Made by a program: the position numbers and the translations under genes. This document shows positions 1 to 64,000 of a stretch of DNA of 64,000 nt, one piece after another (within the stretch, counting starts at the first letter, position 1; each line of letters opens with the position of its first letter). This DNA comes from a virus. Where the stretch lies: IMG/VR virus record IMGVR_UViG_3300020420_000012, positions 17,636 to 81,635 of that record. One strand, written 5' to 3'. The notes below the pieces were generated by a model. It was given only the letters and a program-made list of their open reading frames with translations. It was not told the origin of the DNA and made no database searches.

Positions 1-1373
1 GTGCTCCTAGTAACCGGTGCTCTATTTTCTATGTATAGTAGTTCTCCGGATAATAGTTTTATGTCATCTGCTGAATCACCTTTAGTATTTGCGTCAAGAC
101 CGGCTGCAACTGTAGTTGCACTGTTACCACCACCTTGTATCGTTTCATTTTCTGCAAATGTATGAAATCCTGTTGTTTCTGTCTGATGGAAAAATATTTT
201 ATCACCTACGACTTCATCAACTAAACCTTTTGCTCCAGAAGTTTGTCCTGTTATGGTTGTATCTGCAGTAAAATTTGCTGCATCAACAGCACTTGTAACT
301 AATAAAAATCTTATTGCTCTTCCGGATGCAACGTCTAATGCGGAGTCTGCACCAGCAATTCCTTTAAAAACTCTTGGATTTCTAAACAATCCTACTTGTC
401 TAAAATCGTTTCCTACAATAAAATCATTATTCTCATTTCCACTTGGTTTAGTATTAAACATTAATGATGTTGAAAGTAAATCTGTTCTTGCATCTGCACC
501 GATACCACTATCTGGACCTATGATAACTCTTGCAGTTGCTTGTACTCCACCTGCACTATCAGGAGCTGGTATAAGCACACTTGCAAAGTCAAAACCTCTG
601 CCCATTTGCATGGCACTATCTGCACTTGAATCAAGTTCAATTTTTGTGATAGATCCACCATTTACTGTCGCAGTAATTGCAGGAGTACTATCGCCATCTC
701 CTTGAATGACAACAGCAGGTGGAGAAGCATCGACGTATCCTGAACCGCTGTTTGTCATCACTACACCTAAAATTTGCCCGGGCACTGCCGCGTCTTGAAC
801 GTTTTTTTGTAAAACTTCAAGTGGTTCTAGTGTTCTGTTTAAAGTAGCAGAATCAAGTTGAAGTTGAGTAGGTAAAAAATTTGCAGATAAAAATTTATTT
901 GCATTTGCCGCACCCATTGAATATATGTACTTCCAAACGTAACCATCTGAAAGTTTAAATGCTTTTGTTCCAGTGCCACTTGGTTTTACAGTTGATACTT
1001 GTATTGCACCACTTGCATCTTTTGAAGGTTTAAGACAAACATAAACTTGATTATCTTCAGTTAAAACATAATAGCTATTAGTGGAAGGTTGAGTTGCAAA
1101 AGTATCATCAAATCCTTGGTATTTATTTCCTGACGTCCAATTGTGTCTTGGAATAACGTAGCTGCAAGTCTGTGCTGATTTCATCGACTGAAGAGCTGCT
1201 CTTAAGTTTCTATCTTCTCTTCTACTATCAAGAGGAGTCGTGACATTTTCTGCAGAATCATAAGGCTCTGACTTTCCTATACCAATATAATATCTTGACG
1301 AATCAAGTCTTACTTCATCAAATATCAGTTGAGCAAATTTTCTTTTTAATTTTTTAGTTATTATTGCTGGCAT
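1..1373 (-). CDS. gp8: Baseplate wedge subunit gp8-like (partial, runs off the left edge)
   Basis: Hand-translated from ATG at 1373: MPAIITKKLKRKFAQLIFDEVRLDSSRYYIGIGKSEPYD...YVIPRHNWTSG...YVLTEDNQVYVCL...DGYVWKYIY. These motifs are typical of T4-like gp8. Not in the ORF track because it has no stop in the window. Confidence 0.8.
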   Translation of the reverse strand, partial: MPAIITKKLKRKFAQLIFDEVRLDSSRYYIGIGKSEPYDSAENVTTPLDSRREDRNLRAALQSMKSAQTCSYVIPRHNWTSGNKYQGFDDTFATQPSTNSYYVLTEDNQVYVCLKPSKDASGAIQVSTVKPSGTGTKAFKLSDGYVWKYIYSMGAANANKFLSANFLPTQLQLDSATLNRTLEPLEVLQKNVQDAAVPGQILGVVMTNSGSGYVDASPPAVVIQGDGDSTPAITATVNGGSITKIELDSSADSAMQMGRGFDFASVLIPAPDSAGGVQATARVIIGPDSGIGADARTDLLSTSLMFNTKPSGNENNDFIVGNDFRQVGLFRNPRVFKGIAGADSALDVASGRAIRFLLVTSAVDAANFTADTTITGQTSGAKGLVDEVVGDKIFFHQTETTGFHTFAENETIQGGGNSATTVAAGLDANTKGDSADDIKLLSGELLYIENRAPVTRS

Positions 1374-1386
1374 GTTAAATCCTTAT

Positions 1387-2337
1387 CTATGCTACCGTTA
1401 CTTCACCTTGGTTTCCTACCAAAAACCATTTTGCTCCATCCCATACGCAAGTACATCCATCGTTTGCTGCTAGAGTAAATTTACTTCCTTGAGCAAAACT
1501 AACTGGCGTAATCTCCATTGCTTCTGAACCTTTGTTTGTAAAAATTTTATATTCACCAACGGTGGTTCCATTAGCAAGACTAAGAGTTAATGTACCACCA
1601 GAATTTTTATTACCTATGACTAACGTGCCACTTACTATTGAAGTGGCGTTAGTATCGACAGTTACAGAGCTAAAAGCTGCTTTGCTTAAATTGACTGAAC
1701 CTGTACCTTTTGCACTAAGATCTAAATTAGCATCAGTGGCACCACCTGTAGTAGTTATTGAAGGAGCATTTGATCCTGCAGCATTCGCTATAGTAATTTC
1801 ATTCTGTGCACTAGTAGTTGCGGTTAGTTTAATTATTTCTGCACCATTTGCATCATTAATTAAAGTTCCAATTCTTGGTGAATTTATGATAGGTGATGTT
1901 AATGTCTTATTTGTTAATGTATCTGTTGAAGTTCTAGCTACTAAAGTATCAGCGCCAGAAGGTATCGTAACTGTACCACCATTTGTAATAGATGCTATTG
2001 TTGGTGTAGTTAAAGTTTTATTTGTCAGTGTATCTGTTGTTGCCTTACCAACTAGTGTATCTGTTGCATCAGGTAAATTGATTATGTTATCTTGACTAGG
2101 ATCAGTGGCAATTAACTTTGTTTGTGTATCATCACCAGAAGTAGCACCTTGAAACATTACAACTCCAGTGCCACCAGAATCAGTAAGCTTTATCTTTTGG
2201 CTTAAGTTGCTACCGTCTGCACCCAACTGATTATATAATTCAGTAAAGTTTGAATTAATTTTAGTAGCTGCATTACGTAAGGTATCTCCGGTACCGTCGT
2301 TTGCTGATGAGCCTGTACTTATTGTTGCTTTTGCCAT
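1387..2337 (-). CDS. Baseplate/tail-fibre connector, gp9/gp10-like N-terminus
   Basis: N-terminal GSSANDGTGDTLRNAATKINSNFTELY motif; internal TDTLTNKTLT repeats; TATAAATA late promoter upstream. Confidence 0.7.
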   Translation of the reverse strand: MAKATISTGSSANDGTGDTLRNAATKINSNFTELYNQLGADGSNLSQKIKLTDSGGTGVVMFQGATSGDDTQTKLIATDPSQDNIINLPDATDTLVGKATTDTLTNKTLTTPTIASITNGGTVTIPSGADTLVARTSTDTLTNKTLTSPIINSPRIGTLINDANGAEIIKLTATTSAQNEITIANAAGSNAPSITTTGGATDANLDLSAKGTGSVNLSKAAFSSVTVDTNATSIVSGTLVIGNKNSGGTLTLSLANGTTVGEYKIFTNKGSEAMEITPVSFAQGSKFTLAANDGCTCVWDGAKWFLVGNQGEVTVA

Positions 2338-2358
2338 TCTAAATCCTTATGATAGTTC

Positions 2359-2366
2359 TATTTATA
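2359..2366 (-). promoter_or_regulatory. T4-type late promoter TATAAATA
   Basis: Exact TATAAATA on the minus strand ~20 nt upstream of the 2337 start. Confidence 0.7.
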
Positions 2367-3320
2367 CTAGAAAGATGAATCACTTGTTACCCTTGTGAAA
2401 AATTCGTTATCCATTGTTTCAAAAGTATTTGATATATCAGCTTGCGTTGTGTCATCAAAAGTAAATGAGTTTGGTGTTAAAATTTGTCTTATGCTTCCAT
2501 AGTTATTATCTAAGAAGCTAAGAGAAACATTCTGATAATCAGATACCAGTTTATTTATATCAGATATACGCAACGGACTTGTGCCGCCTGCACCAGCAGA
2601 ATCAAAGAGTGTAGTAAGTTGAGTAAACCCACGAGCCATTCCTAGCTCAGCTTCTGATTGAACTAAAAACGCAACGTTTGAGTCTGTTATCGATTGTATT
2701 TGATTTGGTAAACCAGATGTAACACCTACTGCGCTTACTTCTCCTTCAACATAAAAACCAGCAGGATGTATAAATTTAGTGTATAACTCTTTCCATGTGT
2801 CTATGCTTAAAGATGATTTTACTAGTATAGAAAAAATTTGATATCTTTGATAGTTTTGAATAAATTTTATAGAATCAACACCAATCTTACTTGTTTCTTC
2901 ACCTATTTTAAATATATCTTTTTTAGGATATTCTATCTCTACGTTTTCTTGAAAAAATAATCTAAAAAATTCTTGTGCACTTAACTTACTTCCACTATTT
3001 TTATGTAGCTCGGCAAGTCTTGTAAGTGCATATCTTTTATCAGTAAAATTTTCTCCAGTATTTAAACCACCTGCTAATTCAGAAACTAAATTATTTAGTA
3101 AATCTTCAGGCATTTCATGTATATCTTTTTTAGAAAAAATTTGTTTCATATCATCGCCAAATGCATGAGATCCACCTGATGAATCTAAAAAATCATAATA
3201 TTTTTCTAAGAAAGTTACAAGCTTTGGAAAATCTTGTGTAAAAATTTCAGGTAAAGACTCCCTTACTTTTCTTACTTGAAAGTTTTTTAATCTTCTATTA
3301 CTTTTATAATTTAATCCCAT
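2367..3320 (-). CDS. Baseplate wedge initiator gp7-like
   Basis: FPKLVTFLEKYYDFL...FFRLFF...YQIFSILVKS...IHPAGF motifs; lies directly after gp6. Confidence 0.65.
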   Translation of the reverse strand: MGLNYKSNRRLKNFQVRKVRESLPEIFTQDFPKLVTFLEKYYDFLDSSGGSHAFGDDMKQIFSKKDIHEMPEDLLNNLVSELAGGLNTGENFTDKRYALTRLAELHKNSGSKLSAQEFFRLFFQENVEIEYPKKDIFKIGEETSKIGVDSIKFIQNYQRYQIFSILVKSSLSIDTWKELYTKFIHPAGFYVEGEVSAVGVTSGLPNQIQSITDSNVAFLVQSEAELGMARGFTQLTTLFDSAGAGGTSPLRISDINKLVSDYQNVSLSFLDNNYGSIRQILTPNSFTFDDTTQADISNTFETMDNEFFTRVTSDSSF

Positions 3321-5149
3321 TATAGTGTCGTCTTAGTGTTTTGAAAATCAAGTAATGCCGATGATATTGATGCATCTGTATCAATATCAATAACAAAGTT
3401 TCTTAAAGGTCTTATTGTACTTTGATTTGCTGGAGTAACTGAGACCTTAATTTTATCTCCATCAAAGGCGCTTACCTTAAATCCTCTTAAAGTTACTTTA
3501 CCAGCATTTGTATCATAATCACCAATATTATTTGCAATTACTGCTCCAGTTGTAGATACAACCTGAAGTTGATTTGTTTTTAAAAGGTTTCTAATAAAAC
3601 AAGTTATGCCTTGAAATGTAAATTTACTACTTGTAACAATAAAATTTACATCATCTGGATCTGCAAGTTTTACTGGATAATTTATTATGTATTCAAGACT
3701 TTGATTTAAAGTAGGTAAAAAACTATTTTGTATCTTTACAGACATTTTAGAATTTAAAATTGACGGATCTAATGCATCTATTAAAGTTAAAAGATTAGAT
3801 CTTCTAAATACCTTATTAAATCGTTTCAAATTAGTGTTAAAAAAGTTGTTAATTAAATTTTGTACTCTAACTTGGATTGATTGAGGAGTTGAAGACGTAA
3901 GATCAGGATCTAAGTTAAATGTTGTTAATAATTCTAAGTTAATAGTTTCTGGATCAACAAAAACTGTATCAATTGACATAATTGACAAATTATCTGACAA
4001 TTCTGTTATTATTTGATCTTTTACGCTCTGTTGATTTGTTGTGCTTATGTTGTCTTTAAACTTTAAACCAACAAATACTTTTCCATACTGTCTAGGTTCA
4101 TTATCTTCACCACCAAATGAAGTAACATCATCTAAAAAATTATTAAAATTTGTAAGTATTTGAGCTTTATAATCTTCTGCAGTCACAAGTCTTCTTTGTG
4201 AAGTAAAAGCAATAGGCGCATTATTTCTTATTGATTCAATACTTTCTTTGTAAGCTCCACCAGCTGAAGCAGATTCTGTTACAGTAGTAAGATTATACTC
4301 AACACCTGCAACTCTAACTGTACTTACTGAACTAAAGCTTGATCCGCCGTTTGCAATAGTACCTTGAGTTGACAAGTAATCTACTACTACTTTGTTACCT
4401 GCGACAGGAGCCTTACCTGTCGATATACCGTCACCAAATATTATTTCATAAAATCCGTTAGGTACTTCTTTTATTTGAAAATAAGTTGAAGTATTTTCAA
4501 CACGAACAGCTTTTAATATGTTTGTATATGTATCAAACGTTGAACTGTTGGCAGTGTCAAAAACTCTTACTCTTATTGTTGACGTATCCATAGTTACATC
4601 AGGTATAACATAAACTTGATTATCTGAAGTTTCTCCTACAAAAAATGTTTTAGTTTTTTCAGTTCCTTCGAAGACAGGTATACCAGTTGAGTTATCACTT
4701 GTTACAAATTGATAGTTACCTACTCCATCGTCAGTTGCTGTAAAAACTTCTCTTGTTTGAAAAGTAAAAGCAGTACCGTCAACGCTTGTTGTAAATTCAG
4801 TATTTCTAGGCAATGTTATTGTTGCTGGTCTGTTTGTTGCAGTAACTAATAAACTTAAATTTAAAGTTGCCTGTGAAGCTGAATAAGATCTTGGCACATA
4901 ACCTAAACCTTCAGCTAAAGAAACCACTGAGCTTCTAAGTTGTGCGCTGTTTATAAACGATTCATTTAATCCAAAGTTCGCATTTAATCCGCTAAAATGA
5001 GTGTTGTAAGCTAACACATCAAGTATATTGCTTAATCCAGATGCTTCAAAATCATAATCAGCAAATTCTGTTTGTCTTTTAAGAAAATCTTTTAATTGAG
5101 ATTTTATAGTATCAAAATCTAATTCTGTACTTTTTATTGTTGTAGCCAT
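3320..5149 (-). CDS. gp6: Baseplate wedge subunit gp6
   Basis: LDFDTIK...DYDFEASGLSNILDVLAYNTH...SAQLRSSVVSLA...RLVTAEDY motifs. Confidence 0.92.
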   Translation of the reverse strand: MATTIKSTELDFDTIKSQLKDFLKRQTEFADYDFEASGLSNILDVLAYNTHFSGLNANFGLNESFINSAQLRSSVVSLAEGLGYVPRSYSASQATLNLSLLVTATNRPATITLPRNTEFTTSVDGTAFTFQTREVFTATDDGVGNYQFVTSDNSTGIPVFEGTEKTKTFFVGETSDNQVYVIPDVTMDTSTIRVRVFDTANSSTFDTYTNILKAVRVENTSTYFQIKEVPNGFYEIIFGDGISTGKAPVAGNKVVVDYLSTQGTIANGGSSFSSVSTVRVAGVEYNLTTVTESASAGGAYKESIESIRNNAPIAFTSQRRLVTAEDYKAQILTNFNNFLDDVTSFGGEDNEPRQYGKVFVGLKFKDNISTTNQQSVKDQIITELSDNLSIMSIDTVFVDPETINLELLTTFNLDPDLTSSTPQSIQVRVQNLINNFFNTNLKRFNKVFRRSNLLTLIDALDPSILNSKMSVKIQNSFLPTLNQSLEYIINYPVKLADPDDVNFIVTSSKFTFQGITCFIRNLLKTNQLQVVSTTGAVIANNIGDYDTNAGKVTLRGFKVSAFDGDKIKVSVTPANQSTIRPLRNFVIDIDTDASISSALLDFQNTKTTL

Positions 5150-5592
5150 TACCTTAACCTTGTTAATGATATTTGAGTATTTAGTGTTTCATTTGTACTT
5201 ATTATCTTAAATTTAACTGTTACATCTATTTCATTTCTATCATCATTTCTTAATATTTTTATGTTTAGAACTTTTGCTCTTGGTTCAAATATTTCAATAC
5301 TTTCTAATATTCTTTCTTCAAGTCCTATTTCGTCAATGGTAGTATTTAATGAGAATAGTAATGAATTTAAATCACCTCCATAGCGAGGTAAAAATGGTTT
5401 TTCACTAAAGTTTGTTAATAATAAATTTCTAACAGCTTGTGCTACAGCACCAGCATCTGTTTTTTTAAAAATATCACCAGATGCTCTTTTTGAAAAAGTT
5501 AAGTCAATATCAGAGTAACTTTTTTTACGAGCAGTTACTATAGTTGTCGAATTAATATTTCCGTCTTCAACTGAAAAAACTTTTTGTGGCAT
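5149..5592 (-). CDS. gp25: Baseplate wedge subunit gp25
   Basis: YSDIDLTF...AVRNLLLTNFSEKPFLPRYGG...FEPRAKV. Confidence 0.9.
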   Translation of the reverse strand: MPQKVFSVEDGNINSTTIVTARKKSYSDIDLTFSKRASGDIFKKTDAGAVAQAVRNLLLTNFSEKPFLPRYGGDLNSLLFSLNTTIDEIGLEERILESIEIFEPRAKVLNIKILRNDDRNEIDVTVKFKIISTNETLNTQISLTRLR

Positions 5593-5610
5593 TTAAAATT
5601 CCTTTTACCC

Positions 5611-5618
5611 TATTTATA
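5611..5618 (-). promoter_or_regulatory. T4-type late promoter TATAAATA
   Basis: Exact match upstream of gp25. Confidence 0.7.
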
Positions 5619-5622
5619 AGGT

Positions 5623-7623
5623 TTATGCTAAGACTTCTATTAATTCGTTTGTTGTTTGTACGTTATTATTATATCTTGTCTCAACATCATTTTTATACTT
5701 AACCGACCATGGCGGTAATATTTCCGGCATAATTAAAATTATCTGTGCATTTATAGAATTATCAGGATTATATGTATCATAATCCAATATTAATTTATCA
5801 AACTGTAAGTTATTTTTCCAATACGTTGCAAGTTCATATGTTTTTTCAACGTCTATTTCTCCGTCTTCACCTATTAGTTCATAAACAACTGCTAAACCTC
5901 TTGACATTAAATAGTTTACACCATCACTTACATCTAAGTTTTCACCTGCTTCTGCTCTATATAATCCTTCTACAACTTGTAATCTAAATTCATTAAATCT
6001 TTTTGCTCCTGTACTTGAGTTAATAAGTTTCATTGCATGAGCATGTAACACATATTGTTTTGCCAATCTTAATTTTTCGCCATCTTCAAGTATATGTGTT
6101 AAAGTAACAGGATCACCTACACCACCTAAAAATTTTGCCATTGGTATTCCAGGTGCTAGTTTAGTTCTACTGGTTATAATATCTTGAAACACAGGATTAT
6201 ATTTAGGGTCGACAAAAAAATCTGTCGTTAGACTTGATGTTTGTTTTGTAGTAAATCTTTTTGCGGTGTTTCTTGATTTACCTATTATTCTTGATCCTAA
6301 AGATGATATTTTTTCATTGCTCGAAGTCCTATTTGTTAATTTTGGTACCATAGAAGCAAAATCTGCAGAAATTATTCCGTCTGTTATGCAAGCACCAACA
6401 AACGTTTCGTTGTTGATATTATTTGGATCTCTTAATTTAGAACGCGCTTGTCTTGTATTTAAATCACTGTTTGACACACCTCCAAATTTTGTAGTTTTAT
6501 CAACAGAATTTTTCATTAAATCACCTTCATCAATATCAACTCTTTGTATCGATAAAGGTGAATTTTCTAATAAATCATTTAATATACTAGTAGTAGGATT
6601 TACGGTGTTTTTATCTGATGCTGTTTCAATTGTTTGAGTGCCACCACCAGAACCAGGTCCTGATGGTGCAGAACCGGCTTCATCTGCTTTTGCTGCGAAA
6701 GATGCTTTACCATTTAATGTACCATGAAACGTTGTAGCATGCATTGATGTAGAATTAACTCGTGGTATATGAGCAGACTTAGCATACATTACAATCTCAT
6801 CACCACCAATGGTACCACTATCACCAAACACCGAAAGAGATGAAGCTGCAATGTTTGCACTTTTTGTTGATAAACTAACTTCATTTTCTGCAGTCATAAA
6901 TAATGTTCCACCTACATTAAAATTTTGATCTTGACCAACAAATAAACTATTACTTGATTTAATGATGTTAGTGTTGTCACCAAAAATAAGATTATTATTT
7001 GCACCTATTACTGTAGTAGAATTGTTTCCAGTTATTTCAGTTTCTACACTACCTGAAACTTGTGTATTGATTCCTCTTTTAACCTTTTGCTCAATGTCAC
7101 CATCAACAGTGACATTATAATCACCACCGACTTCAAGATCAAAATCACCAGCAACTTTTAATTTTAAATTACCGTTATACTGTATCTCACCATCGCCATC
7201 AACAATTACTTTTTCATCATGAGCTGTTATTTTTATACTGTTGTTAGTAGAACTATAAATCATAGTTCCATCTGCTCTCATTTCAATACCACTGCCTGAC
7301 CTATGTCTTAACATTATTTTTTCAACACCTGGTGTATCATCATATTCTATGATATGTCCGGATGGAGTTTCTTTTACCTGACTATTAGTATATGTTGCAA
7401 CCGGTTCATCATCTAAATCTAAATCGATGTCAGGAACACTTCCTCCTGTATAAACATTTTTTCTATCGGTTCCTCTTGCGTATTTACCAACACCAGAAGT
7501 AAAAAAATAATCAGTCTTAGGATGTTGACCTGTAGGATCGCTTCTTGCGTCTTTAGGATCTTGATTAGATTTAAGTTCTTCATCACTTAATACTTGATCT
7601 ATATTTTCATAAATTGTGCTCAT
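5623..7623 (-). CDS. gp5-like spike, C-terminal part (beta-helix) with a degenerate peptidase M15-like C-terminal domain
   Basis: ETPSGHIIEYDDTPG...HRSGS and VxGD/N repeats typical of gp5. The C-terminal VVEGLYR...SRGLAVVYE...FDKLILDY resembles the M15 fold without its His/Asp ligands. Confidence 0.75.
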   Translation of the reverse strand: MSTIYENIDQVLSDEELKSNQDPKDARSDPTGQHPKTDYFFTSGVGKYARGTDRKNVYTGGSVPDIDLDLDDEPVATYTNSQVKETPSGHIIEYDDTPGVEKIMLRHRSGSGIEMRADGTMIYSSTNNSIKITAHDEKVIVDGDGEIQYNGNLKLKVAGDFDLEVGGDYNVTVDGDIEQKVKRGINTQVSGSVETEITGNNSTTVIGANNNLIFGDNTNIIKSSNSLFVGQDQNFNVGGTLFMTAENEVSLSTKSANIAASSLSVFGDSGTIGGDEIVMYAKSAHIPRVNSTSMHATTFHGTLNGKASFAAKADEAGSAPSGPGSGGGTQTIETASDKNTVNPTTSILNDLLENSPLSIQRVDIDEGDLMKNSVDKTTKFGGVSNSDLNTRQARSKLRDPNNINNETFVGACITDGIISADFASMVPKLTNRTSSNEKISSLGSRIIGKSRNTAKRFTTKQTSSLTTDFFVDPKYNPVFQDIITSRTKLAPGIPMAKFLGGVGDPVTLTHILEDGEKLRLAKQYVLHAHAMKLINSSTGAKRFNEFRLQVVEGLYRAEAGENLDVSDGVNYLMSRGLAVVYELIGEDGEIDVEKTYELATYWKNNLQFDKLILDYDTYNPDNSINAQIILIMPEILPPWSVKYKNDVETRYNNNVQTTNELIEVLA

Positions 7624-7632
7624 ATGTACCTA

Positions 7633-9870
7633 CTAAAATAATTTTTTGAATGCGTTTATGCCATCAGTTAGTTTTTGTGCAGCGGTGCTTGTTGATGGTG
7701 CTGCTTGTTTAATTGTGTCATCTATTTTAGCACCAAGTGCATCTTTATCAACTGTTAAATTTTTTATTTTTAAATCGTTACTAAGTTTTGAAAAAGAACC
7801 TGCTGCTTCATTCTTTGCCGCATTGAATCCATTTTGTATTCCATTTTCAATGCTTTTGCTATCAGACAATGCAGTATTTATTTCAGAAGTTGCAGTATCG
7901 ATATCTTTAGTTATTTGCTCTCCGTCTAATTCATTTATTCTTTCAAAATCTTTTAACACTGCATCAAAACTAAATTTTCTCTTAGAATTAAAAGCACTAG
8001 TTGATGATTTTGCTAATTTTTTTGGTCTTATAAAGGCAGAAGTTTTTTTACTTGGACTTTCTTCAACTGCAGTTGGATCATCTATATTTGTTGTTTTTTC
8101 AAATTTTTTACGATAAATGTCAATGTCAAATCCTGGTCCTTCGTATCTTCTATTTATTTCATAGTCTCCATAAACATTTCCGCCAGGGAATACTTCATAA
8201 AAAACTTTCATAAACTCTTCTAAAGAATTTATTTGAAATTGAGTGGCTGGTTTTTCTTTTGTAGCAACTAAAGTTAATTGTATACCACTTTTTGTAAACG
8301 TAGCATATTTCTTATTTCTAATTTCATCAATAGGTCTGCCTCTTTGTATTGTGCCATCAGTTCTTATAATATAATGACTTTGTATACCAAACAACTTTGC
8401 ATCTTTTAAAATTGTTGCATTTACTTCTTTAGCTACATCGCTTGGATCAGAAGCAGCTGAGGACTTTTCTTCAATAAGAAAAGCTTGATCAGCCTTTTTA
8501 CTTTTTTCGTGTATAAATGCTGCATCAAAATTACCTGTAGGAGGAGGAGGGCCTGCATATTTTGCGGTCCAACCAACAACTAGTGTTGTTATTGCATTTT
8601 CATTGTCATCTTTTCTTCTTTCACAATTTTCCAATTCTTGTTGTAATTCTTCCATGCTATCAACAATTTCAAACTTATAATCCTTTGATGTTGAAAAACC
8701 ATTAAATCCTGATTGTGTAGTAGGTATGTCACTTATTTGTATTGGAACAATATCTTTTTTAATAAGATCACCTTTGTCAACAAGCTTAGCAAAATTAGAG
8801 TTTAAAGATAATTCGCCAGTTTTGGCATCTACACCTTCTATTAAATTAGGAATTTCTAATCCGTCAGGTATTTTTAAATCAGGAGATATACCAGCAACTT
8901 GTTTTTTTATGTCACCAAGTAAATTACTTAAACCACCTCTTGATTTATTTAACAAGTTAGGTAGAACATTCATACCACTTCTTCCACCAGCTGGCATTAC
9001 TTTCTGTAATAATCCACCTAAGCTTAAACCAGCATTTCCAATCTTTGGTAATTTATTTTTTACTTCAGTTATTACAGACTTTACTGCATTATTTGAAGGA
9101 CTAATACCTGTGTCTTCATTATCAACTGCTTTTTGTAATCTTGATACAACCTTTGTTGATAAAGTACTTGATCTTGTATTTGATGCAAATTCTCTTATTT
9201 TACTTTTATTTGCTGTTAAATGTTTTTTAAATATTTTTAGTGTTCCGGCAGGTGTACCTTGCGAGACAACAATTTTGTTTAAATTCTTCGTTGACATACC
9301 TAGTTTGCCAGTTAATGTTTGTATGTTAGATAATTGACTTGAAGTTTTATCTGCTGATCCATCGCCTGCACCTAACTGCATAATTGCAGGTCTTAGTTTT
9401 TTTATTCCGTCTTTTATTGGTTTCGATCCTCCAAATAAACCCTTTAATCCATTTTTTATTTCACCTGGATTATTAAAAGGAGAACCATTGAGAGCAAAAT
9501 CTTCAGCTTTAAAATTTGCAGCAGATGCTTTCATATCTTTTCCAATTGTGCCTGCTAGTTGTTGTTGAAGATCTACGAAAGCTTTCGGTGCTGTAGCTTC
9601 AAATTCAGCTTGGCTAATTTCTAAGTCAAAATCAACAAATATTCTAAAAACAAATGGGCCCTGTATTTCAATTTTCTTTCCTACAAATACGTAATCAACA
9701 CCGTTTAATAATGTTGTTTTACTTAATTCATCTTCATTATATTTTACTTGTACACGGTTCAAACCTTTTACAATATCACCATCACCAAAAGTAAAAATTC
9801 TTCCATTAAATTTTCTACCATTTGCGTCCGGCGTATTTTTAGGATCTGCGTCTGAAATCACTTCTGGCAT
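7633..9870 (-). CDS. Baseplate-associated protein with a degenerate T7-lysozyme/Amidase_2-like domain
   Basis: GIQSHYIIRTDGTIQRGRP...QINSL...GPGFD; located between the two gp5 parts. Confidence 0.55.
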   Translation of the reverse strand: MPEVISDADPKNTPDANGRKFNGRIFTFGDGDIVKGLNRVQVKYNEDELSKTTLLNGVDYVFVGKKIEIQGPFVFRIFVDFDLEISQAEFEATAPKAFVDLQQQLAGTIGKDMKASAANFKAEDFALNGSPFNNPGEIKNGLKGLFGGSKPIKDGIKKLRPAIMQLGAGDGSADKTSSQLSNIQTLTGKLGMSTKNLNKIVVSQGTPAGTLKIFKKHLTANKSKIREFASNTRSSTLSTKVVSRLQKAVDNEDTGISPSNNAVKSVITEVKNKLPKIGNAGLSLGGLLQKVMPAGGRSGMNVLPNLLNKSRGGLSNLLGDIKKQVAGISPDLKIPDGLEIPNLIEGVDAKTGELSLNSNFAKLVDKGDLIKKDIVPIQISDIPTTQSGFNGFSTSKDYKFEIVDSMEELQQELENCERRKDDNENAITTLVVGWTAKYAGPPPPTGNFDAAFIHEKSKKADQAFLIEEKSSAASDPSDVAKEVNATILKDAKLFGIQSHYIIRTDGTIQRGRPIDEIRNKKYATFTKSGIQLTLVATKEKPATQFQINSLEEFMKVFYEVFPGGNVYGDYEINRRYEGPGFDIDIYRKKFEKTTNIDDPTAVEESPSKKTSAFIRPKKLAKSSTSAFNSKRKFSFDAVLKDFERINELDGEQITKDIDTATSEINTALSDSKSIENGIQNGFNAAKNEAAGSFSKLSNDLKIKNLTVDKDALGAKIDDTIKQAAPSTSTAAQKLTDGINAFKKLF

Positions 9871-10736
9871 TAGTTAGCTCCTGGTCCTAATTTTCGAAAA
9901 GCCTCTTGTGCATAGGCTAATCTTTCATCTGTATGTGCTAAATCTTTGTTTGGTCTTTCATATTTATCTTGAAAAACAACTGTTGCATCTTTAAATGTTT
10001 TTGCTTTTCTTAACTGACCTAGACCTAAGAAAGGTTGAGTTTCAAGTTCAAACTTAACAAATCTTAATTGTGCATCTAAAGATCTATAACTTTTGCCAAT
10101 TTGTGATGCAAAAGATTGTAACTGACCAAATCTATTACCTGCTGCTTCAGCAGGATTCCACTGTGCGATGCCAAATGAATTTTCGTTTTTAAATCCAGAT
10201 CTTGCAGTAGGATTTATGTCTCCCTTGTTTTGAGATGCACCTGATTCTACGCAAAAGTTTCCGATCATTCCGCATGCTTGCTCAGGCGTAAATCCACCAC
10301 CAGCTTCTGATGTGAAAAAATGAAAAGATCTTTCTATATTTGTGTTACCAGTTAAAGAAACATCAACGTTACTGCCTTCATCAACTTCTTCTGTAGTTAA
10401 GTTTTGTTCTGTTTCAATTTTTGGAATAGAACCTAAAACAAGAGGATGTTGACTATCTCTACCGTCTAAAAAAACGCCAAACACTTGAGCTCTAGTTTTA
10501 AGTTGAGAATTAGATCCTAAGCCAGTTACACCAGGCTCTGTATTAGGTATGACTACCTGTGCCCACGGTAAGTCATCATTTGCTATTCTTATCTTTTCTG
10601 CCTTATTTTGAAGTTCTTCATTGCCGGTATGTATTCCATGAATTCTTACTTTTACACGGTCAAGTCTTAGTGGATCATTTATATCAACAACCACACCAAC
10701 AAACCATCTAAAATTATCACCATAGAAATCTTTCAT
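9870..10736 (-). CDS. gp5: gp5 N-terminal OB domain fused to a phage tail lysozyme
   Basis: WFVGVVVDINDPLRLDRVKVRIHGIH...LPWA...VFGVFLDG (gp5 OB fold), then QACGMIGNFCVESG...GIAQWN...YERP (Phage_lysozyme2-type). Confidence 0.85.
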   Translation of the reverse strand: MKDFYGDNFRWFVGVVVDINDPLRLDRVKVRIHGIHTGNEELQNKAEKIRIANDDLPWAQVVIPNTEPGVTGLGSNSQLKTRAQVFGVFLDGRDSQHPLVLGSIPKIETEQNLTTEEVDEGSNVDVSLTGNTNIERSFHFFTSEAGGGFTPEQACGMIGNFCVESGASQNKGDINPTARSGFKNENSFGIAQWNPAEAAGNRFGQLQSFASQIGKSYRSLDAQLRFVKFELETQPFLGLGQLRKAKTFKDATVVFQDKYERPNKDLAHTDERLAYAQEAFRKLGPGAN

Positions 10737-12088
10737 TATGCAAACATCTCCTGTTGCTCTCCTATGCTACCAATTTTTGCACATAATAAAGTTGTATCAA
10801 ATTTTTCAATTCTATAATTATGTCTTGCTTCTACTATAATATAATCACCTGATTTTTTCTCATCAAGTTTTGCAGCATTAGTATCTACTAGTGGATTTGT
10901 GTCTAAAAAATTAATTCTTATAGTTTTACCAATTGAATAATTATTATCAGCAGTTACAAAATCACGCCCTCTAACAGTCATTCTTAAAGGTGTTTTTCCT
11001 AAAAACCCTCTTAAAGATTTTTCAATTACTTTTTTAATGTTTGATCCTTTTGTGCTTTCTTCATGATAACTTTTAAATACTGAATCTTTTGTAGTATATG
11101 CACCACTCGAATTAATAGAAGATATATTTTTAGATTCATATTCTTGAAAAGCTATATCATTAAACCTGTAGTCCGGTGCATAATTATATCTTGTGTTATT
11201 TGCACCTATTGAATTTTGCTGTGCTAATCTTTTAAAAACATTTCTATCAACGTTAAATTTTATTGGATCTTCAAGCGCAGTTAGAGTACTATAAAAATTA
11301 TATTTAGCACCAACTAAGCCTTCTCTTATCAAACCAATTAAATTTTCAGTGTCACTATATTCATAGTCTTGAATAGCATAGTAGCTTTGTATGCTTTTTG
11401 TTGTTACCAAACTCGGAGCATAAAAATATGGTATCTTTTTATTAATAGGTTGTTGACTTAACATCGTACCTAAATCTTTTAAAATTAAATTATCAACACC
11501 GATTGTAGAAAATAAAAAAAATGGAAAGCCTTCTTTAGTAAGTGTTCTTTTGATAAGCCACTGGCATGCCTCTATTGGATGCATATTAGGTATTATGACT
11601 TTCATGTCTTTTAAACTATCATTACCAATTTGTATCAAATCTCTGTTTAAAAACTCAGACATTATTTTAGCTATAATTTCTGAAGGAGCACCTGTATATA
11701 CTCTATTAACGTTTTGTAAAGAAGAAATCAAACCAATAAATTCTGTGCAATGTATTCTGACTACTTCGTCTCTTTCACCAGCTTTGGATATTTCTTTAAT
11801 TGAATCTATTACAAATTCTTTTTTAATTTCTACTCCTTTGTTCATTTCTTCTACGTGGTAAAAACTAAAAGTTAATTTTTCACCGCCTTGTAAATCCATA
11901 TCTTGAACTATATTTTCTTGATCTACAAAAATAATGTTTGCTGTTAAGTATGGATTAACTATGTTTTCGTATATTTCAAAATCAGATATTAAATTTTTTA
12001 TATCTACTGATACTGGAGTTCTATCACTTGATATAACCGCTTCTGTGATTTTTATTTCAATTTGGCTTTCAATAGAAAGTTCTGACAT
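10736..12088 (-). CDS. Baseplate hub protein, gp27-like
   Basis: FEIYENIVNPYLTA...SGDYIIVEARH pattern; lies between gp53 and gp5. Confidence 0.6.
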   Translation of the reverse strand: MSELSIESQIEIKITEAVISSDRTPVSVDIKNLISDFEIYENIVNPYLTANIIFVDQENIVQDMDLQGGEKLTFSFYHVEEMNKGVEIKKEFVIDSIKEISKAGERDEVVRIHCTEFIGLISSLQNVNRVYTGAPSEIIAKIMSEFLNRDLIQIGNDSLKDMKVIIPNMHPIEACQWLIKRTLTKEGFPFFLFSTIGVDNLILKDLGTMLSQQPINKKIPYFYAPSLVTTKSIQSYYAIQDYEYSDTENLIGLIREGLVGAKYNFYSTLTALEDPIKFNVDRNVFKRLAQQNSIGANNTRYNYAPDYRFNDIAFQEYESKNISSINSSGAYTTKDSVFKSYHEESTKGSNIKKVIEKSLRGFLGKTPLRMTVRGRDFVTADNNYSIGKTIRINFLDTNPLVDTNAAKLDEKKSGDYIIVEARHNYRIEKFDTTLLCAKIGSIGEQQEMFA

Positions 12089-12089
12089 T

Positions 12090-12851
12090 TTAAGACCTGA
12101 TGGATTTTTTGAAGCTTGATATTAAATTATTAATTATATTTGGTTTAATAACTTTTATTTGCCTTAAACTTTCATTAGTGGTAAAGTATACATCTTCATG
12201 TGTTTTTTCAGTTATTTGAGCACCTGGCGGTAATAGACCTCCAAAATTTGATGATGTAGCGTCGCTATCAACTCCTAAATCTACAATTTCTCCACTAGCA
12301 TTAACAAAATGACTAGCAGACTGAAATTCTTTAACTGCCGAAAATGTTTGTAATGATTCAACAACACCACTTGAGTTTGTAGATAAAATAACTTCTCCAT
12401 CTTCTTTAAAGTTTGCTATTCCATCTAATATAATTTGACCAAGATCTAAATTTCTTTTTTTGATAACTCCTACAGCGCCTGAAACTGAGCCAGTTACTGT
12501 TTGACCAACTTTAAACTTTGTAGCAAATGGTTGTCTTGTATTTAAAACTTCATTAGGAAATATTTTTCTTATATAGGCGTTAAGTTCTGTGTTTGTTAAT
12601 GGCCAACCTTGTTCTCGAATGTCATCATTCAATAAGTAAAATGTCCAATAATTAAAAGGAGTACCATATAATTGTATAGAAACTTGATCAGGTCTAAATC
12701 CTTCTTGTATTGTATGAAAATTTAAAAATGATATGCCATCTTTCACTTGATCTATGATGTCTGTATATAGTGAAAGATCTTGGAAGACTACTGTATCAAC
12801 TTCATCACCAAACTTATAAAATATCTTATTGAAATCATTGAAATATTGCAT
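12090..12851 (-). CDS. gp53: Baseplate wedge subunit gp53
   Basis: MQYF...RPDQVSIQLYG...YWTFYLLND...WPL...NESLRQIKVIKP. Confidence 0.85.
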   Translation of the reverse strand: MQYFNDFNKIFYKFGDEVDTVVFQDLSLYTDIIDQVKDGISFLNFHTIQEGFRPDQVSIQLYGTPFNYWTFYLLNDDIREQGWPLTNTELNAYIRKIFPNEVLNTRQPFATKFKVGQTVTGSVSGAVGVIKKRNLDLGQIILDGIANFKEDGEVILSTNSSGVVESLQTFSAVKEFQSASHFVNASGEIVDLGVDSDATSSNFGGLLPPGAQITEKTHEDVYFTTNESLRQIKVIKPNIINNLISSFKKSIRS

Positions 12852-14107
12852 TAGAAACCACCTTCTATTACATCTTTTTTTGTTATTGTTTCATGCTCTA
12901 CAAATTGTAAGGAAAGATCAATCTCATTAGGTTGACCGTCGTTTCTAAACCCGCCACCAGTTGGATTTATTGTATGAGAAACATTTCTAAGATATGCAGG
13001 TTTTATTTGTGGTATTTTAGAAGAATCTACACCTTTAAATTGAAACGAAATTTTGAATGCATTTGGAAACTTAAATCCTACTGCCGCTTCTTGGTCGCCG
13101 ACTGTAACTCCAAAAACATCTGGATATAATTCTTTTCTAAAGTGTTTAACAATGTTTTCAACTGCTCTTGCTTCTTCTGCTGAGGTTGCAATAAATTTAA
13201 ATTGAAAACTAAATTCTCTTAAATTAACTCCTCTAAATATTGATCTTGCATTAGGGTTTATTATTATTCTTGCTTGTAAAGAAACTGTATTTTGTATTCC
13301 TCCACCAAGTAATCCACCAAAAAAAGAATTTATTCTTGAAACACTGAATGCCATGGCGTCTCTACCAACTTGAGGATTTGCACTTAGCACATCACTCAAA
13401 GAATTTACACCAGCTTGTAAATTTTGTACAACTGCTCCAGTAACTCCTAATCCAGAATTTAATGCAGCTTCTGCTATAGCGCCTGATGCCCCAAGATTGA
13501 CGTTGTCATATAAAGCATTATCGTTAAATTGAGTTGACATTGGATAATACATCATTACTATAGGCTCGTCTCTTTCTTCTAAGAATCTCATTCCAGATTG
13601 TAAAGTTGTGGTGACACTTTTACCTAATTGTGTTTGAGCTACCGAACCAAAAAGTTGGCTAGCGTTAGAACTTATTTTTTGTCTTAAAGTTTTTCCAACA
13701 TTTACTGTATCGTCAAAATTCGAAATATCAGTAGCATCATTAAAATCTTCTTCATTAGAAAAATCAGTATTTGCAGCTACGGTGTCATCAGCAAAAAACG
13801 GTGTAGCACCTTGTTTTTTTAGATTGTCTTCAATTGTTTTATCCATTTGTTTTTGTGGTTGTTCAGTAGGAGATCCATATCTCATAACTTTAAATCTTAT
13901 AGTTGCAGGATATGCAGGATTGCCAATTACGTCTAACGGATACATCAATGCATCGCTTGATCCTGTTTCTGTTAATGACTGTACTGCGGTAAGGGTTTCA
14001 CCTATTCCGCCTCTGTTAGTAAAACTACTAACTGCTTCACCAACGTTTCCGAACAATGATCTGCTAACTTTTTCGCCTAACGGGCCAACTTTATTTAGTA
14101 TACTCAT
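12851..14107 (-). CDS. gp48: Baseplate tail-tube cap gp48-like
   Basis: INPNARSIFRGVNLREFSFQFKF...EEARAVENIVKHFR...FKFP...LSLQFVE. Confidence 0.8.
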   Translation of the reverse strand: MSILNKVGPLGEKVSRSLFGNVGEAVSSFTNRGGIGETLTAVQSLTETGSSDALMYPLDVIGNPAYPATIRFKVMRYGSPTEQPQKQMDKTIEDNLKKQGATPFFADDTVAANTDFSNEEDFNDATDISNFDDTVNVGKTLRQKISSNASQLFGSVAQTQLGKSVTTTLQSGMRFLEERDEPIVMMYYPMSTQFNDNALYDNVNLGASGAIAEAALNSGLGVTGAVVQNLQAGVNSLSDVLSANPQVGRDAMAFSVSRINSFFGGLLGGGIQNTVSLQARIIINPNARSIFRGVNLREFSFQFKFIATSAEEARAVENIVKHFRKELYPDVFGVTVGDQEAAVGFKFPNAFKISFQFKGVDSSKIPQIKPAYLRNVSHTINPTGGGFRNDGQPNEIDLSLQFVEHETITKKDVIEGGF

Positions 14108-14142
14108 TTTAAACCTATAGATATATTAAAGGATTATTGTTT

Positions 14143-14150
14143 TATTTATA
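14143..14150 (-). promoter_or_regulatory. T4-type late promoter TATAAATA
   Basis: Exact match upstream of the gp48-gp53-hub operon. Confidence 0.7.
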
Positions 14151-14656
14151 TGGTTTATTCAGGTCGTTACATAGTTAAAAACAAAACAAAATATAAAGGT
14201 GACTTTAATAACGTTATTTATAGGTCGCTTTGGGAGCGTGCTGTGTTTGGTTGGTGCGATAATAATCCAAAAATTAAATATTGGAGTTCAGAAGAAGTTA
14301 TAGTTCCATATTATTACGAAGTCGATAAAAAATATCATAAGTACTATGTTGACGTTAAAATAGTTTATGAAGATAAAACACTTATAGTTGAAATTAAACC
14401 TGAAAGAGAGACTGTGCCACCAACAGGTGAAAAAAGAACTAAGAGATACATTGCTGAAGGTTTAAACTATGTGAAGAATATGAACAAATGGGAGGCTGCA
14501 GATAATTATGCAAAAGATAGAGGATGGGAGTTTCACATTTGGACAGAAAAAACGTTACAAGAAATGAAACTTTTGCCGAAGCCTGTACCGGGTAAACTTA
14601 AAAAGTATACACCTCTAAAGCCATTTCGTAAAAGAAAACGTAAGAAAAGGTTATAA
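14150..14656 (+). CDS. gp4: Head completion nuclease gp4
   Basis: YSGRY...KYKGD...YRSLWER...WSSEE...YYVD...EIKP...KWEAA...WTE. Confidence 0.9.
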   Translation: MVYSGRYIVKNKTKYKGDFNNVIYRSLWERAVFGWCDNNPKIKYWSSEEVIVPYYYEVDKKYHKYYVDVKIVYEDKTLIVEIKPERETVPPTGEKRTKRYIAEGLNYVKNMNKWEAADNYAKDRGWEFHIWTEKTLQEMKLLPKPVPGKLKKYTPLKPFRKRKRKKRL

Positions 14657-14659
14657 ATA
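14652..14659 (+). promoter_or_regulatory. T4-type late promoter TATAAATA
   Basis: Exact match just upstream of the gp2 ATG at 14665. Confidence 0.7.
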
Positions 14660-14664
14660 GAAAC

Positions 14665-15255
14665 ATGAGTAACTTATTTCAAAAACTTGAACTTGAAGCT
14701 TTTCGAAAAGGCATTACACCTAGGACAAGAGAATCAAGAGAATGGTTTCGTAAAAAAGTACAACAACTAACTCGAGTCAATCGAGCGCAACTCGTTAGAA
14801 GTGATGAAGTAAAAGAAAGAAGTAGTCATAGATATGGTACAATGGTTATGTTTACTTATGATCCTAAACTAAAAGAAAAGCTACCTTACTATGATACGTT
14901 TCCACTAGTAATACCTGTTGAACCAGCAAAAGGTGGATTTAGAGGATTAAATCTACATTACTTACCACCAGTTTTAAGAGCAAAATTTTTAGATGGTTTA
15001 CTAGAAACAACTAATAATGATAAGTATGATGAAAGTACTCAATTTAAATTAACATACAATTTACTTAAAAGCGCTTCAAGATATAGATACTTTAAGCCTT
15101 GTATTAAACATTATCTTTTAGAACACGTAAGATCAAGATTTGCAGAGGTGAATTCACCAGAATGGGAGATTGCAACTTTCTTACCGATTGCAAGATGGCA
15201 AAAACAAAGTGCAAATAGAGTATATTCTGAATCAAGAAGGATAGCTAATGGCTAG
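14665..15255 (+). CDS. gp2: DNA end protector gp2
   Basis: YDPKLKEKLPYYDTFPL...GLNLHYLPP...KPCIKHYL. Confidence 0.9.
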   Translation: MSNLFQKLELEAFRKGITPRTRESREWFRKKVQQLTRVNRAQLVRSDEVKERSSHRYGTMVMFTYDPKLKEKLPYYDTFPLVIPVEPAKGGFRGLNLHYLPPVLRAKFLDGLLETTNNDKYDESTQFKLTYNLLKSASRYRYFKPCIKHYLLEHVRSRFAEVNSPEWEIATFLPIARWQKQSANRVYSESRRIANG

Positions 15256-15940
15256 TAGTGTAGACGAATTAAAAGCATTGGTTAATACTAAACTTGGATT
15301 TGCAAGAGCAAATCGATTCTTAGTAACTTTACCAACAAATTTTGGTGGTGGAGGAGGGTTGATAGGTGGAGTATTAGGTCTATTAAATCTTGGTGGTGGC
15401 GGTGCATCTGGTAGAGAATTAAATATATTATGCAGCAATGCAACTTTGCCAGCAAAACAGATTCTTACGAATGATAGAAGAATAGGTATGGAGTTTCAAA
15501 AAGTTGCTTATGGATACGCAGTTGATGATGTAAGCATGACTTTTTATTTAATGAACGATTACGGAGTAAAAGAATATTTTGATGCTTGGAGAAATACAAT
15601 AATACCTGAAGAAGGTTTTAATGCGTTTACATCTAAATACAAAGATGAGTATGCCAGAGATGTTACTATACATCAACTCAGACAGCCACTTAAAGGTTTT
15701 AGTAAACAAATAGGACCTATAAGATTTAACGCTGGTATTGGCGGTGGAAGTGTTTATTCGGTTGATTTAATTGATGCGTTTCCAATAGCAACTAGTGCTA
15801 TAGAACTTAACAATGAACTAGATGGTCTAGTTCAATTAACAGTGTCCTTTGCATTTACAAACTGGAGAAGATCGAAAAATGTGCAAGGATTTATTAACAT
15901 GGATATTAATACACCACTTGGTGGAATTGATATATTATAG
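15248..15940 (+). CDS. Tail tube initiator, gp54/gp19-like
   Basis: FARANRFLV...LCSNATLP...MTFYL...AFPIA...LTVSFAF tube-protein fold pattern; synteny after gp2. Confidence 0.7.
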   Translation: MASSVDELKALVNTKLGFARANRFLVTLPTNFGGGGGLIGGVLGLLNLGGGGASGRELNILCSNATLPAKQILTNDRRIGMEFQKVAYGYAVDDVSMTFYLMNDYGVKEYFDAWRNTIIPEEGFNAFTSKYKDEYARDVTIHQLRQPLKGFSKQIGPIRFNAGIGGGSVYSVDLIDAFPIATSAIELNNELDGLVQLTVSFAFTNWRRSKNVQGFINMDINTPLGGIDIL

Positions 15941-15946
15941 GAGTGA

Positions 15947-16666
15947 TTGATGGGTTTACCTAAACTATCAAATGATAAACCAATTTATGAACTAACTGTA
16001 CCATCAACTAATCAATTAGTTAAGTACAGACCATTTTTGGTGAAAGAACAAAAAGCTATGCTTGTGGCATTCGAATCAAAAGACACAAAGCAAATATTAA
16101 ATTCAATACTTCAATGTATTGAAAATTGTGTTGAAGGCATTGACGTCAAAACACTTTCTACTTTTGATGTTGATTATATTTTCACAAAGGTAAGAGCAAA
16201 ATCAGTTGGTGAAACTTCTAAAATTTTGATGGCATGCTCAGCGTGTAACGAAGAAAATGAAGTTAACATAAACTTAGATAACATTAAGTTAACTAATGCA
16301 GAATTAAAAGATAATGTTATTGAATTAAATAATGATATTGCAATTACAATGAAATATCCTACTTATTTCGACATGCTCAAACATGGAAACTTATTCAAAG
16401 AAGATGTTTCTGAAGCAGCAGTTGTTTTTGATAATATGAAAATGTGTATGCATTCAGTACAAACTGAGAATGAAAACGTTTTAATTAAAGATGAAACTGA
16501 TGAAGAGATTGAAACTTTTGTTAATAGTTTAAATAATGTTCAAATGCAAAAGATTATGAATTTTGTTGAAGGATTACCAAATTTAGTTTATGAAGATACT
16601 TTTGAATGCAAAAAATGTAAAAAAGAAAACATAGTTAAATTACAGGGGCTCAATGATTTTTTTTAG
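15947..16666 (+). CDS. gp26: Baseplate hub assembly protein gp26
   Basis: LPK...YELTVPST...YRPFLVKEQK...RAKSVGE...CxxC...CxxC...GLNDFF. Confidence 0.88.
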   Translation: MMGLPKLSNDKPIYELTVPSTNQLVKYRPFLVKEQKAMLVAFESKDTKQILNSILQCIENCVEGIDVKTLSTFDVDYIFTKVRAKSVGETSKILMACSACNEENEVNINLDNIKLTNAELKDNVIELNNDIAITMKYPTYFDMLKHGNLFKEDVSEAAVVFDNMKMCMHSVQTENENVLIKDETDEEIETFVNSLNNVQMQKIMNFVEGLPNLVYEDTFECKKCKKENIVKLQGLNDFF

Positions 16667-16716
16667 TTAACCTCTCTCATGAAACGTTGGAGAACTATTT
16701 CAAGACGAATTTTTTA

Positions 16717-16860
16717 ATGATGCAACATTTCAACTATTCATTATCAGACTTAGAAGGAATGTTACCGTGGGAGAGAGAGGTTTATATAATATTATTAAAC
16801 GAGCACCTAGAGGAAAAACAAAGAGAGCAAAGTGGCAGCAACATTAGCAGATATCAATAA
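16717..16860 (+). CDS. gp51: gp51-like hub assembly protein (possibly reached by a -1 frameshift from gp26)
   Basis: Hand translation: MMQHFNYSLSDLEGMLPWEREVYIILLNEHLEEKQREQ... The MPWERExY-type motif is characteristic. The frame is open back to the T8 run at 16657-16664. Confidence 0.75.
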   Translation: MMQHFNYSLSDLEGMLPWEREVYIILLNEHLEEKQREQSGSNISRYQ

Positions 16861-18625
16861 GACCTTAATAAGTGTAGATGAGAATACTCAGAAAACAAGT
16901 AAAGGTATAAATGGCTTCTTAAATTATCTTAAAAGAAGAGACGCTAAAGAGGATAGAAAAGATCTTGAAGCTTCTCGTGAAGCAAGAAAAGTTAGCACTA
17001 AAGAGACACAACAGTCGTCAAGTGGAACTAGTAGATTTAGTAGATTTAAATTACCAAGTTTTGGTGTGCCTAGTGCAGGAGCACTTGCTGCTGGCGCCCT
17101 TGCTTTCACAAGTCGGCTTTTTAGAAGAGGGCTTGTAGGTGGCTTACTAACTACTTTCGCTGAAGAAATTGCTGACTTTTTTTTACCTGGTCAACCAGGA
17201 GAGAAACAATTAACAAAGGACTTAAGAAAATATTTAGTAGGTGGTTTAGAAGGATTTGGTTTAGGTTATATCTTATTTGGTAAAAAAGGTGGAATACTTG
17301 GTTTTGTACTCGGTGCCTTAACAAAGAACCCAAAAGTAGATAAAGAACTAGGTAGACTAACAGATAATTTAGAAAAGTTAGCTATAGCAATTTTTGGTCC
17401 TGATTATAAAGGTGGATTTGCAAAAATGGCTGAAAGTATTTCTAATACTGCAGGTGACGGTCTTACACGTTTAAATAATCTTGTTGAAGGTAAGAACTTT
17501 AGCACAGAAAATATAAGAGAACTTGGTAAAGATATACTTGGTGCGGCTGGTGTCTTAGGTGCCTTTGGTTTTTTTGTTTCACCTAAGTTTAGAAAAATGT
17601 TACTAAGCGTAAAGACATTGAAAAAATTACCAGTCGTCGCATCAATAATAGCATTGGCAAACTTACTTGGTTATACAGTATCTGACGATGGTAGCGAAGG
17701 ACCTTCATCTACTGAAATTGGTGCTGGTGCTGTAGGTGCCACTTATCTAGCTTATAAAGGAGCCAAGGCATTCAAAAATATGGGTGGTGCAGGTGATCCA
17801 AGAAAGTTAGATCCAGGATATAACGAAAAAATAAGAGCAGCAAATAAACTTTCTCCATCAGCTTTGAATAAAGCCGGTTTAGAAAAAGCTAAAGGTGGTG
17901 GCGTGCAACAAAAAGGTGGTAAGTTTGCTACAAATGCACAACTAGATAAAGCACTAGCAAACAGATATGGTAGAATATTTGGACCTAAAGGAATTGCTCG
18001 TTTTCTTGGAGGAGTGTTTCCGTTAGGTTTACTTGCAGGTGTTCTAACAGCAAGCAGTGTAAAACAAACATTAGCAAATGATAATTTATCTGAAGATGAG
18101 AAGAGAAAAATAATAGGTGAAGAACTTGGTACTTCATTAAATATGTTTGCATTTGGAGCACTAGGAAGTGCTCTTGGTGGTATAGCATTTGGTCCTAAGG
18201 GAGCTACGATCGGTGGAATAGGGCTTGGTGTTTTAGGAGCTTTAGCACCAAATGTCGCAGGCGATTTTTTAGCAAGTTGGTTCTTAGGAAGACCAATGTC
18301 TGAAAGTCAACTAAATCAGATTACAAGTTTAAATAATGTTAGAAAAAAAGCTCAAGGCGGTGGAATGAATCTATTTCAAGATATATCAAGTACAGAGGGG
18401 CTTATGAGTAGGTTACCACCTTCATCTGCTACTACCCTTGGTAGTAATCTTCCGAGTGCAATGACTATGGGTGGAGCAGCGGCGTCTAGTCCTAACACAT
18501 TAATTACTTCACAAAATAATTACTCATCACAACATCAATCTTTGATTGTAGGCCACCCTAACACACGTGATAGAGATAACGCACTTAATCAAAGATTGAA
18601 TATTGGTAATAGTTTTAATTACTAA
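16832..18625 (+). CDS. Probable tail tape-measure protein (gp29-like)
   Basis: 597 aa, Gly/Ala-rich with hydrophobic stretches; follows gp26/gp51; length close to T4 gp29. Confidence 0.6.
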   Translation: MAATLADINKTLISVDENTQKTSKGINGFLNYLKRRDAKEDRKDLEASREARKVSTKETQQSSSGTSRFSRFKLPSFGVPSAGALAAGALAFTSRLFRRGLVGGLLTTFAEEIADFFLPGQPGEKQLTKDLRKYLVGGLEGFGLGYILFGKKGGILGFVLGALTKNPKVDKELGRLTDNLEKLAIAIFGPDYKGGFAKMAESISNTAGDGLTRLNNLVEGKNFSTENIRELGKDILGAAGVLGAFGFFVSPKFRKMLLSVKTLKKLPVVASIIALANLLGYTVSDDGSEGPSSTEIGAGAVGATYLAYKGAKAFKNMGGAGDPRKLDPGYNEKIRAANKLSPSALNKAGLEKAKGGGVQQKGGKFATNAQLDKALANRYGRIFGPKGIARFLGGVFPLGLLAGVLTASSVKQTLANDNLSEDEKRKIIGEELGTSLNMFAFGALGSALGGIAFGPKGATIGGIGLGVLGALAPNVAGDFLASWFLGRPMSESQLNQITSLNNVRKKAQGGGMNLFQDISSTEGLMSRLPPSSATTLGSNLPSAMTMGGAAASSPNTLITSQNNYSSQHQSLIVGHPNTRDRDNALNQRLNIGNSFNY

Positions 18626-19509
18626 GCGTCTTCTTTTGCAAGTTTAGCGAAATAAGACATGGTATCTTCTTCAGAAGTATCAACTTCTTCTGCAGTCACT
18701 GGAGCCACAGATTCAACTGGCTCATTAATCTTATTTTCTTCTTTTATTTGATATGAACCTACGTTCATTTCTTCACCAAGAACTCTCATCATTTTAGCCT
18801 TAAGCTCATCATATGTTTTATAATTCTTAGGATTAGTGAACTCTGTAAGATCGTGTAGTTGGTTATACACGCTTTCTAACTTAGCTTCATTACCATCTTG
18901 AAATACAGCGGCTGATGCAAACTCAGATTTATCGTAGTTTCTATAACCTTCTACGTTTCTAATCTTAAGTTTAAAATCTGCACCTTCCCAGAAATCAAAT
19001 GGATCTACAGGTTGCTCGTCTGCAAATGAAGGATTCATCAAGTCATAAATCTTATCGAAGATTTTTTTACCAAACTTATATAAGAATACTTTACCTTCGT
19101 TTTGAGGAGCTGAAGGATCACTCACTACACATATATTAGTAACATAGTGTAGTCTTCTTTTTTGTGACCTTGCTTTTTCTTTATCAGACTCTATACCTGA
19201 ATTCCAAAGTCTAGAGTTTAACTCACCAACTGGATCAGGTTGACCTATGGAAGTTAGAGAGTTTTCAATATACCACAAACCAGTAGGACCTTTAAAACCA
19301 TGATCCCAATATCTTACGAATGGAATCTCACCGTCTTTACCTGGTAAGAATCTTATTACGGCATAACCGTTACCAGCTTTGTCAACAGTTGGTTTCCAAA
19401 TCCTGTCATCGACGTAGGATTTTGTTTCACCACTTGATGTGGCTTCTGCTGCTTTAATGATTTTATTGATGTTGCTTCCGCGATTGCGTTTTAATGTTTC
19501 AAATGACAT
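18622..19509 (-). CDS. gp32: Single-stranded DNA-binding protein gp32
   Basis: DDRIWKPTVDKAGNGYAVIRFLP...WYIENSLTS...FGKKIFDKI...FDFWEGADFKLK; acidic C-terminal tail. Confidence 0.95.
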   Translation of the reverse strand: MSFETLKRNRGSNINKIIKAAEATSSGETKSYVDDRIWKPTVDKAGNGYAVIRFLPGKDGEIPFVRYWDHGFKGPTGLWYIENSLTSIGQPDPVGELNSRLWNSGIESDKEKARSQKRRLHYVTNICVVSDPSAPQNEGKVFLYKFGKKIFDKIYDLMNPSFADEQPVDPFDFWEGADFKLKIRNVEGYRNYDKSEFASAAVFQDGNEAKLESVYNQLHDLTEFTNPKNYKTYDELKAKMMRVLGEEMNVGSYQIKEENKINEPVESVAPVTAEEVDTSEEDTMSYFAKLAKEDA

Positions 19510-19618
19510 AGTATTGTCTCCTTATTTGCTGAAATATTAACTGAAATATTACTTGTATATATTAGTACTCTCCTAACCATTCACTAGCTTGCAAAGTACC
19601 TATATTATATATACAGCT

Positions 19619-19864
19619 TTACTCAAAAAATGCATCGTCAATAGAATTTTTTTTCGGTAAGAAATTTAAATTCATTGCCTCTGCTTCAATCTTATCTTTA
19701 ATTACAGGTGAAATAAATCTTTTAATATCTTCCACTTCAATCTGATTTTTTTCACACACGTGAATCACAGCATCCATGTAGGGTATCTTTTTTTCAGCTA
19801 CTGCACCTTCGATAAGTTTGGTGAATTTTGTTCTTGTTAGAAATTGTTCTTCAACTTTACTCAT
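19619..19864 (-). CDS. gp33: Late transcription coactivator gp33
   Basis: IPYMDAVIHVCEKNQIE...ISPVIKDKIEAEAMNLNFL. Confidence 0.85.
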   Translation of the reverse strand: MSKVEEQFLTRTKFTKLIEGAVAEKKIPYMDAVIHVCEKNQIEVEDIKRFISPVIKDKIEAEAMNLNFLPKKNSIDDAFFE

Positions 19865-20997
19865 TTATCTAACACTCTTAATAATACTGTATCTTTATTG
19901 ATACGACCGTTAGGTACAAACGTTTTTGTTGTTATATCTTTCCAAGCTTCATCAATTTGCTTTGGCGTTTTTGATAAGAAGATTGGTAAGTAACTATCAG
20001 GCTTACGTAAAGTTACTGCTCTACTTGTCGCCTTGTTAAAGTTCTTTATTGTAGAACCTGATATAACAAATCCATTTGGACTATCTGTTACGTATTCGGT
20101 AACAACTTTGTACTTACAATTAAATGTATATAACCTTGTATTGTTTGGTACTTGTATTGGATTTATCGATTTAATTTTAAAATCATTATCTTCTTTCTTG
20201 TATTGTACCTTTGATACTTGTTTATCGATTGCTACAGAACCTTTAACCTTTACGTTACGAGATGCTTTACTTGCAGACTTAATTCTATCTAGATCAGAAA
20301 GCATCTCTTTACAAACTTTAATTCTACGGTTGAGTTCTGATCTTTTAAGGTGGGAGTAACCTTCAACTGCCTGATCGCATCTTTTATGATACGCATCTTC
20401 ATAATCTAACAACCAGCCCTCAACCGTAACTTTAACAGGACCTACCGCAGCACCCGTTAATCCATGAAACTTAAATCTATCATACAAGTTAATTTCAGTT
20501 TCTTTACCATCAATCCAAGCATCTTCTAAATCAAGAAGCTCTTGCATTATAGTATTATTAATCTTTCTAATTAACTTTACAGTAGGTGATATTGAAACAA
20601 CTTTTGTTTCTTGTTTTTTATTATTATATAACTCCTTACCTGAATCAATAAGTGGAATGATATAATCAAATAATGAATTAAGATATTCTTTGGCTTTATC
20701 TCTACCAAGATCATTATTTTTATATAGATCGTTATTATACCAAAATGCAGTAGCCGCATGATGAGACATAGTAAACTTCCACTCTGGATGACTTAATATA
20801 TACTTTGACGGTTCAGGAAAGTTCTTCTTGATCCAAGTTTTAATTTGACTGATACAATCTTTTCTGTCAACTTCTAGATGAAAGTAATCTTTTACTGACT
20901 CAAATCCTTTTTCGATTGGCACACCGGCCAAACCTGTACGAGCTCTTGCTCTGATTTTCTTTTTAGTTCTTTTACCTTTTAATGCTGTCAAACTCAT
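19861..20997 (-). CDS. Hypothetical phage protein
   Basis: 378-aa ORF translationally coupled to gp33; C-terminal TLRKP...NGRINKDTVLL. Confidence 0.6.
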   Translation of the reverse strand: MSLTALKGKRTKKKIRARARTGLAGVPIEKGFESVKDYFHLEVDRKDCISQIKTWIKKNFPEPSKYILSHPEWKFTMSHHAATAFWYNNDLYKNNDLGRDKAKEYLNSLFDYIIPLIDSGKELYNNKKQETKVVSISPTVKLIRKINNTIMQELLDLEDAWIDGKETEINLYDRFKFHGLTGAAVGPVKVTVEGWLLDYEDAYHKRCDQAVEGYSHLKRSELNRRIKVCKEMLSDLDRIKSASKASRNVKVKGSVAIDKQVSKVQYKKEDNDFKIKSINPIQVPNNTRLYTFNCKYKVVTEYVTDSPNGFVISGSTIKNFNKATSRAVTLRKPDSYLPIFLSKTPKQIDEAWKDITTKTFVPNGRINKDTVLLRVLDK

Positions 20998-21239
20998 AAA
21001 TTATTCTCCCTTATATAATTACCGACTGCGCCTTTAACTATGTTAGGGTACTCACCTAAGTAAGTACCTGCTACTAACATATCCTTTGTTAATAAGTATT
21101 TGTGCATATGCTGAATGTTATCCCAGTTATCTAAGATTTCTTTTGCTAATGCATCAAATTCAAAATCTTCTATTAGTGGCTTATCCATTTCATAATAAGC
21201 ATAAGCACACATTAAATATTTTGCGATAGGATTTTTCAT
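20994..21239 (-). CDS. Stand-alone protein resembling NAD-dependent DNA ligase domain Ia
   Basis: AYAYYEMDKPLIEDFEFDALAK resembles the LigA YY..D.P.ISD.EYD motif. Confidence 0.55.
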   Translation of the reverse strand: MKNPIAKYLMCAYAYYEMDKPLIEDFEFDALAKEILDNWDNIQHMHKYLLTKDMLVAGTYLGEYPNIVKGAVGNYIRENNL

Positions 21240-21448
21240 TACGTACGTATCGCCTTTAATGATACGTTGCTGATATCGTCATAAGTGCGAATAGTGAAGA
21301 TCTGATCATCATTATCCATCTTGCCTATAGTATAGTTTTGGATAGCAATATCAATCGACTTCTTTTCGGTCTTAGCCTGACCTGAATAGAATGACTTGCC
21401 ATCTAATGACTTATCTGATGCTGTAACGACTGTGAAATATTTAGACAT
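21239..21448 (-). CDS. Hypothetical early protein
   Basis: GGGAG Shine-Dalgarno; directly downstream of an early promoter. Confidence 0.6.
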   Translation of the reverse strand: MSKYFTVVTASDKSLDGKSFYSGQAKTEKKSIDIAIQNYTIGKMDNDDQIFTIRTYDDISNVSLKAIRT

Positions 21449-21478
21449 ATTGAACTCCCTTTTTTATTATATACTTAT

Positions 21479-21507
21479 ATTCTACCATACTTTTTAGTAA
21501 ATGTACA
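21479..21507 (-). promoter_or_regulatory. Phage early (sigma70-type) promoter
   Basis: TGTACA-N17-TAGAAT with TGG extended -10 and an upstream A-tract. Confidence 0.75.
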
Positions 21508-21550
21508 CCTTTTTTTTCACTTTTTTTAATTTTTGTTATTAACATGTTAA

Positions 21551-21913
21551 CTAGTTTCTACGCATTGTTGCATATTCTTTTGCATCTGCGTTCTTACTTA
21601 CAGGCACCATGTTTGATTTATGCATGGTAGCAATACCTGTTATAAAAGTGCCAGTGTAAGTATTTGATTTAGACTTACCAACAATAGGACCCGTATAGTC
21701 ACTTGTTGGTAGAGCTCGTGAATGCTCCTTATAATTAGGAGCTTTAATACCTGCATTCTTAGTTTTATTTTTTAACTGTGATGGATGTACACCACGCTTC
21801 ATTAACCAAGCATCATGTTCTGCTTGTGCTTTTTGCCAGCCGGCTTTACGAAAAGTTTTACGCTTTTTACTATTGTTATTGTTGTAATATACTGGCATTA
21901 AGTGCATTGTCAT
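21551..21913 (-). CDS. Hypothetical protein
   Basis: ORF with a YTG..ITGIATMHKSNMVPV motif; downstream of an early promoter. Confidence 0.6.
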   Translation of the reverse strand: MTMHLMPVYYNNNNSKKRKTFRKAGWQKAQAEHDAWLMKRGVHPSQLKNKTKNAGIKAPNYKEHSRALPTSDYTGPIVGKSKSNTYTGTFITGIATMHKSNMVPVSKNADAKEYATMRRN

Positions 21914-21941
21914 AATATAATCCTTTTTTTATTATACTTAT

Positions 21942-21970
21942 ATTTTACCATAGTTTTTCGTAATTGTAAA
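21942..21970 (-). promoter_or_regulatory. Phage early promoter
   Basis: TTTACA-N17-TAAAAT. Confidence 0.6.
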
Positions 21971-22130
21971 GGAAAAAAATCAAAATTATTGAAATAATTA
22001 TCACAATAGAGAATCTAAACATAAATCCTACTATTGCGACAATTGTACCAACAAGAATAGCACCAGCTACTGCGAAGAAGAGGAGTTGAAAAAATAGTGG
22101 TGCCAGTTCTTGTATCTCTACAAAGGTCAT
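21945..22130 (-). CDS. Small membrane protein
   Basis: Two hydrophobic segments; coupled to its upstream ORF. Confidence 0.5.
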   Translation of the reverse strand: MTFVEIQELAPLFFQLLFFAVAGAILVGTIVAIVGFMFRFSIVIIISIILIFFLYNYEKLW

Positions 22131-22411
22131 GTTCTATACCTTTGTATTTCATCAGGTCCAGAATTATTTGATAATTCTGGACTTTTATTCTTTAAGAAAC
22201 TAATCTCTTCATTAAGTTCTTTAATTCTCTTATACAAAGCGTACTTCTCTTTAGTTTCTTCTGCTAACTGCTTTTTTAGTAAATCTATCTTAGTGGATAG
22301 TTCCATCGGGTTCGTCATCATCAAACTCCTCCAGCTTAAATATAAATTCCATACCGTTATCATTATGAGCTTGATGAACCATTTCACCGAGCTGATAATC
22401 ATCACCTTCAA
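22127..22411 (-). CDS. Small coiled-coil protein (true start probably downstream, near 22318)
   Basis: LLKKQLAEETKEKYALYKRIKEL heptad pattern. Confidence 0.45.
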   Translation of the reverse strand: MKVMIISSVKWFIKLIMITVWNLYLSWRSLMMTNPMELSTKIDLLKKQLAEETKEKYALYKRIKELNEEISFLKNKSPELSNNSGPDEIQRYRT

Positions 22412-22496
22412 CGGTAAAAATTATTTCATTTTCATCGTTAAATTTTTTAGCGGTTGCTTTTTTGAAATCAATTATATTAGATTTTTTTCTAGACAT
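22290..22496 (-). CDS. Hypothetical early protein
   Basis: AGGAG Shine-Dalgarno downstream of an early promoter; acidic C-terminus. Confidence 0.55.
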   Translation of the reverse strand: MSRKKSNIIDFKKATAKKFNDENEIIFTVEGDDYQLGEMVHQAHNDNGMEFIFKLEEFDDDEPDGTIH

Positions 22497-22525
22497 TAAA
22501 ACTCCTAATTTTTTATTATAGTTAT

Positions 22526-22554
22526 ATTATACACTACTTTTAAGTGAATGTACA
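22526..22554 (-). promoter_or_regulatory. Phage early promoter
   Basis: TGTACA-N17-TATAAT. Confidence 0.75.
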
Positions 22555-22565
22555 CAAAAAAGTGT

Positions 22566-22967
22566 TTAACCTGTTAAATGTTTTGCATGAATTCTACAAC
22601 CTATAAAGTTGTTGTAGTAATCATCTCTAAACAATACATTGTGATCAAACTGAAGCTTTGCTTCATAGTAAGACATTTCGCCTTTTGTTTTACAGAGTTT
22701 TAATATTTCACGCTTAAATCTTTCTTTTCCATGTTGTTCCACGAGTTGGCGTACTTCATTTGATGATCCATAATAATCTTTCCAGTCTGATTCAACACGC
22801 GTTCGTACACGTCTCTTACGTGTCTTATTGACGGGAAGAACTTTAGGTTTCCAGAAGTTCTTCTTTCCAATATACTTTTTGTTGTTATGAATTTCTGTGA
22901 GTTGATATACAAACCCTTGATAGTCTTCTGGTGTTACTTCAAATAATTCATTATTATAATACCACAT
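22566..22967 (-). CDS. GIY-YIG family nuclease-like protein
   Basis: GFVYQLT...KKYIGKK...YYGSS...YYEAKLQF...YYN. Confidence 0.75.
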   Translation of the reverse strand: MWYYNNELFEVTPEDYQGFVYQLTEIHNNKKYIGKKNFWKPKVLPVNKTRKRRVRTRVESDWKDYYGSSNEVRQLVEQHGKERFKREILKLCKTKGEMSYYEAKLQFDHNVLFRDDYYNNFIGCRIHAKHLTG

Positions 22968-22975
22968 AAAGTTAT

Positions 22976-24229
22976 TTATTCTTTTTTATAGACAGCACCT
23001 CGTAATGCCAATGGGCTTGTCGCTTGTAATATTGGTGTATTGATACCAACAGGCAAAGGTTTTGTTGGCTCAAATTTTGGCAACAGTGGTAATAATATTA
23101 GAAAATGAAAGAAGTAATATCCTGTTGCTAATCTACTTAACGTAACATATATTCCTTCAGCTGGCATTGCACCGAGATATCCAAGTGCTATACAGTCAAT
23201 AAACAATATCCAAAAGAATATTTTATATAAAGGTCTAAAATTTGAACTACGTATAGGCTGTCTGTCAAGCCAAGGTAAAATAAAAAGTACTACTATTGCA
23301 CCAAACATTAATAGTACACCGCCTAATTTATCAGGTACCGCACGCAGTATAGCATAAAAAGGTAAAAAGTACCATTCAGGTACAATGTGTGCGGGTGTAA
23401 CCATTGGATTTGCTGGTATGTAATTATCAGGATGACCCATAAAATTAGGAAAGAAAAACACTGCTGCTGCGAAAAATGTTAAGAATATACCTAGTCCAAA
23501 TAAATCTTTTATAGTATAATATGGGTGAAACGGTATAGTGTCTTGTTTTCCTTTAACATCAATACCTATAGGATTATTAGAACCAAATCTGTGTAATGCT
23601 ACTAAGTGTAATATTACAGTGCCAACTATTACGAAAGGTAACACAAAGTGTAAACTAAAAAATCTATTTAACAATGCGTTATCAACACTAAATCCTCCCC
23701 ATAGCCATGTAACGAATTGTTCACCTACCAGTGGTATTGCACTAAACAAGTTTGTTATTACTGTAGCACCCCAAAAACTCATTTGACCCCACGGCAGTAC
23801 ATAACCCATAAATGCAGTTGCCATCATTAATAGTAATATAAAAACGCCAAGAATCCAAAGAAGTTCACGCGGTGCTTTATATGAACCATAATACAGTCCA
23901 CGAAATATATGTATGTACGTAACTATAAAGAAGAAGCTAGCACCATTCATATGAATGTATCTTATTAACCAACCGTGATTTACATCTCTCATTATTCTTT
24001 CAACTGAATCAAACGCATAGTCTACATGAGCAGTATAATGCATACTTAATACTATACCAGTTACAATCATAATTACAAGGGATATGCCTGCTAAAGAACC
24101 AAAGTTCCAAAAATAATTTAAATTTTTTGGTGTAGGATATTCGTTAAGTTCGTGATTCATAAACGTAAATATGCCAAGCCTATGATCTATCCAATTAACT
24201 ACAGGATTTTTAAATTTAGTTTTTGCCAT
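22976..24229 (-). CDS. petB: Cytochrome b of the cytochrome bc1 complex (auxiliary metabolic gene)
   Basis: [20 protein letters not shown]...[37 protein letters not shown]...ILHL and PEWY are all intact; 417 aa, unsplit. Confidence 0.97.
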
Positions 24230-24420
24230 TAAAAGTCTACGTCTATTCCATTTATACTATAAGTCTTACCGTTGAAACCTTTATCCATCTTTTCTTTATC
24301 AGTCATGTTGTCACTGTTAATTCTTTTCCAAGGATTGAACTTCTTCTGCTTCTGCTCTCCTACCACAGATCGGGCAAAAAACAGGTTTTTGATATGATGC
24401 CACATAAGAAGTTTCATCAC
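24229..24420 (-). CDS. Hypothetical protein
   Basis: Overlaps both neighbours at start/stop codons within the nrdJ-cytb operon. Confidence 0.5.
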
Positions 24421-24632
24421 ATTCTTCGCAATCTATCTGGTAATCTTTCAAGAATTTTCTTCTTTCTTTTTAAACTTGCTGTTGACCATTCCGCTATCTC
24501 TTGTGTCGATCTGCCACAGCCAATACAAAAATTGTCTTGTAGAGTGCAAATCTTTATACAAGGTGAAACGACTTTAGAAATCGATTTCACAGGCGCCACC
24601 TGCGCAGGCGGCTGCAGCGAGTGTATCAACAT
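24417..24632 (-). CDS. DUF1289-like Cys-rich (putative Fe-S) protein; start uncertain
   Basis: SPCIKICTL...CIGCGRS..EIAEW motif. Confidence 0.7.
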   Translation of the reverse strand: MLIHSLQPPAQVAPVKSISKVVSPCIKICTLQDNFCIGCGRSTQEIAEWSTASLKRKKKILERLPDRLRRM

Positions 24633-26787
24633 CGGTATACTTTCTTTCTTTAATATCTTCTTTCCAATCTACTGTCATAAGTGTCGATTGTATCTTATTC
24701 CACTTATGAAGTAGATACGCATCCTTTAAACAATGCTCAGCTAATGTTGTATCTGATTTTAAATAATTATCAGCAAACTTTCCAAACCTTCTTATCCAAT
24801 CTCTTTTAAGAGCATTTTCAGAAGTTTCTAGAGATATATCTTCACCAAACCCTTTTGCGGTTGAACACGCATCCCATAAGTTATTAAAACATTTTAAGGC
24901 GTCCACGACCATACCTGACGCAAATACTGCTGCATCACCATATTTCTTCACCATATCTTTTGAAGTAATGACTGCCGTGTTTGGAGCTTGATTATAATCT
25001 TTATCACCACTCATAGATAAAAATGAAATACCAGCAAAAGAATCTCTGTTTTCAAAAACATATCTTTCAACATCATCCCAATTATCAACTATTATAGTAT
25101 TTGAAACATTATGCCTAACGCCACTGTCTGCGCATAAATCTTCATTTGTGCCAGCTTCAACCCAATGTTTTTGAGCTTTCTTTACAAGTTCCAAATGTTT
25201 TATACCTAGTAAGTCATCTTTATACAAAGAACCTTTTTTTGGTAGTATAGGAAAAGAAACAACAACATCAGTGCCACCAGCAGACCATACTGAATCTTCT
25301 ACCATATAAGGATTGGTCTTCATAATAGCTTGAGTTATTTCTGATTCTTTATTCATTTGTACGTTTCTTATATACATGTCAGAATGCTCAGCATGAATGC
25401 CAGATGCAGTTTGTAATAATACAGAAGCATTACCACTTGGCTTTACACACGTAGTTCTTGCTGCAGGATTGATTTTAATAATCATGGCAACTTCTCTATT
25501 TACTTCTTTAACTATCTTTGCGCCTTTTTCTAATATTTTTTCGTTAAATAAAATATCAGGATTATTCATCCATCCAGTAATTGAAACTCCAAGTAACGCT
25601 TCTCTATCAAAGATAAGTTTTGATGTGTCAGTTAAAAACTTAAAGTCAGTGTACCCTGCTTGTAGGGTACCGAGGATAGACGCTGCTCGACATGCCTTAT
25701 AAAAGTCTTCCTCGGTATTGCATTTGCCTCCGTTGATTTCAGTCAGGTTACAGCCTTGCCAACCTGACTTTTTATTAATCTGAGGATACATACCAATCTC
25801 AACACATGGATTAGTTGTATGCTCTTTTGATTCAACAAAGACGAATCCGGGTTCGCCAAATTGTTTGACAGATTCCATAATCTTGCCAAACTCTTCAGGT
25901 GTAGTCTTGTCTCTAACAATAACTGCAGAGTTGTTTGACCTACCTCTTTGCGGATTTTCCATAAACCAATTCCCAGTTTTTGCGTTCAACATCTGTTCGT
26001 CATCTGGTGAGAATAAACATATTGTTGCAGATCTTCTTACACCACCGGATAATACAGCATCTGCTGCATGCATAGTGATATCATATGCATCAATAGGTTT
26101 GATTTCTATTGGTTCTTTGGAATCTAATACAATACCTTGTAATAAATGTTCTATCTTGTCTAAGGACCTACGTAAACCGTTCGGTCCTGGTGCTTTAAAT
26201 CCACCTGATATATAAGCACCCTTTGGTCTTATTTGTGATAAATCGAAATAAACTCTTCTTCCTTCGTATTCTGGATATTTACCTCCTCCAACAAAAAAAG
26301 AAGACATTAATATGTCTAATGCTGAAGCCCAACCTTCAATTGAATCTTCAACTATGTAACCTTTCGCTTGCTTTGTTCTATTTTGAATTTTTGGTAATTT
26401 TTTAATATGATGCTTTTGGACAGAGAAACCTGCACCAGCACCGCATAATAAAATATAAAACACTTCTCCAAAGAATGCTGGTCTGTCGACATAAGAAGAC
26501 GTACAGTTATACATTCTCATTTGATGTTTCATTAATTGCTCGCCGCCAAACTGTAGAGCGCGTTGCGCACCAAGAACTCTTTGTTCTTTATAAGCTGTAC
26601 GCGCCTCATCTAAGTAAGTAGCTAATTCATTATTATAGTTAATATAATTTTCGTCGTGCATGTTTATAACACGATCGACAGCCTCATCCCAAGTTTCATA
26701 TCTACCATCATCATCTTTAAATCTAGAATATCCTTCATAAAACTTAGTTTGAGACAAAAAATCTCTTGTGTCAACTTGTTGTTGCAT
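24574..26787 (-). CDS. nrdJ: Class II (B12-dependent) ribonucleotide reductase, monomeric RTPR type
   Basis: ETWDEAVDR, YNCT, GGVRRSA, NPCVEI (catalytic), CNLTEIN, TCVKPSGNAS, C-terminal CAGGACEI; no small-subunit gene adjacent. Confidence 0.9.
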   Translation of the reverse strand: MQQQVDTRDFLSQTKFYEGYSRFKDDDGRYETWDEAVDRVINMHDENYINYNNELATYLDEARTAYKEQRVLGAQRALQFGGEQLMKHQMRMYNCTSSYVDRPAFFGEVFYILLCGAGAGFSVQKHHIKKLPKIQNRTKQAKGYIVEDSIEGWASALDILMSSFFVGGGKYPEYEGRRVYFDLSQIRPKGAYISGGFKAPGPNGLRRSLDKIEHLLQGIVLDSKEPIEIKPIDAYDITMHAADAVLSGGVRRSATICLFSPDDEQMLNAKTGNWFMENPQRGRSNNSAVIVRDKTTPEEFGKIMESVKQFGEPGFVFVESKEHTTNPCVEIGMYPQINKKSGWQGCNLTEINGGKCNTEEDFYKACRAASILGTLQAGYTDFKFLTDTSKLIFDREALLGVSITGWMNNPDILFNEKILEKGAKIVKEVNREVAMIIKINPAARTTCVKPSGNASVLLQTASGIHAEHSDMYIRNVQMNKESEITQAIMKTNPYMVEDSVWSAGGTDVVVSFPILPKKGSLYKDDLLGIKHLELVKKAQKHWVEAGTNEDLCADSGVRHNVSNTIIVDNWDDVERYVFENRDSFAGISFLSMSGDKDYNQAPNTAVITSKDMVKKYGDAAVFASGMVVDALKCFNNLWDACSTAKGFGEDISLETSENALKRDWIRRFGKFADNYLKSDTTLAEHCLKDAYLLHKWNKIQSTLMTVDWKEDIKERKYTDVDTLAAAACAGGACEIDF

Positions 26788-26821
26788 TTTTTTCCTCTAT
26801 CTAATTTTTGATTGTATAGTT

Positions 26822-26850
26822 ATTATATATTAAAAACAGGTTTTTGTAAA
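26822..26850 (-). promoter_or_regulatory. Phage early promoter driving the nrdJ-cytb operon
   Basis: TTTACA-N17-TATAAT. Confidence 0.65.
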
Positions 26851-26854
26851 GGCA

Positions 26855-27073
26855 TTAATCATCATTTTTTGAAAAATATTTTTCAATCATTTCAATTCTA
26901 TCATGCGCTGCAGACATCTTATCGAGTTCTGCGATAACTGCCTCAGTTACATCACTGTGTTCACCTATACCAGCCGGCATAGTTTGATATACTTTTATGT
27001 TTGCTTTATGTACTTCAAGTTCTCCTTCAGCTTGTTTCTTAGCTGCAAATAATAAATGATCGCCTGCTTTCAT
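26855..27073 (-). CDS. Hypothetical phage protein
   Basis: HKANI..Y...PAGIGEH.D motif, recalled from marine phage proteins. Confidence 0.6.
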   Translation of the reverse strand: MKAGDHLLFAAKKQAEGELEVHKANIKVYQTMPAGIGEHSDVTEAVIAELDKMSAAHDRIEMIEKYFSKNDD

Positions 27074-27074
27074 T

Positions 27075-27659
27075 TTAGTCTCCTATTTTTGCGTTCACGT
27101 CTCTATGTTTATTCCAAGCTACAAACCCACCGAGTCTTAATGCCCAGTAAGCAAGATAGTTTAAGAAATAAAAACCATTTACTTCAATATTAATGTCTCT
27201 AAATGTTTTATCCATCCATTTTTGAGTCTTAATACCTATTGTCTTTTTGTTTTTTAACAACAATGTTTCATACTTATATCCATAATCATGTATGAGACCG
27301 CCAATTAATAATACACCAACTGGTGATAAAAATTGACCTAAAAATTTTGGCACACTAGCACCATCAAATTTAAATCCTTTTGGTATTATAAAATTATTAC
27401 CATTCATTGAATAATTAAAGTCTTTTACTACTTCCCAATGTCTTGAACTAAACGACCATAATAATAATGCACCCCAAAAACCTTTTCCTTTAGTTGCAAT
27501 AGGAATAGGTTTCATGTGTGGAAATTCTTTATATTTAAAATTTACTCTATTATCTATTTTCTTATCAAATAGATTGATTATGAATCCAATAATTACTAGT
27601 ATAATAAAAACTGTCATTGGCCAAAATTGAGTGGCTAGACCTAAAATTAAATCTGTCAT
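27075..27659 (-). CDS. DUF1353-like protein with N-terminal TM segment
   Basis: IPKGFKFDGASVP...LIHDYGY...ALRLGG. Confidence 0.75.
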   Translation of the reverse strand: MTDLILGLATQFWPMTVFIILVIIGFIINLFDKKIDNRVNFKYKEFPHMKPIPIATKGKGFWGALLLWSFSSRHWEVVKDFNYSMNGNNFIIPKGFKFDGASVPKFLGQFLSPVGVLLIGGLIHDYGYKYETLLLKNKKTIGIKTQKWMDKTFRDINIEVNGFYFLNYLAYWALRLGGFVAWNKHRDVNAKIGD

Positions 27660-27895
27660 TTTTTACTCCTCATTTGTTCTTGCATCTCTAACGCTGATTC
27701 GTTATCAATGCATGCAATTTCTACTAACTTCATATTAGGAAATTTAAGTTTAATGCCAGCTTTTACATATTGATTATAAGTTTTAAGATATTCGACACAT
27801 TCTTCTTTTGTGTTAAAAATAAAATTTTGATTTATTTTAAAACTAATTAAATCTGTATTTGGATATGTTAAAGCTGCTATTAAAAACCAAATCAT
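27656..27895 (-). CDS. Hypothetical exported protein
   Basis: Hydrophobic N-terminus; two Cys. Confidence 0.5.
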   Translation of the reverse strand: MIWFLIAALTYPNTDLISFKINQNFIFNTKEECVEYLKTYNQYVKAGIKLKFPNMKLVEIACIDNESALEMQEQMRSKK

Positions 27896-28044
27896 TGCTT
27901 TTCCTTTTTAATTAACCATTTTATACCATTATTATTATGTGTTACGACTTCTTCTATAACTTCAAGTTTGTTTTCAATTTTATTAACTTTTATCTCATCC
28001 CATAACATGTTGGCAATTAATGATGCCACAATTGATTCAAACAT
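27892..28044 (-). CDS. Small hypothetical protein (50 aa)
   Basis: Hand translation MFESIVASLIANMLWDEIK...; overlaps both neighbours at start/stop codons. Confidence 0.45.
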   Translation of the reverse strand: MFESIVASLIANMLWDEIKVNKIENKLEVIEEVVTHNNNGIKWLIKKEKQ

Positions 28045-28403
28045 TATTTATTCTCTTTTGGTTTTACTGCTTGTTCATAGTAAAATATAACTTCTTTTTG
28101 TTGTTCTATATATCTCTTTATTTCTTCAAAGTTAAGTGCTAAATTTTTAAAAGATGCTGGATCTAATCCATATATTACAAACTCACCCATACCGGCTTTT
28201 ACCTTTTTAATAACTTCAGGTAGGTTTTTTTCAGTTATTACAATAATTTTTGCTTCTAACATTTTAACTGCTTTTGGCCTTTGAGCAATTGCAATGGTTG
28301 GTGTTATTACTTTCTCAACAGTAACAATTTCTTTTTCTGGTTTCCAACTACAACTACTTAGTAGCAGTGTTGATACCATTAAACATGTTAACAACTTCTT
28401 CAT
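28044..28403 (-). CDS. Outer-membrane lipoprotein, probable o-spanin
   Basis: Lipobox LLSSC; overlaps the i-spanin-like gene. Confidence 0.65.
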   Translation of the reverse strand: MKKLLTCLMVSTLLLSSCSWKPEKEIVTVEKVITPTIAIAQRPKAVKMLEAKIIVITEKNLPEVIKKVKAGMGEFVIYGLDPASFKNLALNFEEIKRYIEQQKEVIFYYEQAVKPKENK

Positions 28404-28728
28404 TTATTTTCTTTTCTGATGCTATTGGATCTGCAATACTATTTTTTATTATATCAGTTTTTGCAAGTATATTTGCAATCTTTTTATTATTTTCTTCAGC
28501 AATAGTTAACTTGTTATTTAAGTCTTTAGTTAACTTAATTTGATTTTCCATATTTTCTTTGAGAGCTTTAATTGTCGAATCTTTTGCTTTGACTGCAACT
28601 TCAAGTTTTGCATTATTATCTCTTAATACAGACATTCGTTGCATAGTATCATTATATATGTAATATGCACCATATCCTATACCGCCTAAAATAATTAGAA
28701 TAAAAATTAAAATATAGAGCCTAGCCAT
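28354..28728 (-). CDS. Probable i-spanin
   Basis: N-terminal TM followed by a long coiled coil; overlapping lipoprotein gene downstream. Confidence 0.65.
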   Translation of the reverse strand: MARLYILIFILIILGGIGYGAYYIYNDTMQRMSVLRDNNAKLEVAVKAKDSTIKALKENMENQIKLTKDLNNKLTIAEENNKKIANILAKTDIIKNSIADPIASEKKINEEVVNMFNGINTATK

Positions 28729-29524
28729 AATTATCTTCTATGTATTTTCTAAATCTTTTTAGTAATACTGGAAACTTATCTTTCTTTCTACGTTTATCAT
28801 GCATAGTAGTAGTTTTTAATCTTGGCCCCATTGCTGTCGTGGCAGGATTTGGTATTGATGCTGTGTTTGTTGATGGCACATCTTCACTTCTTTGTGCTGA
28901 TTTTAATGCATCTGCGGTAGGCGCACCTTTTTCACCTTTCTTACGCATACGTTCACCACGTTTACGTTTCATATGAATATTGTGCCATAGTCCTTTTGAT
29001 TTTTCTTCTAATGATTCTTTTTGCATAGCTTTTGTTTTCTTCTTCATTTTGTTTATAAAAGCTCTATATACTGCAGCTGGACCAGGTTTGCCCATAACTC
29101 TCGCTCTTTGTTCCATTGCAATTGCTGCTTGTATCTGGTGAGCATGTTTTTTACCAGAATTTTTAATTTTAGATACTGATGCTTTTGCATCATCTACTGT
29201 TGCAAACTTCAAACCGTGAATCGTACCTTTTGGATTCTCATCTGTATATAAGTCACTGTGTTTATCTGAATTAGCTGGCTGTCCTTTTTTTCTTGGTATT
29301 CTTTTTGTAGCTTCAAACATATCTGTACTTGGACTCTTACCAGATTGTTTAACTACTTTTAAATCATCTCCTACCAGTGGTGAATATTTTTCTGCAGCTT
29401 TCTTTGCACGTGCTTCTGAACTGTGCATACTAAAGGTATACCTTGACTTTGGAGCGTTAGGGTTAACTACGACATGAGTGTAAGCTTTGATCTTACTGCC
29501 TTTTTGTCTACCTGCATATCTCAC
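28721..29524 (-). CDS. Basic, putative internal virion protein
   Basis: Lys-rich modules separated by FE/LEE-type sites; HSDLYTDENPKGTIHGL domain. Confidence 0.5.
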   Translation of the reverse strand: MRYAGRQKGSKIKAYTHVVVNPNAPKSRYTFSMHSSEARAKKAAEKYSPLVGDDLKVVKQSGKSPSTDMFEATKRIPRKKGQPANSDKHSDLYTDENPKGTIHGLKFATVDDAKASVSKIKNSGKKHAHQIQAAIAMEQRARVMGKPGPAAVYRAFINKMKKKTKAMQKESLEEKSKGLWHNIHMKRKRGERMRKKGEKGAPTADALKSAQRSEDVPSTNTASIPNPATTAMGPRLKTTTMHDKRRKKDKFPVLLKRFRKYIEDNYG

Positions 29525-30108
29525 TTAACTAACTCGCTTGCTGTTACAAATATTTTCTTGTCAGTATTAATGTGTGTTATTTCGTATATGTCAACGCCAA
29601 ACAAGTCACCTACTGGAAAGCAGTGATCTTCAACAAGTACTTGGTCTTTAGCCCAAACCATTTCATCACAACTTATATTTAAAAGTTTTGGATTTATTAC
29701 TTTATATCTACCGGGTGTTAGTTGTTTGTTATTTAATAAAAACCATTCATTTTTTTCATTTAAAAAATCTAATACTTCGATATTACATTTTTCGCAAATA
29801 TCTTTTATTCCTTTTTCGCTAATTCCAAATTTTTCTTTGATAAGATAGAGCGCTGACGCAAAAGATCCGAGTTTGCTTCCACCTCCTGGAACTTTTGCAA
29901 TGAGCCTTTTAATGTTAGCGGCAAGACGAACAAAAGGAGTATAAGCAGACTTCTTTTCATCGGTGTCAATTTTCACGTTCCTATTTCTCTTTCCGTTTTC
30001 ATCGATAATACCTTCTTTATAGGCATCCCAATCTTTCCAATCCATAACCATCATTCTTATGAACCGAAATGCATAAGTTAAATCTACTGCTCTTTTAACT
30101 AATCCCAT
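29521..30108 (-). CDS. Hypothetical T4-like phage protein
   Basis: W.AYKEGIIDENG...YTPF.RL..NIKR motif. Confidence 0.6.
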   Translation of the reverse strand: MGLVKRAVDLTYAFRFIRMMVMDWKDWDAYKEGIIDENGKRNRNVKIDTDEKKSAYTPFVRLAANIKRLIAKVPGGGSKLGSFASALYLIKEKFGISEKGIKDICEKCNIEVLDFLNEKNEWFLLNNKQLTPGRYKVINPKLLNISCDEMVWAKDQVLVEDHCFPVGDLFGVDIYEITHINTDKKIFVTASELVK

Positions 30109-30469
30109 TTAATTTCCTTAACTTATTTACGACTGTTGGATCCATTGTAATTCCAGTATATTGATCATTTTTAATATATCTTAAAAACACTAAAAAAGGT
30201 TTTACAACTGGCCAATGTTTATCCTCAAGTTTGAGATCAAGTATATTTAAAGCAGCCTTTATACCAAACATATTAAAAACTACAATAAAATGATTAAGTA
30301 ATAACCTGTCTGCCAAATCATCAGTTTCAAGGTATCTATTCAAGAGTCTTTTAATATATTTAAATCTTTTTAAATCTTCATAAAACTCTTCGATATCAGA
30401 GTAAGTCGGATTTTTATAATTTTGAGCCGCGTAAAGAAGTAAATTTTTCTCATTAAGTTTTCTTAACAT
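30095..30469 (-). CDS. Hypothetical T4-like phage protein
   Basis: YAAQNY.NP...EFYEDLKRFKYIKRLL...RLLLNH..V.FN.FG. Confidence 0.65.
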   Translation of the reverse strand: MLRKLNEKNLLLYAAQNYKNPTYSDIEEFYEDLKRFKYIKRLLNRYLETDDLADRLLLNHFIVVFNMFGIKAALNILDLKLEDKHWPVVKPFLVFLRYIKNDQYTGITMDPTVVNKLRKLNGIS

Positions 30470-30487
30470 AAAATTATATATTAAGAA

Positions 30488-30817
30488 TTAAATTACTTCT
30501 TTCAACTCCTCAATCAAATCAGCCTTATTTTTTCTTCTATCAAGTTCAATACCGTGTTCTCTGCCAAGAGCTTCAAGTTCAATCTTTGTCATACCTTCAA
30601 GATCATCATCATCCATTAGTTCAGCTTCAGCTTCCTCTGCAGTTGTCGGTGACTCTTTTAGTACCTTAACTTCTGCCTTGGTTTCAACGTTTAAGTACTC
30701 ATCAATCTGTGTTTGTGATATTGGTCTTGATACTAACAATTCATTAGTTCTTGGATCTCTCCAACCTTGAGGTGTAGGTATCGCATCTTTTTTAAAATTT
30801 GGTGGTGTTATTGCCAT
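30488..30817 (-). CDS. Protein with a C-terminal Rho-N/HeH-like motif
   Basis: MTKIELEALGREHGIELDRRKNKADLIEEL. Confidence 0.55.
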   Translation of the reverse strand: MAITPPNFKKDAIPTPQGWRDPRTNELLVSRPISQTQIDEYLNVETKAEVKVLKESPTTAEEAEAELMDDDDLEGMTKIELEALGREHGIELDRRKNKADLIEELKEVI

Positions 30818-30819
30818 AA

Positions 30820-31998
30820 TTATTTTCCTTTTGTTACTTGTTCTATTGCATCAAGTAAAGTATTAGAAACTTTATTTCCTGATATTCCATAGTCTTCTTT
30901 TTTCATTGATGGCTTTTTTGGAAACATCTTCATAGATGGTTTATCAATTGCCTTGAATCTACCAGCGTCTTTAGTATTATCATGAGCTTCGGTACTTTGC
31001 TTGTGAGCTGCATCTGCTGCAGACTTATATTGTTTTGAATCACCGCCGTGTTTTTTATGTGCATCGTGTGCAACCTTATGCAATCTTTCAGCCTCATCAT
31101 GAGCATTTGCGGCATAGTCATGTGCAGAACTATCGCTATTACCTGCCTCAGTTGAGTGTCTTTCACCATGATGTCCATGAGCGGCTGCCATTGATTTATG
31201 ATAAGCCTGATCTTCATTGACTGTTGATTCTGCAGTTTGCATCTTTGCTGATGGATCTTTTACTGGTGTTGCGCTAGGCTTTACTGTAAGATCACCTTTA
31301 TTTTGATCGCCTTTTCTTAACTTCTTACCAGGTGCACTTTTCTTGATAGCGTCTGCAGTATCTTTTGCAGCTTTCATTCCATCTGCTTCAACACTCTTTG
31401 GTGTATTAAGCATATCCATTGCGCCCTTTGATGACATTGACTTCATATGCATCGGCTCTGGTTCTGTGGCACCTTTATAGTGTGCAGCTCTATCGCCTTC
31501 AAACAGTGACATTAATTTTTCTCTAAAAGTCATTGTACTCTCTTTCTTTACTGATTCTTTTTTAGCCATGTCGTGATAATGGTCTTTATGTTTGTTATCA
31601 GTTCTGCTATACTGAGGTAACTTATCATAATCATGACCGTCTTTCTTAGCAAGTTCTTTTGCTTTTTGCAAATGAAAATAACTCTTATCACCTGCTGTTT
31701 TTCCTACTGATTCTTTTTTCTCTTTTTTCTTAACTCTTTCACCTGTCGAATAATGATAATCATCAGCTTCTTTCTGATCTGCGATCTTATTTGCTAAATC
31801 TTTCTTCATAGTAACCGGATGGGTCTTCCCACCAAAGTTAAAAGATTTCTTTCCTTTTTTAGCTGCATCTGCTGCTGCACCATGAAAAGCAGTTCTTTCG
31901 TTTGCTGGAATATCTTCAGGTATATGATACTTAAATGATTCGCTTAGGCCCTGTTTATTTGGCCCGTGATCACTAAATGGATTTTCTGTTAAAAACAT
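30820..31998 (-). CDS. Lys/His-rich putative internal virion polyprotein
   Basis: Start moved to MFLTEN (GGAG upstream); repeated KKE/VNE sites; His-rich helical segment. Confidence 0.55.
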   Translation of the reverse strand: MFLTENPFSDHGPNKQGLSESFKYHIPEDIPANERTAFHGAAADAAKKGKKSFNFGGKTHPVTMKKDLANKIADQKEADDYHYSTGERVKKKEKKESVGKTAGDKSYFHLQKAKELAKKDGHDYDKLPQYSRTDNKHKDHYHDMAKKESVKKESTMTFREKLMSLFEGDRAAHYKGATEPEPMHMKSMSSKGAMDMLNTPKSVEADGMKAAKDTADAIKKSAPGKKLRKGDQNKGDLTVKPSATPVKDPSAKMQTAESTVNEDQAYHKSMAAAHGHHGERHSTEAGNSDSSAHDYAANAHDEAERLHKVAHDAHKKHGGDSKQYKSAADAAHKQSTEAHDNTKDAGRFKAIDKPSMKMFPKKPSMKKEDYGISGNKVSNTLLDAIEQVTKGK

Positions 31999-32009
31999 TT
32001 TTTTTCTCC

Positions 32010-32339
32010 TTACATCCACATATGGGCCACGTAGGCACCTACCGCTGCAACCACTGCAGCGTATACAATCTTATTTATAATACTTACGGTTCTTGAATTA
32101 TCATCGACAGCTTTCTGTATCTCGTCTAATTTTACTGAAAGCTTGTTCATACGTTCTCTCATATTCTCATGATCGTCTTGTAATGCTATGATTTTCTCCT
32201 CTGCTCGAGCCAAAGAGATCATAGCGTCTGCAAGTTTATCAATCTTAGTTTCGATTCTATCTAATCGTGATTCAGTTGTCTCATTTTGAGCCATCTTACT
32301 GTAATCCTTTAATATTTGTTCTATGAGGTCTTTGTCCAT
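32010..32339 (-). CDS. Coiled-coil protein with C-terminal TM segment
   Basis: RLDRIETKIDKLADAMISLARAEEKI... followed by a hydrophobic tail. Confidence 0.6.
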   Translation of the reverse strand: MDKDLIEQILKDYSKMAQNETTESRLDRIETKIDKLADAMISLARAEEKIIALQDDHENMRERMNKLSVKLDEIQKAVDDNSRTVSIINKIVYAAVVAAVGAYVAHMWM

Positions 32340-32414
32340 AAATATATTTATTGCTCGTCAAAAAATTGACACCTACAATAATTTGTCTATAATTAACTGT
32401 CAGATTCTTGACAC

Positions 32415-32558
32415 TCATCTACTTTTTCCTTGTCCTCTATACTTTTTAAAACTTCTTCTTTTATGTTTATTCATAGTTGAAGTTATTGGTTTTCGTCCAA
32501 TTGTTGTACCATGTTTTTTTGGTTCATGAACTGTTACTGAACGAAACAACTTTGCCAT
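32415..32558 (-). CDS. Small basic protein (47 aa)
   Basis: Hand translation MAKLFRS...MNKHKRRSFKKYRGQGKSR; coupled to the upstream stop. Confidence 0.55.
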   Translation of the reverse strand: MAKLFRSVTVHEPKKHGTTIGRKPITSTMNKHKRRSFKKYRGQGKSR

Positions 32559-32722
32559 TACTCAGCTTTCCATATTGTCCATATACCATAAGCGATCGCT
32601 ATACCTGCTGCAATTTTAGCTAATGGCGATAGAAATAAAATCATAAGACCAAGAGCAATACACACTGCTCCGTCCATAGATGTTCTTTCTTTAATTCTAT
32701 TGTTAATCCATTTTTTAATCAT
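32558..32722 (-). CDS. Small two-TM membrane protein
   Basis: MIKKWINNRIKERTSMDG followed by two hydrophobic helices; start adjusted from the ORF track. Confidence 0.5.
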   Translation of the reverse strand: MIKKWINNRIKERTSMDGAVCIALGLMILFLSPLAKIAAGIAIAYGIWTIWKAE

Positions 32723-33027
32723 TAGCAATTCCATCTCCTTCTTGCTTGTCTTAATCTGCTGTTTGGATCTTTTGCTGCTTTTGGAAACTTTTTCATTTGT
32801 CCTGCACTTCTTGCACAATAACTTTTTCTTCTATTAGCAGCTTTTGAACCTTTTTTTAACTTAGATGGTTCTGTAGTTACAGCAGTTTTTAAATTTCCAC
32901 CTGTCTTTCTATTTACAGCATCGACACCTTTCTGTGTCATACCTGCGCCTTTATCAGTTGCACGAAAATGACCTTTAGAGTCTTTACCTTTTTCTTCAAT
33001 AAAAGTTTTAAATCTAACCAAACTCAT
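32722..33027 (-). CDS. Basic phage protein (DUF6321-like) with a capsid-targeting-like N-terminus
   Basis: RFKTFIEE; RRKSYCARSAG...DPNSRL..ARRRWNC. Confidence 0.6.
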   Translation of the reverse strand: MSLVRFKTFIEEKGKDSKGHFRATDKGAGMTQKGVDAVNRKTGGNLKTAVTTEPSKLKKGSKAANRRKSYCARSAGQMKKFPKAAKDPNSRLRQARRRWNC

Positions 33028-34057
33028 GTCCAGCTATCCTTTTCATTTGTGCGTTGAACTCACCTTGGCCCGGCTTCTTCTTATAAAGTTTCTTTGTAAG
33101 GCTACTGTCTTTTTTACCTTTTATTCTGTACTTAAATCCTTTTGCTTTATGTTCTGGATCTGTAGTTTTTACCAATCTTCTTTTATATTGTGCTTCATAA
33201 GATTCTGGACCTTTTGGCGCATCAGTACCTTCGTTTTGACCGGGTGTTTGTTTCTTCATTAGTTTTACAGATTCAGGTGTACCGTAATCATATTTGTATT
33301 CGGCAACTTCTCTACCTTGTGCTTTTTGTCTAAATGCTTTTCTTTTTTTTGCAGTAGTAGTTCTTTCAACATCTTGTATTAGAGAAGGCTGTTTAACGAT
33401 CTTTCTTAATTTTTGTAACAATGAACCAGGTGTTTTATCATCCATATACATATCAGGTAATCCTGCAATAGAAACTTTATAGCTTCCTTCATTTTTCATA
33501 TTAAGAGCTCTTTTAATAAGTTCCTTTTTAGTATCGTCACGCTTAGCCACTGTAGTAAGTATATTTGCTTTTCTTTCAATCTCTTTTGCACGCTTACCAG
33601 TAGTTCTAAACATATCAGGCATAGCTTTTCTATTTGGTCCTACAAGTGCTCTTTGCAATTTTGCTTTTGTCTTTAACTTCATTGATAACTCGTTAACGTC
33701 ATCCATCACTGGTCTTTTAAAGCCATGTTTTGATAACACGTCATCTTTATTATGTTTATCAAATGCTGATTGAGCCTTCTTAATGTTTTTCTTTTGTATT
33801 ACTTTTTTTCTAAGCTTTGCAAAAGTTGGTTTATCTCTATCTAACTCAGGTTTACTACCGTCTCTATTATTTTGACCAAAAAGTTTTAAAGTACTACCTG
33901 CAAACTTTGCTTCTTGTGGTCCACGCTTGGCGTCAAGGTATGCAGCAACAGCCATTTGTTGACGTTTCTTTTTACTCTTACCTTTAAACTGCGGTGCCTT
34001 TGACTTTTTAAAGTCTTTAATGTAGGAACCTATTCCATCTTTTGGATCTAATGGCAT
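33014..34057 (-). CDS. Basic putative internal virion polyprotein
   Basis: IKDFKKSKAPQFKGKS...MAVAAY module; internal VNE/KNE/VAE/QNE sites. Confidence 0.55.
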   Translation of the reverse strand: MPLDPKDGIGSYIKDFKKSKAPQFKGKSKKKRQQMAVAAYLDAKRGPQEAKFAGSTLKLFGQNNRDGSKPELDRDKPTFAKLRKKVIQKKNIKKAQSAFDKHNKDDVLSKHGFKRPVMDDVNELSMKLKTKAKLQRALVGPNRKAMPDMFRTTGKRAKEIERKANILTTVAKRDDTKKELIKRALNMKNEGSYKVSIAGLPDMYMDDKTPGSLLQKLRKIVKQPSLIQDVERTTTAKKRKAFRQKAQGREVAEYKYDYGTPESVKLMKKQTPGQNEGTDAPKGPESYEAQYKRRLVKTTDPEHKAKGFKYRIKGKKDSSLTKKLYKKKPGQGEFNAQMKRIAGHEFG

Positions 34058-34058
34058 A

Positions 34059-34280
34059 TTACTTTGCTTTCATTGCTGTTTGCATGGCTTTGATGAGATT
34101 ATTCATATCCTTTGAAAGAACTTGAATATATCTACCTCTTTCACCATAATTGATTTGATAACCTATACCACCTTTAAGGCGTGTTTTTGTGATTTGTATT
34201 CCAAACTTATCATAAACGTCTTCGCCTTCTTCAATCTTTTCAGGCTGTAATACTTCAAAAATAGCTTTTCTTAAACTCAT
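34059..34280 (-). CDS. Hypothetical protein
   Basis: Coupled ORF with MSLRKAIFE N-terminus. Confidence 0.5.
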   Translation of the reverse strand: MSLRKAIFEVLQPEKIEEGEDVYDKFGIQITKTRLKGGIGYQINYGERGRYIQVLSKDMNNLIKAMQTAMKAK

Positions 34281-35077
34281 TTCATACTCCCTACTTTTTT
34301 ACGAGTACCAAACGCTTTAGTATCGCCTTTATCCATCATACCTTTCATACCGGCTGCTGGATCAGACTTACCGTGATAGCCTTGTGCATACCCTGGTTTT
34401 AGTTTTTTAATCTTTCCGCCTTTAGCTTTGAAAGCATCAATTGCTTTTTGATGTGCTGCTTTCTCTGCATCAGACATAGCTTCTTTTTTTGAAAGTCTGT
34501 TTGTAGCTCTATCAATGCCACGTACTCTCATCGATGCTTTTCTCTCAGGACCTTTTTGATAATCTTGGTCAGGATGCGTACCACCAAGTTTGCTAATAGC
34601 ATCTTGTCTTTCATCATCTCTACCTTTTTGAAATACATCTCTTGCAGCTTTACTTATGTAATTCTTTGCTAGCTTTTTTGAGATCTCATTTACACTATTC
34701 ATTAAATCATTTGTTACAGCTTCATTATTTTTTTTCTTCTTACCTCTTTCGGCCATAGATGCATGCGCTGCTTTTTGCTGAGCGTAAGATACGTAACCTT
34801 CTTTCTTATCTTTCTTCTTCTTACCTTTGCCGCTAAGATCAGAATCAGCACCGTAGTAAGTACCTTTACCTTTTGTGATATAAGAATTGACTCGAGCCAT
34901 TCCCCATTGTTGTGGTGTAGTGCCTGGTCTATGACCAGTTCTCCAAGCCGCCATTCCTCTATTATACACCTTCTTTAATGTACCGAGAGATATACCCGAC
35001 TTAGCTGCTTTTTTCTTTAAGCCTTCGTTTTCAAGTAACTCATCGAAGGATTCTGAATAAGATGAAAATTTAAGCAT
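34277..35077 (-). CDS. Basic protein with a DUF5824-like domain
   Basis: LKKVYNRGMAAWRTGHRPGTTPQQWGMARVNSY. Confidence 0.6.
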   Translation of the reverse strand: MLKFSSYSESFDELLENEGLKKKAAKSGISLGTLKKVYNRGMAAWRTGHRPGTTPQQWGMARVNSYITKGKGTYYGADSDLSGKGKKKKDKKEGYVSYAQQKAAHASMAERGKKKKNNEAVTNDLMNSVNEISKKLAKNYISKAARDVFQKGRDDERQDAISKLGGTHPDQDYQKGPERKASMRVRGIDRATNRLSKKEAMSDAEKAAHQKAIDAFKAKGGKIKKLKPGYAQGYHGKSDPAAGMKGMMDKGDTKAFGTRKKVGSMK

Positions 35078-36254
35078 CTTGTTTACTCCTGTTTTTTATT
35101 TTTCTTACTTTAGCGCGATCTAACATTCGAGCATGTTTTATTTTATCGACCATTTTTTCACGTTCAATTTTTTTCTTAGCAAGTTGAACAGCATCCTCAC
35201 CAAACATCTTTCGATATTTAAGTGTATGTTTGCTTGGTTTTGTTTTTGCTTTCGCGTCGCCTGGTGCTTTTTTATAAGCAGCAGGATTATCATCATCCAT
35301 TTTTGCATGTTTTCTAAAGTGTGCTAACCTCTTCTTCTTAGTAGCTTTCTCTAGTCCTTTATAATAAGGTGCAGGCTGAGAGCCTTTTTTATCTTTTATA
35401 TCTTTGTCTTGTCTTACTCTATCTTTAAAATCTTTTTCTACTAACTCTATAGCATCAAGCCATTTTCGATAAAGTTTATCACCTGACTCAATAATGACAT
35501 AATTACTTCCAAGCTTGGTAACATGACCCAACTCGTCAGTCCCCAAGATAGCAACACAATCACCAATACTATACAGATTTCCCTTAACATATTTCTCCCT
35601 CGTTTCTGAGACGGGGTCGAGGTTTATTTTGTTATAATATTCTTTCTGTTGTTTAAGGCCCATGCCTTTTCTCACTTCGTTATAAACTCTTTTTGCATCT
35701 GAGTTTGATACGTTTCTTGGTAATCCCTGAGAAAATTGTGTAAAGTCACCATCACTTGCAATCTTTCTCATTTTTGAAGCTGACATTCCAGAGACATCAT
35801 CAGCATCAGGGTCCCTCTCCCCGGCTGACACGACATTAATTTTATTAAAATTATAAAGTCCGTGTCTACTTTTAACTCCATTATACTTGTTTAAGAGCGT
35901 TTTAAATTCATTAACTCTATCAGAACCAACTACCATATTAATATTTTTATAACCTTCATTATTTAATTTAGTCATTGCATCAAAAACCGTCTTGACTTTC
36001 TTATCAAGAATTACTTGTCTTGCATGCTTAGGAAAAAATCTTCTAACAGTTTTAACTTTGAAATTATAATCCAACGGATTTTTTTTGTTGTCAGTACTTT
36101 GTGTTAAATAAACTCTATAAGGATTCTTTCCAGACTTCTTAGATAGTTCATTCATCAATTTTTCATGACCAGATGTTGGAGGATTCATACGACCAAAAGT
36201 AAAATATATGGTCTTGTCTTCCTCAATCAAAAATGATTTAAATGAATTTATCAT
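35070..36254 (-). CDS. Cytidylyltransferase-like (T/HxGH) nucleotidyltransferase with a basic C-terminal extension
   Basis: FTFGRMNPPTSGHEKL...VVGSDRV...MSASKMR. Confidence 0.8.
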   Translation of the reverse strand: MINSFKSFLIEEDKTIYFTFGRMNPPTSGHEKLMNELSKKSGKNPYRVYLTQSTDNKKNPLDYNFKVKTVRRFFPKHARQVILDKKVKTVFDAMTKLNNEGYKNINMVVGSDRVNEFKTLLNKYNGVKSRHGLYNFNKINVVSAGERDPDADDVSGMSASKMRKIASDGDFTQFSQGLPRNVSNSDAKRVYNEVRKGMGLKQQKEYYNKINLDPVSETREKYVKGNLYSIGDCVAILGTDELGHVTKLGSNYVIIESGDKLYRKWLDAIELVEKDFKDRVRQDKDIKDKKGSQPAPYYKGLEKATKKKRLAHFRKHAKMDDDNPAAYKKAPGDAKAKTKPSKHTLKYRKMFGEDAVQLAKKKIEREKMVDKIKHARMLDRAKVRKIKNRSKQDA

Positions 36255-37849
36255 TAACCTTTCTTTCTTTGTACTTCTGCTTTTCTTACGTCTTTAAATA
36301 TTCTTTTTGCTATTCTTTGAATTCTACTTTTTAAGGCAGGCTTATCAAGTCTCTTTTCTATCTCTTGTTTTCTTGCAAATGTAAGTTCTCTTTTTGGTAT
36401 TCCTCTTGTTAACTTTTTTGCAATTTGATTACGAGCCTGTCTCATTGCTCTTTTCTCGAGAGTCTTCTTATTAGCCATTTTTCTTTTGGCTCTATCTCGA
36501 CCTATCTTGATTCTTGCTTTAAGTCGTTTCATTAAACGACCACGTTTCATTCTTTGCTGTAATGTTAGTGCTTCTTCAACGTTTTTTTCTTCGTTTGTTT
36601 CTGCATGTTTTTTGTACATGTTTTGCACGATATCACTATGATGTTCATCAGGATATTTCTTTTTTACAGCTTTCATAAATGCACTTGTATTTCCTTTATA
36701 TTTTTTATCCTTGGACATGTCACTTATGTTTTTCTTAACCATAGGATTAACTAGTGCAGTTTTTCGTCTAAAAGCTGTACTTGTAACTCTTGCTTCATCA
36801 ACATCTTCTTTCTTTGCAGCTGCTTTCTTAGCTTCTTTTTCTTTTCTTTTCTGTATATTTAAAGGATGAAGTGGATGTTTCATGCCGTATTTAGTTTTGC
36901 CATGATACGGATCTTTTTTTGTTGGTCTTCCTCTTAGATCCATAGGATCAATCATTTCATTAACTTCTTCTTTATGAATATCCATTCTTGTTCCTGATGG
37001 AGTCTTAACATAATTCTTTACTTTATAACCATGCTTCTTTGCAAAGTCTTGTCCGTCTTTCTCTTTGTGATAACTCTTCATGTGTAAGTGTAAATGTTTA
37101 TCATCTGGCTTTTTAATCATACTTGGAATTTTTTTAACACTCATACTTCCATCAGAGTGTGTTTGAGCATCGCGATGTGCATCACTATGGTTTATGGCTT
37201 CTTTAGGGTACATTTTGAATACTTTAGCACGAGCTTTGTCTATATATTTTTTTCTATTCATCATGTAGTCTCTTGGATTCTTTGCGAGAGTTCTGGCGTG
37301 TTTGACAATATCCATAGCACTCTTCGGTTTAAGAACTGAAGCTTCATTCTTTGCTTTGTCTAACTCTTCTCTAGTTGGAATTCTTCTTTTAGGAAGACTG
37401 GAAACTGGTCCACGGTGTGTCAATGTGATATCACCTTTGACACCTTTTTTTCTAAGTTGTTTCATAGCATCGTCTGGATTTTTAGCATGAACGTTGCCTG
37501 CCATGCTTTTGTGACCGATCCTATAAGCCTGCATTTCTTCTTTCTTAATAACTTCTTTATCAGTTGGTACCATTCTAATTCTTGTCTTACCGTCCGGACC
37601 AATATATTTTTCTGGTTTTTTATCCGCTGAATGCGTGCTGTCATTCATCTTTGCAAAAGCTGCCTTTCGATTTGCATCGCTTTTAAATCCAGCACTTAAA
37701 TCATCTTTGGCTTTGGTAATAACTTTCTTACGCATAAACTTACTTACGCCTTTTTTACCTTTAACTGGTACTTTTAAGTTTGGAAGTTTCTTGTCCGACT
37801 TCATAGACAGTTCGTTGACTAAGTCGAAAAAAGATTTCATTTGGGTCAT
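36254..37849 (-). CDS. Very basic putative internal virion polyprotein
   Basis: MKSFFDLVNE N-terminus; many xxE-delimited Lys/Arg-rich modules. Confidence 0.55.
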   Translation of the reverse strand: MTQMKSFFDLVNELSMKSDKKLPNLKVPVKGKKGVSKFMRKKVITKAKDDLSAGFKSDANRKAAFAKMNDSTHSADKKPEKYIGPDGKTRIRMVPTDKEVIKKEEMQAYRIGHKSMAGNVHAKNPDDAMKQLRKKGVKGDITLTHRGPVSSLPKRRIPTREELDKAKNEASVLKPKSAMDIVKHARTLAKNPRDYMMNRKKYIDKARAKVFKMYPKEAINHSDAHRDAQTHSDGSMSVKKIPSMIKKPDDKHLHLHMKSYHKEKDGQDFAKKHGYKVKNYVKTPSGTRMDIHKEEVNEMIDPMDLRGRPTKKDPYHGKTKYGMKHPLHPLNIQKRKEKEAKKAAAKKEDVDEARVTSTAFRRKTALVNPMVKKNISDMSKDKKYKGNTSAFMKAVKKKYPDEHHSDIVQNMYKKHAETNEEKNVEEALTLQQRMKRGRLMKRLKARIKIGRDRAKRKMANKKTLEKRAMRQARNQIAKKLTRGIPKRELTFARKQEIEKRLDKPALKSRIQRIAKRIFKDVRKAEVQRKKG

Positions 37850-37850
37850 A

Positions 37851-39074
37851 CTAGTTCCTCCCTGGTTTGTCCCATCCTTTTAATATATCTGGTGAAAAGT
37901 TTGCGTATGAGAACTCCATACGGTCCACAATTTTCACTGCATCACCACCAAGTTTGTCAATAGCAACGTATCCTTCTTGACCTGTAGTTTGATAACCATT
38001 TCTTGTCTTTAAGAACGTTTTAGTGCTATTTAACTTATTAAGTATATTTATAAGTTTTAACTTCGCTAGAACAATAACTTTTTGCATCTCAAACATCATA
38101 GTAAGACTTGTTTTGTTTTGCGGTGAAAAGAATTTTAATAATTCATCAAGTTTCTTTTGTTGTCCGGCTTTACCTTTTTCAGTTTTTCTTTTATCTATTT
38201 CTTTCTGATACTTTTGTTGAATGTACTTTATCAATTTTTCAACGTGGGCTTTGGTGTTACCAATGACTTGGCCCTTTCGTACAAACGTATTATTAAACGT
38301 TTCAATAGTTTGAGCAAGGTTTTGATTAGCTTCGAGAGTACGTAAGGTAGTACCAGAAATTTTATTAAATATCCTGCCAGCATTACTAAGATGTGCATTA
38401 ACTTCCTCCGTATCTTTTTTAGTCATAGTGAATCGAGTCATGTCTCTTAACATAGCGTCTTGTGACCAAACGTCTTTTGATTTAAAGTTAGAAGTGTTTA
38501 CACCGTAAGAAGCTTTCATGTCTTCAAATTTTCTACCAGTGTAAGTTGTATGCCAAACAACACCGATCTTTGCGGCCCTCGCCTTCTTTGCTGCTTCTGT
38601 GTTTGTTGGTATAGCATACATTATTGTATTTGGATGGAACGTAAGATATGGTTTGCCTTTTATCTTTTTTGTTTTTAAATCACCAGGTCCAAACAAAAAG
38701 TCTCCTTGTATTACGCCCTTAATACCAATATTTGGTAGGTATTTAAGTGCTGCTTTTAATTTTGCATTGAGATCACCAGAAGTATCGTCATCAATATCAT
38801 TGTTAGATTTATATACCTTTGGAGTGGCATTGAAAATTCCTTTCTTTGCAACAAAAAATGCACCGTCACGAGGATCAGTACCGGCAAAAACAGCTGGAGC
38901 TCCATCCCATTTGACGCTAACGTTTCCATCTTTGACACCTCCTAACATATCTCTGAGAGAACGAAGAGCAAGTATCGCTTGTCGAGTACCATCGACACCA
39001 CCATAGAGAACTTTATCCTCAATGTGAGTCATATGAGTATTCTTTTGTTCTGATATAAATTCTTTAAAGTTCAT
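37851..39074 (-). CDS. DUF6267-like protein with a ligase/nucleotidyltransferase KxDG motif
   Basis: KNTHMTHIED...VSVKWDGAPA...QGDFLF...EGYVA...VKIVDR.EFS. Confidence 0.7.
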   Translation of the reverse strand: MNFKEFISEQKNTHMTHIEDKVLYGGVDGTRQAILALRSLRDMLGGVKDGNVSVKWDGAPAVFAGTDPRDGAFFVAKKGIFNATPKVYKSNNDIDDDTSGDLNAKLKAALKYLPNIGIKGVIQGDFLFGPGDLKTKKIKGKPYLTFHPNTIMYAIPTNTEAAKKARAAKIGVVWHTTYTGRKFEDMKASYGVNTSNFKSKDVWSQDAMLRDMTRFTMTKKDTEEVNAHLSNAGRIFNKISGTTLRTLEANQNLAQTIETFNNTFVRKGQVIGNTKAHVEKLIKYIQQKYQKEIDKRKTEKGKAGQQKKLDELLKFFSPQNKTSLTMMFEMQKVIVLAKLKLINILNKLNSTKTFLKTRNGYQTTGQEGYVAIDKLGGDAVKIVDRMEFSYANFSPDILKGWDKPGRN

Positions 39075-39075
39075 T

Positions 39076-39939
39076 TTATAATTTTACTTCTGGCTTTGGT
39101 TTACCTTGTGTAATTTGCCCTAACCTAACTTGATTTTTTTTAATAGTTCCAATAAATTCAATATTACCACCTACGTCTCTTTTCAAGTTACCTCTTGCGT
39201 CTTCGTCTTTTGCTGTACCAGATACTTTATTATTATTAAAAAGTAGTAACTTATTTTTTGCTAGATAACCATAAGCTTTATTAACAAAATCAGATTCTAT
39301 TTTTCTCATTTGAGTTGGATATTTCTTTCTAATTTCAATTAAATCAGCTTTGTTAACTTCTTCCTCACCGGTTCCACCAAATTTTAAACCTAAGTCTTTC
39401 TTAAATTGTACAACTTCTCTTACCATATCAGAAACTTTAACAGTTCCACCTAATCTAAAGCCGGCTGCAATTCTATCTTTTGATATTGTTGCTGCTTTTA
39501 GTTCATACTTATCTCCATCTAAAATCATGATATCAATTCCAGCACTACCTCCACCACCAACTATTGCTTTATTTACTAAAAAGTAAATCATAGCTTCACC
39601 TGGTCCAATACCTGCGGCAGGAAAATTCCATAGTTGCATAAAAGTGTTGTAATAATTATCTCTTAAATACTTAATTGATTTATTTACTGTATTTTTACTT
39701 GAAGTTGTAAGCTTTTCCTGTATTAACTCTAAAGGAAACTTAGGAAACCAATGTTGAGCAATCATATATTGTATTTCTTTTTTATATTTAATACTACCAA
39801 AATCTTTTGCTTTGATATTGATAGACTTGATAGCCATTGCTTTTCTAATATAGTCTCTGTCTAAGTCTTTTAAAAGTTGAGTAGCCATTTCATCTAGCCT
39901 CATGTAATGTGATTTAAATCTTTCCATATTAAACTCCAT
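39076..39939 (-). CDS. Hypothetical protein, possible PD-(D/E)xK nuclease fold
   Basis: GIGPGE...GIDI.....KYELKA pattern. Confidence 0.45.
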   Translation of the reverse strand: MEFNMERFKSHYMRLDEMATQLLKDLDRDYIRKAMAIKSINIKAKDFGSIKYKKEIQYMIAQHWFPKFPLELIQEKLTTSSKNTVNKSIKYLRDNYYNTFMQLWNFPAAGIGPGEAMIYFLVNKAIVGGGGSAGIDIMILDGDKYELKAATISKDRIAAGFRLGGTVKVSDMVREVVQFKKDLGLKFGGTGEEEVNKADLIEIRKKYPTQMRKIESDFVNKAYGYLAKNKLLLFNNNKVSGTAKDEDARGNLKRDVGGNIEFIGTIKKNQVRLGQITQGKPKPEVKL

Positions 39940-39953
39940 AGTTGTTTAATAGA

Positions 39954-39982
39954 ATTATACACTATTTATAACAGTTTGTACA
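39954..39982 (-). promoter_or_regulatory. Early promoter with a nested late promoter
   Basis: TGTACA-N17-TATAAT, with TATAAATA at 39963-39970 inside the spacer. Confidence 0.7.
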
Positions 39983-39983
39983 C

Positions 39984-40008
39984 AAAAAAAGCACCCGAAG
40001 GTGCTTTT
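39984..40008 (-). terminator. Rho-independent terminator with a C(UUCG)G tetraloop
   Basis: Minus strand AAAAGCACC-UUCG-GGUGC-U7. Confidence 0.85.
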
Positions 40009-40032
40009 ATCACCGAAAGGAGAAGTGAATTC

Positions 40033-40992
40033 TTATAGTCCGTTTGGTACTATGATGTAGTGTATTGACAATACGACTCCAACCGAAGCTGCAAGTCCAA
40101 CCATCATTTTAAGAAAGTCTTTTCCAATCAGAGGGAATACGACTTTAAACTTTTCCTTACCAGTCATAGTAGCCATAGCCAATTCACGACCACAAAGAAG
40201 ACCAACGAATACCCATGTTGTTGACATTGGAATATCATTTAGTTCTTTAAAGAAAAATAGAATTAGCCAGTAAACACCATCAATAATTGTCGCAGATCTT
40301 ACATAACGTGTGTTATGTTTTTCCAAAACAATTTGCTGGATTTTACCACCACCTTCTCTAAACATCCACCATAAGCCGGCTATAAAAACAAAGCTAATGC
40401 CGACCATAAGATCGGCTGGTATTTGTCTAGGAAGGAATACTGCAATATTTGCCATGTCATGCGATAGCCACGTGAACCATAAGAATCCTGTAGTTATCCA
40501 TTGACCTATTCGCCAATATCGTTTATGTTCTTCCTTTACTGGCTTAGCTTCATCTAGAATTTTAGTTACTCCAATCCAAATAGCATATGCAGCAACTGCT
40601 GCTACTGCATAACCCATCATGGACTTCATTAACATTTTTTCTAAAACAAATGTGGAAGCAAACGCCGACAATACTAAGAAAGAAGTACTAACAGGTACAC
40701 CTAGTCTTGTAAGTATTAAAAGTAATCCCGGCGCTGCGGCATGATACCATTGAATGTCTTGGAACGGAATCTTATTAAGTCGTCCATAACTAATATCACC
40801 ACCATTGGTGTACCAACCATACCACAAAGTATAAAGGAGAACTGCCGAAGCCGCTCCCCACATAACTTTCCAATTAAATCTCTCATTGTTTGATGCAATC
40901 CATGTACCGAGAGTCTGTACTGAATCGTTAGCAATTACGGAATATGCGGCAAATAAAAAACCCACAAACATCCATAGAGTTACTAGTTCCAT
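40033..40992 (-). CDS. PiT-superfamily-like (phosphate) transporter
   Basis: Multi-TM protein with duplicated signature motifs ANDSVQ / PVSTS and SHDMAN / PMSTT. Confidence 0.65.
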   Translation of the reverse strand: MELVTLWMFVGFLFAAYSVIANDSVQTLGTWIASNNERFNWKVMWGAASAVLLYTLWYGWYTNGGDISYGRLNKIPFQDIQWYHAAAPGLLLILTRLGVPVSTSFLVLSAFASTFVLEKMLMKSMMGYAVAAVAAYAIWIGVTKILDEAKPVKEEHKRYWRIGQWITTGFLWFTWLSHDMANIAVFLPRQIPADLMVGISFVFIAGLWWMFREGGGKIQQIVLEKHNTRYVRSATIIDGVYWLILFFFKELNDIPMSTTWVFVGLLCGRELAMATMTGKEKFKVVFPLIGKDFLKMMVGLAASVGVVLSIHYIIVPNGL

Positions 40993-41043
40993 AGTAATTT
41001 CTCCATAGTTAATATAAGTTGATTCTTATACTATAATTATGTA

Positions 41044-41211
41044 TTACCGACCACGTTTTTTAAATGTTACACTTTTGTTAAATCTTTTCTTATGAGAAGA
41101 ATTTTTTTTTCTTCTATCATTTTCACGATTGCGTGGATCATACATCTCGTAACCACGTATACCATTTTCTTTTGCCCAAGCTGCGATCATTTCTGGTTTA
41201 TGATGTTTCAT
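41044..41211 (-). CDS. Small basic protein (55 aa)
   Basis: Hand translation MKHHKPEMIAAWAKENGIRGYEMYDP...; ATGA-coupled to the upstream ORF. Confidence 0.45.
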   Translation of the reverse strand: MKHHKPEMIAAWAKENGIRGYEMYDPRNRENDRRKKNSSHKKRFNKSVTFKKRGR

Positions 41212-41663
41212 TTTTTAAACCTCACTATGTAATTTTTTCCGTCATAATTAAAAGTTATAGTTGAATGAGAATATATAGTTTCCATTGACTCTTTATATCT
41301 TGTCATTTTATTACATACGAGTTTAGTACCATCATTGGCTGTGCTGTTTTGATGACCAAGTAATCCGCCTATAATTGCACCTGCAGTACCACCGTCAGGT
41401 AAATCTTTAGTTATGTTATTACCAATTATGCCACCAATAATAGCACCCATAACAGCATCACCAGTTTTGTCACCTGAAACTTTTCTTTCAGAACAAACTT
41501 CGACAACTTGTGGTGTTCTTTTAATTACAGTTTTAGTATGATCTTGTACATCAACGTTATAAGGCTGAGTTGCTCGAGCCTCTTTAACAAGATTCATTAA
41601 TGCTAAGGAGAACGCTAACGCAGTCATTCCATAGAATACAAAGTCTTTAGTTCTTTCACTCAT
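41208..41663 (-). CDS. Glycine-zipper 2TM domain protein
   Basis: GAIIGGIIGN...GAIIGGLLG. Confidence 0.7.
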   Translation of the reverse strand: MSERTKDFVFYGMTALAFSLALMNLVKEARATQPYNVDVQDHTKTVIKRTPQVVEVCSERKVSGDKTGDAVMGAIIGGIIGNNITKDLPDGGTAGAIIGGLLGHQNSTANDGTKLVCNKMTRYKESMETIYSHSTITFNYDGKNYIVRFKK

Positions 41664-41872
41664 TTCTTAAGTTTCCATAAAATATATTCTTCACCATTTG
41701 CTTTCATAGTGATTGCAGGTGCGCCAGATGGTTTTGTCTTTCCAACGTAATTCCATTTGTAACCGTCTTTCATTTGAGAGTTGGCTAACTCTCTAAACTC
41801 TTGTGTATCGATACTAAACATACCAATAACTAGTGCTACTATTCCCATTATTTTTCTCCTTCTACTTTGCAT
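41660..41872 (-). CDS. Hypothetical protein
   Basis: Coupled ORF in an early operon; start probably at 41848. Confidence 0.5.
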   Translation of the reverse strand: MQSRRRKIMGIVALVIGMFSIDTQEFRELANSQMKDGYKWNYVGKTKPSGAPAITMKANGEEYILWKLKK

Positions 41873-42039
41873 ATAGGGGTTGATTTCACACCGTCAGTGT
41901 AGTCACCGCCGATGTATCTTCGTGTGACAGTTTCTTCTACAAGCATACCGTCACGAATTCTTAAAGTTACGAGTTTCCTAGACAGTATTCCATCACTGTC
42001 TAGGAGATCGAAAGCTTCCTTGAGAGGACCTTCGGTCAT
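41848..42039 (-). CDS. Hypothetical protein
   Basis: Coupled to the DUF932-like gene. Confidence 0.5.
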   Translation of the reverse strand: MTEGPLKEAFDLLDSDGILSRKLVTLRIRDGMLVEETVTRRYIGGDYTDGVKSTPICKVEGEK

Positions 42040-42995
42040 TACGCGACCTCTGCAAATTCTAATGCAGTCTTAAGTGCGTCTCTCTTTCTAACTTGATTAC
42101 CGCCGAACCAAGAAGAGTATAACCTGTTATCAGCGTTTCTACCTTGTACATGATCGGTAACGTAAGTTACAGAGTTAAAAGCCTGCCACCAAGAACCCTC
42201 GGCATACCTTGCACCAGGCTGAAGCTCGATAGCATCAAATGCAGCCTTTGCATTCTTTGAAAGAGTCTCTACAGATAACTCTTGATTTTGAACACGCTTG
42301 TCTGCGGTTCTTGGAAAGACTGTATTATAATACTCGATAAGATTATCGATATTGTATCTCTTAGAACCAAGGAACTCAGCCATTTCTTTATACTGACTTA
42401 ACTTAGCAGAAGCGATACCAAGAGCCTTCTTAACTTCATCGGCATTAAACTCTGTTCTGTGACCGACTTTTACAGATCTTTCAGCTTTTGCCTCAAGAGA
42501 TAGTGATAAAGTATTGTTACATACGACTCTAATTGGAGTAAACCTTACGTCGATAGAGAAACCGTACTTATGCGGATTTGAAAAGAGTAAGTATGACTCG
42601 ACAGTGTCACCACCGAAAAGATCAAATGACTCTTTGACTTTTGCTAAAGCCCATACGAGCTGACCGCCTTTGAGCGAACCTGCTGTATGCATTTCCATGT
42701 CACCTTTCATGACATACTCGCTGAAGAAGTTGAATGCGTCTTCGTTTTGTACAGGATTCCAAACCTGACCGATGTTAGTAAGAACTTTATTATCAGAACT
42801 TCTGACTAATGCTTTCATTCCAGTAGGAACTCTTTTGTCACCTACCTGAACGTATGAATCAATCTGCTCGACTGTCCAGTCTAAGCCAGCTTTCTTCATC
42901 ATTTGTTGCGGAGTCAGATCGTTTGATACTGATACTCCAAGACCATGCCACGGTACTTCACCTGCGTAAGCCATTGTTTCAACGTTATGAGCCAT
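42039..42995 (-). CDS. DUF932/DUF945 family protein
   Basis: MAHNVETMAYAGEVPWHGLG...AGLDWTV...PVQNEDAF...TPIRVVCNNTL...WQAFNSVT. Confidence 0.85.
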   Translation of the reverse strand: MAHNVETMAYAGEVPWHGLGVSVSNDLTPQQMMKKAGLDWTVEQIDSYVQVGDKRVPTGMKALVRSSDNKVLTNIGQVWNPVQNEDAFNFFSEYVMKGDMEMHTAGSLKGGQLVWALAKVKESFDLFGGDTVESYLLFSNPHKYGFSIDVRFTPIRVVCNNTLSLSLEAKAERSVKVGHRTEFNADEVKKALGIASAKLSQYKEMAEFLGSKRYNIDNLIEYYNTVFPRTADKRVQNQELSVETLSKNAKAAFDAIELQPGARYAEGSWWQAFNSVTYVTDHVQGRNADNRLYSSWFGGNQVRKRDALKTALEFAEVA

Positions 42996-43083
42996 AATAT
43001 ACCTTCCTTTCTATGCTAAAATAATATAGGCTAAAAATAATTCTGCGAACAGAATAAACGAACAAATAAAATATAAAAGTGAT

Positions 43084-43362
43084 TTAAGCATTTTGCGCCT
43101 CCGCCTTTTGAGCGTCTCTTTCGTCCTGCTTACGAACGAAATCGTTGCCAACCACGCATTGCTTGGTTGTAAGGAAACCAGTCTTATCTAGAAAAGATAA
43201 GAGGTTAGAAGCAAACTCGCTCCAATGCTTGCGCTTTTGCAAACCATAAACAAGCTTCCTGTTGATAGGACACTTCATAAACCTATCCAACTTAGCGATT
43301 CTGCTTTGCGGAAACCTTCTGATTTTTTCCTGTCTGAGGAACATTGCTTGATCGATATTCAT
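43084..43362 (-). CDS. Hypothetical early protein
   Basis: GGGAG Shine-Dalgarno; early promoter upstream. Confidence 0.6.
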   Translation of the reverse strand: MNIDQAMFLRQEKIRRFPQSRIAKLDRFMKCPINRKLVYGLQKRKHWSEFASNLLSFLDKTGFLTTKQCVVGNDFVRKQDERDAQKAEAQNA

Positions 43363-43394
43363 AAATTAAACTCCCTTTTCAATCTTATAATAAT

Positions 43395-43423
43395 ATTATA
43401 CACTAGTTTCTCTCAAATGTAAA
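43395..43423 (-). promoter_or_regulatory. Phage early promoter
   Basis: TTTACA-N17-TATAAT. Confidence 0.75.
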
Positions 43424-43462
43424 GGAAAAAATGCACTTATTTGAAAAAATAAACATAACATG

Positions 43463-43624
43463 TTAACTAATGAATCCTTTAGTCGTGATTGACCAGAACT
43501 GAGTGACCCATGGCTCTCTGTGAAGCTTTCTTAGAGTCTTGTACATGGCTCGAGCCTCCTTTAGAGTGTCAAACTCGAAGATCTCCATAAGCTCGCCGTT
43601 CATAAAAGTTTTAATTTCGTACAT
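43463..43624 (-). CDS. Small early protein (53 aa)
   Basis: Hand translation MYEIKTFMNGELMEIFEFDTLKEARAMY...; GGGAG Shine-Dalgarno. Confidence 0.6.
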   Translation of the reverse strand: MYEIKTFMNGELMEIFEFDTLKEARAMYKTLRKLHREPWVTQFWSITTKGFIS

Positions 43625-43655
43625 AATATAACTCCCTTTTTAATTTTATAGTTAT

Positions 43656-43684
43656 ATTATACACTATTTTCTCTTAGATGTACA
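43656..43684 (-). promoter_or_regulatory. Phage early promoter
   Basis: TGTACA-N17-TATAAT. Confidence 0.75.
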
Positions 43685-44682
43685 CAGTTTTTTTCACTTT
43701 TTTTTAATCCATATTTAATAACTTCTAACTCTTCTTCTGAATAGCCATACATAATATCATCATTGTCTTCATCTCTCCATTCATCAGTGTCTTCACCCTT
43801 ATGTATTAACGGGTCTATTGAATATCTTAGTTTAGGAAAGAATTCCGGAACGAGATCATCAAAGAATTTTTTACACTCGTCTAACCTGCCCGGCAAAAGC
43901 ATATACTCGATGTTAAACTTTCCGTCAACTTTTTCTCTGTAAATTTCTTCTATCTTATCTATTATCTTGCCGTGATTTGTAAATTCTTGATGAATGCTTA
44001 AACGAATTCCTCCAGCGTTTATAAGCTCTCTTAGCTTCGAAGCGTTGGCGGTACCGTTCGTGTTAGTGTGTACCTTATAACCAAAGCTGTTAACGTGTCT
44101 TACCATCTTCATATATTCTGGATTGATGGTTGGTTCACCGCCAGTAAATCGAAATGAAAGATCCTTACCCTTTGTTTGACTCACAATGTTATCGAAGCCT
44201 ATCTTAAATCTTTCGAAAGAGAGATGTGGACTAAAATTATCATGAACGTAACTCGGGCAATACGAGCAATCATAGTTACATCTTTTAGACATTATCCAGT
44301 TGATTCTAACGTGATTTTCTTTACCTCCCAAGTAACCAACTAAAGTTTTGATTTTTTCGTCCTTCAGTATTTCAACATTTTTTGTCTTTTGAAGATACTT
44401 AAAGTCTTTTTTTCTTTTCGACTTTAAGATATAGTGATCGGCACCACAATGGCACTTACTAACCGGACATCGTATCGGCTTGTCCGGCAGCTTGAATTCA
44501 GTAAAGATGTTACCTAACTCACCACCGTTAGCACAAACGCTTCCAAAGACTCTTCCGTCTCGTCTGACCGATAAAAAATTAAAACCAACACCACAGTACC
44601 AGTTTTGAAAAGAGTTACAGTTAACCTTGATGTAACTTGATCTTGTCCTTCTCAGACCATCTTCGGTGTCTACCATTATCAT
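43657..44682 (-). CDS. Radical SAM protein with an N-terminal SPASM/Twitch-like domain
   Basis: CNYDCSYC, FTGGEPT and TNG core motifs; N-terminal C...DG.V..C...LGNI...C...CHC. Confidence 0.85.
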   Translation of the reverse strand: MIMVDTEDGLRRTRSSYIKVNCNSFQNWYCGVGFNFLSVRRDGRVFGSVCANGGELGNIFTEFKLPDKPIRCPVSKCHCGADHYILKSKRKKDFKYLQKTKNVEILKDEKIKTLVGYLGGKENHVRINWIMSKRCNYDCSYCPSYVHDNFSPHLSFERFKIGFDNIVSQTKGKDLSFRFTGGEPTINPEYMKMVRHVNSFGYKVHTNTNGTANASKLRELINAGGIRLSIHQEFTNHGKIIDKIEEIYREKVDGKFNIEYMLLPGRLDECKKFFDDLVPEFFPKLRYSIDPLIHKGEDTDEWRDEDNDDIMYGYSEEELEVIKYGLKKSEKNCVHLRENSV

Positions 44683-44694
44683 TGAGCATCTCTT

Positions 44695-45381
44695 TTAGGA
44701 TTTTTTTTCAGAAGGATTTTTTTCACCGGTGATAAAGTCACGATCCGCGTAGATATCGTAGTAGTACTCCTCAGTGTCTCCGAGCCTGTACTCATTACCG
44801 TTCTCGACCTGATAGTATTCCGTACTCACCTTGAAGTCCGGCATCTTTGGTTCCTTCGGAGTCAGACTGTTATCGTATACTCGCATCCTATTGTTGGGGT
44901 ACAGAGCGAACTGCCCGTTCTCCAACTCTAACAAGTTAAAAGACTTGTGCTCATCCGGCTGTTCCGCTGTAGAGTAATCAACCTCGTCCGAATGTATATG
45001 GTAGTTATCCAAGGTGGCAATGTATGAACCCTTTACACGTCCGTGATTCTTTGTCCATACCTCGTAATCCATAGATCCAATGAACTGTTTCTGTATGCAT
45101 GTAACACCATAGTCCATACAGTTCCAAAACTGCAAGTCAGGCAATGCCATATCAACGTCCGGAGTCTCAGGAGAGGATACAAACGCGGATATCGGTAACT
45201 TATCGAACAAGGCACCGTACTCAGGTAGGAACGTTTCAAAATAGAAGGCGCGACCGGGGATAGACTTTGCTGTAACCCAGTGACCCTCGACGAACTCACC
45301 GTGTCCATCCTCGAGATCTCTGAGGTACTCACGGCGAACCCAAACTTTCTGATTGGGTATATTACAAATTAAATGCGACAT
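44695..45381 (-). CDS. Hypothetical phage protein
   Basis: VWVRREYL...SIPGRAFYFE...DKLPISAF...WNC...QPDEHKS...YPNNR. Confidence 0.7.
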   Translation of the reverse strand: MSHLICNIPNQKVWVRREYLRDLEDGHGEFVEGHWVTAKSIPGRAFYFETFLPEYGALFDKLPISAFVSSPETPDVDMALPDLQFWNCMDYGVTCIQKQFIGSMDYEVWTKNHGRVKGSYIATLDNYHIHSDEVDYSTAEQPDEHKSFNLLELENGQFALYPNNRMRVYDNSLTPKEPKMPDFKVSTEYYQVENGNEYRLGDTEEYYYDIYADRDFITGEKNPSEKKS

Positions 45382-45479
45382 AATACTATATATCTCTCGA
45401 AAAGGTTACGGGCCGAAATTTTTCCAGGAAAAAAAATTTTATAAAAGGTTTCTGTAAAAAAGTTCTGTGCTCTCTAATA

Positions 45480-45835
45480 CGCGAACCAAACTAGTGGCCT
45501 GTTACATGACTGTGCGATTCTGCCAATATAAACCCCTATACTGCTGACGTCACACAGATGATCACAGAGAGGTCCTTCGATATATGTGGTAGACTACATG
45601 CCTACCGTACTCGTTACGCCTCTCTGTGTGTATATGGGGGCCGTTGTCATGACATCCATCCTACCGACCTATCGGCCCCCTGGTAGGATGGGATACGTTT
45701 TATACTCCGACTCTGGTTCCCTGGGTAGTACCACACCTGTAAACCCCGATGACCTTCTGCTTCTGATATCTCACAACTTCTCCATCAGCCACCCTGTCGG
45801 TTACTATCGCTATGTCATTATATAGTACTCCCTTT
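45480..45835 (-). ncRNA. Candidate structured non-coding RNA
   Basis: Lies downstream of an early promoter, has no long ORF on that strand, is GC-rich and contains perfect 8-10 bp helices including a pseudoknot. Confidence 0.4.
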
Positions 45836-45851
45836 TTTTCTTTATATACTT

Positions 45852-45880
45852 ATTATACCACGGTTTCACAGCAATGTACA
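45852..45880 (-). promoter_or_regulatory. Phage early promoter
   Basis: TGTACA-N17-TATAAT with TGG extension and an A-tract. Confidence 0.75.
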
Positions 45881-46036
45881 CCTTTTTTTTCATTATTTGT
45901 GAACTTTTTTTTGGTATGAGAAAAAAATCTGCGGTCTGCTGCGGTCACTAAGGTATGCGACTGTGTGTACGTTTTGATTAGTTTTGAGATATCGCATGCA
46001 GAATGTGCACGATGTAAGTATCGCATATATAGTATT

Positions 46037-46165
46037 ATGAAGAGATTTATAAGAGATTTCCTATACTATTATAGGATGTTTGGACCACGCTATGGTTGGT
46101 TCTGGTCCATAGAATACAGTCGTTTTAACGCGATATACTTTAATAGAGACGGTACATGGAGGTAG
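46037..46165 (+). CDS. Small aromatic-rich protein (42 aa)
   Basis: MKRFIRDFLYYYRMFGPRYGWFWS...; start moved to ATG 46037. Confidence 0.4.
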   Translation: MKRFIRDFLYYYRMFGPRYGWFWSIEYSRFNAIYFNRDGTWR

Positions 46166-46338
46166 AGATGAACTCGACAGACTTTATTATCGTCCTTCTG
46201 ACCGCTGCCATGATCTATATAGGGTTTACTTTAATATGGATAGGTATGTATTGGGGTCTGCTTGTGATATTGTTTAACGTAAAAGTGTTTGATGTCTATT
46301 GTTTAAAGAGAAAGAATGATAATGATACAGCACGTTGA
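46156..46338 (+). CDS. Small membrane protein
   Basis: Two hydrophobic segments. Confidence 0.45.
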   Translation: MEVEMNSTDFIIVLLTAAMIYIGFTLIWIGMYWGLLVILFNVKVFDVYCLKRKNDNDTAR

Positions 46339-46837
46339 CTATGAGATCGATAAGAAGAAGTATCGAGACATCTTTTATGAGAACGTTAACAAGTACGGGC
46401 AGTGGCACTGGCTTTGTCCGAAGCGGCAGGAGTTGTTTTGGTATCAGATGTTTGTGAAAGATGATCATCCGCTCAAGCCGATGATACGTGAGGTTGAGCA
46501 CGATCTTAATATTGCATATATGAACAACTATCCGAGATTCAGTTACCAGTTTCCGAACACGAAGCTTGGACACCATCGCGACGAAGACGATATCGTATCG
46601 ATCAATATCAATCTCTTTGAGACGATTCCGATCATACACGTCGAGAATCATCCGTATCCGTACGAGTGTGCCTTGATCGACGTTGGTTCCTTGATGCACG
46701 GTGTCGAGCCTGACGCTAACCACAGACTGATACTCAAGTTTTGTTTAAGACACCCTTACGAGGAGGTGTACGAGAGACTGGACAAGTTTGGTCTCTTGAC
46801 AGAGGACTGTATCTACAGGACGTCGACTCTGAAGTAA
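46316..46837 (+). CDS. Fe(II)/2OG-type (DSBH) oxygenase
   Basis: HRD...SININL...CALID...HGV...RLILKF. Confidence 0.65.
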   Translation: MIMIQHVDYEIDKKKYRDIFYENVNKYGQWHWLCPKRQELFWYQMFVKDDHPLKPMIREVEHDLNIAYMNNYPRFSYQFPNTKLGHHRDEDDIVSININLFETIPIIHVENHPYPYECALIDVGSLMHGVEPDANHRLILKFCLRHPYEEVYERLDKFGLLTEDCIYRTSTLK

Positions 46838-47295
46838 CTCTGCAGCCTCTTTCTTACGACTTCGTAAGGCGTATCCAGATAAGAGAACTTCAGTAAGAGT
46901 CTCTCTTTGTGGTAAGCAGGCACGGCATGATCGAGAGAGGTGTTAAAGAGCGCGCAATCGTAGCGTATCTCACCATAGTCTTTAAACACGACCGGTGCGT
47001 AGTCGTCTGACAGCACGATATTCACAGAACATTCTGTCGCAGGATCGACGTGCATGTGTACGCTTGTGTTCGCTAATTGTTTATAGGCTACTATGATACT
47101 ACCGGGTAACTGCATGTGTAGGTCCTCGATGTGAGGAAACATAACAATATTTTCTCTCAGTCTCGCCTTGAGCCAAGTGTTACGAAAGTAACATTCCTTC
47201 GGTGAGAACGGTTTAAAGTCAAGCTCACTTACTTCTTCTTTAAGTTTCTCTTTATCGTACTGTAAGTTTAAATGTGTTACGTATAGTTCCTGCAT
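46813..47295 (-). CDS. Fe(II)/2OG-type (DSBH) oxygenase
   Basis: HVD...CSVNIVL...CALFN...HAV...ERLLLKF. Confidence 0.65.
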   Translation of the reverse strand: MQELYVTHLNLQYDKEKLKEEVSELDFKPFSPKECYFRNTWLKARLRENIVMFPHIEDLHMQLPGSIIVAYKQLANTSVHMHVDPATECSVNIVLSDDYAPVVFKDYGEIRYDCALFNTSLDHAVPAYHKERLLLKFSYLDTPYEVVRKRLQSYFRVDVL

Positions 47296-47711
47296 CTAAA
47301 AAAGTCCACTATGTAAAAATAATTTCTGTTGAGGTATCGATACACATCGCTTTTTCGATAGAATCCTATCTGATCTAAATCGATAATCTTTAGTTGCCTG
47401 TCTGGTGTCACGATCAGGTTGAGTGAATGTATGTCTTCGGCAAATAAAAATAAATCTTTGTCCTTGATACGAGTCAAGGTGTTCATAAAGTCCATACATT
47501 TCGACAACACCCACATCATATCTTCTACAGATTTCATATCAGTTTCTTTTAATGTTGTTCCTTGTACGTACTCATAAATTATTTTTTTATCGTCATACTC
47601 AATTATGTTTGGAACCATCGAATGATTTAACTCAATCAGATTATCGATTGGTGTCTTGTGCTCTGTTGGACGAGCCGACCTGTTATCCTTAAATATTTTT
47701 TTATGTAACAT
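47277..47711 (-). CDS. Small kinase, APH/RIO/protein-kinase-like fold
   Basis: VPNIIEY...YEYVQG...DIHSLNLIV...IIDLD. Confidence 0.6.
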   Translation of the reverse strand: MLHKKIFKDNRSARPTEHKTPIDNLIELNHSMVPNIIEYDDKKIIYEYVQGTTLKETDMKSVEDMMWVLSKCMDFMNTLTRIKDKDLFLFAEDIHSLNLIVTPDRQLKIIDLDQIGFYRKSDVYRYLNRNYFYIVDFFRCRNYT

Positions 47712-48216
47712 TGATTATACTTGCAGGTAGTCTGTTATAGCATTCATCATAACTCTTATCAAAGATACTGAGTTTTAAGAGTAGTCTTTCTTCTGAATGT
47801 TTCTTTACGGCGTGTCTTTTACTTACGTTGATAAGCGCGCATTCATACTGAATGTCACCGATGTCTTCAAATGTTATTGGTCCAAAATTATCTGACAATA
47901 GTATGTTGATACAAGTTTGAGTACCGTTGTCGCTGTGCATAGGAACTTCGGTGTTTGCGTGTTGTTTCAAGTATCTTGGATCAATCTTAACGTCAAACAA
48001 ACTCTCAAAGTATCGTGTTAATTTTGCTATGTCGCCAAAAGGTTTCTTCATGTGACCAAACTCCCATGATGGAAAGTTTTCAAATGGTGTACCTTTTGCT
48101 TTTTTACTCTTAATCTTAAGAGGTTTAAAATCAATGAGTTCTGATTCTAGAATCAGTTTGTCAACGTCATAATTAATTTTTAAGTGTGTCAGGTAATCTT
48201 TCGATACATTCTTCAT
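47701..48216 (-). CDS. Fe(II)/2OG-type (DSBH) oxygenase
   Basis: HSD...CINILL...CALIN...HAV...ERLLLKL. Confidence 0.65.
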   Translation of the reverse strand: MKNVSKDYLTHLKINYDVDKLILESELIDFKPLKIKSKKAKGTPFENFPSWEFGHMKKPFGDIAKLTRYFESLFDVKIDPRYLKQHANTEVPMHSDNGTQTCINILLSDNFGPITFEDIGDIQYECALINVSKRHAVKKHSEERLLLKLSIFDKSYDECYNRLPASIINVT

Positions 48217-48667
48217 ATGTCTTATCCAAAATACTAAGATTAAATAACCATCTCTCTGTCTTACTCGATTTAACCTTATGTTTCTTTTTTATGTTAAGTA
48301 GTGCACAATCATAATACACGTCACCAATATCTTCAAACGTTATTGGTGAATTATTGTCTGATAATAGAATGTTAATAGAACACATTGGTCTTCCATCGGT
48401 ATGAAACGGTATTTCACAACCGGGCATCTGTTTAAAAAATTGTGTTCTAATTTTTGTTTCAAATAGGTTTTGAAAGTAAGTTGATATTCTATTAACTTCT
48501 TCGATATGATCTATGTCTCTGCAGATTTGCCAACCAGGTGCATGTATAAAAAAAGAATTCTGTGCTTTCTTTACATTATTAAGTTTAAAGTCTACGTAAT
48601 CTACCGTATCAAGATCTTTTATAAGTCTTTCTTTATCATATTTAAAATTAAGGTGAGTGAAATGCAT
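48173..48667 (-). CDS. Fe(II)/2OG-type (DSBH) oxygenase
   Basis: HTD...CSINILL...CALLN...HKV...ERWLFNL. Confidence 0.65.
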   Translation of the reverse strand: MHFTHLNFKYDKERLIKDLDTVDYVDFKLNNVKKAQNSFFIHAPGWQICRDIDHIEEVNRISTYFQNLFETKIRTQFFKQMPGCEIPFHTDGRPMCSINILLSDNNSPITFEDIGDVYYDCALLNIKKKHKVKSSKTERWLFNLSILDKTYEECIERLPDTLKN

Positions 48668-49403
48668 ATCTCATCAATCTTCTCTTAACGTGCGAGGGTG
48701 TGTGATCACGCTTGTGACTGACTGTCATATTATTCCAAATAACTAGATCTCCTACACTCCAATTATGAATGTAAATATTTTCTTCATCATCAAATATTTT
48801 GTTAAGATCTTCATAGTACTCAGTACCAGCGTATGCTGGACTAAAGAAAATGTACTCACCAAACTGATCATTTCGATAAATGCTTTGCTTAGATCTTGAC
48901 TTCATAAGAAACGCTCGCTTATAGACTTCTGACCTAAAGTCATGTGGATACTTGGATCTTTCAAAATAGTTTCGTACTGAAAATTCTACACTACCCTCAT
49001 CAATAACTTTTTGTTTAAGTTCATCATCTAATTTTTTCCATGCATTGATTGAATCACAAAAATAAGTAGGACTTGAACCTTCGTCTGCTTGCTTACAATA
49101 AAGTCCTACAAACGGATGGATCGAGTCAAGGTAAGCTCTGTCGTTATGCCACATCATGTCTTCTTCTTGCCAAACATGATCCTCTTTTTTATTATCAGTT
49201 CCTATCGGTACTTCTTTTTTTCCATACAAATCTTGCTCTTCAAGCTCACCAATATATCTAATCAACTCTTCATTTGCATTCTTAATTATTAAAACCTGTA
49301 TCTTTCCGTTGTAAAAGTCTCTTATCCATCTTTGATAAAGATGTGACTGTTCGGTTTTTATGAAGGTTTGTGGTATTTCTCTAAGCATAGTTCTCCGATC
49401 CAA
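48648..49403 (-). CDS. TauD/TfdA family dioxygenase
   Basis: WHND...LYC...TYFCD..AW..L...HNWSVGDLVIWNN...HKR...R.LMR. Confidence 0.85.
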   Translation of the reverse strand: MDRRTMLREIPQTFIKTEQSHLYQRWIRDFYNGKIQVLIIKNANEELIRYIGELEEQDLYGKKEVPIGTDNKKEDHVWQEEDMMWHNDRAYLDSIHPFVGLYCKQADEGSSPTYFCDSINAWKKLDDELKQKVIDEGSVEFSVRNYFERSKYPHDFRSEVYKRAFLMKSRSKQSIYRNDQFGEYIFFSPAYAGTEYYEDLNKIFDDEENIYIHNWSVGDLVIWNNMTVSHKRDHTPSHVKRRLMRYAFHSP

Positions 49404-49873
49404 CCAATGTACTGATAGTGTCCATCAGCTACTTTATATTTATTATCATTCGTGTTAAAATTAATTGCATTACACAGTCTTCTCATAATGTACGGTGTCT
49501 TATCTTCTCTTGAAAAAAATATATTACTACAACATAATTTATTCTTACAGTACTGAATTTGTTGTTTCAACATCTCTTCGGTAGAAGGTCTTACAAACCT
49601 ACGGTTTTCATATTGTGATATGTTTATTCCATCATCATAATAATATCTTGACAGCACTCTTAGCATGCCGTTAAAAATTGGTCTATCGTGTATAAAACTA
49701 ACAGAAACTGGTCTTTCATAATGTAAGCCTATCGTACATGCCACGTCATCTTTTATCTTAAAGTAATTTTTAGATATTTTATTTTTATTGTTGTTGACCG
49801 CTTTATGACATAGATACTTTATTTCAAATTCTAAGTCACTACTTTTTGCTGTTATAAACTTCCAACCATTCAC
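49358..49873 (-). CDS. Hypothetical protein, possibly GNAT-like
   Basis: RVLSRYY...MLKQQIQYC...FFSRE pattern; weak support. Confidence 0.35.
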   Translation of the reverse strand: MNGWKFITAKSSDLEFEIKYLCHKAVNNNKNKISKNYFKIKDDVACTIGLHYERPVSVSFIHDRPIFNGMLRVLSRYYYDDGINISQYENRRFVRPSTEEMLKQQIQYCKNKLCCSNIFFSREDKTPYIMRRLCNAINFNTNDNKYKVADGHYQYIGWIGELCLEKYHKPS

Positions 49874-50549
49874 AGTCTAATTTCTCCTGAGAGTCCATTA
49901 CAATCATGAGATGAGTCCTTGGTTCGCTGCCTTCATTTTTTACCCAATGATTCTTACCTGAGTTAATAAACCAAACATATCCATCTGCAGGAACGTGCAC
50001 ATCATTCATCGTAGCTTTTTCATTAGTGTCTATTGCAATATGATATCGAGTAGAAAACGTTGTGTCATAATCACGATGTGGCGCTATGCCGCCACCTGGT
50101 TCTGTTATCGCTATACAGACTCTTGTAACTCTTTTACCAAACCCTTTTACTACTTTTTCTAAGTAAGGAGGTAAATCTTTTTTAAGTTTACTGTAAGCCC
50201 GCTCGTCAAATCGCTTATCATTTTTCATGAATCCACGATCATATCTTTTACCAGAGTTTCTGTCTTTAGGTATCTCGTAATCAGGATTAAAATCAGTTAA
50301 AGCTATCTGTTTATACGGTATACGATTCCAGTCAAAATTGCTATCAACTTCTTTATTTGTTTTACCGTATGCGGCTGGCGATAAGTTATAACCATAAGCA
50401 TCACGTAAATTCTTGTACGGTCCTTCTTCCATGGAATCTTTCAAGTCTCGGGACACGTATTCGTGTATGTCTTTTCTCAACATACCGATATTGTATTTTA
50501 TATCAAGCTTAATGAGCTCTGGTAATTCGTTCCTTGATTTCCAGTTCAT
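49839..50549 (-). CDS. Aspartyl/asparaginyl beta-hydroxylase-like dioxygenase
   Basis: PGGGIAPHRD...RYHIAI.TN...DG.VWFIN...HWVKN.G...RTHL. Confidence 0.8.
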   Translation of the reverse strand: MNWKSRNELPELIKLDIKYNIGMLRKDIHEYVSRDLKDSMEEGPYKNLRDAYGYNLSPAAYGKTNKEVDSNFDWNRIPYKQIALTDFNPDYEIPKDRNSGKRYDRGFMKNDKRFDERAYSKLKKDLPPYLEKVVKGFGKRVTRVCIAITEPGGGIAPHRDYDTTFSTRYHIAIDTNEKATMNDVHVPADGYVWFINSGKNHWVKNEGSEPRTHLMIVMDSQEKLDCEWLEVYNSKK

Positions 50550-50632
50550 GATACCTGTATAGCGACATAGATCAACGTACCTAGAATACTAAAATTAATT
50601 ATCATATTCACGTAGTGTGGATTTGGTGCCAT
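50546..50632 (-). CDS. 28-aa peptide MAPNPHYVNMIINFSILGTLIYVAIQVS
   Basis: Strong AAGGAG Shine-Dalgarno; its TGA overlaps the hydroxylase ATG (ATGA). Confidence 0.6.
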   Translation of the reverse strand: MAPNPHYVNMIINFSILGTLIYVAIQVS

Positions 50633-50703
50633 AATCTTTCTCCTTTTTGATGAGGGTGGTTTGTATGGTATTCCACCCGTATAGTCAATGATTCTTCCCC
50701 ACA

Positions 50704-50919
50704 TTAGTTCATACCTAACCATGTGTTCACTTCAAACACTTCGATTAACATGAAACTGAACAGCAGAAGTAGAATACTCCACAGTATCAGTTTACCACTG
50801 AAGTTCGTTGCTGCCATCTTGATCGCAATGAGTTCGTTACCCAAGAATCGTAGTGCCAGTTCGAACTCGTTGTGTTCGTCTTTGACTACGATACCGTTTT
50901 TCTTTTCTACTTCTGCCAT
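50704..50919 (-). CDS. Small membrane protein
   Basis: NEFELALRFLGNELIA followed by a TM segment. Confidence 0.55.
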   Translation of the reverse strand: MAEVEKKNGIVVKDEHNEFELALRFLGNELIAIKMAATNFSGKLILWSILLLLFSFMLIEVFEVNTWLGMN

Positions 50920-50927
50920 ATTTTATC

Positions 50928-51161
50928 CTATTTCTTTTCGCTTACATAAGCATAGAGTTCGTTAGCTCTCTTAACGATCTCTTCTGGCTTGTACATGTCA
51001 GGTACGTACTTATCATACGCTTCCTTAATATCTTTACCAGTTTCTTGATTTTCATCAATCATACGATGCATGAAATCCATCTGTAATTGAAATTGTTGGT
51101 CAGCCATCTCTTTGGCCATTCTTAAAGTTTCGAGTCTGATCTCGTATGGATTTTTAGACAT
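50928..51161 (-). CDS. Hypothetical phage protein
   Basis: MSKNPYEIRLETLRMAKEM...EEIVKRANELYAYV; GGAGGA Shine-Dalgarno. Confidence 0.65.
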   Translation of the reverse strand: MSKNPYEIRLETLRMAKEMADQQFQLQMDFMHRMIDENQETGKDIKEAYDKYVPDMYKPEEIVKRANELYAYVSEKK

Positions 51162-51184
51162 ATTGTCCTCCTGTGTGTTGTGTG

Positions 51185-51450
51185 TTGTGGAGAGATTCTG
51201 TTTCCACGCTCTCTCCGAGCGCATAGGAATTACGCTGCTTGAGCGAACTCCTGAGGTGCAAAATTATCGTTTGCATTTAGAGTTTTGTTCGCATTAACCG
51301 AGCTTACATCCGGATAACTCCACATCGCTATTGAACCTGTCGATCCTATTTCAGCCCCATCAAAACTACTCGATAATAGTGTTTTTGGTGGAGCTGCCGG
51401 GTACCGCCCCCGGGTCCAGCGAACCATTCGCTTTGCTTCATCGTTATATA
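51185..51450 (-). ncRNA. ssrA: Two-piece (circularly permuted) tmRNA
   Basis: Acceptor piece with T-arm CCGGG-GGCGGTA-CCCGG and CAGCTCCACCA ending at 51386; spacer; coding piece starting GGGGCTGAAATAGGATCGAC at 51358; G3-U70 alanine identity pair; tag ANDNFAPQEFAQAA* at 51274-51230. Outer boundaries approximate. Confidence 0.93.
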
Positions 51451-51456
51451 GTATAT

Positions 51457-51485
51457 ATTATACCATAAAAATTAACATTTGTACA
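51457..51485 (-). promoter_or_regulatory. Phage early promoter for tmRNA
   Basis: TGTACA-N17-TATAAT. Confidence 0.75.
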
Positions 51486-51494
51486 CCTTTTTTT

Positions 51495-51502
51495 TATAAA
51501 TA
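51495..51502 (+). promoter_or_regulatory. T4-type late promoter TATAAATA
   Basis: Exact match upstream of the 51525 ORF, back-to-back with the tmRNA promoter. Confidence 0.7.
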
Positions 51503-51524
51503 GTTATGAAGAAGAGGATTAAAA

Positions 51525-52007
51525 ATGATTGAAGTAGCAGCTGCATTAAGTGTAGCGACAAGCGCGTTTAATGCTATCAAAAAAGGTTTCGAGGTCGGTA
51601 GAGATATCGAGTCAATGTCAGGTGACTTAAGCAGATGGATGGGTGCAGCATCAGACATTAATAAAGCAGATGAATACGCAAAGAAACCACCACTATTTAA
51701 AAAGTTATTTGCATCAGGTTCAGTTGAAGAAGAAGCGATGGCGTCATTCATGGCTAAGAAAAAAGCCGAAGATATGCGTTATCAACTTAAACAACTCATA
51801 TCATTGACACGCGGTCCTGCAGCATGGGATGAGTTACTAAAGACCGAAGGTGAGATAAGAAAGAAACGACAGCGTATGATTTATGAACAAAAAGAACGCC
51901 AAAGAAAAATAATGGAATGGACAGCTATAACAATCGGCATTGCCGTATTTGGTGGATTTATTTTCTGGTTAGTAGGATTAGCAATGAAGGCACAAGGTAT
52001 ACTTTGA
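51525..52007 (+). CDS. Phage membrane-anchored protein
   Basis: AFNAIKKG...GRDIESM..DL.RW...C-terminal TM. Confidence 0.65.
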   Translation: MIEVAAALSVATSAFNAIKKGFEVGRDIESMSGDLSRWMGAASDINKADEYAKKPPLFKKLFASGSVEEEAMASFMAKKKAEDMRYQLKQLISLTRGPAAWDELLKTEGEIRKKRQRMIYEQKERQRKIMEWTAITIGIAVFGGFIFWLVGLAMKAQGIL

Positions 52008-52390
52008 TAAAAGATTATTACTGGCTCATAACAACTATATCGTTTATTATTTGTATTTTTTTATTTACAGTATTAGCACATGCTGGTGGTAAAATATACG
52101 AGCCAAAAGATCCAAAATACGGTCAGAAAAAACAATACACTAGACAACAGTTAATTCAGCGTGGTAACAACGACGCAAAAAAATATACCACGTGTCGACT
52201 CATGAAAAGAATTAAGTCACGTACTACCGGAAGACAAGCATGTATCTATATTGGTGGAAACAAAACGTTTACACTTATGTACGAAGATAAATGCCCAGCG
52301 TCTTACAAGTGCGAGTACAATCCATGGAGTAAAGAACCAAGTATTGACGACGTAATTGATAGTCTAAACTCAATAAAGAAAGGTAAATAA
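51917..52390 (+). CDS. Hypothetical exported Cys-containing protein (start probably near 52004)
   Basis: TM/signal segment, then TTCRL...ACIY...CPASYKC. Confidence 0.55.
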   Translation: MDSYNNRHCRIWWIYFLVSRISNEGTRYTLIKDYYWLITTISFIICIFLFTVLAHAGGKIYEPKDPKYGQKKQYTRQQLIQRGNNDAKKYTTCRLMKRIKSRTTGRQACIYIGGNKTFTLMYEDKCPASYKCEYNPWSKEPSIDDVIDSLNSIKKGK

Positions 52391-52393
52391 ATA

Positions 52394-52528
52394 ATGTCAG
52401 GAAGTCCAGAAAGATGGTGTAACACATGTGGCTGTAGGTGTCATTGTTATTCACCTGATTGCCCCAACTGCGCAAATGACGTGTGCTATAAATGTAATTG
52501 TAAAAAGGATGACGATATTCAAACATGA
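52394..52528 (+). CDS. Cys-rich metallothionein-like mini-protein (44 aa)
   Basis: Hand translation MSGSPERWCNTCGCRCHCYSPDCPNCANDVCYKCNCKKDDDIQT: 10 Cys and 1 His. Confidence 0.6.
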   Translation: MSGSPERWCNTCGCRCHCYSPDCPNCANDVCYKCNCKKDDDIQT

Positions 52529-52793
52529 AAATTTTGTACTTGATTTAAATGCAGCTCATAAGAGTATTCTTTACAAAGATAATAAGTTACTCTTTATGGG
52601 TGATGGATATAAAGCTATCCAGATACTTATTAGCCAAAGTACTGACCCTAAACCGGTAAAGCATAAATTCAATGCACAATTACGTATGAGAGAAAAACCT
52701 AAATTTGATACAGCAAGTGATGAGTTAGAAAGACTTAGAAGAGAAGCTCAAGCATCAATAGTTAAAACACCAGAAAAAAAGAAAAGAAGATAA
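52509..52793 (+). CDS. Hypothetical protein
   Basis: Start moved to MTIFKHENF. Confidence 0.5.
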   Translation: MTIFKHENFVLDLNAAHKSILYKDNKLLFMGDGYKAIQILISQSTDPKPVKHKFNAQLRMREKPKFDTASDELERLRREAQASIVKTPEKKKRR

Positions 52794-53008
52794 TGCACGC
52801 ATTTTTATTGATGGTATATATGGGACAAGCATTGGTCAGTAAAGACATGTACTTTAAAAATATTAATGATTGTTTATATTTTGCTGATAGACTTAACAAC
52901 CAACCGATGGTGCCAAACCGCAACGCACAAGAGGGAGTTGATAAGTTGGTTAAGTACGTTGCGGTTTGTGTTCCCAAGAATGTTGGGAATAACATGAAAT
53001 TATACTAG
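52793..53008 (+). CDS. Hypothetical protein
   Basis: MYF..INDC.YFA.RL...AVCVP motif. Confidence 0.55.
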   Translation: MHAFLLMVYMGQALVSKDMYFKNINDCLYFADRLNNQPMVPNRNAQEGVDKLVKYVAVCVPKNVGNNMKLY

Positions 53009-53347
53009 TTTACCTATTTCATAATTAAATTCTTTATTGATCTTAATACTATCATTTTCAAAACAATCATGTACATATAATTGTATGATGGCATAATGTA
53101 ACACTTTCATTAAGTCTTTACGAGCATCATCTCTGTTACCTTTTTTACCGTATCTTTGTGCGTACTTCATAATATTACCGATACAGAAACCTGTGCCGTG
53201 ACCACCGTCGATTATAAATTCTGTGGCTTGAAAGTGTTCTCTAGAATAGTGACCAGTGTAAGTTGAATCAATAACTCTTAACAACTCTTCAACATATTCT
53301 TTTTCATTAAACTTATATTCACCTTTCGGTTCTTTCGCTATACTCAT
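53000..53347 (-). CDS. DUF3310-like protein
   Basis: TY..HY...QATEFI...GFCIGNIMKYAQRYGKKG...DLMKVLHYA. Confidence 0.75.
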   Translation of the reverse strand: MSIAKEPKGEYKFNEKEYVEELLRVIDSTYTGHYSREHFQATEFIIDGGHGTGFCIGNIMKYAQRYGKKGNRDDARKDLMKVLHYAIIQLYVHDCFENDSIKINKEFNYEIGKLV

Positions 53348-53565
53348 TTTTTAAAAAACCTCGTTGCCATCTTAATTGGATTCTTCAATCCTTCATATGT
53401 ATCATCAATAAAGTCGATATGTTTATCGAACTTTGCACTTAGCTTATCTACTTTTGCTTCTATATTATCTAACTTTTTTTCTAGTATATCGAAGTCTTTT
53501 TTAATAACGCTACGATAACCTTTAATTACTTCAGATGCATCACTCATGCTCACCTCCAGGATCAT
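53344..53565 (-). CDS. Small coiled-coil protein
   Basis: LEKKLDNIEAKVDKL...HIDFIDDTY. Confidence 0.5.
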   Translation of the reverse strand: MILEVSMSDASEVIKGYRSVIKKDFDILEKKLDNIEAKVDKLSAKFDKHIDFIDDTYEGLKNPIKMATRFFKK

Positions 53566-53926
53566 TCTTATCTAATTCGATTCTTTTACCACCATAATAC
53601 ATATACCTTGTTCTACTTGGTGTATGATAACCATTAGTCTTATGTTCTAATCTTAATTTAAATGCTTTTGGATTATTTTTTGCTGTTTCAAATGTTGCCA
53701 CTGTAATTACTATGGCTGCTAAAAATATAACGTGTGCTATCATTGTTACGCCCATAACAAAAATGCTACCTATATACATTGAAAAAACAATGCACCACAT
53801 CCAAGCCAAAACTTGCAAGACCATGTGCCGTGTATTTGTGTCAGGTATATGTTTTAAAGGATTTATATCAGCATTCATTATTCCATTCCAACTATCATAT
53901 ATAAATTCTCTCATTATTTTTCCCAT
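53540..53926 (-). CDS. Membrane protein
   Basis: NPLKHIPD...LQVLAWMWCIVF...TVATF...DPGGEHE. Confidence 0.6.
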   Translation of the reverse strand: MGKIMREFIYDSWNGIMNADINPLKHIPDTNTRHMVLQVLAWMWCIVFSMYIGSIFVMGVTMIAHVIFLAAIVITVATFETAKNNPKAFKLRLEHKTNGYHTPSRTRYMYYGGKRIELDKNDPGGEHE

Positions 53927-54468
53927 CTGTAGAATATATGATTAGCCACTACTAACGTTTTTGTTTTTTGTTTACGCCATGCTGGAAAAACATAATCAGC
54001 ATGATAATGCGTTGCACCTTTTGTTATATCATCGTTATAAGAACCAAAGAAAACCTTTTGTGCAATTGCTAAAGCTATCTGATAGACATCGATATCGTAT
54101 AACGGTATCTCATCGCTCTTACCATCACAGTACCAGCTAAACTGACACCTATGTCTTATAGGTACAATCTTGCCATGTTTTTTAAACCACCATTTACTAG
54201 TCGGACCTTGTTTGATAACTTCACAATGACTATTTGGAAACCTTGAATCCTCAACTCTGTTATCTGTAACTAAAGCAACAGCCCACATACCTTTCACTGG
54301 TTGATTGCGTGCTTCCCAATAAATGTTATCTGCTAAACAGATGATTTGTTCGTGCATACTTTTTATTGGTTCTGATGCAGGTGCTGGTGGACTACAAAAA
54401 CTTAAACCAAGAAAGCCTATAGCACCGATAATTAAACCGATGCTATTATTTTGTGGATTAACTGACAT
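53914..54468 (-). CDS. Cell wall hydrolase, SleB/Hydrolase_2 family
   Basis: CLADNIYWEARNQ...NRV...FP...CQFSWYCDGKSD...GATHYHA.YV.PAW...HIFY; start adjusted. Confidence 0.88.
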   Translation of the reverse strand: MSVNPQNNSIGLIIGAIGFLGLSFCSPPAPASEPIKSMHEQIICLADNIYWEARNQPVKGMWAVALVTDNRVEDSRFPNSHCEVIKQGPTSKWWFKKHGKIVPIRHRCQFSWYCDGKSDEIPLYDIDVYQIALAIAQKVFFGSYNDDITKGATHYHADYVFPAWRKQKTKTLVVANHIFYRWEK

Positions 54469-54649
54469 ACCAAGCATTCTCTGTTTCTTCAGCGATTGCA
54501 AATTGATCGAGCCAGTTGTACTCAACTTTTCTAAGCTTTTCAACCTTTTGCTGAGCTTCCCATGCTGAATCACTATCTTTGATAAGAATTAAAGCTTTGT
54601 CATAAAACTCTTCTTGTAAGTCCATCATTAAACTTTTAACTTTTGCCAT
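54458..54649 (-). CDS. Hypothetical early protein
   Basis: MAKVKSLMMDLQE; coupled to its neighbours. Confidence 0.55.
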   Translation of the reverse strand: MAKVKSLMMDLQEEFYDKALILIKDSDSAWEAQQKVEKLRKVEYNWLDQFAIAEETENAWYVS

Positions 54650-54915
54650 TATTGAATCTCCCAACCAAGGTGTTCAGCTACCCAGTCATTACCTAAATCG
54701 TAACCGATAGCGATAATGGCACCTTCTCTTGGAAGAGTGTCCATATACTTAATTAACTTTTTAGCACCGGAGATATTACCGTCCTTGAAGAAATTTAAGA
54801 TAGACTTAAAGTCTTTTGCGTCTTGCTTATACATATCAGCCATATCTTCCTCAATGGCCCACTTAGACTTTGAATTCTTAACTGTTTCTGATATTAATTT
54901 TTTTAAATGTTTCAT
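54649..54915 (-). CDS. Hypothetical early protein
   Basis: AGGAG Shine-Dalgarno; early promoter upstream. Confidence 0.6.
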   Translation of the reverse strand: MKHLKKLISETVKNSKSKWAIEEDMADMYKQDAKDFKSILNFFKDGNISGAKKLIKYMDTLPREGAIIAIGYDLGNDWVAEHLGWEIQ

Positions 54916-54950
54916 AAAATCAACTCCTTAATTTTTTATTTTATAGTAAT

Positions 54951-54979
54951 ATTATACCATAAAAAAAAGGCTTTGTACA
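54951..54979 (-). promoter_or_regulatory. Phage early promoter
   Basis: TGTACA-N17-TATAAT with a long A-tract. Confidence 0.75.
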
Positions 54980-55007
54980 CCTTTTTTTTACTTTTTTTTT
55001 AAAAAAA

Positions 55008-55625
55008 TTAATTCATTTTTGCTTTACCTTCATACGTTCTAATAGATACGTTATCTGTAACGGGAAACTTTATTGCATCGTGTATGTGATGCATTATAAA
55101 TTTAGTATTTGGAAATTCTTTAAACATGTTTGACCAAACTGGACGCCAGTTAGTGGCAAGTCTGTTTGTGTTCAGATTGCCTCTGTCTGAATTAAGATAG
55201 AAATCAGAACAACTTCTCATGTTAAAATCAAAATTAGAATCAAATCCATACATATGAACCTCATCAGCTTTAATTTTATTCGCTGCATAATGCACAGCCA
55301 TATGACCGCAATTAAAGTCAGTATAGTTTGCAACATATTTAGGTAATGTAGTGTAAAATTCTTTAACTTGACTTGAAAATTTAAGATAAAAACCTGGCTT
55401 TTGATCCATCCAAATTTTTGGTCTCATACCAAGAATCCAATCACCGGGTATAGTAAGAGACCCTTCACTTAAAGCTCTCATCATTTTAAAATCTACCATT
55501 ACTGTACCATATGCACCTGGTACAGGCCATGGCGGAATATTACATGTTAGTTTCATTCCTACTCTTTTTTCATGATGATATAAGCTAGCTTGATCACCGT
55601 TTCCAATTACATGAACTATTTTCAT
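55008..55625 (-). CDS. Glycosyltransferase-like protein (GT29/GT42/Maf-like Rossmann pattern)
   Basis: VIGNG...CN...NCGHMAV..A...VHMYGFD. Confidence 0.5.
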   Translation of the reverse strand: MKIVHVIGNGDQASLYHHEKRVGMKLTCNIPPWPVPGAYGTVMVDFKMMRALSEGSLTIPGDWILGMRPKIWMDQKPGFYLKFSSQVKEFYTTLPKYVANYTDFNCGHMAVHYAANKIKADEVHMYGFDSNFDFNMRSCSDFYLNSDRGNLNTNRLATNWRPVWSNMFKEFPNTKFIMHHIHDAIKFPVTDNVSIRTYEGKAKMN

Positions 55626-56260
55626 ACCATCTCCGCTATCTTTATCTTACCTCTTTGTCCGGTCCAATGTGCTATTTTTACTTCTCCACCATAACCATCT
55701 TTTTCTAATTGTATTCTTAGAACGTTATACGAATTTGGCAAATCGGCAATATACTTAATTTTTGTAATAGGCGATAATATTTTGTCTAAAACTTCTTGAT
55801 CTCCGTCTTCTGGATTTTCTTTAACAGCCTTAACCCATTGATATAAAATTACAGGTTTATCTTGAAATCCAACCACACCAGAATTATGCCAAAGGTGACC
55901 ACGTCTCCAAGTCCAAGGTTCGTCTCTTGCCATCAGCAATTTTTCTGGTTCTATAAGATTAAAGATATCATCTGTATTTTGTTTTATTTCACAGTCTGTG
56001 TCAACCCATACTGTTTTCTTTGCAGGACTTTTTAGCATTGATAGTGGTTTTTTAAACCAGCCTTTTTCTTCTGCTTTTGTTAGATCCATTACAGCATGCA
56101 CATTTTCTCTTACTATTTGTAAACTTAAATCTGTGATTCCAAAGTTTGCAAAGATGAGAGGTTTCTTATTATATTTTTTAAAGTTTTTTATAAACCACGG
56201 TAACATCCATTCGTGAGTATTATCACAACCTGTTACGTAAGCTTCATCATATAATTTCAT
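55622..56260 (-). CDS. GT-A fold nucleotide-sugar transferase
   Basis: GWFKKP...WVDTD...NSGVV...GDQEVL...YN...HWTG; start adjusted. Confidence 0.7.
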   Translation of the reverse strand: MKLYDEAYVTGCDNTHEWMLPWFIKNFKKYNKKPLIFANFGITDLSLQIVRENVHAVMDLTKAEEKGWFKKPLSMLKSPAKKTVWVDTDCEIKQNTDDIFNLIEPEKLLMARDEPWTWRRGHLWHNSGVVGFQDKPVILYQWVKAVKENPEDGDQEVLDKILSPITKIKYIADLPNSYNVLRIQLEKDGYGGEVKIAHWTGQRGKIKIAEMV

Positions 56261-56888
56261 ACGTTTCACCATAATTATGTTTTGCCCAACAACCTTCTTT
56301 TCTTTGTATGGTTGTAAAACTATCCCTCGCTTCAACTGGCCATGGATAATATTCGCCTAATGTAAACTTAGAACTATGTATAAAGATGTCTGTAGGTCCA
56401 GCTGAGTATAAAGATTCATCAATTAATTCTTGTGCACCCTTCGGTGTAATTCTATAAGCATGCGCACCAGGGAAATATGGTTTAGAAACAAGTTGACCAT
56501 AACCAATAAATTTAGGTGTGTTAAATTTACCGTATGATGGTTTACCTAAACTTAAGATGTCAAACATTTGTAATTGTGGTATTTCTCCAACTAAAACAGC
56601 ATCATGCTCAAATATAACTATCGGCTCTTTTAATCTAATACATTTTTTCCAAAGACTATGGTGACTTAAAAATCCTGCGATACAATTTTCTGGTCTGCTA
56701 TATTTTTCTATAAAACCCTTTTCACTGTATTTTAATTTTTTAAGCTCTTCATATACGTTACAATTTTGCGGTGTGTATGCCTTATGTTTTTTTATATAAG
56801 CATCAAACTTTATTCCACTTTTTATACACCTTTCAGCGACCTGTACCGATCTTTCATTATCAGTCATTGTAATTACAAACATTTTCAT
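56247..56888 (-). CDS. Glycosyltransferase family 25
   Basis: FLSHHSLWKKC...IVIFEHDA...GAHAYRITPKGAQELI; start adjusted. Confidence 0.75.
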   Translation of the reverse strand: MKMFVITMTDNERSVQVAERCIKSGIKFDAYIKKHKAYTPQNCNVYEELKKLKYSEKGFIEKYSRPENCIAGFLSHHSLWKKCIRLKEPIVIFEHDAVLVGEIPQLQMFDILSLGKPSYGKFNTPKFIGYGQLVSKPYFPGAHAYRITPKGAQELIDESLYSAGPTDIFIHSSKFTLGEYYPWPVEARDSFTTIQRKEGCWAKHNYGETYEII

Positions 56889-57583
56889 AGCGTTGTTGTT
56901 GACCTCAATCCTTGTATTCTTGTGTAAAAGTTTCTTGTTACACCAAGATTTGGTACCAGTTGTCTGCACATTAATGCATCATTTGGCCACATACCATATC
57001 TTTGTGACAAGTCTATCATTCTTGCAGCACCTGCAGGTTTAATAACATATGCAGAGTTGCCAGCCAAACCTTGTGGAATATGAACTTCGTCAATCGTCGG
57101 CACCGGTTGAAAAAAATCTGTTTTCGAAATTATTGCATCGTGATAATCTTTTGACTTTCTTGTAGCCATCGACGGATCATTTATACCAATGATATCATAA
57201 TCACAATTTTTAAATGTTCTATCACTTGGCAATTTTTTAATAAATTTAGCATCATGCTCTAAAATTAAAATTGTTTCATTAAGTTTTAAACATTTTTGCC
57301 ATAAGTACCAATGACCTAAGAAACAAGATATCCTACGTCTTTTATCTGCAGTTTGATAAGCGCTTTTTGTAAGGCCTGTTTCTATATCAATCATTGAACC
57401 TTCCCATGGATAATTCCAAGTCAAATCATTAGCTGACGCATAATTATCTACTTTATTCAGTTCGATAGCATTAAACTTTTCAATGCCTTCTTCATGTCCA
57501 TACTTATCATAACTTTCTTTAAGTTCAGAAAAACCTGATTCAGAAAGTTTGTTATCTTTAACAACTATGGCAAAACACTTCAT
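56885..57583 (-). CDS. Glycosyltransferase family 25
   Basis: CFLGHWYLWQKC...ILILEHDA...GNSAYVIKPAGA. Confidence 0.75.
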   Translation of the reverse strand: MKCFAIVVKDNKLSESGFSELKESYDKYGHEEGIEKFNAIELNKVDNYASANDLTWNYPWEGSMIDIETGLTKSAYQTADKRRRISCFLGHWYLWQKCLKLNETILILEHDAKFIKKLPSDRTFKNCDYDIIGINDPSMATRKSKDYHDAIISKTDFFQPVPTIDEVHIPQGLAGNSAYVIKPAGAARMIDLSQRYGMWPNDALMCRQLVPNLGVTRNFYTRIQGLRSTTTL

Positions 57584-57971
57584 TTTTAACCTCTGAGTAA
57601 TAACTGCCTATGCAGTATTTTCTTAATTTATCAAAACTTCTTGTATTATCTATTATTATATCAAATCTTGGATTTTTCCATATCTCAATCATTAAATTTT
57701 CTATTGATTTCTTATCATCAATATTACACCTTGACCAATAAATTTTTTTATCTTCTAAAAAACTAAAATCTTTAGGTTGTTTATTTTCAAATGAATCAAT
57801 ACAGTATATATTACAATTATTTAAATATTTATTCCATACTGGAATGCTATTATCGATACCAACTTGTAGTAACGACATCGGGCTAAATCTTTTTGAATAA
57901 AATTCTTTCTCATAATAATTTGCAAACTTAACTCTATTTGACTTATATTTTGTTAAAAGATTATATAGCAT
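57558..57971 (-). CDS. Degenerate SAM-methyltransferase-like protein
   Basis: LLQVGI...IYCID...FDIIIDN; start adjusted. Confidence 0.4.
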   Translation of the reverse strand: MLYNLLTKYKSNRVKFANYYEKEFYSKRFSPMSLLQVGIDNSIPVWNKYLNNCNIYCIDSFENKQPKDFSFLEDKKIYWSRCNIDDKKSIENLMIEIWKNPRFDIIIDNTRSFDKLRKYCIGSYYSEVKNEVFCHSC

Positions 57972-58701
57972 CTCTAACAAATCTTTCAATAGCAGCACCA
58001 CCGTATACACAATGATGGTCATTATTTTCACTTAACATTTGGTACCAACCATACTCAGCTGGCCACAATCTTTTTTCTGCGTCGTATTGAAAAACTTTTT
58101 CTGGATCAAATTTTTTTCTTGGATGTATTATTAAGTTATCGTTTAGCCACCAACTCCAATCACGGCTTACTGATAGATGAGTATCGATTGTAGTAAATTT
58201 ATGTGGAATATCGTAAAATGCATTCATTTTAGTATAACGACCACCTCTGATTGAAAAACCAATAGCTATTTGTTCATTGTATGACTGATCAACATATTTA
58301 TCAAATTTAATTCTTGAACCACAAACAGTATCCCATCTTATTCTAACTACCATATCATATTCTTCTGGCAAATCTCTAACTTGATAAGCGTGTGCTAGTA
58401 TTTGTTTAGTTGAATGATTTAAAGATTCTACTGTGTAGACAGATTCTGACTTTTTTTGTATTCCAATCTTATATTGTTTAAATTTGTGATGTGGATTATC
58501 TTCCACACATTCTGTCCATGAATTATATTTTAAAACTGGCTCTGGATACGTAACGCAGTTTAGTTTTTTTGACATGTCATTCTGCTGTTCTTCCCAAGTT
58601 GCATAAAATAAATCAGCCTCAGGCATTGCATTTTTTACATGTTCAATATTTCTCTCTACTTGTCCTCTTACGATTCCAGAAAAGCAAATAGCTAGTTTCA
58701 T
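57961..58701 (-). CDS. Putative glycosyltransferase-like protein
   Basis: MKLAICFSGIVR...ATW...YDMVVRIRWD. Confidence 0.5.
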   Translation of the reverse strand: MKLAICFSGIVRGQVERNIEHVKNAMPEADLFYATWEEQQNDMSKKLNCVTYPEPVLKYNSWTECVEDNPHHKFKQYKIGIQKKSESVYTVESLNHSTKQILAHAYQVRDLPEEYDMVVRIRWDTVCGSRIKFDKYVDQSYNEQIAIGFSIRGGRYTKMNAFYDIPHKFTTIDTHLSVSRDWSWWLNDNLIIHPRKKFDPEKVFQYDAEKRLWPAEYGWYQMLSENNDHHCVYGGAAIERFVRDAI

Positions 58702-59393
58702 TTAAGTTTCTCCAAATCTTCAGGCGTTCCCATAATGTCATGTCTTATATTTCTATCAATTCCAATATGACCACCTTTTTGTATTAACTTGTTAAACACT
58801 GGAGCTATATAAAATTCACCATTCACTCTTTCATTTCTTTCAATCATTTCAATTCCATACTTAACAAAGTTACTACCTTTTTTCCAATAATATAATCCAC
58901 CAATTGCTAAGTTGCTTATAACTTTTTTTTCTGCAATTTCAGAGACATATTCTTTATCAAGAAGTACATAACTATGAGCTGGACTATTTGATTCAAACAC
59001 ACATACCATTCCATCAAATTCTTCATCGATTTTATTTGGATCTATTTGTGGTTCAAAGTAACAATCAGGAGTAAAAATAATAAGTGGTTCATTATTATCA
59101 ATATGTTCTTTTGCAAGTAAGCAGGTTGAAAGTGCGCCATCAGTAAGCCCTGGAATAATAATTATTTTACAGTCTTTATATTTACTTCTTAGAACTAAAT
59201 TTAAATTATGTTCTTTACAGTGGTCTTCTCTAATAATAAAGATTAAATTACAATTATCAGTTTTGACAGATTCAAGAGATCGATCTAATATTGTTTTTCC
59301 ATTAATCTCTATCAAAGGTTTTGGTACAGAATATCCTGCATCTATGAATCTTTGTCCATTACCAGCAATCGGTAATAATAAATTAGTTTTCAT
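58698..59393 (-). CDS. Sugar-phosphate nucleotidyltransferase
   Basis: PIAGNGQRF...PKPLI...TDGA...EKK.IS...VNGEFYIAP...GTPEDL. Confidence 0.85.
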   Translation of the reverse strand: MKTNLLLPIAGNGQRFIDAGYSVPKPLIEINGKTILDRSLESVKTDNCNLIFIIREDHCKEHNLNLVLRSKYKDCKIIIIPGLTDGALSTCLLAKEHIDNNEPLIIFTPDCYFEPQIDPNKIDEEFDGMVCVFESNSPAHSYVLLDKEYVSEIAEKKVISNLAIGGLYYWKKGSNFVKYGIEMIERNERVNGEFYIAPVFNKLIQKGGHIGIDRNIRHDIMGTPEDLEKLK

Positions 59394-60048
59394 AAGTTAG
59401 TACCTTTAAAGTTTGTTGATGAGCATTCTCTAGCGATTTTTCAATATCGTCCACATTTAACATGTTTGAAATAAAACATGCCGCAAAGGCATCGCCAGCT
59501 CCTAACACATTTATATTATTCTTAACTTCAGTTGTAAATGAGTATTGTTTCTCTCCATCGGTGCACATACTTCCTGATGGATAATGAAGAATCACATGGC
59601 CTCTAGTTAATTTTGCAAGTTCTTTTACATCCATAAATAAATCTTCTTCAGATATGAACAAGTAGTCAATGTACTTTATTTCATTTATAATATCCATTTT
59701 ACCTGCAGTAACATCAGCAGATATTTTTCCATTTAAATTTTTTATGAATGAAGTATCTTTTAGTTTATTAAGATATAAAATATGATGCCAATGAGCATTA
59801 ATGATTTGTGGTTTTGTGGTTTTTAAATTTAAGTTGCCTCTACCAAATCTTTGTGAAGATGTTTCGTTAATTAAAACTACAGCCTCACCAACTGCACATG
59901 GCGATAACTTATATTTAACGTTAGTATCAATAACGTTTAATGCATTCCAGAAGTTTGCAATAGCGCCTAACGAAATTTCTTCTTTAAAATTCCTAATTAT
60001 TCTATCAACTGTAATATGACCATAAACTGCTAAATCATATTCATACAT
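59383..60048 (-). CDS. PfkB/ribokinase family sugar kinase
   Basis: GHITVD...NVLGAGDAFAACF. Confidence 0.8.
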   Translation of the reverse strand: MYEYDLAVYGHITVDRIIRNFKEEISLGAIANFWNALNVIDTNVKYKLSPCAVGEAVVLINETSSQRFGRGNLNLKTTKPQIINAHWHHILYLNKLKDTSFIKNLNGKISADVTAGKMDIINEIKYIDYLFISEEDLFMDVKELAKLTRGHVILHYPSGSMCTDGEKQYSFTTEVKNNINVLGAGDAFAACFISNMLNVDDIEKSLENAHQQTLKVLTYEN

Positions 60049-60052
60049 TATA

Positions 60053-60598
60053 TTACCTCATTTCTGCGGTCGATTGCTCCAGTTTGTCAAGTTCAATAAC
60101 TTTATCTATCGTTGTTCCACTTATATAATTTAGCGTCTGGCAGACATCATAAAGTTCCACTATACAACCTTCACCACCTTTTCTTTTTAATTTTATAAAC
60201 GCTGCATCTCTTATAGTCAAAGGTGAATCACTTGGACATGCGGTGTATAATAATTTTTGAAACATTTGATAATCAAAGTAATCATCGCCTACAAACAACA
60301 TCTCATTGTATTCTACTTCATACTTATTTTTAAATTCATTAAGCCAAAGTGATTTATCTAATCCATCTTGTTTATCTCTTGTGCAATAAAAATCAATATT
60401 TCTTTTTTCTGCCATAGTTTTATTATAATTATCTCCACTTATCATAATAACTTTTACACCAGCTGCGCTAAACCTTTTTATTGCAGTGAAGTCTTTGCAC
60501 ATAAATTTTTTGTAAATTGGTCTGTGATCTATATCATAAACTTTTGTGCCGTCGGTTAGAACACCATCAACATCAAGTATCAATAATTTTAATTTCAT
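60053..60598 (-). CDS. HAD phosphatase, KdsC-like
   Basis: LDVDGVLTDG...ISG...K...FVGDD..D...ACPSD...KGGEGC. Confidence 0.85.
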   Translation of the reverse strand: MKLKLLILDVDGVLTDGTKVYDIDHRPIYKKFMCKDFTAIKRFSAAGVKVIMISGDNYNKTMAEKRNIDFYCTRDKQDGLDKSLWLNEFKNKYEVEYNEMLFVGDDYFDYQMFQKLLYTACPSDSPLTIRDAAFIKLKRKGGEGCIVELYDVCQTLNYISGTTIDKVIELDKLEQSTAEMR

Positions 60599-61218
60599 GC
60601 TTCTACTTTTATAACATATTGTGTCATACCTTTTCGATTCATACCAAAGTCAGTTTGCAAAACAAATTCATTAACTGCCTTAGTCACACCAGGTTTTTCC
60701 CATTTTGCATCAGGCCAACCATAATCATCACCAATAATTAAACCTCCAGGTTTTACTATTTGTAAAGCGTTATTTAAATCTTTCTTGCACTGTTCATATG
60801 AATGGTCTCCATCAATGTAAATCCAATCTAACATTTCAAAATTACCGTGTCCTTTTGATGCTAAGTACTTTTCAAAGAAATTATCAGAAGTTTCTCTACA
60901 AAGTTCAACTTCTTCAAAATCTTTAAATCGAGATTTTATATCGTCAAATACTCTATCATAATATTTTTGGAAACCTGCTTCTGCAATTTCACCTGTTATT
61001 GGTTGATACTTTGCTAGCCACTCTTGATAACTCATTTCTGAATTTTGTTTGTAAGGTTCAACTGAATATGGATCTATCATATAGAATTTTTTTAAACCTT
61101 TTTTTAAAAACTGTGTAGAAGTGTTTCCCATCCAAACACCAATTTCTGCACCAATTGTATTTTTTTTGATTAAATGCATAACGTGCACCGCGTCTTTATT
61201 TGTATGTGTTGCCATCAT
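60595..61218 (-). CDS. Class I SAM-dependent methyltransferase
   Basis: GAEIGVWMG...IDPY...LDWIYIDGDHSYE...VKPGGLIIGDDY. Confidence 0.85.
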   Translation of the reverse strand: MMATHTNKDAVHVMHLIKKNTIGAEIGVWMGNTSTQFLKKGLKKFYMIDPYSVEPYKQNSEMSYQEWLAKYQPITGEIAEAGFQKYYDRVFDDIKSRFKDFEEVELCRETSDNFFEKYLASKGHGNFEMLDWIYIDGDHSYEQCKKDLNNALQIVKPGGLIIGDDYGWPDAKWEKPGVTKAVNEFVLQTDFGMNRKGMTQYVIKVEA

Positions 61219-61221
61219 AAT

Positions 61222-61989
61222 TTACACCATAAATTTTTTGCTACCATTACTAACAGCTCTTACCATGTGATGTGATAAGTAGCCACCAACCTTATTATAT
61301 ATGTGTATCTTTTCAAATGGCATGTATAGTTGAGCTAAATGAAACATACCTGAATCGCTACCAACATGAAAATCAGCATTAACCATGGCTAATCCAATAT
61401 GAGCGAGTGAAGTTTTAAAATTTCCTTTGCCTTCGCCACCTACATATATGACTTCTCCCTTGTACTTCGAGTGTATTTTTTCTTGAAGTAAAGGTGAGAG
61501 AGTTCTACCTGCATCTGTTGAATCCCACTGGACGGTTATGTATTGATCCGGTAACCAATCATTAACTATAGGTTTTAACATAACAGGTTTTTTTAAGTAT
61601 TGCGACATCTCTAATGGAACTACTGTTTCATTAGGGTGCATGTGCAATGTATCTTTAAAATAATAAATTTCTGCATCAATTCTTTTCTGTTTTAAATATT
61701 TAAGCCACTCATCTTCTGGTAAGTTTTCTACTGGCCACGGCTGAACATATACGGTATTTTTTGGAAAAAGATCTAATATTTCTTTCCATGACTTTTTCTT
61801 CTTATCTGAAATTTTACCGCCAGCCACACTCCACTTGTCATCAGTTAAATGTAAAGTTACTGGCGTGTTATGAAATTTACCATATTGGTATGCACAAAGT
61901 ACACTTTGTATTCTATCACCTAATCCTGGTGTAGTATATGGTCTATCACCTGATCTTATACTTTTGGATCTTAATGCTATATGTTTCAA
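61222..61989 (-). CDS. GT-B-type glycosyltransferase-like protein
   Basis: GLGDRI...FHVGSDSGMFHLA (GT9/fucosyltransferase-like motifs). Confidence 0.6.
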   Translation of the reverse strand: MKHIALRSKSIRSGDRPYTTPGLGDRIQSVLCAYQYGKFHNTPVTLHLTDDKWSVAGGKISDKKKKSWKEILDLFPKNTVYVQPWPVENLPEDEWLKYLKQKRIDAEIYYFKDTLHMHPNETVVPLEMSQYLKKPVMLKPIVNDWLPDQYITVQWDSTDAGRTLSPLLQEKIHSKYKGEVIYVGGEGKGNFKTSLAHIGLAMVNADFHVGSDSGMFHLAQLYMPFEKIHIYNKVGGYLSHHMVRAVSNGSKKFMV

Positions 61990-62330
61990 TGACTTTTCTT
62001 TTCTGTAAAATCGCTACCGAAATAAATGTCTATTCGCTTTTTAGTTTCGTGTCTTAAATCGTTAAGTTGAGTAATTAAGAAAGCAGTATCAGACTCTTTC
62101 TTACTATATCTTTCTACGTCTTTTCTCTTAACATCCTCTAAATCCCATAACTGTAAGTTTATGGCTTTGATTATATTTAAGTAATAATTATGGCCATCGT
62201 CTAAATCAATCAACCTATGATGATAGTTTGTTAATTCATTTTCAACGTCTAATCCTTTTTCTTTTTTAATTTTTAATATTGATAATCTATCTAAATAGTC
62301 ACCTACGCTTATTGCAGTTGCAATTTTCAT
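61986..62330 (-). CDS. DUF6165-like protein
   Basis: ISVGDYLDRLSILKIK...INLQLWDLED..R...LNDLR...K..I...GS...EKKS. Confidence 0.7.
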   Translation of the reverse strand: MKIATAISVGDYLDRLSILKIKKEKGLDVENELTNYHHRLIDLDDGHNYYLNIIKAINLQLWDLEDVKRKDVERYSKKESDTAFLITQLNDLRHETKKRIDIYFGSDFTEKKSH

Positions 62331-63154
62331 TGTACAATCTCCATCAATTCTTCTACGTTTTCACCACCATTTGGTAATTTATCTTTAAGAAAGAAATGTA
62401 CAAAATACGCTTCTTTTATATTTTGATCTGGTATGGCTGTATATAATGCATTCCACTTCCAATCTAATTCTTGCTGAATCATGTTTTCTTTTTTAATCCA
62501 ATAGTTTAATAAAGTTTGATCTGTGCTCCATTTCCAAGGACCCATACCATCTACAAATTTCTTAAACTCAGGCCTTGTTACAAAATCTTTACCAGATTGA
62601 CGTTTTCCATTCGATCCAATTGGTAAGTATTTTACAAATTGTCTATTCATTAGCATAAGACCCATATTATAAAAATGTCCACCAAAGTTATTCCATTTCC
62701 AATCTACGTCAGTTAAAGACCTGTACTGCATATTTGTATAGTTCATTAATTTTTGTTGATACCAAAGCATGATTGGTGCAGTTCTTTCGACTACACCTGC
62801 AAATTCTGTTTCATCAGACATTTCGTTAAATATATTTGGAGTATCTGGTCTTATCCAGATGTCAGCATCAATTATGCAAATTTGATCATACCTGTCCCAA
62901 TAATCAAACGCATTTTCTTTTTCATAAATTGGTAAAAATCCACCGTACTTCTCATAAGATTCTGTGCTTCTGTTAGATACAAAAACGTCTGGTTTAATTC
63001 TCATAATAGGTTGAGTTTGAACTATATAATCAACTCTATTTCTTACGTTTTCTTCTTTATTAATTTTTTCAGCATAAGCTTTTACAGATGCTGTACAATG
63101 ATCGTAAAGTTTTGATCGTTTACCTGTATAAACTTGATATATTAGTCTTTTCAT
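62327..63154 (-). CDS. GT-A glycosyltransferase (GT8/GT34-like)
   Basis: IIDADI...YNMGLML...TDQTLLNY...WKWN...FVHFF. Confidence 0.75.
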   Translation of the reverse strand: MKRLIYQVYTGKRSKLYDHCTASVKAYAEKINKEENVRNRVDYIVQTQPIMRIKPDVFVSNRSTESYEKYGGFLPIYEKENAFDYWDRYDQICIIDADIWIRPDTPNIFNEMSDETEFAGVVERTAPIMLWYQQKLMNYTNMQYRSLTDVDWKWNNFGGHFYNMGLMLMNRQFVKYLPIGSNGKRQSGKDFVTRPEFKKFVDGMGPWKWSTDQTLLNYWIKKENMIQQELDWKWNALYTAIPDQNIKEAYFVHFFLKDKLPNGGENVEELMEIVQ

Positions 63155-63726
63155 CTTCTAAAAATTCCTAGTAAACTATTTGTCCTATGATGTCTATTTA
63201 TGATTTTAAAATCATTATTAAAAAAATTAAAATCTTCTTCTATTATTTGAGTTAATTCTTTTGGAGATATTTCAAGAGGATCTAATTCTCTCATTTTGTT
63301 TTCAGCACCAGTGGCAAGTTCTATACAAAGCATACCATTTTTGTTAACTTGATCCGTCCACGTTTTTAATGCTTTGTAAGGATCGTATGAATGGTCGAGT
63401 GAGTTACTATATACAATATCAAACTTACCTACATAAGATTGTATTTGTTCGTGAAAGTCGTGCTGAATAGTGTTGGGAAATTGTTTTGCAGTGTGTGATA
63501 TTTCTGTACCAACAATATAGTACAATGAAGGAATGGCTTTTTTAAACATGTCGAGCTCAGCGCCATTCCTTGTACCATGACAAATAATATCTTTTGCGTC
63601 AGGCTTGTAATTAGCTATTATGTCAAATACTTTTTGATCTGCCCATACGTTCTTAATTTTACTTACGTTACCTTCGGTTTGCACTCTAACATATTCTTCA
63701 TAATCTTTATACTTCCAAAGTTTCAT
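63151..63726 (-). CDS. SAM-methyltransferase-like protein
   Basis: ICHGTRNGAE...GTEIS...HDFH...FDIVYSNSLDHSYDP. Confidence 0.7.
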   Translation of the reverse strand: MKLWKYKDYEEYVRVQTEGNVSKIKNVWADQKVFDIIANYKPDAKDIICHGTRNGAELDMFKKAIPSLYYIVGTEISHTAKQFPNTIQHDFHEQIQSYVGKFDIVYSNSLDHSYDPYKALKTWTDQVNKNGMLCIELATGAENKMRELDPLEISPKELTQIIEEDFNFFNNDFKIINRHHRTNSLLGIFRR

Positions 63727-63740
63727 AACAAAATCCTAAT

Positions 63741-64000
63741 TTATTTTTTCTTTGCTAGTGCTTCCTTACCATAGAATGCAGCAACAATAGCAGCAACTGA
63801 TACAAAGTATACAGCTGCCATGTCTCCTAGTATCTTTGCAGCATTATCGAGACCGAATAATGTTGCAGTAATAACAAAAGTAGGGTAAAGTAACATACCA
63901 CCAAGAGCAAACCAAGCCATATTTCTTTGTGCATCTTGTTTTTTATCTTCATTTTCAAGTTGTATCAACTTTTGTTCCATTTCAAATTCTTCATCAGTAA
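63741..64000 (-). CDS. Phage two-TM membrane protein (partial; start beyond the window edge)
   Basis: Frame is open to the window edge (TDEEFEMEQK...); DAQRNMAWFAL...YFVSVAAIVAAFYG. Confidence 0.55.
   Translation of the reverse strand, partial: TDEEFEMEQKLIQLENEDKKQDAQRNMAWFALGGMLLYPTFVITATLFGLDNAAKILGDMAAVYFVSVAAIVAAFYGKEALAKKK

What the first reader, a model, noticed from the sequence alone, without database searches (positions are those of the whole stretch)
22976..24229. Phage-encoded, intact respiratory cytochrome b without Rieske or c1 partners
Seen: a complete 417-aa cytochrome b with four haem-ligand His, the Qo-site PEWY and WGATV motifs. It is embedded with overlapping start/stop codons in a phage early operon (nrdJ, DUF1289-like, small ORF, cytb, then GIY-YIG), has phage-like AT content and has no petA/petC neighbours. 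Established: bacterial petABC is normally one operon, and cyanophages carry psbA to sustain host electron flow. Inference: a respiratory analogue, with the phage supplying the quinone-binding core of host complex III. Such a gene is rarely reported in phages, to my knowledge.
Basis: partly seen in the sequence, partly recalled or inferred. Interest (0 to 1): 0.85.

Follow-up and report, generated by a model that had tools for sequence, protein, structure and literature searches.

The report
Ocean phage carries respiratory cytochrome b
An uncultured T4-like ocean phage carries an intact, strongly conserved copy of cytochrome b, the quinone-binding core of respiratory complex III, taken from SAR116-type bacteria and lacking its two partner subunits, which looks like a respiratory counterpart of the photosynthesis genes that cyanophages carry.

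Summary
22976-24229 (-) encodes a 417-aa cytochrome b with both Pfam domains, four haem-ligand His, WGATV and PEWY. The contig is a T4-like myophage.

The gene is no chimera. 30 IMG/VR loci from 23 samples share its junctions.

It is a 1.37-kb accessory cassette, cytochrome b plus a 25-codon leader ORF. It sits between a Zn-ribbon ORF and segE in 12 of 56 related loci with room.

It nests inside SAR116-type cellular sequences, 84% identical to a SAG that has petABC. Selection is strongly purifying: median dN/dS 0.041.

No Rieske or c1 gene lies beside any of the 76 viral cytochrome b loci. They flank 74 of 75 cellular loci. IMG/VR-wide scans for them found only giant-virus bins.

A second, SAR11/Fonsibacter-related phage clade exists; one common origin is rejected.

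Function is inferred, not shown: most likely it supplies the catalytic core of the host bc1 complex during infection.

In print I found only a read-level listing from 2013. This scan noted the same kind of gene before on another genome (e1-5949037).

The parts
22976..24229 (-). Cytochrome b (petB-type), 417 aa, intact
   Evidence: ORF. Pfam PF00033 1.6e-77 and PF00032 1.9e-44. Solved cytochromes b at E 1e-152. His 93/107/194/208, WGATV 153, PEWY 284. It keeps 117 of 121 columns that are at least 97% conserved in 154 cellular sequences. Median dN/dS 0.041.
24229..24306 (-). Conserved 25-codon micro-ORF ([25 protein letters not shown]). Its stop overlaps the cytochrome b start (TAATG). It belongs to the cassette.
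   Evidence: Sequence. Present in 19 of 19 aligned cytochrome-b-bearing loci, with variation concentrated at third codon positions (0.039, 0.030, 0.240). It lies inside the stretch that cytochrome-b-less relatives lack. It does not resemble the C-terminus of cellular Rieske proteins.
22968..24338 (-). The inserted cassette: 1,371 nt, present here and missing from close relatives
   Evidence: blastn against cytochrome-b-less loci L267, L269 and L280. Homology runs 24800->24339 and resumes at 22967, with about 5 nt between the two parts in those loci. Weak single-contig joints in two DNA runs (22969->24363 and 22980->24362, sides of 23-26 letters) fit this but do not count alone.
24317..24451 (-). 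44-aa Zn-ribbon-like ORF (CEEC...CPxC). Backbone gene, not specific to the cassette.
   Evidence: Conserved in all 19 aligned loci, with a codon-position pattern that fits this frame and not the 63-aa frame listed by the ORF tool. Present in all 44 cytochrome-b-less relatives with room. Only sub-threshold Pfam hits.
24417..24632 (-). DUF1289 small Cys-rich protein (likely start GTG 24590). Backbone gene.
   Evidence: Pfam PF06945 6.5e-17. Sequence. Found in 42 of the 44 cytochrome-b-less relatives with room.
24574..26787 (-). B12-type ribonucleotide reductase (nrdJ-like), head of the gene string
   Evidence: Weak Pfam hits to three RNR domains, each about 1.5e-5. 468 related stretches in IMG/VR.
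22566..22967 (-). SegE-type GIY-YIG homing endonuclease, 8 nt downstream of cytochrome b
   Evidence: Pfam PF19835 4.9e-36. Conserved next to the insertion site in loci with and without cytochrome b.
26822..26850 (-). Best sigma-70-like promoter match of the region (TTTACA-17-TATAAT), just upstream of nrdJ
   Evidence: 11 of 12 matches. The count of such sites in the region is not above shuffles (31 against 25.4 +/- 5.3), so this is a hint only. No TATAAATA late-promoter motif between 14,660 and 32,071.

Best explanation
SHOWN. This is a host-derived auxiliary metabolic gene. A T4-like marine myophage carries a full-length cytochrome b captured from an AT-rich SAR116-type alphaproteobacterium. 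The gene, with a 25-codon leader ORF, is a 1.37-kb accessory cassette. It sits at an insertion hot spot between a Zn-ribbon ORF and a SegE homing endonuclease, downstream of the phage's ribonucleotide reductase. It has all haem-ligand and quinol-site motifs and is kept under strong purifying selection.

INFERRED. The gene is transcribed with the nucleotide-metabolism genes. It is translated by coupling to the leader ORF and inserted into the host membrane. There it joins the host's own Rieske protein and cytochrome c1, giving new or replacement bc1 complexes. This would keep quinol oxidation, proton-motive force and ATP supply going while the phage replicates. It would also keep the quinone pool oxidised for quinone-linked steps of nucleotide synthesis. 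On this reading it is a respiratory counterpart of cyanophage psbA.
For: Phage context: gp32; baseplate wedge, hub and tail-tube-cap PHROGs; gp6 relatives are marine and other T4-like myophages.

Not a chimera: 30 IMG/VR loci from 23 sample ids share at least one immediate window neighbour.

Origin:
- The window lies in a clade of 32 viral loci plus 12 database proteins (support 100) nested in SAR116-type sequences.
- The quick IQ-TREE joins the phage clade, plus four cell-signature database proteins of unknown context (the P0012 group), to L078 and L160 at SH-aLRT 98.
- L078 has petA-petB-petC.

Function kept:
- 117 of 121 near-invariant cellular columns are retained.
- Median dN/dS is 0.041 over 488 pairs, maximum 0.117, with amino-acid identity 89-95% although dS is near saturation.
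- All complete viral copies are open.

Orphan status:
- 0 of 66 viral loci with room upstream have petA, and 0 of 64 with room downstream have petC.
- Cellular controls: 74 of 75 and 74 of 75 in genomes, 60 of 62 and 66 of 69 in metagenomes, 25 of 25 in SAR11/SAR116 genomes.
- 0 of 5 whole viral records hold Rieske or c1.
- IMG/VR scans with petC and petA alignments gave 1 and 2 loci, all in giant-virus MAG bins. Cytochrome b gave 76.

Recurrence:
- A second phage clade is related to SAR11/Fonsibacter. One common phage clade is rejected (p-AU 6.6e-33).
- The SAR116-type gene also sits in an unrelated phage backbone: cytochrome b 91-93% identical, nrdJ 34%.

Electron-transport and nucleotide neighbours elsewhere:
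- A cupredoxin directly upstream in L030; L028 and L029 hold a protein of the same BLAST cluster there.
- nrdA-nrdB-cytb, and SufBD-cytb-dihydroorotate dehydrogenase.
Against: Nothing here shows expression, haem loading or assembly.

The RNA evidence is thin. One metatranscriptome holds two 151-nt contigs identical to the gene. Another holds contigs on nrdJ. DNA carry-over is not excluded.

From recalled knowledge of bacterial bc1:
- Cytochrome b alone cannot oxidise quinol at Qo.
- It is unstable without c1.
- No repair cycle that swaps cytochrome b into existing complexes is known.
- If the phage shuts off host transcription, Rieske and c1 supply would fall.

The gene is dispensable: 44 of 56 close relatives with room lack it.

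Two fixed phage-type changes hit positions that are 99% conserved in cells, P19G and T186L. T186 is also replaced by F in part of the second phage clade. This could mean altered rather than like-for-like function.

The record is only 39% complete by CheckV, so partner genes elsewhere in this genome are not excluded. The collection-wide scans make them unlikely.
Confidence: 0.55

Rival explanations
1. The phage cytochrome b works without Rieske protein and c1. It would be a stand-alone dihaem, quinone-binding membrane protein, for example a transmembrane electron conduit from the quinone pool to a periplasmic carrier, or a re-wired complex with other partners. It would change rather than sustain host electron flow.
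For: Phages carry cytochrome b alone in every viral locus examined. In a second phage backbone a cupredoxin gene sits directly upstream (L030; L028 and L029 by BLAST cluster and translation). Another lies about 3 kb away in a 131-kb record. Position T186 is changed in both phage clades although it is 99% conserved in 154 cellular sequences.
Against: The Qo-site motifs, which matter only together with the Rieske cluster, are kept: 117 of 121 near-invariant columns, PEWY and WGATV. The protein has the same length as the host's. The window's own record holds no cupredoxin. No stand-alone activity of a bc1-type cytochrome b is known to me (recalled).
Confidence: 0.17
2. The phage protein is a modulator or poison subunit. 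It displaces host cytochrome b or titrates Rieske and c1, and so throttles or short-circuits complex III. That could limit reactive oxygen, divert electrons to another oxidase, or time membrane de-energisation.
For: Fixed phage-type substitutions at otherwise near-invariant positions (G19, L186). Accessory distribution, which suggests a benefit that depends on conditions.
Against: Only 4 of 121 near-invariant columns differ, and none of them is a haem ligand or in WGATV or PEWY. dN/dS of 0.04 over the whole length fits a fully working enzyme better than a decoy, which needs only its interfaces. The branch leading to the phage clade is short (0.07 changes per column).
Confidence: 0.1
3. The gene has no use for the phage. 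It is a passenger carried along at a recombination hot spot beside a homing endonuclease, or a piece of cellular DNA joined to phage DNA by mis-assembly or mis-binning.
For: It lies at a variable slot next to segE, where other relatives carry nothing or a different 208-aa ORF. One deposited 'phage' hit did turn out to be host flank: the Helicobacter record ends in petB plus a cytochrome c/c1 gene.
Against: The same junctions occur in 30 loci from 23 samples. Synonymous sites are near saturation (median dS 1.64) while the proteins stay 89-95% identical and every complete copy is open. A useless passenger would have decayed over that divergence. The phage copies form their own clade with their own fixed residues.
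Confidence: 0.03

Closest known systems
Cyanophage psbA/psbD (photosystem II D1/D2) and the cyanophage electron-transport genes petE (plastocyanin), petF and PTOX
   Same: A host-derived gene for the quinone-binding core, or a carrier, of the host's main energy-converting electron-transport chain. It is carried singly by T4-like marine myophages, forms phage clades nested in host sequences, and is kept under purifying selection. A plastocyanin-family cupredoxin is even found next to cytochrome b in a related phage backbone. That these cyanophage genes exist and work this way is recalled knowledge, plus the review text listed, which I did not read.
   Different: The chain is respiratory, not photosynthetic. 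The hosts are heterotrophs of SAR116 and SAR11 type. D1 has a dedicated rapid repair cycle that explains why a single subunit helps; no such cycle is known for cytochrome b (recalled). The gene here is accessory (12 of 56 relatives with room). psbA is near-universal in cyanomyophages (recalled).
Cellular petB of alphaproteobacterial cytochrome bc1 (petABC/fbcFBC operon), nearest the SAR116 single-cell genome behind L078
   Same: 84% amino-acid identity and almost the same length (417 against 416 aa). Both Pfam domains, all haem ligands and Qo motifs. GC 0.337 against 0.345.
   Different: No petA before it and no petC after it. Phage genes flank it instead. A leader micro-ORF precedes it. Phage-type residues G19 and L186 replace P and T, each present in 99% of 154 cellular sequences.
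Read-level report of K00412 (CYTB, petB) in 'uncontaminated' viromes (Roux et al. 2013, PMC3877843)
   Same: Says that viruses may carry the complex III cytochrome b. [quoted passage not shown]
   Different: Reads only: no gene, genome context, host, phylogeny or selection analysis. Their supplementary table S5 was not opened.
Earlier finding of this scan on another genome (e1-5949037)
   Same: An intact stand-alone cytochrome b in an uncultured marine phage, said to come from SAR116-type bacteria and compared with psbA.
   Different: Different genome and backbone: it was called a jumbo phage, and only 40 of 180 short words are shared. Not independent evidence. Here the claims were tested afresh. 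Added here: the cassette boundaries, the presence/absence count, the second SAR11-type clade and the collection-wide absence of petA/petC.

Membership tests
Cytochrome b of bc1-type complexes (Pfam PF00033 + PF00032) | N-terminal four-helix haem-binding domain | tested here: met
   PF00033 E 1.6e-77, 260 bits against a cut-off of 27.2, profile positions 3-189 of 189.
Cytochrome b of bc1-type complexes (Pfam PF00033 + PF00032) | C-terminal domain fused in one chain (bc1 type, not split b6/subunit IV) | tested here: met
   PF00032 E 1.9e-44, profile 1-102 of 102, in the same 417-aa chain. Aligned over residues 21-385 to solved mitochondrial cytochrome b.
Cytochrome b of bc1-type complexes (Pfam PF00033 + PF00032) | Four His ligands for haems bL and bH | tested here: met
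   His 93, 107, 194 and 208 in the expected motifs. None of them is among the 16 columns where either phage clade departs from the cellular consensus. Which His binds which haem is recalled.
Cytochrome b of bc1-type complexes (Pfam PF00033 + PF00032) | Qo-site motifs PEWY and cd1-helix WGATV | tested here: met
   WGATV at 153 and PEWY at 284. The role of these motifs is recalled.
Cytochrome b of bc1-type complexes (Pfam PF00033 + PF00032) | Encoded with its Rieske and cytochrome c1 partners (petABC) | tested here: not met
   0 of 66 and 0 of 64 viral loci with room, against 74 of 75 and 74 of 75 cellular loci. No match in the whole record. This is a feature of the operon, not of the protein family.
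Cytochrome b of bc1-type complexes (Pfam PF00033 + PF00032) | Assembles into a quinol:cytochrome c reductase and is active | not testable with these tools
   Needs biochemistry. No complex prediction was run, because a pass would follow from likeness to solved structures.
Phage auxiliary metabolic gene | Lies inside a bona fide phage genome | tested here: met
   gp32. Baseplate wedge 1.1e-137, hub, tail-tube cap. gp6 relatives are T4-like myophages. IMG/VR record.
Phage auxiliary metabolic gene | Host-derived: phage copies form a clade nested among cellular homologues | tested here: met
   Phage clade support 100 (FastTree). Nested in SAR116-type sequences at SH-aLRT 98.
Phage auxiliary metabolic gene | Maintained by purifying selection in phages | tested here: met
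   Nei-Gojobori median dN/dS 0.041, maximum 0.117, 488 pairs. dS is near saturation, so the ratio is rough.
Phage auxiliary metabolic gene | Expressed during infection and of benefit to the phage | tested here: inconclusive
   Two exact 151-nt contigs in one RNA library, and contigs on nrdJ in another. DNA carry-over is not excluded. Benefit is not testable here.
T4-like myophage | T4-type baseplate, tail and replication core genes | tested here: met
   phrog_219 baseplate wedge, phrog_430 hub, phrog_230 tail-tube cap, phrog_350 tail protein. gp32 PF08804 3.9e-42.
T4-like myophage | gp23-type major capsid protein | tested here: inconclusive
   No PF07068 match in the 81.6-kb record. The record is a 39% fragment.
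Cassette at a homing-endonuclease-flanked hot spot | Presence/absence polymorphism at one exact site among close relatives | tested here: met
   12 with and 44 without among 56 loci with room. Boundaries 24338/22968. A different 208-aa ORF in the same slot in L287 and L282.
Cassette at a homing-endonuclease-flanked hot spot | Mobility driven by the endonuclease | not testable with these tools
   segE is present in loci with and without the cassette, so its own homing does not explain the polymorphism.

The most novel reading that the evidence does not exclude
Phage-borne cytochrome b is a phage-adapted version and not a plain spare part. Two independently acquired phage clades have replaced the same threonine (T186, 99% conserved in 154 cellular sequences). 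It became Leu in the SAR116-type clade. It became Phe, coupled to F190A one helix turn away, in part of the SAR11-type clade. The cellular Fonsibacter relative keeps T and F. The position lies eight residues before His 194, which by recalled numbering is a haem bL ligand. If so, phages would be tuning the chemistry or partnership of complex III. Possibilities are less superoxide, a different electron acceptor such as the cupredoxin encoded beside the gene in some phages, or resistance to a host or competitor inhibitor. That would make this a distinct viral class of respiratory enzyme core.
Probability: 0.15. Interest if true: 0.88.

Novelty: new variant of a known kind. Interest (0 to 1): 0.75.

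Why it matters
Auxiliary metabolic genes for energy conversion are textbook for cyanophages and photosynthesis. For phages of the ocean's dominant heterotrophs, no core subunit of the respiratory chain has been described at gene level in anything I could find.

Here the quinone-binding core of complex III is carried alone by many uncultured marine phages. It occurs in at least two independently acquired clades, tied to SAR116-type and SAR11-type bacteria, and is held under very strong selection.

[quoted passage not shown] That bears on carbon and oxygen budgets of infected cells.

It also raises a sharp biochemical question: how can a single bc1 subunit help, when no subunit-exchange cycle is known? 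A simple complementation experiment can address this.

The natural polymorphism, with otherwise near-identical phages carrying or lacking the cassette, offers a ready field test of when the gene pays.

Tried and rejected
- Chimera or mis-binning: rejected (see rivals).
- Composition as evidence of phage adaptation: rejected, because the nearest cellular gene is equally AT-rich.
- DUF1289 and the Zn-ribbon ORF as functional partners of cytochrome b: rejected. Of the 44 relatives without cytochrome b, all keep the Zn-ribbon ORF and 42 keep DUF1289.
- The micro-ORF as a remnant of the petA 3' end: rejected by eye against four cellular Rieske C-termini.
- L196V and S395G as phage-specific changes: dropped. 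V196 is shared with the nearest cellular sequences, and S395G is only partial.
- A198, W372 and Q122 as phage-specific in the second clade: dropped. Cellular Fonsibacter shares them.
- A second, stand-alone cytochrome b paralogue in hosts as the donor: not found. There was one match per genome in 5 of 5 SAR11/SAR116 genomes. In the sampled SAR11 order, 77 of 81 genomes gave one match, one gave two pieces of a single gene and 3 gave none.
- Host assignment through the phage tmRNA: only 35- and 33-nt core matches, in a SAR116 genome and in Fonsibacter. Too short to use.
- Read laying: at 88% likeness the conserved core of the gene recruits contigs of many organisms, so depth means nothing. No contig spans the whole stretch. 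The two joints that skip the cassette have sides of only 23-26 letters. RNA-library contigs do not prove transcription.
- Cluster look-up gave no organism names for the closest database proteins. The context of the P0012 group (87% identical, 919 members) stays unknown. Its residues at 19 and 186 are the cellular ones.
- The metagenome scan did not return that group itself.
- Literature: searches found no gene-level description. 'Cytochrome' occurs 0 times in the main texts of PMC7029224, PMC5628999 and PMC4360716 (passages only). I did not open supplementary tables, for example Table S5 of PMC7029224 and table S5 of PMC3877843. They, and AMG catalogues of large viromic surveys, may list the gene.
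- Not run: structure prediction, fold search, complex prediction, atlas search and the representative-protein search. Sequence identity to solved cytochromes b already settles the fold, and a predicted complex with host partners would pass by likeness.
Full report
WHAT IS THERE

The minus-strand ORF 22976-24229 encodes 417 aa. It matches both cytochrome b domains over their full profiles: PF00033 at 1.6e-77 and PF00032 at 1.9e-44. It aligns from residue 21 to 385 with solved mitochondrial cytochromes b at E 1.2e-152. His 93, 107, 194 and 208, WGATV (153) and PEWY (284) are present.

The window is phage DNA of the T4-like kind:
- gp32;
- baseplate wedge (1.1e-137), hub, tail-tube cap and tail protein;
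- gp6 relatives among deposited phages are Phage C48C1 (45%), the OM43 phage Melnitz (37%), Pelagibacter phages HTVC008M (36%) and Mosig, Caulobacter Cr30 and cyanophage S-PM2.

The window is part of an 81,635-base IMG/VR record that CheckV rates 39% complete.

LOCAL ANATOMY

All genes from nrdJ to segE lie head to tail on the minus strand. The order is nrdJ-like reductase (24574-26787), DUF1289 (24417-24632, probably starting at GTG 24590), a Zn-ribbon ORF, a micro-ORF, cytochrome b and segE (22566-22967).

An alignment of 19 loci shows that the '63-aa ORF' of the ORF list is not one gene. Between 24416 and 24320 the codon-position pattern fits the 44-aa Zn-ribbon frame (CEEC...CPxC). From 24316 to 24232 variation is almost all at third positions of the other frame (0.039, 0.030, 0.240). 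That frame encodes a conserved 25-residue peptide, and its TAA shares its last A with the cytochrome b ATG. The peptide does not resemble the C-terminus of cellular Rieske proteins.

The best promoter-like site of the region lies just before nrdJ (11 of 12), but such sites are not enriched over shuffles. The T4 late-promoter word is absent between 14.7 and 32 kb. Several of its ten copies sit directly before structural genes. Early or middle co-transcription with nrdJ is therefore plausible, not shown.

IT IS A CASSETTE

I fetched 80 IMG/VR loci through the nrdJ protein (83-96% identical). Of these, 56 have at least 1,900 nt downstream. Twelve of the 56 carry cytochrome b. In the other 44 the Zn-ribbon ORF is followed, directly or after another insert, by segE.

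Against three such relatives, homology runs from 24800 to 24339 and resumes at 22967, with about 5 nt between the two parts in those loci. So 22968-24338 (1,371 nt) is an insertion: cytochrome b, its micro-ORF and a changed tail of the Zn-ribbon ORF. L287 and L282 carry a different 208-aa ORF without a Pfam match in the same slot.

DUF1289 and the Zn-ribbon ORF are thus phage backbone, not partners of cytochrome b.

NOT AN ARTEFACT

A scan of IMG/VR with the protein gave 76 loci.
- Group A, 30 loci from 23 sample ids: 89-95% identical, sharing at least one immediate neighbour with the window.
- Group B, 8 loci: 91-93% identical in cytochrome b but in a different phage backbone, where the nrdJ match is only 34%.
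- Group C, 38 loci: 56-67% identical, in several other contexts.

Every copy that is complete on its contig is open. Marine metagenome runs of 13 studies hold parts of the stretch, five of them half of its words or more.

ORIGIN

Among one genome per species, the nearest cellular sequences are two SAR116 single-cell or MAG genomes (84% and 79%). Pelagibacteraceae reach 63-67%. L078, the 84% match, has a Rieske gene before and a cytochrome c1 gene after its cytochrome b.

In a FastTree of 265 rows, the window sits in a clade of 32 viral loci and 12 database proteins (support 100) nested among SAR116-type sequences. A quick IQ-TREE of 75 rows joins the phage clade, together with the P0012 group, to L078 and L160 at SH-aLRT 98. 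The P0012 group, about 87% identical, has the cellular residues at positions 19 and 186, but I could not see its genomic context.

Group C forms a separate, deep clade. Its nearest named relative is the cellular cytochrome b of Candidatus Fonsibacter (72%), and that gene lies in a normal petABC operon.

A tree that forces all phage copies into one clade is 321.7 log-likelihood units worse, p-AU 6.6e-33. The group was named after I had seen the tree. So there were at least two acquisitions, plus movement of the SAR116-type gene between unrelated phage backbones.

Phage nature of group C is supported for several contexts:
- gp23 on the 155-kb record of L036;
- PAAR and tail-fibre-like genes around nrdA-nrdB-cytb;
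- clamp loader and tail fibre in L045, and DnaB-like helicase and split polymerase PHROGs in L064.

ORPHAN STATUS, WITH CONTROLS

I ran tblastn with the L078 Rieske and c1 proteins.
- Viral loci: nothing in any of the 76. Of these, 66 have at least 700 nt upstream and 64 have at least 900 nt downstream.
- Genome loci with room: 74 of 75 and 74 of 75.
- Metagenome loci with room: 60 of 62 and 66 of 69. Two of the metagenome exceptions, L161 and L163, are 92-93% identical to the window, so they are phage-like.
- SAR11/SAR116 genome loci: 25 of 25.

Five whole viral records (44-172 kb) have no Rieske or c1 match.

IMG/VR-wide scans with the single proteins found no relative. Scans with alignments of 17 c1 and 16 Rieske proteins found 1 and 2 loci, all in giant-virus MAG bins.

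Among 50,697 deposited phage records, the only hit is a Helicobacter prophage record that ends in cytochrome b followed by a cytochrome c/c1 gene, which is host flank. No PHROG family matches.

IS IT WORKING?

121 columns are at least 97% conserved in 154 cellular sequences. The window's clade keeps 117 of them and the second clade keeps 107.

Pairwise Nei-Gojobori dN/dS within the window's clade has a median of 0.041 (488 pairs, maximum 0.117), with median dS 1.64. Synonymous sites are near saturation, so the ratio is rough. The contrast with 89-95% protein identity is still plain.

Fixed phage-type differences from the cellular consensus are P19G and T186L. T186 is also replaced by F, together with F190A, in part of the second clade. 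The cellular Fonsibacter relative keeps T and F. I cannot assign a role to this position with the tools at hand.

HOW IT MOST LIKELY WORKS

Shown: a host-derived, intact, selected and recurrent cytochrome b that phages carry alone.

Inferred: because the Qo-site features that only make sense with a Rieske cluster are kept, the protein most likely joins host Rieske and c1 to make or renew bc1 complexes. That would sustain proton-motive force and quinol re-oxidation during replication.

Its place next to ribonucleotide reductase fits a link to nucleotide supply. So do the class I reductase and the dihydroorotate dehydrogenase beside it in other phages. Such regions are also where T4-like phages collect accessory genes (recalled).

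Weak points:
- no subunit-exchange cycle is known for cytochrome b;
- partner supply after host shut-off is unclear;
- the cassette is dispensable;
- RNA evidence is minimal.

The rivals are a partner-independent role, perhaps with the cupredoxin found beside the gene in group B; a modulating subunit; or a useless passenger. The last is contradicted by the selection data.

WHAT IS KNOWN

The closest concept is the cyanophage photosynthesis gene set (psbA, psbD, petE and others).

[quoted passage not shown] Six other searches found nothing at gene level. Three papers on marine myophages do not contain the word cytochrome in their main text. Supplements were not opened.

This scan noted the same kind of gene before on another genome (e1-5949037). 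I treat that as a lead. The claims it shares with this report were tested here on this genome.

VERDICT

- The finding is a new variant of a known kind: an auxiliary metabolic gene, here for the core of respiratory complex III in phages of marine heterotrophs.
- Interest 0.75.

Noticed in passing
window 51139-51482 (-): ARAGORN calls a permuted (two-piece) tmRNA with tag ANDNFAPQEFAQAA in the phage. Only 33-35-nt core matches to SAR116 and Fonsibacter genomes.
   Followed up: partly
L030 7529-7996; also L028 and L029; L265 (131-kb record of L026): A plastocyanin/azurin-family cupredoxin (PF00127, 1.8e-16) lies directly upstream of the SAR116-type cytochrome b in L030, a second phage backbone. 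L028 and L029 hold a protein of the same BLAST cluster there. Another lies about 3 kb from it in a 131-kb record. 2 of 5 records searched have one; the window's record has none.
   Followed up: partly
L057 4380-10760; L064 6517-10627; L045 7483-7929: Contexts of the second phage clade of cytochrome b: class I reductase nrdA-nrdB, then cytochrome b, then a PAAR protein; SufBD, then cytochrome b, then dihydroorotate dehydrogenase; a Cpn10 co-chaperonin before cytochrome b.
   Followed up: partly
L245, L246 (two genomes of the SAR11 order sample): The cellular petB of Candidatus Fonsibacter sits in a normal petABC operon. It groups with the second phage clade and is only 57-64% identical to the cytochrome b of the other SAR11-order genomes that matched. 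Only 2 of 81 sampled genomes have this type. Either the phages took the gene from that subclade or the transfer went the other way.
   Followed up: partly
L287 7470-8096; L282: The slot between the Zn-ribbon ORF and segE holds a different 208-aa ORF without a Pfam match in some relatives. L331-L334 have yet another spacing, so the site is a hot spot for cassettes.
   Followed up: partly
L120 and L207: Two non-viral loci have cytochrome b but no Rieske or c1 match within 4 kb, despite room. One is a MAG contig labelled Candidatus Pelagibacter; the other is a metagenome contig. Not examined. They could be further phage copies binned with cells, or split operons.
   Followed up: no
L076; L345-L347: Giant-virus MAG bins in IMG/VR hold cytochrome b pieces (GC 0.26) and, in other bins, Rieske and c1 genes about 50% identical to alphaproteobacterial ones. 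These may be organelle or bacterial contigs in the bins. Not examined.
   Followed up: no
L344 (PQ159902.1, Helicobacter phage Pt11470_1, record end): This deposited 'complete phage genome' ends in cytochrome b plus a cytochrome c/c1 gene, both annotated as hypothetical. This is probably host flank of a prophage.
   Followed up: yes
window 42039-49403: Further accessory genes in the window: DUF932 (42039-42995), a radical SAM protein (43657-44682) and a TauD-family dioxygenase (48648-49403).
   Followed up: no
records behind L026, L036, L045: CheckV rates contigs of 131, 155 and 172 kb as only 38-47% complete. That implies genomes of about 350 kb for some cytochrome-b-carrying phages.
   Followed up: no

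What the first reader, a model, noticed from the sequence alone, without database searches (positions are those of the whole stretch)
45480..45880. Promoter-driven, GC-rich non-coding RNA candidate with an H-type pseudoknot
Seen: a consensus early promoter and a GGGAG Shine-Dalgarno lead only to ATG-ACA-TAG. Downstream are two crossing perfect helices (45636-45643 with 45673-45680, 8 bp; 45656-45665 with 45682-45691, 10 bp). A 10-bp helix (45563-45572 with 45619-45628) encloses a 7-bp hairpin (45588-45606) that pairs fully only on the minus strand through a G-U pair, and CACACAGA at 45551-45558 offers an alternative partner. I do not recognise it as a known family. Inference: an undescribed phage ncRNA (regulatory, protein decoy or replication primer).
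Basis: partly seen in the sequence, partly recalled or inferred. Interest (0 to 1): 0.72.

Follow-up and report, generated by a model that had tools for sequence, protein, structure and literature searches.

The report
New double-pseudoknot RNA of ocean phages
The flagged stretch is a real, intricately folded RNA that many uncultured T4-like ocean phages place, with its own strong promoter and a tiny two-codon gene, at the very start of early operons; it matches no catalogued RNA family and its function is still unknown.

Summary
Observation confirmed. The RNA reads on the minus strand. Its conserved core runs from about 45845 to 45636.

I collected 67 distinct relatives from 128 marine virome and metagenome loci. 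In the model-guided alignment 95.7% of cells pair, against 33-56% when partners are slid. 22 of 35 pairs change on both sides. The extra helix pairs in 98.2% of cells.

Rfam 15 gives nothing. INPHARED phages give nothing. No protein frame is conserved: stops in every frame in clades 1 and 3, and pN/pS 0.81 in clade 2.

The mini-ORF with its SD is kept in 67 of 67 members, and its stop lies 5-10 nt before P1. A co-directional gene follows in 64 of 64 contexts, from at least 7 families.

Marine RNA-seq contigs cover exactly 45636-45828.

The part 45480-45630 is an extension seen in only 6 sequences.

Best guess (about 0.35-0.4): a ribosome-gated early-operon leader. Main rival: a stable trans-acting RNA.

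The parts
45852..45880 (-). Sigma-70-type early promoter: -35 TGTACA (45880-45875), 17-nt spacer, extended -10 TGgTATAAT (TG 45860-45859, TATAAT 45857-45852). Inferred start near 45845.
   Evidence: 10 of 12, TG present. The same module scores 9/12 or better with 17-nt spacing in 64 of 67 relatives. The start site is inferred, not mapped.
45828..45832 (-). Shine-Dalgarno GGGAG, 9 nt upstream of the mini-ORF AUG.
   Evidence: An SD-like 4-mer lies at -18 to -4 in 67 of 67 members, with differing sequences (GGGAG, GGAG, GAGG, AAGGA), against 18% of random 15-mers from the same loci. RNA-library contigs of two studies both stop at 45828 (weak hint only).
45810..45818 (-). Mini-ORF AUG-ACA-UAG (Met-Thr-stop). 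The stop lies 9 nt before P1.
   Evidence: 58 of 67 members have AUG ACA UAG. The rest have AUG ACU UAG (1), AUG UUG UAG (1), AUG UUA UAG (1), AUG GAU UAC GGA UAG (2), AUG CGG CGA UAA (2) or AUG CGG CAA UAA (2). The stop-to-P1 distance is 5, 9 or 10 nt in all 67.
45636..45845 (-). Conserved core RNA (about 210 nt from the inferred start; 193 nt in the RNA-library contig 45636-45828).
   Evidence: Covariance model R1 scores 211 bits at 45613-45840(-), the only match in the window and in the whole 81.6-kb record. An exact 193-nt contig lies at 45636-45828 in run X1 and a 153-nt contig at 45676-45828 in X3.
45796..45800 (-). P1 5' strand CCGAC; pairs with 45707-45711.
   Evidence: helix 1: 97.3% paired, 3 of 5 pairs changed on both sides (CCGAC/GUCGG, CCACC/GGUGG, CGGUC/GACCG).
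45707..45711 (-). P1 3' strand GUCGG.
   Evidence: helix 1.
45748..45793 (-). P2: GGUGGCU (45793-45787) pairs with GGUCAUC (45754-45748). It encloses an invariant purine-rich internal loop (GAUGGA / AGAA) and a variable distal part.
   Evidence: helix 2: 95.9% paired, 6 of 7 pairs changed on both sides. One extra covarying pair inside the loop (alignment A3 columns 69-107: GC 27, CG 19, AU 18).
45715..45745 (-). P3 (GGUUU 45745-45741 with GAACC 45719-45715), with invariant internal loop ACA/CAGG, and hairpin P3a (GGUG 45737-45734, loop UGGUAC 45733-45728, UACC 45727-45724).
   Evidence: helices 3 and 4: P3 is 100% paired, with one pair GC 31 / AU 36. P3a is 97% paired.
45692..45696 (-). Linker GUAUC, which pairs with the P3a loop GGUAC (45732-45728). 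This is a second pseudoknot, directly abutting S1.
   Evidence: 98.2% paired against 53% or less when slid. Pair 136-173 is AU 42 / UA 19. Pair 137-172 is AU 59 / UA 4 / GU 4. 0 of 500 shuffles reach the covariation score.
45656..45691 (-). S1 of the H-type pseudoknot: CCAUCCUACC (45691-45682) with GGUAGGAUGG (45665-45656). Its loop carries the S2 5' strand GGGGGCCG (45680-45673).
   Evidence: Helix 5 (outer 7 pairs): 96% paired, 6 of 7 pairs changed on both sides.
45636..45643 (-). S2 3' strand CGGCCCCC; pairs with 45673-45680 across S1.
   Evidence: helix 6: 90.4% paired, 5 of 7 pairs changed on both sides. The unpaired cells are mostly the L099-type and clade-3 rows, which the model aligned 1-3 columns off. 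By eye these form GGAGGGG/CCCCUCC and GAGGCGG/CCGCCUC.
45510..45628 (-). Subclade-specific 3' extension: hairpin H1 (10-bp base 45563-45572 with 45619-45628) and a second stem (about 45550-45557 with 45510-45517).
   Evidence: Shared only with L003, L088, L148, L189 and L208. RNAalifold on 5 sequences gives 50 pairs, 9 with a compensatory change. L148 carries the H1 module twice.
44695..45381 (-). Downstream co-directional gene (228 aa, PHROG 3704; no Pfam family).
   Evidence: At least 599 relatives in IMG/VR, but only this subclade has the RNA in front of it: 1 of 80 loci by blastn and 0 of 12 by the covariance model.

Best explanation
What it is (about 0.95): a member of an uncatalogued family of complex-folded RNAs of uncultured marine T4-like phages. 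A strong early sigma-70 promoter drives it. It forms the first roughly 200 nt of an early operon transcript.

Layout from 5' to 3':
- an A-rich leader;
- a Shine-Dalgarno site and a 2-5-codon mini-ORF;
- a three-way junction (P1, P2 with an invariant purine-rich loop, P3/P3a);
- a 5-bp pseudoknot between the P3a loop and the linker;
- an H-type pseudoknot (S1/S2) stacked directly on that linker.

How it most likely works (about 0.35-0.4; inferred, not shown): it is a cis-acting, ribosome-gated leader. A ribosome loads on the strong 5' site and translates the mini-ORF. It terminates with its leading edge on the 5' strand of P1, which starts 5-10 nt after the stop. While a ribosome sits there the double-pseudoknot fold cannot close. 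When none is there the RNA snaps into a compact, nuclease-resistant fold. The balance would report the cell's translational state, or a still unknown ligand or protein bound by the invariant junctions. It would set the stability or expression of whatever early genes lie behind it.
For: Shown:
- One family, 67 distinct sequences from 128 loci.
- Fold supported by covariation: 95.7% of cells paired against 33-56% slid; 22 of 35 pairs changed on both sides; 0 of 500 shuffles reach it. The extra pseudoknot pairs in 98.2% of cells.
- G-U pairs fit only the minus strand.
- No Rfam match.
- Promoter in 64 of 67 members.
- SD and mini-ORF in 67 of 67. The SD and the codons change while the feature and the 5-10-nt stop-to-P1 spacing stay.
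- A co-directional ORF follows in 64 of 64 contexts, from at least 7 unrelated families.
- No terminator-like site follows the pseudoknot in the window.
- A variant RNA-library contig runs from the RNA into the SD and AUG of the next gene.
- One copy per phage record in 5 of 5 records.

Precedent: the two-codon AUG-AAA-UAG minigene in the E. coli LEE1 leader. Its translation and position control the next gene (PMC3262186, abstract read).
Against: - No expression platform is visible. The pseudoknot ends about 9-20 nt before the next SD and does not overlap it. No terminator or anti-terminator pair is seen.
- The downstream genes are functionally unrelated, so no ligand can be guessed.
- In clade 3 (L163, L169, L214, L223) a separate TTGACA-17-TACTAT promoter lies between the RNA and the next gene. 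Three of the clade-3 rows in the alignment lack an own promoter upstream. The RNA can therefore be uncoupled from the gene behind it.
- An exact 193-nt RNA-library contig ends at the last pseudoknot base. That fits a discrete stable RNA as well as a leader fragment.
- Translation of the mini-ORF has not been shown.
- Thirty clade-2 members also carry a long ORF through the element, which complicates a simple mini-ORF gate.
Confidence: 0.38

Rival explanations
1. A stable, trans-acting early non-coding RNA. It would be released from the 5' end of the early transcript by processing, or by 3' trimming back to the pseudoknot. It would bind or titrate a host or phage factor such as the ribosome or a release factor, a nuclease, or an RNA-binding protein docking on the invariant purine-rich loop. 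The 5' ribosome-binding site would serve mainly as a stabiliser.
For: - The module (promoter plus RNA) is kept nearly unchanged in front of at least 7 unrelated genes. In clade 3 the next gene has its own promoter.
- The invariant core is far more conserved than its flanks.
- An exact RNA-library contig spans 45636-45828 and stops at the last base of S2. A second study's contig stops at the same 5' place.
- 17 RNA-labelled runs from 16 studies hold part of the stretch.
Against: - Logan contigs cannot prove RNA ends, strand or abundance. Run X2 has a contig crossing the pseudoknot end (45561-45711), and a variant contig reads on into the next gene.
- No terminator follows the RNA.
- A gene always follows on the same strand (64 of 64). 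That is not required of a free RNA gene.
- No partner protein gene is linked to it.
Confidence: 0.33
2. A self-processing ribozyme, or a metabolite-dependent one as glmS is. It would cut at or near a boundary of the fold and so set the 5' end, and the fate, of the downstream early mRNA.
For: - The complexity is of ribozyme grade: 7 helices, 2 pseudoknots and many invariant unpaired bases in about 190 nt.
- It sits in front of mRNAs.
- RNA-library contig ends coincide with the 3' edge of the fold (45636) and with 45828 (weak hint).
Against: - No Rfam ribozyme model matches even at E<=10.
- The 45828 end lies in the non-conserved SD region, not at an edge of conservation.
- Contigs that cross 45636 exist.
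- Contig ends are not molecule ends.
Confidence: 0.08
3. A bar-like toxic minigene device. The highly expressed two-codon ORF would cause peptidyl-tRNA drop-off or tie up release factor and ribosomes. The structure abutting the stop codon would enhance the effect and contribute to host shut-off.
For: - Strong promoter, strong SD, AUG, one codon and a stop are kept in 67 of 67 members.
- The structure starts 5-10 nt after the stop, the spacing at which downstream structures act on a ribosome in decoding. The spacing rule is from general knowledge of recoding signals (recalled).
- Lambda bar minigenes are recalled, not read. Minigene literature was seen only as a search listing.
Against: - The second codon is not fixed (ACA, ACU, UUG, UUA, GAU, CGG), so no single tRNA is targeted.
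- Some members have 3-5 codons.
- The elaborate, invariant fold 100-200 nt downstream has no role in this model.
- No toxicity data exist.
Confidence: 0.05
4. A small protein-coding gene: the 79-85-codon ORF seen in clade 2, or the 79-aa plus-strand ORF in the window.
For: - 30 of 67 distinct sequences (30 of 36 clade-2 members) keep an ORF from an AUG close to the inferred transcript start, through the whole element, to a TAG overlapping the next gene's ATG.
- Length variants among them differ by multiples of three.
Against: - Stops in all three sense frames in clade 1 (the window included) and clade 3. L112 and L117 read the invariant core in another frame.
- Pooled pN/pS is 0.81. Variable sites by codon position are 42/47/47, so there is no third-position excess.
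- Substitutions are compensatory in the helices.
- The window's plus-strand 79-aa ORF has no Pfam match, and the G-U pairs fit the minus strand.
- What cannot be excluded is that ribosomes read through the element in clade 2 without the peptide mattering.
Confidence: 0.03

Closest known systems
Two-codon minigene in the E. coli LEE1 (ler) leader, AUG-AAA-UAG (PMC3262186, abstract read)
   Same: SD-driven AUG, one codon and UAG inside a long 5' leader. Translation and exact placement of the mini-ORF affect the downstream gene.
   Different: No conserved complex fold is attached to it. It is a bacterial chromosomal leader, not a phage module found before many different genes.
Lambda bar minigenes
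   Same: A phage-encoded two-codon ORF with an SD-like site, expressed from an early promoter.
   Different: bar has no associated conserved tertiary structure. Its effect is known from Pth-deficient hosts. Here the second codon varies and nothing has been tested.
Large pseudoknotted riboswitch and ribozyme leaders (glmS RF00234, cobalamin RF00174, SAM-I and similar; names and accessions recalled)
   Same: A 5'-leader position, multi-helix junction, pseudoknots and many invariant unpaired nucleotides.
   Different: No Rfam model matches. No expression platform is seen. There is no coherent downstream gene function. A translated-looking mini-ORF sits upstream of the fold rather than a platform downstream of it.
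H-type pseudoknot recoding signals (frameshift or readthrough stimulators; general knowledge)
   Same: A stable structure begins 5-10 nt after the codon in the A site. S1/S2 has classical H-type topology.
   Different: The structure next to the stop is the three-way junction, not the H-type knot. The ORF is only 2-5 codons. No slippery site is present and no extended frame is conserved.
Candidate structured RNAs mined from IMG/VR (DNAVirus_N set, PMC10690425; main-text passages read, supplements closed)
   Same: Same data source (IMG/VR intergenic regions) and the same kind of object. That paper also notes leaders near gp32.
   Different: Their models are 29-151 nt. Whether any covers part of this roughly 200-nt family cannot be checked here. 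No function or architecture like this one is described in the passages read.
manA and wcaG RNA motifs of T4-like cyanophages (PMC2864571, passages read; both in Rfam)
   Same: Structured 5'-UTR motifs found almost only in marine sequences and in T4-like phages.
   Different: Different sequence and fold. cmscan finds neither here.

Membership tests
Any Rfam 15 family (4227 models) | Score at or above the family's gathering threshold, or at least a consistent weak match across homologues | tested here: not met
   Window at gathering: only the tmRNA at 51186-51502. 45300-46200 at E<=10: three chance-level miRNA/snoRNA rows. Six homologous loci at E<=10: no row on the element.
Riboswitch (as a class) | Conserved, covarying aptamer-like fold in a 5' UTR | tested here: met
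   fold; promoter upstream, gene downstream on the same strand in 64 of 64.
Riboswitch (as a class) | Expression platform: terminator/antiterminator or SD-sequestering alternative pairing | tested here: inconclusive
   No terminator-like site. The downstream SD lies about 9-12 nt beyond S2 and is not paired in the consensus. No conserved alternative helix was found in a column-pair scan.
Riboswitch (as a class) | Association with genes of one pathway; a ligand | tested here: not met
   At least 7 unrelated downstream families, mostly of unknown function. Ligand binding is not testable with these tools.
Protein-coding gene | One reading frame open and under purifying selection across relatives | tested here: not met
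   37 of 67 lack any full-length frame. pN/pS is 0.81. Codon-position counts are 42/47/47.
tRNA / tmRNA | tRNA-like acceptor/T-arm domain recognised by ARAGORN or Rfam | tested here: not met
   ARAGORN finds only the tmRNA at 51139-51482. Rfam agrees.
Programmed recoding signal (-1 frameshift, readthrough, bypass) | A long upstream ORF, a slippery or take-off site, and a conserved extended frame beyond the stop | tested here: not met
   The ORF is 2-5 codons. Frames after the stop are closed in many members (window: UGA after 9 further codons; L003: UGA soon after).
bar-like minigene | SD, AUG, one or few codons and a stop, transcribed from a phage early promoter | tested here: met
   67 of 67; promoter in 64 of 67.
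bar-like minigene | Toxicity through peptidyl-tRNA drop-off | not testable with these tools
   Needs expression in a Pth-limited laboratory strain.
Small self-cleaving ribozymes / glmS | Match to the family model; site-specific self-cleavage | tested here: not met
   No Rfam ribozyme row at E<=10. Cleavage itself is not testable here.

The most novel reading that the evidence does not exclude
A new class of ribosome-docking phage RNA. An early, highly expressed transcript would use a start-stop minigene to park a terminating ribosome against a double-pseudoknot fold. That would either sense the host's translational capacity and gate a whole early operon, or trap ribosomes or release factor as part of host take-over. 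This architecture has no described counterpart in the libraries and searches used here (Rfam 15; papers).
Probability: 0.25. Interest if true: 0.85.

Novelty: new variant of a known kind. Interest (0 to 1): 0.7.

Why it matters
Complex-folded RNAs with two pseudoknots and dozens of invariant bases are rare. When they have been studied they have usually turned out to be riboswitches, ribozymes or ribonucleoprotein cores.

This one is widespread in ocean viromes. It occurs in 58 IMG/VR contigs and 79 metagenome contigs, and parts of it are held by 17 RNA-labelled runs. It sits at the head of early, host-take-over operons of T4-like phages that probably infect abundant marine heterotrophs. It also couples the fold to a conserved two-codon ORF, an arrangement not catalogued so far.

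It is short (about 200 nt), it has a rich alignment, and it can be tested directly by probing, toeprinting and reporter fusions. That makes it a good entry point into how uncultured marine phages regulate early infection.

Tried and rejected
Known RNA families. Rfam at gathering score and at E<=10 on the window, the region and 6 homologous loci gave nothing. ARAGORN found no tRNA-like gene here.

Cultured phages. blastn in 'distant' mode of three clade representatives against INPHARED gave no match.

Prokaryote genomes. One pattern hit (L224, a 25-kb contig of a Balneola MAG) has the same phage-type neighbour gene as L112. I read it as a mis-binned phage contig. A host origin was not tested further.

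Coding. Rejected as a conserved protein.

Obligatory leader of the 228-aa gene. Rejected: 1 of 80 loci by blastn and 0 of 12 by the covariance model.

GGGAAC/GUUCCC hairpin. The C-to-U change there is only G-C to G-U. P3 shows a true G-C to A-U exchange (31/36), and the GUUCC linker is better explained by pairing with the P3a loop.

Mini-ORF (ACAU) pairing with the AUGU of the S1-S2 linker. Seen in the window, not kept in L106 or clade 3. Dropped.

Resemblances considered from memory only and dropped, because Rfam did not match or the topology differs: group I intron core, HDV-like fold, FMN riboswitch 3' segment, TPP, glycine, k-turn, 11-nt tetraloop receptor, CsrA sites. None of these is a test.

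Column-pair scan for further helices. Mostly phylogenetic noise. Only the pair 69-107 was kept.

RNA-library lay. In X1 and X3 the flanking genes show no cover. The contigs cannot show strand, ends or level.

Dropped rows. Fifteen of the 39 new loci from the loose pattern were chance matches and were dropped after nhmmer. Truncated copies (L085, L097, L101, L104 and others at contig ends) were left out of the 67-row alignment.

Papers.
- PMC10690425: passages read. Its supplements, which may hold a model overlapping this family, are closed.
- PMC2864571: passages read.
- PMC3262186: abstract and outline read.
- All others: search listings only.
- That the family is not in print rests on those three searches and on Rfam, and is therefore provisional.
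Full report
WHERE AND WHAT. The window is part of an 81.6-kb IMG/VR virus record, estimated 39% complete. It is T4-like. It carries an alphaproteobacterial-type permuted tmRNA at 51139-51482(-). In related contigs the element lies near gp33-like and gp32 (SSB) genes.

The flagged stretch lies in a 770-bp gap. On one side is a minus-strand 228-aa gene (44695-45381; PHROG 3704, no Pfam). On the other side are plus-strand genes starting at 46156. G+C rises to 50-53% at 45500-45800, against about 35% around it.

OBSERVATION.
- Promoter: TGTACA, 17 nt, TGgTATAAT on the minus strand.
- GGGAG at 45832-45828.
- ATG-ACA-TAG at 45818-45810.
- Two crossing helices, 45636-45643/45673-45680 and 45656-45665/45682-45691.
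- The 10-bp helix 45563-45572/45619-45628.
- The 7-bp hairpin, whose sixth pair is G-U only on the minus strand.

The minus strand folds better than shuffles (z -2.55). The plus strand does not (z -1.23).

RELATIVES. The neighbouring 228-aa protein has at least 599 relatives in IMG/VR. Only 1 of the 80 fetched loci (L003) has the RNA upstream of it.

Four sequence patterns taken from the conserved core found more copies.
- IMG/VR scans gave 14, 23 and 58 stretches. For the last, looser pattern, 24 of the 39 new loci were confirmed by nhmmer and 15 were chance.
- The metagenome scan gave 79 contigs.
- The GTDB genome scan gave 1 contig.
- The final pattern gave 58 IMG/VR contigs.

nhmmer matched 128 of 222 loci held at that point, including 80 of 80 loci. 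After removing duplicates and truncated copies, 67 distinct full-length sequences remained.

A covariance model built from them (R1) gave these results.
- Exactly one copy in each of the 67 sources, the whole window included.
- One copy per record in 5 of 5 phage records.
- A match in 11 of 11 further IMG/VR loci and in L224.
- No match in 12 loci that share only the 228-aa gene.

Three blastn searches of cultured-phage genomes found nothing. All source samples named in the contig and run tables are marine.

EXTENT. The alignments show that the shared unit starts at the promoter and ends with the 3' strand of S2 (window 45636). Beyond that point the sequence depends on context.
- In most relatives an SD and the ATG of a small membrane protein follow within about 20 nt.
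- In the window and five relatives (L003, L088, L148, L189, L208) a further roughly 240-330 nt of structured RNA comes first.
- The inner 7-bp hairpin and the CACACAGA alternative partner are not conserved.
- L148 has the hairpin module duplicated.

STRUCTURE. On the model-guided alignment A3 (67 rows) I counted six helices.
- P1: CCGAC/GUCGG, also seen as CCACC/GGUGG and CGGUC/GACCG.
- P2: 7 bp, 6 pairs with changes on both sides.
- P3: one pair is G-C in 31 rows and A-U in 36.
- P3a.
- S1: outer 7 pairs, 6 with changes on both sides.
- S2: 5 of 7 pairs with changes on both sides.

Overall 95.7% of 2327 cells form standard pairs, against 33-56% when the 3' partners are slid by 1-3 columns. 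22 of 35 pairs change on both sides. 0 of 500 shuffles reach the paired fraction or the covariation score. Because the alignment was fitted to a model that holds P1-P3a and S1, those counts lean towards the structure. S2 was not in the model. The raw MAFFT alignment already showed the same exchanges.

I then noticed that the P3a loop (NGGNNC) and the linker just 5' of S1 change together: GGAAC with GUUCC, GGAUC with GAUCC, GGUAC with GUAUC. Counting that 5-bp helix gives 98.2% paired, against 53% or less when slid. Two pairs exchange on both sides.

The RNA is therefore a double pseudoknot. The loop-linker helix abuts S1 and can stack on it.

An invariant asymmetric purine-rich loop (GAUGGA/AGAA) sits in P2. 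It is closed by one further covarying pair (G-C 27, C-G 19, A-U 18). Fifty-five alignment columns are invariant, many of them unpaired.

NOT A PROTEIN. In clade 1 (the window included) and clade 3 all three sense frames carry stops inside the element.

Thirty of 67 sequences, all in clade 2, keep a 79-85-codon frame. It runs from an AUG very close to the inferred transcript start to a TAG overlapping the next ATG. Two results argue against a conserved protein.
- Pooled pN/pS is 0.81, and variable sites fall 42/47/47 on codon positions 1, 2 and 3.
- Two other clade-2 members read the invariant core in a different frame.

Whether ribosomes read through the element in clade 2 remains open.

THE MINI-ORF. 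All 67 members have an SD-like 4-mer 4-18 nt before an AUG, against 18% of random 15-mers from the same loci. The AUG is followed by 1-4 sense codons and a stop that lies 5, 9 or 10 nt before P1.

The SD differs in sequence and register between clades. The codons differ as well: ACA in 58; ACU, UUG and UUA in 1 each; GAU UAC GGA in 2; CGG CGA in 2; CGG CAA in 2. The stop is UAG or UAA.

A feature kept while its letters change is most simply explained by function in translation. That is an inference.

With the stop in the A site, the front of the ribosome would reach the 5' strand of P1. This follows from the known ribosome footprint, which is recalled general knowledge.

CONTEXT. 64 of 67 members have a promoter match of 9/12 or better with 17-nt spacing just upstream. 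The exceptions are three clade-3 rows.

In 64 of 64 distinct contexts with enough sequence a co-directional ORF follows.
- A 61-87-aa membrane protein in 41.
- Six or more other families in the rest, mostly of unknown function.

In clade 3 a second consensus promoter lies between the RNA and the next gene.

EXPRESSION. 17 RNA-labelled public runs from 16 studies hold part of the stretch. All are Logan contigs.

I laid four of them on 44600-46500.
- X1 has a 193-nt contig identical to 45636-45828.
- X3 (another study) has a 153-nt contig identical to 45676-45828.
- X2 has an identical contig at 45561-45711 that crosses the end of the pseudoknot.
- A variant contig in X1 continues into the SD and AUG of the membrane-protein gene.

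By the tool's own caveats these show presence in RNA libraries and some bridging. They do not show ends, strand or abundance. Two studies stopping at 45828 is a weak hint only.

WHAT IT IS AND HOW IT MAY WORK. Established: an uncatalogued, covariation-supported, double-pseudoknotted RNA family. It heads early operons of uncultured marine T4-like phages and has an attached SD and mini-ORF.

Inferred best mechanism (about 0.35-0.4): a ribosome-gated cis leader. Occupancy of the mini-ORF and folding of P1 and the knots exclude each other. The outcome would set the stability or expression of the genes behind. The LEE1 two-codon minigene is a precedent for the mini-ORF part (PMC3262186, abstract).

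Main rival (about 0.33): a stable trans-acting RNA released from the transcript.

Minor rivals: a ribozyme (0.08), a bar-like minigene device (0.05) and a protein (0.03).

Against my preferred reading:
- no expression platform is visible;
- the downstream genes are unrelated;
- clade 3 uncouples the RNA from the next gene.

NOVELTY. No Rfam 15 family matches. Three full-text searches found no description. A 2023 survey of IMG/VR intergenic regions lists 8,495 unnamed candidates of 29-151 nt (PMC10690425, passages read). A fragment of this family may be among them.

An earlier first-stage note of this scan (e1-5618158) describes a relative in another genome. It had no follow-up.

Noticed in passing
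window 51139-51482 (-): Phage-encoded permuted (two-piece) tmRNA of alphaproteobacterial type, tag ANDNFAPQEFAQAA (Rfam alpha_tmRNA 133 bits; ARAGORN). It hints at an alphaproteobacterial host.
   Followed up: no
L129:9572-9823 and 29 other clade-2 loci: A 79-85-codon ORF runs from an AUG a few nt after the inferred transcript start, through the whole RNA, to a TAG overlapping the next gene's ATG (ATGCCTAG). It is kept in 30 of 36 clade-2 members, and length variants differ by multiples of 3. Yet pN/pS is 0.81 and there is no codon periodicity. It may be a read-through 'unfolding' frame rather than a protein.
   Followed up: partly
L148:4272-4530: The hairpin module of the window-type 3' extension (equivalent to window 45563-45628 plus flanks) is present twice in tandem.
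   Followed up: no
window 45755-45786 (-); alignment A3 columns 63-111: An invariant asymmetric purine-rich internal loop (GAUGGA opposite AGAA) in P2, closed by a pair that covaries three ways. It looks like a k-turn, a loop-E-like motif or a protein-docking motif. The comparison is by recall only.
   Followed up: partly
L084, L086, L089, L099 and others, about 60-90 nt upstream of the RNA's -35 box: A conserved near-palindrome (TTAATATGTTAA) followed by CACTTTTTTT precedes the promoter in many clade-1 and clade-2 loci. It may be the terminator of the upstream unit or an operator.
   Followed up: no
L224 (PCAT01000110.1, Balneola sp. MAG, 25 kb): The only prokaryote-genome hit. It carries the RNA with the same phage-type downstream gene (MKILKAIK...) as viral contigs L112 and L117. 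It is probably a phage contig binned into the MAG.
   Followed up: partly
window 45900-46160: The rest of the divergent intergenic region is about 90% identical to L003. It holds a GGACCA...TGGTCC hairpin and promoter-like boxes for the plus-strand genes. The 66-aa plus-strand ORF at 45965-46165 has no Pfam match.
   Followed up: no
L163, L169, L214, L223 (clade 3), just 3' of the pseudoknot: A GCCAAAC-T7-GGC hairpin is followed by a consensus TTGACA-17-TACTAT promoter for the next gene. Here the RNA seems to be a separate transcription unit, and three of these loci lack an own promoter upstream of it.
   Followed up: partly
L157:1134-1377 (-) and about 120 nt downstream: This variant has an enlarged P2 and another GC-rich, apparently structured stretch after the pseudoknot. 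That stretch differs from the window's extension.
   Followed up: no
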